NCBI RefSeq assembly: GCF_006345805.1
Contig: NW_021823590.1
Span: 1 to 21,950 of the forward strand
From: Octopus sinensis
Taxonomy: Eukaryota
Direction: 5' to 3'
Length of the DNA: 21,950 bases
A program made the translations under genes and the position numbers. This document shows, piece by piece, positions 1 to 21,950 of the stretch (positions within the stretch are counted from its first letter, which is position 1; each line of letters begins with the position of its first letter). Below the pieces are notes generated by a model that saw only the letters and a program-made list of their open reading frames with translations, did not search any database and was not told where the DNA came from.

Positions 1-126
1 ATAGATAGATATAGACAACAGATAGTTACATAGAGAGAAATGGTAGACAGACGGATAGTGTGACATACAGATAGAGGGGCAAATATATATATAGATAGAT
101 AGATAGATAGATAAACAGACAGGATG

Positions 127-186
<60 letters not shown>

Positions 187-196
187 TAGACAATAG
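1..196. repeat. (GATA)n microsatellite
   Basis: Tandem tagatagata units; source of the IYLS ORF 26..217. Confidence 0.95.
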
Positions 197-347
197 GCAT
201 AACGAAAAACAGAACATTTAAGTCATTGTATAATGAATTTCTGACACACGATCAAAGGCTTCGACGGCAAAAAATCAAAGCGAAATGTTTTCTTGTGTCT
301 TTTGTTGGTGATGTTGTAGAAATCGGGCACTACAAACGGAATCTTAC

Positions 348-433
348 GGAATCACAGCCGATTAACACCAATGTAACGCAGAATAGGAAACTGAAACGCT
401 CTGGTGTATTTATATTTATTAAATATCTTGTTG
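348..433 (-). CDS. Candidate 86-nt internal exon on the minus strand (xTRYLININTPERFSFLFCVTLVLIGCDS)
   Basis: Minus strand reads tgtcttctctgtttcttcttcatattcatcag|CAACAAG...GATTCC|gtaaga: long pyrimidine tract plus good donor. One frame is open across it. No homology recognised. Confidence 0.3.
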
Positions 434-589
434 CTGATGAATATGAAGAAGAAACAGAGAAGACATATTAAAGATGGCCGATCAGTAAAATGGCAGGAGG
501 GAGAAATTAATTTTAGATGCAGGGAATGGATTAAATTCGATCGATAGAACGGTATTATAATACTGTATGAACGCAGTTGTATATGTGTA

Positions 590-786
590 TGTAGAAACGC
601 AGGTATATATGTTTGTGTATAAGTAGTATGCTTGTATATTTTTTTTATATATGCTTGCGTGTATGTTTGTATGTACCATTATATTTGTATTTATCTATGT
701 ATTGCATATAAGCATATATATGTATGTATGAATATATATAATATTATATATATATATATATATTTCATATATTCATATATATATTC

Positions 787-821
<35 letters not shown>

Positions 822-1135
822 ATTAATGTATGTTAATGTATGTATTATGTATGTATATATGTATGTATTTTGTATGTGCGTAAGTGTATGTATCTGTATA
901 TGTATATATGTATATGCGTGTATGTGCAAATATGCATATATATACATATATATATATATAACTCTCAATCTCTCTCTCTCTCTTTGTATATATATAGAGA
1001 GAGAAGGAGGGGGAGAGAGAATGATGGATAGAAAGATAGGCAGATAGACATAAAGCAATACGCATGCGCATGCGCGAGCGCACAATAAACACCGACACAC
1101 ACACACACACACATATTCATACGTATATATTAGAA
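590..1135. repeat. Mixed (TA)n/(TATG)n/(CT)n/(GA)n/(CA)n microsatellite tract
   Basis: Direct reading of the sequence. Confidence 0.9.
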
Positions 1136-1392
1136 ATCTATACTGTTTTCGAATTTATCTCCTACTATTACAACATGTATACAAACGAACAGACGTCCTT
1201 TTCACACATACATATAATACACAAATACATACATACATACATACATACATACATACATACATACATACATACATACATACATACTTGCATACATCTATTT
1301 ATGCGTATATAAAAATCATAAACATATTTCCTATTATTCATACGCATTCGTACATGTCAGTCGATGCCCGTGATAGTCTTTCTCTCCCTCGC

Positions 1393-1455
<63 letters not shown>

Positions 1456-1521
1456 GCCTGTCTGTCCGTCTGTCTGTCTGTCTGTCTTTCTATCTATCTA
1501 TCTATATTTATCTATCTATTT

Positions 1522-1566
<45 letters not shown>

Positions 1567-2011
1567 TTATATATATATATATATATATATACATAAACAT
1601 ATACATACATATATATATATATTATATATATATATATCTACGTATGAGTATATATATCTATATATATATATAATATATAAATATATATACTCATATACGT
1701 AGATATATATTTGCAACGAGAAAGAGAAAGACTGGGGGAGTGAGAGACAGAGAAATTTCAAGCCAAACACGCGCATAAACAGACGTATACGCTGAATCAC
1801 AACAATACGCATGCGCGCATTGCAAGTTACCGGCAAAAAAAAAACATCAACGTAGCTGTGAGAATATGCGCATGCGTATTTGCATGTCAATGTCTTTGTG
1901 CACGTACATTAGATGGATGTTCAAAGCCCTTGAAAGTTTTTTTTGAGAAAAAACTCATTTTTAAGAGCAATCACATAAAGGCCCACACCCGCATAGACGC
2001 ACGCATGCGCA
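1057..2011. promoter_or_regulatory. Cluster of NRF1/EWG-type motifs (YGCGCAYGCGCR); candidate promoter centred near 1760-2110
   Basis: Exact match TGCGCATGCGCG at 1065-1076. One-mismatch copies at 1806-1817, 1867-1878 and 2000-2011. The local sequence is visibly CpG-richer than its flanks. Confidence 0.5.
1215..1700. repeat. (CATA)n, (CTAT)n, (CT)n and (TA)n microsatellites
   Basis: Direct reading of the sequence. Confidence 0.9.
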
Positions 2012-2485
2012 GTACACGCACACTCACACAGACGAAATCACGACCCGCTCCGGTTTTACATACAAACCGCGTGCGCTATATATTTTTCAATAACAAGAGG
2101 CGCTTCAATGCGATGTTTCAAAATGCTAAGAATAGCAGTCAAGCTTGATTTCAGTTTCAAACTTCAGTTTTAGGGGAAGAGAGGACCATCATTGACAATT
2201 TGCTCTTGAGGGCATGAAATAACAGATGGGCATTGATGAACTTGATCAAGGGGCCACCGAGCGGTACCTTGAACAAATGTCTTCTGTTACAGCAACCGGA
2301 TGACCAAACAGAAAAGAGCCTTTCGTGAATGTGTGTGTGTGTGTATCCATATTTCGTTTTGGGATTTGGTTTGCAAGATTCCTTATGTGAGTTCGTGTGT
2401 TGAAGCATATTCTGTCGTGTCTGGGGAGAATCATTTTCTTTTTGTGCCTTATAAGATAGATAGATAGATAGATGTAGATATATAT

Positions 2486-2618
2486 AAAGTACGATTTATT
2501 CGTGATCAGGGGCGTTCGTAAAGCGAGGTACTACTGTATTAAGTGAATATGAGAAAGACCGGAGATAAAGTACTATTCATTCGTGATCAGAGTTATACGA
2601 AAACGAAGTTCTACTGTA
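2486..2618. mobile_element. Two tandem, same-orientation Tc1/mariner-pogo (Tigger-like) TIR-like ends
   Basis: About 81-bp period; the units end ...gcgaggtactactg|ta (2536) and ...cgaagttctactg|ta (2616), i.e. TA|CAGTAG on the minus strand, typical of pogo/Tigger-type termini. No partner left TIR seen. Confidence 0.4.
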
Positions 2619-3071
2619 TAAGAGATTCGGATATGTCTGCGATGGAGTTGGGGTTTGTTAATGAATGTGGGAGGAAATTAGAATGATAAAGAAGTAAACA
2701 ATTATCTCATGAATTTCATTAGCTGCCAGCTGTTTCTGCTATAAGATGCAATGCACTCACAGTTGAATGAGCTTGTATCACCCTATGGCTTCATCGGAGC
2801 CTCAAACATGAAGCACTGTCCACTATCACTCATTCGCTTTTCCTGCCAACCAGTTTTTATACTTCATACTTCTCGATTTTTCTTCTACAGTTATCTCCTG
2901 ATGAAGAACTTGCAATCCAAACTCTAAATCTCACTACATTTTCTTTTTATTTTAAAGTTAATCTTATACTTATACTTATATTTGTCAAATGCTGTCCATC
3001 TTCTGCTGCCTTATCTCATTTTGTTCATTGCTGCCATAAGATATATATATATGTGTGTGCCTGTGTGTGTG

Positions 3072-3218
3072 AGTCAATCAAATCCACTAACTAGGCTTTG
3101 GTCGGCCCAAGGCTACAGTAGAAGACACTTGCCCAACGTGCCGAACAGTGGGACTGAACCCGGAACCATGTGGTTTGGGGGGAAGCTTCTGACCACGCAG
3201 TTCAGCCTGTGCCTATAC
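3072..3218 (-). mobile_element. tRNA-derived SINE, 5' half (family A, CORE-like)
   Basis: Reverse complement of the head at 10181-10345: B-box gggttcagtccc and ttgggcaagtgtctt motif. Confidence 0.9.
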
Positions 3219-3640
3219 ACAGGCTCGTGCACAAGCATATATGTATATATATATATATATATATATCTTGTATTCACATCCGTCTTGTGCGTTCACATTC
3301 CTGTCTTCTACCAAGAAATCTAATGCTTACAGCTTAGTTTTTTTTCTTGGGGCTGGCCGAGTTGGAGCAAATATCAGAATTGAACAGCCGAAATTTGCTA
3401 TGATGATTCGGTGTCTGACTGAAGATTGAAGGCTTCGAATGATTTGTCTGTGTTCCGTGTTCGTCCCTTCCTGTATTTCACGTTTCATTATATATAAAAA
3501 CTTCATTCTCATTATATATATATATATATATATAATATATATATATATGTGCGTGTGTGTGTGAGTGTTTGTGTGTGTGTGTGTATATATATATACACGT
3601 ACATATAGACATATAGATATACATATATATATATATATAT

Positions 3641-3745
3641 TGCTTGTTTCAGTCATTGGACTGCTCATGTTCTTGAAGGGCTTAGTCGAAAACAATCAAC
3701 TTCAGTATATATGTTTACTCTCTGGTACATATTCTAACTGGATTT
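3641..3745 (-). mobile_element. Family A SINE 3' tail fragment
   Basis: cttgtttcagtcatt... matches the reverse complement of 10560-10610. Confidence 0.7.
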
Positions 3746-3769
3746 TTCGTAAGTAACTGGTCCTAGTTG

Positions 3770-3885
3770 TCATGTGTATTGTTTTGTTGAATAACACAAC
3801 GAACTACCACATTCAGGGATCGAAAGCACAGTGTTGCGATCGTTAATGCTGCCATACTCTAACCGCTAGACCCACGCCTTCAAGA
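3770..3885 (-). mobile_element. Diverged tRNA-derived SINE head (family B)
   Basis: gggatcgaaa (B-box) and ctctaaccgctagacccacgccttca parallel 15171-15234. Confidence 0.55.
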
Positions 3886-3929
3886 TGTAAGGTGTGGTAT
3901 ATATATCTTCTTTGTTTTGTTTTTTTTTT

Positions 3930-4105
3930 TACATGTTTTAGTCATTAGACTGCGGCCTTGAAAAGACTTAGTCCAACAAATAGACCTCAGTGTATATTTT
4001 AAGCATGGGGATTATTTTATTGGCAATTTTTGACGAACCGCTACGTTGCGGGGATATAACGACATCAAGCATTGGTGGGGTACAAACAGAGACACAGAGA
4101 GAGCA
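3930..4105 (-). mobile_element. Family A SINE 3' half, diverged
   Basis: ttttagtcattagactgcggcc...ttgacgaaccgctacgttgcggggatata matches the reverse complement of 10430-10610. Confidence 0.75.
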
Positions 4106-4109
4106 CACA

Positions 4110-4918
4110 CTCACACATACACAACATACATACAAACATACATACATAGATAAATACATACATACATATAATACATAGATAAATACATACATACCATACA
4201 TACATGCATACATACATACATACATACATACATACATACATACAAACATACATACATAGATAAATACATACATACATACATACATAGATAAATACATACA
4301 TACATACATACATACATACATGCATGCATACATACATACATACATACATACATACATACATAGCATACATGCATGCATACATACATGCATGCATACATAC
4401 ATACAGCATACATACATACATACATGCATGCATGCATACATACATACATACACATACATACATGGCATGCATACATACATACATCATGCATGCATACATA
4501 CATACATACATACATACATACATACATGCATACATACATACATGCATACATACATACATGCATACATACATACATACATACATACATACATGCATACATA
4601 CATACATGCATACATACATACATGCATACATACATACATACATTCATACATACATACATACATGCATACATGCATACATACATACATACATACATACATA
4701 CATACATACATGCATACATACATACATACATACATACATACATACATACATACATACATGCATACATACATACATGCATACATACATGCATACATACATA
4801 CATACATACATACATACATACATACACACAAACATACATACATACATACATACATACAAACATACATACATACATACATACACACAAACATACATACATA
4901 CATACATACATACATACA

Positions 4919-4947
<29 letters not shown>
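4110..4947. repeat. About 830-bp (CATA)n array with CATG variants
   Basis: Direct reading; source of the HTYI/MYVC ORFs. Confidence 0.97.
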
Positions 4948-4949
<2 letters not shown>

Positions 4950-5193
4950 CGGCTGGCCTTCAGAGTGGAGAGAAGGGATAATCATCACTCTATGATTCAT
5001 CCAATAATGCAGCATCCCCTGATGAAATGAATCAATGATGATGATCAACCGGATGCCCAAGGATAATACTACAGACTACATTGTACTAATTCCAAGTATA
5101 CCGGCTCTGATGTTAAAATCATGTGATTCGTGGGAAAGCGCGTAGCGATGTATATAAATATATATAGATATATATAAATTCCATCCTAGAATT

Positions 5194-5232
5194 ATTGTTA
5201 TAACACACACACACACACGCACGCACACACAC

Positions 5233-5274
<42 letters not shown>

Positions 5275-5300
5275 ACACACATATATATATTTATGTGTGT
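5194..5300. repeat. (CA)n/(CGCA) and (TA)n microsatellite
   Basis: Direct reading of the sequence. Confidence 0.9.
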
Positions 5301-5328
5301 ATACATATAACGGATTTATTCTAATTTC

Positions 5329-5475
5329 AGTCAATCAAATCCACTAACTAGGCTTTGGTCGGCCCAAGGCTACAGTAGAAGACACTTGCCCAACGTGCCG
5401 AACAGTGGGACTGAACCCGGAACCATGTGGTTTGGAAGGAAGCTTCTGACCACGCAGCTCAGCCTGTGCCCATAC
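5329..5475 (-). mobile_element. Family A SINE 5' half, near-identical to 3072-3218
   Basis: Same motifs and same private variants as the 3072 copy. Confidence 0.9.
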
Positions 5476-5494
5476 ACAGGCTCGTGCACAAGCA

Positions 5495-5537
<43 letters not shown>

Positions 5538-5544
5538 TATATAA

Positions 5545-5760
5545 TATTAATTAGAGACAAAACCCACTATTATGCAAATCAACAAAGAAGACTTAATCCA
5601 ATACATAAAAAGTTTATATAATTAAATATAATTAAGATTAATTAAGATATGTGGATATCTTAATTAATCTTAATTATATTTAATTTATATAAAAATTTTA
5701 TGTATGGATTAAGTCTTTCTTTGTTTGATTTGCATAATAGTGGTTTGTCTCTAATTAATA
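5545..5760. repeat. Palindrome with 106-bp arms and a 4-nt loop (GTGG, 5651-5654)
   Basis: Arms 5545-5650 and 5655-5760 are reverse complements; most differences are homopolymer lengths. Confidence 0.95.
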
Positions 5761-5836
5761 CATTATATTTTACTATAAATTGGATTCAATCATAAATCTG
5801 ATTTTCCCTGTAAATTTGGATTTATTCCCTAATATT

Positions 5837-5917
<81 letters not shown>

Positions 5918-5919
5918 TA

Positions 5920-6130
5920 TATGTCTGTGGTCTGTGTTTGTCGCCCCACCATCGCTTGGCAATCGATGTTGGTGTGTTTACGTCTCCGGTATCTTAGCGG
6001 TTCAGCAAAAGAGACCGATAGAATAAGTACTAGGCTTACAAAGAATAAGTCCTGGGGTCGATTTGTTCGAATAAAGGCGGTACTCCAGCATGGCCGTAGT
6101 CAAGTGACTGAAACAAGGAAAAGAGAAAAA
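5920..6130 (+). mobile_element. Family A SINE 3' half following a (TA)n tract
   Basis: ggtgtgtttacgtc...gaccgatagaataagtactaggcttac...ccagcatggccgtagtcaagtgactgaaacaag matches 10430-10610. Confidence 0.85.
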
Positions 6131-6134
6131 AGAG

Positions 6135-6897
6135 TGTGTGGGCTCAACGCTCATCCCTTCTTCATCTAACCGTCCTCCTCTCTCCTCTCTTCCGCTCACA
6201 CCTACTTAACCCCACCCACCTCTCCTCTCTTGCTCTGGCACCTTACTTCCTCTCTTCACTCCTACCCACCTTCTCCTTTCCCCTTGTCCTTTCATCGTCA
6301 CCTGCTCCCTCGTTACTCCATCCCTACACATTCCAATGTCCCCATCCCTATACATCCCATCCCACCTCCACCCAAACCCTTAGACCCCCACCCTGGTTTC
6401 CCACACTCTCGCCTCCCCCACACCCCAACATCACCACACCACACACTACCACACCTCACACCACCATACCACGCCTCACCACATCACTTCACCCGCACAC
6501 ACTAGCACTGACCACTTCGCGGCACCTATACCATCATCCACACACCTACACATACACACACGCACACGTCAAAGTCACCAGCCCTCTTCCACACGCACGT
6601 ACACGCTCTCACATACACACTCACGCGCACCTTCGTTTTGGGATCACCGCTACCTTATTATCTCCTCTTCGTTCTAGCTCTCCTGTGTGGTCCCTCTGTC
6701 CGGCATTCGCCATGATAGATCGCTAGCCTCTAAACCTTTTTTCTGCTTTCTCTCCCTGTTTATTCTGTGTTCCTTTCTGCCGAAGAGCGTAGGCTCGAAA
6801 CGTAAAAGACTTTCTCTCTTCCCGTGCGTTAATCTAATACATCTGTTTGTTGTTCATACACCCGTCTTTGTCTTTGTTTTTTGTAAATTCTCACTAG
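6135..6897 (+). mobile_element. Probable Penelope-like element 3'/pseudo-LTR fragment (C-rich body plus hammerhead-like motif)
   Basis: 6735-6840 is homologous to 9333-9420, contains CCGAAGA...GAAACGTA, and ends in (TA)n. Family assignment is inferred from the motif and recalled resemblance; no RT or GIY-YIG ORF seen. Confidence 0.5.
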
Positions 6898-6911
6898 ATA
6901 TATATATATAT

Positions 6912-6951
<40 letters not shown>

Positions 6952-7517
6952 GTGCTTATATTGATAATTATATGGTTATTGACGATTAAGTCTATTTCGG
7001 CATATTTGGCATTGAAATTTAAACTTTTGCCCTTGTTTACAAGTTGTTTATATATTTAACCTTTAAAGGCATATTTTTAATATGCTGGCCATTGATAAAT
7101 TTTTTTCGAAAATTTTATCCTATATTAGATGTAAATTTAGTACTATTCACTTCCGGACTCTCTCACTCTATGAGAATTTTCAGTCCGATCACACGTCTCT
7201 CGAGGTATGCTGTGAAATTTCTATTTTGGATATATTTGGGGTACTTAAGTGTGCTCATGACTTAGTGTTTACTTCTTCCATAGGTATAAGTAAGTATCTC
7301 ATTTATTTTCTTATCGTATTTATCGCTGATGACGAGAAAATTCTAAATGAATTAACTCAGAAATTGGGACCGATCCGATAATAACATGTTTTTAGAAATT
7401 TCTATCGGCTTGCTTTCGAGAACGTGCTTATAGTGATAAATTATATGGTTATTGACGATTAAGTCTATTTCAGCATATTTGGCATTGAATTTTTTTCTTT
7501 TGCCCTTCTTCATAAGT

Positions 7518-7526
<9 letters not shown>
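6952..7526 (+). mobile_element. 472-bp-period terminally redundant element containing a hammerhead ribozyme (retrozyme-like or Penelope pseudo-LTR)
   Basis: Direct repeat 6952-7054 / 7424-7526 (gtgcttata...ggttattgacgattaagtctatttc...aagttg); (TA)n on both sides; hammerhead at 7320-7381. Confidence 0.65.
7320..7381 (+). ncRNA. Type I hammerhead ribozyme, near-intact
   Basis: Helix I TTATCG (7320-7325)/CGATAA (7376-7381); core CTGATGA (7326-7332); helix II GAG/CTC + 2x2 A loop + AATTC/GAATT; GAAA (7360-7363); helix III A-T, T-A, T.G, G-C with GGAC loop; cleavage triplet ATC (7373-7375). Main departure: C.A at the 10.1-11.1 pair. Confidence 0.8.
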
Positions 7527-7564
<38 letters not shown>

Positions 7565-7573
7565 ATGTATATA

Positions 7574-7983
7574 TATACAAGATAAGAAATTGGAGAAATA
7601 CATCTAAATCAAATATCAATTACCAGATAATACTCAATCACATACTTTATTAAACCACCACATAAGAGACTGTAGGGTTAAACATAAAAAAGCAGAACAA
7701 ATCAGTGTACATAAAGGAATGTACATAAAAAAGTGTACATAAAAGAGTAATGTTGTATATGTAGAATATATATAAAAAAGAGAATATTTCTTCTTATTAT
7801 ACAACATTACTCTATTATGTACACTTTTTTATATACATTCCTTTATGTACACTGATTTGTTCTGCTTTTTTATGTTTAACCCTACAGTCTCTTATGTGGT
7901 GGTTTAATAAGTATGTGATTGAGTGTTATCTGGTAATTGATATTTGATTTAGATGTATTTCTCCCATTTTCTTATCTTGTATA
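7574..7983. repeat. Inverted repeat with 186-bp arms (7574-7759 / 7798-7983) and a 38-nt spacer
   Basis: Manual alignment gives about 6 differences. Confidence 0.95.
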
Positions 7984-8182
7984 GTAATTTGTGGTAAATC
8001 ATTTTACCTTGGCCCATATAATACAGTAAATGAATTGATTGCATCGCAATCCTTAACATTTATGTATTAACTTTGTTGGGTACTTCACTAGCAGTATATT
8101 GGATATATTTTATCCCATAGAGGGTTGCATTTACAACCCCTATCTCAATTTGTATGTGTATATATATATATATATATATATA

Positions 8183-8572
8183 CGAGCAAAACGCCCCCCG
8201 TCCAACGGACGGTGCTGCTGAGTTGTCAAACATTTAAACCAAATTTTCTCAAACAACTTGTCCGACCGTCCCATAGGCCTCAGCTTTCAGAAACACTGAT
8301 TTAACCTAAATTTGAGACACCGTGCATTTTTCTCGCGTACGCGTAGTACCGATTGCAACAGCTGATGTACTTGCGCGTACAAATGCACGTTCCCATCGAT
8401 CGCATTCTCACCTGGAATCGATATTTTTAATTTATTCAATACTTATACACGCCCTGATACCGTCGGTATCTACATATCAAATTTGAGCGCAATCGGATGG
8501 AGGATGCCCGAGATCCTATAAGACACACACACACAGACACACAGACAGACAGAACGGATTTTATATAATAGA
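8183..8572 (-). mobile_element. Non-autonomous Helitron (family 1)
   Basis: Minus strand starts TCTATTATATAAAA. It ends with the hairpin CCGTCC-aac-GGACGG (8198-8212) and CTCG (CTAG variant). It sits between host A8182 and T8573 with no TSD. Confidence 0.8.
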
Positions 8573-8626
8573 TATAAGATGCGAAAATACATCAATCGCA
8601 TAACCCGCGTATGTTTTGTCACGAAG

Positions 8627-8647
8627 GAACAATGTATGTTAATGATG
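8627..8647 (+). CDS. Candidate 21-nt micro-exon (xTMYVND/G)
   Basis: gttttgtcacgaag|GAACAATGTATGTTAATGATG|gtaagt: consensus donor, weak acceptor. Its phase-1 end fits exon 12730. Confidence 0.2.
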
Positions 8648-8859
8648 GTAAGTTTGGTGCATATGTATAGAAGCATATATTATGGATGATTATCTATGCT
8701 CGGTTACAGATAGCATGCTTAAGCCGATATAACGTGAGTACTTAATATTATTTTAATGTTGTGTCTGTTAGCTCCACAATGCTTGGTAGTTAACCATGTT
8801 TTTGTGTTATTTACGCAATGAATTGTTGCCGCTGTATGCGTGTACACAAGTATGCTTAC

Positions 8860-9124
8860 CTCTATGTTTGTATGTGTGTATGTATGTGTGCACGTATTTA
8901 TGTGTATGTATGCCTGTGTGTGTGTGCTTGTGTGTATGTGTTTGTATGTATGTATATATGTATATATATATGTGTTCATATATGTGTGTGTGTGTGTGTG
9001 TTTGTGTGTGTATAAAAACTTACTTGGAGGATAAGAAACGACGCGAGGCGCTCAGTCATATAATAACGATTTAACAAATAAAACATATGCATACATACAT
9101 ACATCTATATATATATATACATGC

Positions 9125-9157
<33 letters not shown>

Positions 9158-9176
9158 AACACACATATATATATAT

Positions 9177-9210
<34 letters not shown>

Positions 9211-9225
9211 ATATATATATATATA
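8860..9225. repeat. (TG)n/(TA)n/(CATA)n microsatellite tract
   Basis: Direct reading of the sequence. Confidence 0.9.
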
Positions 9226-9420
9226 GTTAATCCACACATGAAAACACAAAGAGAAAACACAACAACGCGAGGACGTGGAACAAGTATAGTGTTATTGGAC
9301 GCACAGGAAGGAAGAGAAGAAGGAGGATCTAACCTTTTCCTATTTTCTCTCCCTGTTTATTTCTGTACTCCTTTCTCCGAAGATCGTAAGCTCGAAACGT
9401 AGGAGCGTTAAACTAATATA
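9226..9420. mobile_element. Penelope-like pseudo-LTR fragments with a degenerate hammerhead-like motif (9377-9401)
   Basis: 9333-9420 aligns to 6735-6840 with an internal deletion after GAAACGTA; flanked by (TA)n. Confidence 0.5.
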
Positions 9421-9643
9421 TGTATGTATGTTGTATGTATGTATATATATATATATGTATATATATATATGTTATATAATATATATATATATGTATATAT
9501 ATGCATATATATCTATATCTATATACACATGTATATATATATATATGTATATATCTATCTATATATACCTATATCTATATACACATGTATATATATATAT
9601 ATATATAATATATATATACATACACACACACACACACACACAT

Positions 9644-9696
<53 letters not shown>

Positions 9697-9845
9697 TTTG
9701 TATAGGTATTTATGTCTTGCCTATATATGTTTGTATATGTATGTAGCTAAGTACATGCGTCTGTATGTTTTAGTATATATATATATATGTGTGTGTGTGT
9801 GTTATAGATGGTTTGGTATGTGCATATACTACTAAATGCATATAT
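9421..9845. repeat. (TA)n/(CA)n/(TATG)n microsatellite tract
   Basis: Direct reading of the sequence. Confidence 0.9.
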
Positions 9846-10180
9846 AGTCCAGCGTGAACATTTTTTTTAAACGGACATAACTTTTAATGTATTAGTTGAT
9901 TAACAATAACGATATCTGCAGTAGCAACACAGCAGCAACAGCAACAGCTACAAGAACAGGAAGAAGAGCAACGGCTAGAATAATATATGTCCTGCCCGAC
10001 AGAAACAGTTATTAGAAACTATTTATGAAGGGATGTTTCAGACAAGCTGAGTCTGTATTTCATTTCTTCTCACGGACAAATCCAGCAGATGTTCTAAGAA
10101 CAACTGCATATTTACTAAGCATGTTTGAGAAGACACATGAGGAGCTCGAAGCACCGCGGTATCCTATTGCTTCCATACTA

Positions 10181-10345
10181 GGCGTAGGAGTGGCTGTGTG
10201 GTAAGTAGCTTTCTTACGAACCACATGGTTCCGGGTTCAGTCCCACTGGGTGGCACCTTGGGCAAGTGTCTTCTACTATAGCCTCGGGCCGACCAAAGCC
10301 TTGTGAGTGGATTAGGTAGACGGAAACTGAAAGAAGTCCGTCGTG

Positions 10346-10380
<35 letters not shown>

Positions 10381-10627
10381 CTGTGTGTGTGTGTGTGTGT
10401 CTGTGTATATGTTTGTCTGTCTGTATTTTTCCCCCCAACATCGTTTGACAACCGATGGTGGTGTGTTTACGTCCCCGTAACTTGGCGGTTCGGCAAAAGA
10501 GTCCGATAGGATAAGCATTAGGCTTACATAATAAGTCCCGGGGTGTGATTTGCTCGACAAAAGGGTGGTGCTCCAGCATGGCCACAGTCAAATGACTGAA
10601 ACAAGTAAAAGAATAAAAAAAATAAAA
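10181..10627 (+). mobile_element. Full-length family A SINE: tRNA-like head, CORE-like segment, internal (TA)/(TG)n, tail, A-rich end
   Basis: A-box-like TGGCTGTGTGG (10191-10201), B-box-like GGTTCAGTCCC (10234-10244), and ACCTTGGGCAAGT as in the CORE domain of MIR-type SINEs. Many copies in the window. No clear TSD. Confidence 0.92.
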
Positions 10628-10748
10628 GTGTACTGATGAATCACGTGTGTTACGAACAAACATCTTCTACAAGTATGAGCTGTTCATCAATGATGTAAAA
10701 ATCAGCGTTCAGATATTCGCGTTAAAATATAGCAGATTATATTGAGAA

Positions 10749-11138
10749 CTAACAGTATCGCCCGGCATTGCTCGGGTTTGTAAGGGAAATAACTATATAA
10801 GCATTTTTAGAGAGTTATAGCCCAAAAGTAGCAAAAAATGCATTAAAAATGGAAAACAAATTATGGTAAATTTTTTTAAATCGTTGACTCATCGTAGACA
10901 TTTTTAGAGAGTTACTTCCCTTATATTAAAAAATATGCATTAAAATGGGAAAAAATGATGGTAAATTATTTTAAAATCGTAGACTCATCGTAGACGCGCG
11001 CTAATACCCAGAAGGGCTCGATATGAATCACGACTATAAGATACCCGGTTTTGGTTAAAATGCACCGCAAAATGTGGGAGTAGTTAGGAATCTAAATCGG
11101 AGTAGACAGACACACAACCTTACTTTTATATATAAAGA
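10749..11138 (-). mobile_element. Non-autonomous Helitron (family 2) with an internal ~97-bp tandem duplication
   Basis: Minus strand 5' TCTTTATATATAAAAG; 3' hairpin (plus-strand cccg-gcattgct-cggg, 10761-10776) then TTAG. Inserted between A10748 and T11139. Repeat units catttttagagagtta...gactcatcgtaga occur twice. Confidence 0.85.
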
Positions 11139-11484
11139 TGAATAGATACGATATTGCTTGGATTCATGCTGTTTGCATGCACCCCATCAATTAATAATAA
11201 ATTCTGCTCCGTATATCTTTGCCCTTTTATTATGAAATCTGAACCAATCTCACAAAAACCTGCCAAACCTCGAACGACATCAATAATATTCAATACAGTT
11301 CCTCAAGTCATTTGTAGACCATCAGCAGATTCAAAATACCATTTCTTACGTATAACCAAACTGTCTGGACATACTGACGTCACGGAGAAATGATCAAATA
11401 AAACTTAATCAAATTTCTAGAGTAAAAACGTGAGAATGTTACGTTTACTTTTGATAGTGAACTCTTTCTAACTTTTGAAACGTC

Positions 11485-11648
11485 TCACAGAAGTGGCTGT
11501 GTGGTAAATAGCCTGCTTATCAACCACATGGCTCCGGGTTCAGTCCCACTGTATGGCACCCTAGGCAAGTGTCTTCTACTATAGCCTCAGGCCGACCAAA
11601 GCCTTGTGAGTGGATTTGGTAGACGGAAACTGAATGAAGACCGTCGTA
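11485..11648 (+). mobile_element. Family A SINE 5' half
   Basis: agtggctgtgtggtaa...gggttcagtccc...ggcaagtgtctt...gacggaaactga. Confidence 0.9.
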
Positions 11649-11874
11649 TATATGCATAGATATATATGCATGTATGTGTCTGTGTTTTTGAGTTTAGAGC
11701 AATTGTGTTTTTCATAATTATAGTTAAAATCATAAAATATTTTCTACTTTTCAACGTCTTTTACTCAGTGTGTCTCACACATTTAAAAGTCAAGATTTTC
11801 TCCTGTGCTTGAGGTACTTTTACACGAAGGGGCAATGACCAAGTACCGTAACGGATATTATGGAAATATTCTTT

Positions 11875-12101
11875 TATTCTTTTACCTGTTTCGGTAATTT
11901 GACTGAAGCCATACTGGAATACCACATTGACCCCAGGACTTATTTCTTAAGCTTAGGAATATTCTGCTGGTTTCTTATACCGAAGCTTTAAGTTACGGGG
12001 ATATAAACACACCAACACCGGTTGTCAAGCGGTGATGGGGGATAAACACAGGCATAAAACACCCAGACACATAGATATATACATATGCAGACACACACAC
12101 G

Positions 12102-12161
<60 letters not shown>

Positions 12162-12326
12162 GGACGGCCTTTTTCAGTTTCCGTTTACCAAATCCACTCA
12201 CAAAGCTTTGGTCTGCTCGAGACTATAATAGAAGAAATTTGCTCAAAATGTCACGCAAGGGGACTGAACCTTGAACCATGTGGTTGGAAAGCAAGCTTCT
12301 TATCACATAGCCACAACTGCGCCTAT
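11875..12326 (-). mobile_element. Family A SINE, near full length, with internal (TA)n
   Basis: Tail, microsatellite and head are all present as reverse complements of 10181-10627. Confidence 0.85.
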
Positions 12327-12729
12327 GTACCAAATGTAGTTTCATTGCCATATAAGTGACCATAAAAGGTAGTAAGTACCTTATGGAATCTGCTATGCTT
12401 GTTCATGTGTACCTACCCCTCGTGTAGTATCTTTGAGGTACCTCTTCACTGATCCATTACATAAACCAAAATAGACTGAAAGTAGCTCTATTTCGTAACG
12501 GAAATTTTGGAACAAAGAAAGACGATCAATACCTTTGACGATACCCATGATATGGAGGAAACTGAGAGATCAATAAACTGGCTAATATTTGTGTAATGTT
12601 TTTGTAATGTAAACATAATTAATTTTTCCGCAAAAGACAAATACAAATTTTTTTTTATTCAAACCCGTATTCACCAATTTGACCAGTTCAATATGATGAA
12701 ACAATGCCCATTCTGTTTCTCCAAAACAG

Positions 12730-12766
12730 GCTTCGAGTTACCACACGTGATAAAATGGACAATGAC
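12730..12766 (+). CDS. Candidate 37-nt internal exon (xFELPHVIKWTM/T)
   Basis: cccattctgtttctccaaaacag|GCTTC...ATGAC|gtaagt: AG-free pyrimidine tract and consensus donor, in unique sequence between SINEs. Confidence 0.5.
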
Positions 12767-12835
12767 GTAAGTCCAGTTGGTGGAGATCTGCTGGACTTTC
12801 TATAGACCCTGAATACAACATATATTTTATCGTTT

Positions 12836-13081
12836 ATCTTTTAATTTGGTTCAGTTATGAGAATGCGACTAGGCTGGAATGCTGCTTTGAAATCTTAGTC
12901 GATTGACTCGATCCCAGGACTTAGTCTATCGGTCTCTTTTGCCAAACCGTAAAGTCATGGGGATACAAACACACCAACACCGATTGTCAAGCGGTGGTGG
13001 TGGGGGTGGGGGACAAACACAAACAGAAAGACACACACACATACGCACACAAACATAGATATACATATATACATATATATA

Positions 13082-13136
<55 letters not shown>

Positions 13137-13275
13137 TTTCTGCCTACCAAATCTGCTCACAAGGCTTCGGTCGGCCCGACTTTATAATAGAAAACAAATT
13201 GCGTAAGGTGGGACTGAACCCGGAACCATATAGTTGGGAAGCAAGTTTCTTATCACACAGCCAAGCCTGCACCTG
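12836..13275 (-). mobile_element. Family A SINE, near full length, with internal (CA)/(TA)n
   Basis: Reverse complement of the head and tail motifs. Confidence 0.85.
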
Positions 13276-13280
13276 TCTAA

Positions 13281-14200
13281 GAGGAAAATTTGAAGCCTCA
13301 GGCCTTAAGAGCGTTTGAACGATTTGATTTACCGAAAGAGGAAGCCGAATTTCTCGCCTCAAACCGGAGAGGTGGTAAATTATTTGACCAAAATTTACTA
13401 ACAAGTCGAAATCAAAATAAAATATTAACTTGGCAATATACCTTATAGAAGATAATTTGCCCAGCTGTAGCATTGACATCATTCAACTGTTCACAAACTT
13501 GTTTCAGACTCAACCGACATCTTTTTTATGTAGTGTTAACATAATTGTGTCTTGTGTAGAGAGTCGTCTGTTTGATGCAGCATGAAGAATCTATAAAGGA
13601 GATCTACTCCAAAACGGTATCGTAAAACCATGCATCCACATTGCACACTTCGTCCACTTACAAGAAACATTATATAATAATCACTTAATACCGTATTCAG
13701 CCATCAATAAAATCCCTGAGAAGATCCCGAAGATATCGTCATACAAGTTGGATCGCCATATTAAACGTGATTAAATTAACTAAAATGAACGTCCGCTTGG
13801 TGATTCTAAGCAGCTACTACTACCAACTTTCCACGTTAAATTTGGTTTAATGGGAAATGTGGTGAAAGCAAGTGTAAAGTCATTAAAGAGGACGTCAGTA
13901 CGTTTTAGAATAATTCAAATGTGAAGAGGAAAAGTCAAAGAAATCGGTTCTCTTTTCCCCTACCCCTCACCTGTCTCTCCCCCTCTCTCCACTTCTTCAT
14001 TTTAATTTTCACGATTAAAATCCGAAAAGAAAAATGAAGAATGCCGATTTATACATGATGGCTTTTCCGAATATTTTCTGTAAGAATACAAATTACAAGT
14101 ATTTAAAAATGTGAAATACTTGTGAAATGACGAAGATACGATGAGGAGATGAGTAGCCGTTTAAAAAGATTATGGATAAGTTTTAAAGAAAATCAGCCCG
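13281..14200 (+). mobile_element. Decayed DDE transposase pseudogene, Chapaev3-like (CMC superfamily)
   Basis: Ordered, frameshifted peptides: LNDL..LPKEEAEFLAS; RLF.DAA*RIYKGDLLQNGIVKPCIHIAHFVHLQET; PLGDSKQLLLPTFHVKFGLMGNVVKA; KRLWISFKE. They match recalled motifs LNDLVRDL.L.K..AELL.SRL, WRLFIDSSK.SLKAVLLHNGN..PSIPIAHSVHLKE and LLPPLHIKLGLMKNFVKA. Transposase origin is more certain than the family name. Confidence 0.7.
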
Positions 14201-14806
14201 CGGGTGTTTTGAAATGTGAGATACTATAAAATGTAGAAAAAATCCCGATAAAAAAAGGAAAATTCTGATTTATGTAAGACAGCTATTCTGAAAGTCCAAC
14301 AAATATAAATCAAATATCATCTGTATTCTTAAATACATAATGATAGAGTTTCTAAAACATGAATATAAACGATTGTCGAAAGCACCGTAAAACAAAAGCG
14401 ATCGGTCAGCCCTAGTTTGAACTCTACAACAATAACGTATACTTTACCAATTCTAAAGAGAAATTATTATAGTAATTTATATTTCAAAATGGCGGTTATT
14501 TTAAGCAATGCATGAGTCTGTCGAGTCAGGTTTATTTTTTAGAACAAATGTACTAAGACAAATTCTGATAAATATTACATTCATACAATGCGTTAAAATA
14601 ATTGTAGAGTTCTTTACTAGGAACAAAAGTTAAAATACCAAATTATAGAGGTTATAAAAGATCTTACTTTCACCCTAAAGCTTCGGGACAAACCAACATA
14701 CTAAAGATAATATGCGTGCAAAATGGAGTGAAGTAAAAATTGTAGTTGCTTTAAAAGGAAATGATGTGTTTAGAAATGAACTTCTCTCAACATCTCTCTC
14801 ACTCCC

Positions 14807-14842
<36 letters not shown>

Positions 14843-14949
14843 TTCTATCACTGTCTGTCTCTCTTTGACTTTTCCTCTTCACATTTGAATTATTCTAAAT
14901 CGTACTGACGTCCTCTTAAATGACTTTACACTTGCTTTCACGACATTTC
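13854..14949. repeat. 88-bp inverted repeat pair (13854-13941 / 14862-14949), 3 mismatches
   Basis: gaaatgtggtgaaagcaagtgtaaagtc...gaaaagtcaaaga and its reverse complement. Confidence 0.95.
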
Positions 14950-15044
14950 GATCAGATTATCGGATGTGGTTATACACCGCTGGTCACATTGCGCTTTCTC
15001 ACATTCTTGTTATTTTCGAATGGTGCCATCACGTTGGTTAGGCC

Positions 15045-15234
15045 AGCAGGCCAACATTACTCCTGACTGGAATGGTAGCCCGTGACAGGGTCACCCATTT
15101 ACAGCTGAGTGGACTGGAGCAACTTGAAATGAAGCGTTTTGCTCAAGAACACAATTCATCGCCCGGTCCAGGAATCGAAACTACGATCTTGATATCACAA
15201 GTGCAACACTCTAACCACGAGGCTACGCGCCTTC
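15045..15234 (-). mobile_element. tRNA-derived SINE, family B
   Basis: Minus-strand A-box TAGCCTCGTGG, B-box GTTTCGATTCC (15171-15181), then TTCTTGAGCAA and CCAGTCCACTCAGCTGTAAATGGGT, a conserved-domain-like segment whose superfamily I cannot assign safely. Confidence 0.75.
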
Positions 15235-15439
15235 ACCATGGTAGTCATACTGGTTTAAAAATAGAGATTACGCAGGACAATGTAGTTCTAGATGTACCAA
15301 AGTCGATATAGTCATGACTGGAATGTCTTTGATCATGGGTCTACTAGGCCAGAGCTTCGTTAATATGGTTCAAGATACACTGTATCTGAATATAAGATTG
15401 GGTGGTCACTGCTGGAACGCCCTTTGTTCGTTGCTATAC

Positions 15440-15725
15440 TGAATTATGTTATAATAACAACATCTGCCAAACAACAAAATATAGTTAATACAACGACGTC
15501 AACAACGATAACAATAGCAATAACCATGACAACAACAAGAGCAACAATACCAGCCCTGAAGATTAACAGCAGGAAGGTGATTAATACAGGTAGTAATTAT
15601 GGTGGTAGTGGTGGTAGTGGTGGTGGTGGTGGTGCACTCAGAGCTATGTTGTAATGATTACGCTGTTCGTAATAATAATGATGATGATGATGATGATAAC
15701 AATAATAATAATAATAATAAAATAA

Positions 15726-15770
<45 letters not shown>

Positions 15771-16070
15771 GATAATAATAACGATAATAATAATGATGAT
15801 GATGATGAGGAGGAGGAGGAGGATGATGATGATGATGATGATGATGAGAGCGACAACAATAACAACGATATCAATTGCACACCGGTTGTCGTCATAGCTA
15901 CTGCACTGGAGGCAGGACAAAAGATGAAAAACAAAAATGATGGATGGATGGATGGTTGGTTGGCTACTGAAGCGTGTCCATTAACAGGTAGACACGGAGG
16001 AGGAGAATATGACACGAACAACAGCAATATCAGCAGCAGCAACAACAACAACAACAACATCAGTAGACGG
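15440..16070. repeat. Compound trinucleotide tract (ACA, GGT, AAT, GAT, GAG, CAG)
   Basis: Direct reading; source of the poly-I/L/S ORFs. Confidence 0.9.
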
Positions 16071-16227
16071 AGTTTCAGCTGGAAAAAATAAGTTATATTA
16101 TGGTATTGTTAAAAAGTCCGTTTCGTAAGCCTCTGCGGCTCCTAGGGACAATGACTTCTGCGGTTGGTCCCGGGATCAGCCGTTGTCTTCTTAATGAAAT
16201 TCTATAAACGGAAATCTTTTGTTTTTT

Positions 16228-16440
16228 TGCTTCATTGTCAGTTTTTGGGCTGTGGACATGCTAGGGCACCACCTTAGAGAGTTTTAGTCGAACGAAATTG
16301 ATTCTAGGACTTATTTTTATTTAACGTCTGGTACTTCATTTATCGGTCTCGTTTGCTGAAACGCTAGCATACGAGGACGTAAACCCACGGACACCAGTTG
16401 TCAGGTGGTCAAGGGGACAAATACAGAGATACGTACACAT
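16228..16440 (-). mobile_element. Family A SINE 3' half, diverged
   Basis: gctgtggacatgctagggcaccacc...ggacttatt...tatcggtctc...gaggacgtaaac. Confidence 0.75.
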
Positions 16441-16442
16441 AC

Positions 16443-16600
16443 ATATCTATCTATCTATCAATCTATCTATCTATCAATCTATCTATCTACCTATCTATCT
16501 ATCTATCTATCTATCTGTCTATCTATCCATCCATCCATCCATCCATCTATCCATCTATCTAACTATCTATCTATCCATCTATCTATCTATCTATCTATCC

Positions 16601-16635
<35 letters not shown>

Positions 16636-16684
16636 CATCCATCTATCCATCTATCTATCCATCTATCTAACTATCTATCTATCC

Positions 16685-16752
<68 letters not shown>

Positions 16753-16790
16753 GTTCGTCTGTCTGTCTATCTGTCTGTTTGTCAGTCTGT
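16443..16790. repeat. (ATCT)n/(ATCC)n microsatellite
   Basis: Direct reading of the sequence. Confidence 0.95.
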
Positions 16791-16794
16791 GTAG

Positions 16795-17425
16795 ATGTTG
16801 GGCCTTGATCTCTAAGCTACTGCAGTATATGGTCCTCACTCTTCACGGGATACCTGAGGTCTTTGGAACAGCGCAGTGACGTCCAATTCGGAGATTAATA
16901 TAGCCCTTGACGATATCTTTGGCAAGATTACAGGGAACCCATCAGGGCTTGTGGCTGAACTTGAACTCATTTCATGAATGGCTGATATTACATCCAATTC
17001 CTCTATTTCGATATTTGTGTAGTGGTGAGTTGCCGAAGAACTCATCAAGCATAGCTATTTACAAGTGTCCCAGTGGAATTGTGAAAACATTCTTGTAATA
17101 CACATTCAGTATTTTTCTGATCTTCTGGCGGTCTGCAGTCGATGAACCATTTTCTTCGAACAGTAGCCCTATCCTGTACCGTGCTGAAGCGGACATTATC
17201 GAAAATCTATAGAAGGCTTTAGGGTTTGTCTTCTTATATTTAACAGCCCTGGATTCTCTCCCCATCCCTTTTCATGGGAAGTCGGAGCTCATTTTCGATC
17301 TCGAACAATGATTGTTAGAGGTAGGATTCTTTGCTATTCCTTAGGGGCCAATTTAGACGGTTTGAGATTTTTGCTCGTCGTCTCATTAGAATCCTCCTAT
17401 ACTTGGGAATTATATTTTTCTGATG
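16795..17425 (-). mobile_element. CR1/L2-group LINE ORF2 fossil, RT domain apparently deleted
   Basis: Minus-strand peptides IPKYRRILMRRRAKI, KTNPKAFYRF...RIGLLFEENGSSTAD.QKI.KILN.YY..VFT.P and IEELDVISAIHEM..SSATSPDGFPVIL resemble the EN-RT linker up to the GPDG motif. They are followed directly by RIGRHCAVPK...RVRTIYCSSL, which resembles the ORF2 C-terminus. Confidence 0.7.
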
Positions 17426-17739
17426 GTTTAGCATTATATATACTTATATTATATACTTATATTAACTTTATTGGCACTTATAAACACCCACATATATACA
17501 TACATATATGCATACATTCATGTGTGTGCGCGTGTGTATATGTGTGCGTACTTATATGTCCACATGTATACATTAACAATACCATTTGAAGCTTCAGAAC
17601 ACAGAAACAAGCAATCATATACACACATGCATACCTACTCCTACCAACATTCACGCAAAACCCCCATTTCTCATATTCAAACACGCACGCACGCACAAAC
17701 CTTCCCGCGTGACCCATACTTATACATACTAATCTAACA

Positions 17740-18228
17740 TACACGCATACATACATATATACACACATACGTATATACGTACACACATACACATATATAC
17801 GCATATATTTATGCACATACATACATACATACTTTATATATATATGTATATATGTAAGCATGTATGTAAGTGTGCATGTATGTATGTGTGTATGTATGCA
17901 TGTATGTATGTATGTATGTATGTATGCATGTATGTATGTATGTATGCATGTATGTATGTATGTATGTATGTACGTATATATGTATGTATGTATGTATGTA
18001 TGCATGTATGTATGTATGTATGTATGTATGTATGCATGTATGTATGTATGTACGTATATATGTATGCATGTATGTATGCATGTATTTATGTATGTATGTA
18101 TGTATGTATGTACGTATGTATGTATGTACGTATGTACGTACGTACGTATGTATGTATGTATGTATGTATGTATGTATGTACGTACGTATGTATGTATGCA
18201 TGCATGTATGTATGTATGTATGTACATG
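17740..18228. repeat. (CATA)n/(TATG)n array with TACG and CATG variants
   Basis: Direct reading of the sequence. Confidence 0.95.
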
Positions 18229-18452
18229 CATTTCGATGTGACTTTAATTTCGTGGCGTAAATGCCGAAAGCTATTGAAGCGTTCACTAAATCTTTTGTTA
18301 CGTCCAGTCTTCCATTTTCTCAAATCTGCTCAATATATTTCTGCCTTGACACACAGGGTCAGGACAAGTCAATAAACCGGTGCTTATGTGCAGGAAATTT
18401 ATATCTGCCTAATCTATAATTCCCTTCCTACTATATTCTTATATTCCTACAG

Positions 18453-18516
18453 ACTTCTGCTCGGCTTTAACGAAGCTAAACTCCCCAAAATGGCTGAAAT
18501 TGCTTTTCCTGATAAG
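18453..18516 (+). CDS. Candidate 64-nt exon (LLLGFNEAKLPKMAEIAFPDK), or a 5'UTR/start exon with ATG at 18490
   Basis: Branch-like CTAAT (18409-18413), a 40-nt AG-free pyrimidine tract, cctacag|ACTTC...GATAAG|gtgggt; phase-compatible with exon 12730. Confidence 0.55.
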
Positions 18517-18739
18517 GTGGGTTATTTGTTTAAACACTCGCAGTAAATAACCGCAAGGCTACTTGATTGTTCGTTTGTGCTGGTGCTAAACTGTCGGAAC
18601 GGAACTAATTATCTGACAAACCTGGGTTCGTGTCATAGACTGACCTAGGAGTTATTGTATTGTTATGTTGTTACTATATATTCGGTAAGTCTACTAATAG
18701 AAAAAACACCGTAAAACACGAGCTTCTCTATAAATGGAT

Positions 18740-18870
18740 ATATGTTTGTGTATATATATATGTGTATATATATATATATATATAATATATTATATCTATA
18801 TATATATATATATATGTGTATATGTATATATATTATATATATATATATATGTATATATAATATATGTATG

Positions 18871-18904
<34 letters not shown>

Positions 18905-18914
18905 ATATACATAC

Positions 18915-18966
<52 letters not shown>

Positions 18967-19050
18967 ATATATATGTACAAACACGCATACATATATGCAT
19001 ACATATATTTATACACATATATATGTATGTGTGTGTGTGCGCGTGTGAAC
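18740..19050. repeat. (TA)n-rich microsatellite
   Basis: Direct reading of the sequence. Confidence 0.92.
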
Positions 19051-19221
19051 GTGTATGATTTGTTTAGAATTTAGTAGTTGTTGTTTGAATTATTTAATAA
19101 TCAGTGAAGTAAGGGTGGTGGTAGTGGTGGTGGTCGTCGTCCTCGTCATCGTCATCGTTGCTCTCGTTATTATTGTTATTGCTGTTGTTGTTGTTGTTGT
19201 TGTTGTTCTTTAATTCTACAG

Positions 19222-19320
19222 GACTTACACAATGGACAGGAAACATCACCTCTAGATATTACACATATTAGAGTTCCTCGCAATTTACAGACACAGATAA
19301 AAATCTTAAGATTTGTATAG
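19222..19320 (+). CDS. Candidate terminal coding exon (DLHNGQETSPLDITHIRVPRNLQTQIKILRFV*)
   Basis: ttctttaattctacag| acceptor; the phase-0 frame is open for 32 codons to TAG at 19318-19320. Confidence 0.25.
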   Translation, partial: DLHNGQETSPLDITHIRVPRNLQTQIKILRFV

Positions 19321-19389
19321 ACGTCACTCGCAAGCAAGTACGATCTGATAGGTTATGTACCACGCTTTCGCTTCTTGTTTTCGATACCT

Positions 19390-19790
19390 ATATAGCCGAG
19401 AACAGACACATTGCAGGTGGGATCCTATTAGAATTTTTTTTCTCGTCGAGTAGTTCATCCCGCTCAAATGATTTTTGAATAAGGCTTGTTTAAGGATGTT
19501 GAACGAAACACCCATGTTTTCACATGTGAATTATTCAAACTCCAAAGAGTTCCTCTCAACACATGGCTATGATGCTCCCCCACTACTTCAGAGCTACACA
19601 TATCGTCAGCCACTAAGGGACATGCTCAACTGGTTAAGGTCGAACAATTGACAAGCAAATCTGTTGTATTGAGCAGAATATTTGCTGTAACCCATCTTTT
19701 CTACCAAGACAAATCGATGTACATGATAACACTTCCAATCAGTTAAGATAAGAAGCAATGAGAGCCAGTGCCTGGTACCGCATCAGAGCA
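19390..19790 (-). mobile_element. Unclassified interspersed repeat fragment
   Basis: Resembles an abundant octopod repeat from memory only; no second copy in the window. Confidence 0.35.
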
Positions 19791-19801
19791 ATTATTGCTG
19801 C

Positions 19802-19832
<31 letters not shown>

Positions 19833-19907
19833 GTTATGATTAATATTATTAGTTTGGTTTTTTTATTTCTATTTTCATCATTTTTGCTGCCATTTTTGTG
19901 TAGTTTT

Positions 19908-20066
19908 TATTTGCGTAGATTCGCAAACCTGATCATTTGTTGTGTTGCGTTGTTGTTACTGCTATTTAGCCACAGGTCAGCACCGATCGAGTGCTGACCT
20001 GTGGCTAAATAGCAGTAACAACAACACAACACAACAAATGATCAGGTTTGTGAATCTACGCAAATA
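19908..20066. repeat. Hairpin with 76-bp arms (19908-19983 / 19991-20066) and a 7-nt loop CGATCGA
   Basis: The arms are reverse complements with 2 mismatches. Confidence 0.97.
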
Positions 20067-20087
20067 CTATTATTATTATTATTATTA

Positions 20088-20143
<56 letters not shown>
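20067..20143. repeat. (TAT)n microsatellite
   Basis: Direct reading of the sequence. Confidence 0.95.
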
Positions 20144-20739
20144 GAGTGAGAGAGCAGTGCATGACACTGGGGTAAGAAGTTCTGTGATCAAAAGCGGTCC
20201 AGCCGTGACAATACAGTACGTCAAAGATCACATTATTCAATACGTCAGTTTTGAGATTTTTTCCTGTTTTTTTTTTTTTTTTTTTTTTTCCATTCTTTTT
20301 CTGTTCTGAAAATTTAACGGACTTCTCCGAGCATCTTGTAGTAACTTCCGCTTGTCTGTATCTTGGCTGTCGCCACCGCCAAGATACACGCAAGCGGAAG
20401 TCACTACTGCGCTGTCATCGTTGTTGTCATCATCATCGTCGTCGTCGTCGTCGTCGTCGCTGTCGTCGTGGTTAATATTATTGTTGATGCTTTAATTGTT
20501 AATATGGTTGTCTTGTTAACAATGGTTTACAGGGTGATTTGTTCAGCCCTAGGTCAGGCCTGGCTGAGCACTTCTGCAATCAAAAATGCTCCAACTGTGA
20601 CCATATGTTTTTTTAATGGAACTCCGTATTCATTTACATCCAGTACTATTAATATTCAGCATGGCTCTTCCGTTTCAAGGACTCATGGTGTGGTTTAAGA
20701 GAGATTTGACTGTTGTTTCTAAGAGGCCTAGTTAATGCT

Positions 20740-21120
20740 AACGCTATCGTTGTCATTTTATGTGTTGTTGGTGGTGGCGCAGCTAATGGTGGTGAGGGCG
20801 ATGGAGGTTGGTGGTTATGGTGGTGATAGCAGTGGTGATGGTAATGGTGGCGGTGGTGGTGATTGCGGTAACCATGGTGGTGGTAGTAGTTGTGGTGAGT
20901 ACATGGTCGTCGTCGTCGGTGTGATGGTGGGCAGTGGTTGTGGTAGTGACAATGGCGACGGTAGTGGTGGCGATGGTAGTAGAGGCGGTGGTGGTGGTGG
21001 TGGTGGTGGTGGTGGTGGTGATGGTGGTGGTGTTGGTCGGTGGTGGTGATGAAGACTGTAGTGCCAGCTGCAGTGGTGGCAGCGATTGGGATGATAATGA
21101 TCACTGCAGTGGTTCTGAAG

Positions 21121-21184
<64 letters not shown>

Positions 21185-21330
21185 CAGCAGTAGCAGCAGC
21201 AGTAGAGTAGTAGTAGTAGTAGTAGTAGTAGTAGACATGATGTTGCTGATGGTGGTTCCCTGGTGATAGGCCATTGTAGAGGTGATTGTTGTAGTGGGGT
21301 GAGGATGTTGTTGTTGGTGGTGGTGGTGTA
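20740..21330. repeat. GGT/GAT/AGT/CGT trinucleotide mosaic
   Basis: Direct reading of the sequence. Confidence 0.9.
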
Positions 21331-21439
21331 GGCTGTACTCTTTTTCATCCTCGCAGACCTCTTTATCATAAATCAGTTTTAAAATGGCGTTAATATTAAA
21401 ACTGAGTTCATCATGTTTTTACAATTTCAACTAATCACA

Positions 21440-21494
21440 CATACATATATTAGACATACGCACACACACACACATACATACATACATACATACA

Positions 21495-21530
<36 letters not shown>

Positions 21531-21837
21531 TGCATATGTATATGTATATACGAAGCACATGTACAAATGTATGGATGGGATATATACATACATGTATATA
21601 TATGTATATGTGTACACACACACACACATATATATGCATATATATATGTGTGTGTGCGCGCGTGTGTGTGTGTGCACAAATATATATATATACAAATGCG
21701 TAAATGTACATATGCACATATACATGTGTCGATATATATTCATGCACAAGTACATACATATATATATATACATATATATATATATGTGTGTGTGTGTGTG
21801 TATGTATATGTGTGTAGGTATGTAAACAAATAGAGTA

Positions 21838-21880
<43 letters not shown>
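21440..21880. repeat. (CA)n/(CATA)n/(TA)n/(TG)n/(GA)n microsatellites
   Basis: Direct reading of the sequence. Confidence 0.92.
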
Positions 21881-21950
21881 CCTGTACAATACCAAAAACT
21901 TATCAAAGCTAAAAAAGTAAAGACCAATCAAATTTCCAGTAGAATATAAA

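What the first reader, a model, noticed from the sequence alone, without database searches (positions are those of the whole stretch)
7320..7381. Near-intact type I hammerhead ribozyme whose two defects are both CpG-decay changes
Seen: all three helices and both catalytic core strands (CUGAUGA, GAAA) are correctly spaced, with an NUH site (AUC, cleavage after 7375) directly followed by the 6-bp helix I arm. Seen: the two imperfections, C.A at 10.1-11.1 (CpA 7358-7359) and a U.G in helix III (TpG 7365-7366), both revert to Watson-Crick pairs if they were CpG. Established: type I hammerheads with short, near-palindromic helix III occur in Penelope-like elements and metazoan retrozymes and can act as dimers. 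Inference: this is a recently decayed copy of a self-cleaving RNA family. It is in the sense orientation of the putative + strand pre-mRNA, so it could cleave an intron.
Basis: partly seen in the sequence, partly recalled or inferred. Interest (0 to 1): 0.85.

Follow-up and report, generated by a model that had tools for sequence, protein, structure and literature searches.

The report
Decayed hammerhead-like motif in repeat insert
The hammerhead-ribozyme-shaped sequence is really there and is too complete to be an easy coincidence, but it is most likely a dead, solitary leftover of a retrotransposon-borne ribozyme, which animal genomes carry by the thousand, so it is an ordinary find.

Summary
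At 7320-7381 (+) there is a 6-bp helix I, CUGAUGA, a helix II hairpin, GAAA, a 4-bp helix III and an AUC site, all at the stated coordinates and spacing. A motif this good is expected about 1e-5 times per window, or about once per 2.5 Gb.

It is not a demonstrable hammerhead:
- No Rfam hammerhead model matches, even at E<=10 on 79 nt.
- The hammerhead fold is not the predicted fold. Helices I and III pair with probability <=0.002 in context.
- No second copy could be found anywhere I could search.

The context favours a mobile-element origin. The motif lies in a 570-bp, 31% GC insert made of 1.2 tandem units of 473 bp, and (TA)n microsatellite flanks it on both sides. This resembles Penelope-like element (PLE) and retrozyme insertions.

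Read against published PLE hammerheads, C7333 is their usual unpaired base and G7334-C7358 is G10.1-C11.1. Helix II is long, as theirs is. One surplus A7359 then remains.

- Best reading (about 0.6): a solitary, decayed, inactive PLE/retrozyme-type hammerhead.
- Chance motif: about 0.3.
- Intron cleavage is unsupported, because no gene is detectable in the window.

The parts
7320..7325 (+). Helix I, 5' arm (UUAUCG)
   Evidence: Six Watson-Crick pairs with 7376-7381. A second TTATCG at 7311-7316 competes for the same partner in the predicted fold.
7326..7332 (+). Core strand C3-A9 (CUGAUGA)
   Evidence: Exact match. There are 5 CTGATGA in the window on both strands.
7333..7359 (+). Helix II hairpin. 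It has a C7333.A7359 mismatch, then 3 bp (7334-7336 / 7356-7358), an AA/AA internal loop, 5 bp (7339-7343 / 7349-7353) and loop UAAAU.
   Evidence: It forms with pair probability 0.90-0.997. In the PLE register C7333 is the unpaired base after A9, G7334-C7358 is G10.1-C11.1 and A7359 is surplus.
7360..7363 (+). Core strand G12 A13 A14 A15.1 (GAAA)
7363..7374 (+). Helix III (A-U, U-A, U.G, G-C) with loop GGAC. The sequence AUUGGGACCGAU is near-palindromic.
   Evidence: Pair probability is only 0.02 in isolation and <=0.001 in context, because the duplicated CCGAU (7370-7374, 7375-7379) offers a better register.
7375..7375 (+). C17, the predicted cleavage site (after 7375; triplet AUC)
   Evidence: A paper title in the reference list of PMC6155905 says most natural hammerheads lack AUC.
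7376..7381 (+). Helix I, 3' arm (CGAUAA)
6952..7058 (+). Direct repeat copy 1 (start of the insert)
   Evidence: 89% identical to 7424-7531 at a spacing of 473 bp.
7424..7531 (+). Direct repeat copy 2 (start of the second, truncated unit; end of the insert at about 7521)
   Evidence: There are 10 substitutions and 1 indel in 100 columns.
6952..7521 (+). Whole insert: 1.2 tandem units of about 473 bp, 31% GC
   Evidence: The RNA fold of one unit has z=-3.3 (linear) and -4.2 (circular) against dinucleotide shuffles.
6898..6951 (.). (AT)n microsatellite abutting the left end of the insert
7522..7577 (.). (TA)n microsatellite abutting the right end of the insert

Best explanation
The motif is a solitary, decayed relic of a type I hammerhead of the kind carried by Penelope-like elements (PLEs) and their non-autonomous derivatives, the metazoan non-LTR retrozymes.

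Inferred history:
- A short, AT-rich, non-coding retroelement RNA of about 473 nt was reverse-transcribed for a little more than one unit length.
- The copy was inserted into a (TA)n microsatellite. This gave the present 570-bp insert with a 108-bp terminal direct repeat.
- The two repeats have since diverged by about 10%, and the ribozyme has picked up at least two lesions.

In the source element the hammerhead would have trimmed multimeric transcripts, probably acting as a dimer through its near-palindromic helix III.

At this locus there is only one copy. It has a disrupted junction between the core and helix II, and its helix III is out-competed by other pairings. It is therefore expected to be catalytically dead and to do nothing for the host.

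Shown: the motif, its rarity by chance, the tandem and microsatellite context, and the lack of an Rfam match. Inferred: the element type, the insertion mechanism, the ancestral state and the inactivity.
For: - All strictly conserved core bases are present with correct spacing and three helices: C3-A9, G12-A14, A15.1-U16.1 and C17.
- The chance expectation is about 1e-5 per window. It is the only hit in the window even with loose descriptors.
- Independent context: the motif lies in the only direct-repeat structure in the window that is neither microsatellite nor a SINE (short interspersed element) copy. That structure is a 31% GC, 473-bp unit in 1.2 tandem copies with (TA)n on both flanks.
[quoted passage not shown] Metazoan retrozymes are 150-450-bp, low-GC tandem units with type I hammerheads (PMC7229834).
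- Features not used to find the motif match published PLE hammerheads (PMC4209133). These are a long helix II (3+5 bp here), an unpaired base after A9 (C7333) followed by G-C (G7334-C7358), and a near-palindromic helix III.
- PLE hammerheads occur in thousands per genome, mostly as solitary copies. Real relics should therefore far outnumber the roughly one chance motif expected per genome.
- Both defects sit in CpG-revertible contexts, which has p of about 0.02-0.05 by chance.
- The unit RNA is more structured than shuffles, with z of -3.3 to -4.2.
Against: - No Rfam hammerhead family matches at gathering score or at E<=10 on 201 or 79 nt. The only weak hits are C/D snoRNA models.
- In canonical numbering 10.1-11.1 is C.A. 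In the PLE register a surplus A7359 sits between C11.1 and G12. Neither is a described natural arrangement.
- The cleavage triplet is AUC, which most natural hammerheads lack (title cited).
- The hammerhead fold (-7.2 kcal/mol) loses to an alternative (-9.2). Helices I and III have pair probability <=0.002 in context, and the 'reverted' sequence also prefers another fold.
- No family evidence. There is no second copy in the window and no translated homologue in any of six frames. There is no related DNA in metagenome or viral contigs.
- The motif lies outside the duplicated 108 bp, whereas PLE hammerheads lie inside the pLTRs.
- No PLE reverse transcriptase or endonuclease remnant is detectable.
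- The two direct repeats could instead be independent copies of a dispersed repeat, as the SINE pairs are.
Confidence: 0.6

Rival explanations
1. The motif is a chance assembly. An AT-rich sequence happens to contain CUGAUGA and GAAA, and nearby short repeats (TTATCG twice, CCGAT twice) supply complementary arms. No ribozyme was ever encoded here.
For: - About one motif this good is expected per 2.5 Gb, and 24-300 with looser rules. A scan of many windows will therefore meet some.
- There is no Rfam hammerhead match.
- All four semi-conserved positions next to the core differ from the usual G10.1, C11.1, C15.2 and G16.2 (my knowledge of the consensus; G10.1-C11.1).
- Local micro-duplications make a helix I easier to obtain: TTATCG at 7311 and 7320, CCGAT at 7370 and 7375.
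- The hammerhead fold is not the predicted one.
- No relatives were found.
- Earlier relaxed-motif searches in the field gave mostly false positives (PMC6155905).
Against: - The expectation is about 1e-5 for this window.
- The motif coincides with the only non-SINE direct-repeat insert, which covers 2.6% of the window.
- The long helix II, the G-C pair after an unpaired base and the near-palindromic helix III were not part of the search, yet they match PLE hammerheads.
- Both defects are CpG-revertible, with p of about 0.02-0.05.
Confidence: 0.3
2. The motif is a working or weakly working self-cleaving ribozyme that cuts a + strand host transcript or intron after 7375.
For: - The core bases are complete.
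- A C.A opposition can form a wobble-like pair (my knowledge).
- Helix II is very stable.
Against: - The junction between core and helix II is disrupted, and the predicted occupancy of helix III is <=0.02.
- Even intact PLE-type hammerheads show no detectable cleavage as single motifs and need a second copy. Only one copy exists here.
- No gene, exon or protein homologue is detectable in the window.
- In vertebrates retrozymes are depleted from introns (abstract of 10.64898/2026.07.22.740005).
Confidence: 0.05
3. The motif is a box C/D snoRNA or its pseudogene. It would have a terminal stem (7320-7325 / 7376-7381) and a C box UGAUGA (7327-7332), sitting in an intron of a non-coding host gene.
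For: - The only Rfam matches in the region are C/D snoRNA models spanning exactly 7320-7381: snoZ169 at 19 bits and snoR12 at 13.5 bits. TtnuCD13 at 16.5 bits spans 7330-7380.
- The 62-nt length and the terminal stem next to UGAUGA fit the class.
Against: - All scores are far below the gathering thresholds (19 against 55) and E is 0.2-8 even for a 79-nt search.
- There is no CUGA D box. The only CTGA in the 62 nt is inside CUGAUGA, and the candidate 'CCGA' boxes are not flush with the stem, so no kink-turn can be drawn (by inspection).
- There are no C'/D' boxes.
Confidence: 0.03

Closest known systems
Minimal type I hammerheads of Penelope-like elements (Cervera & de la Pena 2014, PMC4209133)
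   Same: - Type I topology with a CUGAUGA...GAAA core.
- A longer than usual helix II.
- An unpaired base between A9 and the G10.1-C11.1 pair (C7333, then G7334-C7358).
- A near-palindromic 15.1-16.1 segment that would allow dimer formation.
- Occurrence as a solitary copy in a truncated, non-coding element.
- Expected poor activity as a monomer.
   Different: - A surplus A7359 lies between C11.1 and G12.
- Helix III is 4 bp with a tetraloop, rather than absent or 1-2 bp.
- Helix I is 6 bp, against 4-5 bp.
- The motif lies outside the duplicated terminal repeat.
- No RT/GIY-YIG ORF is nearby.
- No consensus family could be examined.
Metazoan non-LTR retrozymes (Cervera & de la Pena 2020, PMC7229834; Li et al. 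2026 preprint)
   Same: - A short, low-GC (31%), non-coding unit arranged head to tail and carrying a type I hammerhead.
- The unit RNA is predicted to be unusually structured.
   Different: - Only 1.2 units and one ribozyme are present, so no monomer can be excised.
- The 473-bp unit is slightly above the published 150-450 bp.
- No tertiary loop-loop signature is recognisable.
- Expression as circular RNA is unknown.
Canonical type I hammerhead (Rfam RF00163; schistosome Sm-alpha, newt satellite 2)
   Same: - The same core bases and three-helix junction.
- The same 6-bp helix I.
   Different: - It does not match the Rfam models at any listed threshold.
- Helix II is 3+5 bp with a 27-nt span, instead of about 4 bp.
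- 10.1-11.1 is not a G-C pair abutting the core.
- The triplet is AUC, not GUC.
Naiad-clade PLE insertions (Craig et al. 2021, PMC8557442)
   Same: - Insertion into (TA)n.
- A partial-tandem (pseudo-LTR) structure.
- Hammerhead core boxes that do not fit standard stem-loop descriptors.
- Remnants of this clade are reported in cephalopods.
   Different: - The published 'HHR_core' spacing is 7-17 nt; here it is 27 nt.
- No Naiad ORF remnant is present.
- The window's organism is not established.
Box C/D snoRNA
   Same: A terminal stem next to UGAUGA, a length of about 62 nt, and weak Rfam similarity.
   Different: There is no D box and no kink-turn geometry, and scores are far below threshold.

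Membership tests
Hammerhead ribozyme (type I) | Core strand C3 U4 G5 A6 N7 G8 A9 | tested here: met
   CUGAUGA at 7326-7332.
Hammerhead ribozyme (type I) | Core strand G12 A13 A14, the A15.1-U16.1 pair, and H17 | tested here: met
   GAAA at 7360-7363, A7363-U7374 and C7375.
Hammerhead ribozyme (type I) | G10.1-C11.1 pair closing helix II against the core | tested here: not met
   In the canonical register the pair is C7333.A7359. In the PLE register G7334-C7358 is present, but a surplus A7359 separates C11.1 from G12.
Hammerhead ribozyme (type I) | Three helices around the core, with helix I open | tested here: met
   Helix I is 6 bp, helix II is 3+5 bp and helix III is 4 bp including one U.G.
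Hammerhead ribozyme (type I) | The three-way junction is the favoured fold | tested here: not met
   The hammerhead fold is -7.2 kcal/mol against an MFE of -9.2. Helix III pair probability is 0.02, and helices I and III are <=0.002 in the 570-nt context. PLE-type motifs are also unstable as monomers, so this weighs little against a PLE origin.
Hammerhead ribozyme (type I) | Match to curated covariance models (Rfam hammerhead families) | tested here: not met
   There is no hit at gathering score or at E<=10 on 201 nt and 79 nt.
Hammerhead ribozyme (type I) | Tertiary contacts between helix I and helix II loops | tested here: inconclusive
   Internal loops exist at comparable distances from the core: AA/AA in helix II and a 2x2 loop after helix I. 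No known interaction motif is recognisable.
Hammerhead ribozyme (type I) | A family of copies with a conserved core and compensatory changes | not testable with these tools
   The source genome is not available. Nothing was found in the window, in six-frame protein space or in metagenome and viral contigs.
Hammerhead ribozyme (type I) | Site-specific self-cleavage | not testable with these tools
   This needs a transcription and cleavage assay.
Metazoan non-LTR retrozyme | Tandem array with at least two hammerhead copies flanking a monomer | tested here: not met
   There are 1.2 units and one motif.
Metazoan non-LTR retrozyme | Short unit (150-450 bp), low GC, non-coding | tested here: inconclusive
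   The unit is 473 bp, slightly above the published range. It is 31% GC and has no Pfam or protein match.
Penelope-like element | RT and GIY-YIG endonuclease ORF | tested here: not met
   No Pfam domain was found in any non-low-complexity ORF of 40 aa or more in the window.
Penelope-like element | Partial-tandem insertion forming terminal direct repeats | tested here: met
   108-bp direct repeats, 89% identical, lie at the two ends of the insert.
Penelope-like element | Hammerhead located inside the terminal repeats (pLTRs) | tested here: not met
   The motif at 7320-7381 lies 43 nt upstream of repeat copy 2, which starts at 7424.
Box C/D snoRNA | C box and D box (CUGA) brought together by a terminal stem to form a kink-turn | tested here: not met
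   The C box is present. There is no CUGA apart from the one inside CUGAUGA. Rfam scores are 13-19 bits against thresholds of 39-75.

The most novel reading that the evidence does not exclude
The motif represents an undescribed, still active retrozyme or PLE family of this (probably cephalopod) genome. Its hammerhead would tolerate an extra C.A tier between the catalytic core and the G10.1-C11.1 pair and would use an AUC site. That would make it a new functional core variant, producing circular RNAs from tandem copies elsewhere in the genome.
Probability: 0.04. Interest if true: 0.5.

Novelty: new member of a known kind. Interest (0 to 1): 0.25.

Why it matters
If the best reading is right, this is one more dead copy among the thousands of retroelement-borne hammerheads in animal genomes. 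Its value is in annotation. It would mark an old PLE/retrozyme-type insertion in a (TA)n microsatellite, and it would hint that such elements exist in this genome.

It would matter more only if the genome holds a family of such units with a conserved core. That would define a hammerhead variant with an unusual junction between the core and helix II. Such variants escape Rfam and standard descriptors, so they are under-counted.

The suggested role in cutting a host intron has no support.

Tried and rejected
- Rfam at gathering score on the whole window gave nothing.
- Rfam at E<=10 on 201 nt and on 79 nt gave only weak C/D snoRNA, miRNA and sRNA hits and no hammerhead.
- Rfam at E<=5 on the whole window gave 288 hits. 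The 150 listed held no hammerhead and were dominated by sub-threshold miRNA-model hits, mostly on microsatellite tracts, so this was uninformative.
- A self-BLAST of 6940-7540 against the window found only the 108-bp direct repeat and TA repeats.
- A six-frame translation of 6952-7519, used as a probe for translated copies of the repeat in 5.8 billion proteins, gave no hit.
- A composite of other window ORFs, including LINE-like ones, also gave no hit, so the organism was not identified.
- Exact look-ups of three ORFs around the motif were not on record.
- A pattern scan for the motif in metagenome contigs gave 0 hits.
- A scan for a 21-mer of the direct repeat gave 0 hits in viral contigs. 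It gave 1 hit in metagenome contigs, which proved to be a chance match in a bacterial intergenic spacer with no other similarity.
- Pfam on all non-low-complexity ORFs of 40 aa or more gave nothing.
- ARAGORN found no tRNA or tRNA-like SINE head.
- A literature word search for the SINE sequence found nothing. No supplement of PMC8557442 is held.
- The C/D snoRNA reading was considered and rejected for lack of a D box.
- An alternative hammerhead register using the second CCGAU was rejected, because helix I cannot then form (by inspection).

Full report
**What is there**

- Helix I is UUAUCG 7320-7325 paired with CGAUAA 7376-7381.
- CUGAUGA is at 7326-7332.
- Helix II starts with a C7333.A7359 opposition, followed by G7334-C7358, A7335-U7357 and G7336-C7356.
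- GAAA is at 7360-7363.
- Helix III is A7363-U7374, U7364-A7373, U7365.G7372 and G7366-C7371, closed by loop GGAC.
- C7375 is the cleavage-site base, in an AUC triplet.

After an AA/AA internal loop there is a perfect 5-bp stem (7339-7343 / 7349-7353). This hairpin is the one part that folds robustly, with pair probabilities of 0.90-0.997.

**Is it more than chance?**

I asked how often a motif at least as good as this one would arise. Under the window's composition the answer is about 9e-6 per window, or about one per 2.5 Gb on both strands.

Two looser descriptors give 3e-4 and 3e-3 per window. For those, 3000 block shuffles and 3000 order-1 and order-3 Markov sequences reproduce the analytic values, so the strict figure can be trusted.

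In the real window this is the only hit, even for the loosest descriptor. One window would rarely give this by chance. A scan of a whole large genome would be expected to give about one.

**Standard membership tests**

- Rfam finds no hammerhead family at gathering score. It also finds none at E<=10 when only 201 or 79 bases are searched.
- The weak hits that do appear are box C/D snoRNA models (snoZ169 at 19 bits against a threshold of 55). They are driven by the terminal stem next to UGAUGA. There is no D box, so I reject that reading.
- The predicted fold is not the hammerhead. The three-way junction scores -7.2 kcal/mol against an MFE of -9.2.
- Helix III has pair probability 0.02, because a duplicated CCGAU (7370-7374, 7375-7379) offers a longer alternative.
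- In the 570-nt context helices I and III drop to <=0.002, because a second TTATCG (7311-7316) takes the 3' arm and the two core strands pair with each other.

**Context**

- The motif lies inside a 570-bp block (6952-7521) that starts and ends with the same 108 bp. Copy 1 is 6952-7058 and copy 2 is 7424-7531. They are 89% identical at a spacing of 473 bp.
- This amounts to 1.2 head-to-tail units of a 473-bp sequence with 31% GC.
- The block is bounded on the left by (AT)n 6898-6951 and on the right by (TA)n 7522-7577. It reads as one insertion into a TA microsatellite.
- The only other non-microsatellite direct repeats within 2 kb in the window are SINE (short interspersed element) copies.
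- The unit RNA is predicted to be more stable than dinucleotide shuffles, with z=-3.3 linear and -4.2 circular.
- The two repeats differ by 10 substitutions and one indel in 100 columns. The insertion is therefore old, and about three changes are expected in a 62-nt segment.

**Comparison with the literature**

- Penelope-like elements (PLEs) insert as partial tandems that create pseudo-LTRs (pLTRs). The Naiad clade of PLEs prefers (TA)n targets and has remnants in cephalopods (PMC8557442).
- Metazoan non-LTR retrozymes are 150-450-bp, low-GC tandem units with type I hammerheads (PMC7229834). A 2026 preprint derives them from PLE pLTRs.
- PLE hammerheads have four described traits (PMC4209133): a helix II longer than usual (7-8 bp), an unpaired base between A9 and 10.1, a highly conserved G10.1-C11.1 pair, and palindromic 15.2-16.2 and loop 3.
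- They number in the thousands per genome, occur mostly as solitary copies in truncated elements, and show no detectable cleavage as single motifs.
- Read in that register, C7333 is the unpaired base and G7334-C7358 is G10.1-C11.1. Helix II has 3+5 bp and helix III is near-palindromic (AUUGGGACCGAU).
- None of these traits was used to find the motif. What then remains abnormal is one surplus A7359 between C11.1 and G12.
- A giant squid genome annotation lists 235 Rfam Hammerhead_1 loci (PMC6962438), so the class exists in cephalopods.
- I believe the window is from a cephalopod, because of a SINE that I recognise from memory. I could not confirm this.

**The CpG-decay claim**

It is plausible but not shown.
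- In favour: within the unit only 12% of A follow C and 16% of T precede G. Both defects being CpG-revertible therefore has a chance probability of about 0.02, or 0.05 with window-wide figures.
- In favour: in the direct repeats, one of four CpG instances has changed to CpA, against about 4.5% of other sites.
- Against: four CpGs inside the motif are intact, and the element's CpG observed/expected ratio is 1.19.
- Against: only one of the ten repeat substitutions is of the CpG type.
- Against: reverting A7359 gives C-G, not the G-C that natural hammerheads conserve.

**The intron claim**

- No ORF of 40 aa or more outside low-complexity sequence has a Pfam domain.
- Composite protein searches found no homologue.
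- Nothing here identifies a + strand gene.
- With one copy, a disrupted helix II junction and an unstable helix III, cleavage is unlikely. Even intact PLE-type motifs need a partner copy.

**Weighing**

Real PLE-type relics are expected in the hundreds to thousands per genome, against about one chance motif of this quality.

The insert context, the PLE-specific traits and the CpG contexts each add modest support. The absence of any Rfam score, the odd junction, the position outside the terminal repeat and the complete lack of family evidence pull the other way.

My estimates are:

| Reading | Probability |
|---|---|
| Decayed solitary PLE/retrozyme-type hammerhead | about 0.6 |
| Chance motif | about 0.3 |
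| Working ribozyme | about 0.05 |
| C/D snoRNA-like | about 0.03 |

Either way the find is ordinary.

Noticed in passing
7582-7973: A near-perfect palindrome or foldback of about 390 nt. Its arms (7587-7773 / 7784-7969) are 94-97% complementary. The DNA fold is -180.7 kcal/mol with z=-39.7. Each arm carries a 14-nt tandem repeat, TGTACATAAAAAAA, about 2.8 times. It lies just after the (TA)n that ends the hammerhead-bearing insert, is unrelated to it in sequence, and looks like a second, younger insertion into the same microsatellite.
   Followed up: partly
2990-3300 (+), 5311-5550 (+), 10150-10700 (-), 11489-11693 (-), 11960-12270 (+), 12922-13320: At least six copies of one dispersed SINE-like repeat, each with an internal or adjacent microsatellite. 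From memory it resembles an octopus SINE. ARAGORN finds no tRNA-like head, and no database or literature match was obtained.
   Followed up: partly
16839-17271 (-): Three adjacent ORF fragments look, by eye, like the stretch upstream of the reverse-transcriptase domain of a LINE ORF2. Pfam and the protein search gave nothing.
   Followed up: partly
whole window; e.g. 4115-4948 (ACAT)n, 16444-16752 (TATC)n, 17835-18224 (TATG)n, 18751-19028 (TA)n: Microsatellite density is extreme, with 94 TRF (Tandem Repeats Finder) rows. Many of these tracts give sub-threshold Rfam 'miRNA' hits (mir-297, mir-3149, mir-466 and others) with E down to 3e-10. These are artefacts of the repeats.
   Followed up: yes
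6136-6726 (+): A 46% GC, strongly C-skewed, CT/CA-rich low-complexity block lies just upstream of the insert. It gives a spurious 196-aa ORF.
   Followed up: no
7082-7381 (+): A 99-codon ORF runs through most of the unit and ends with its stop codon (7379-7381) exactly at the end of helix I. It has no homologue or Pfam domain and is not on record as a called gene, so it is probably a coincidence.
   Followed up: yes
7311-7325 and 7370-7379: Two micro-duplications flank the motif: TTATCG at 7311 and 7320, and CCGAT at 7370 and 7375. They create alternative pairing registers, which is why the hammerhead fold is out-competed.
   Followed up: yes
L001 2202-2222 (-): The only public-collection hit to a 21-mer of the direct repeat lies in a bacterial metagenome contig, in a spacer between ordinary bacterial genes. 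BLAST finds no other similarity to the window, so it is a chance match.
   Followed up: yes
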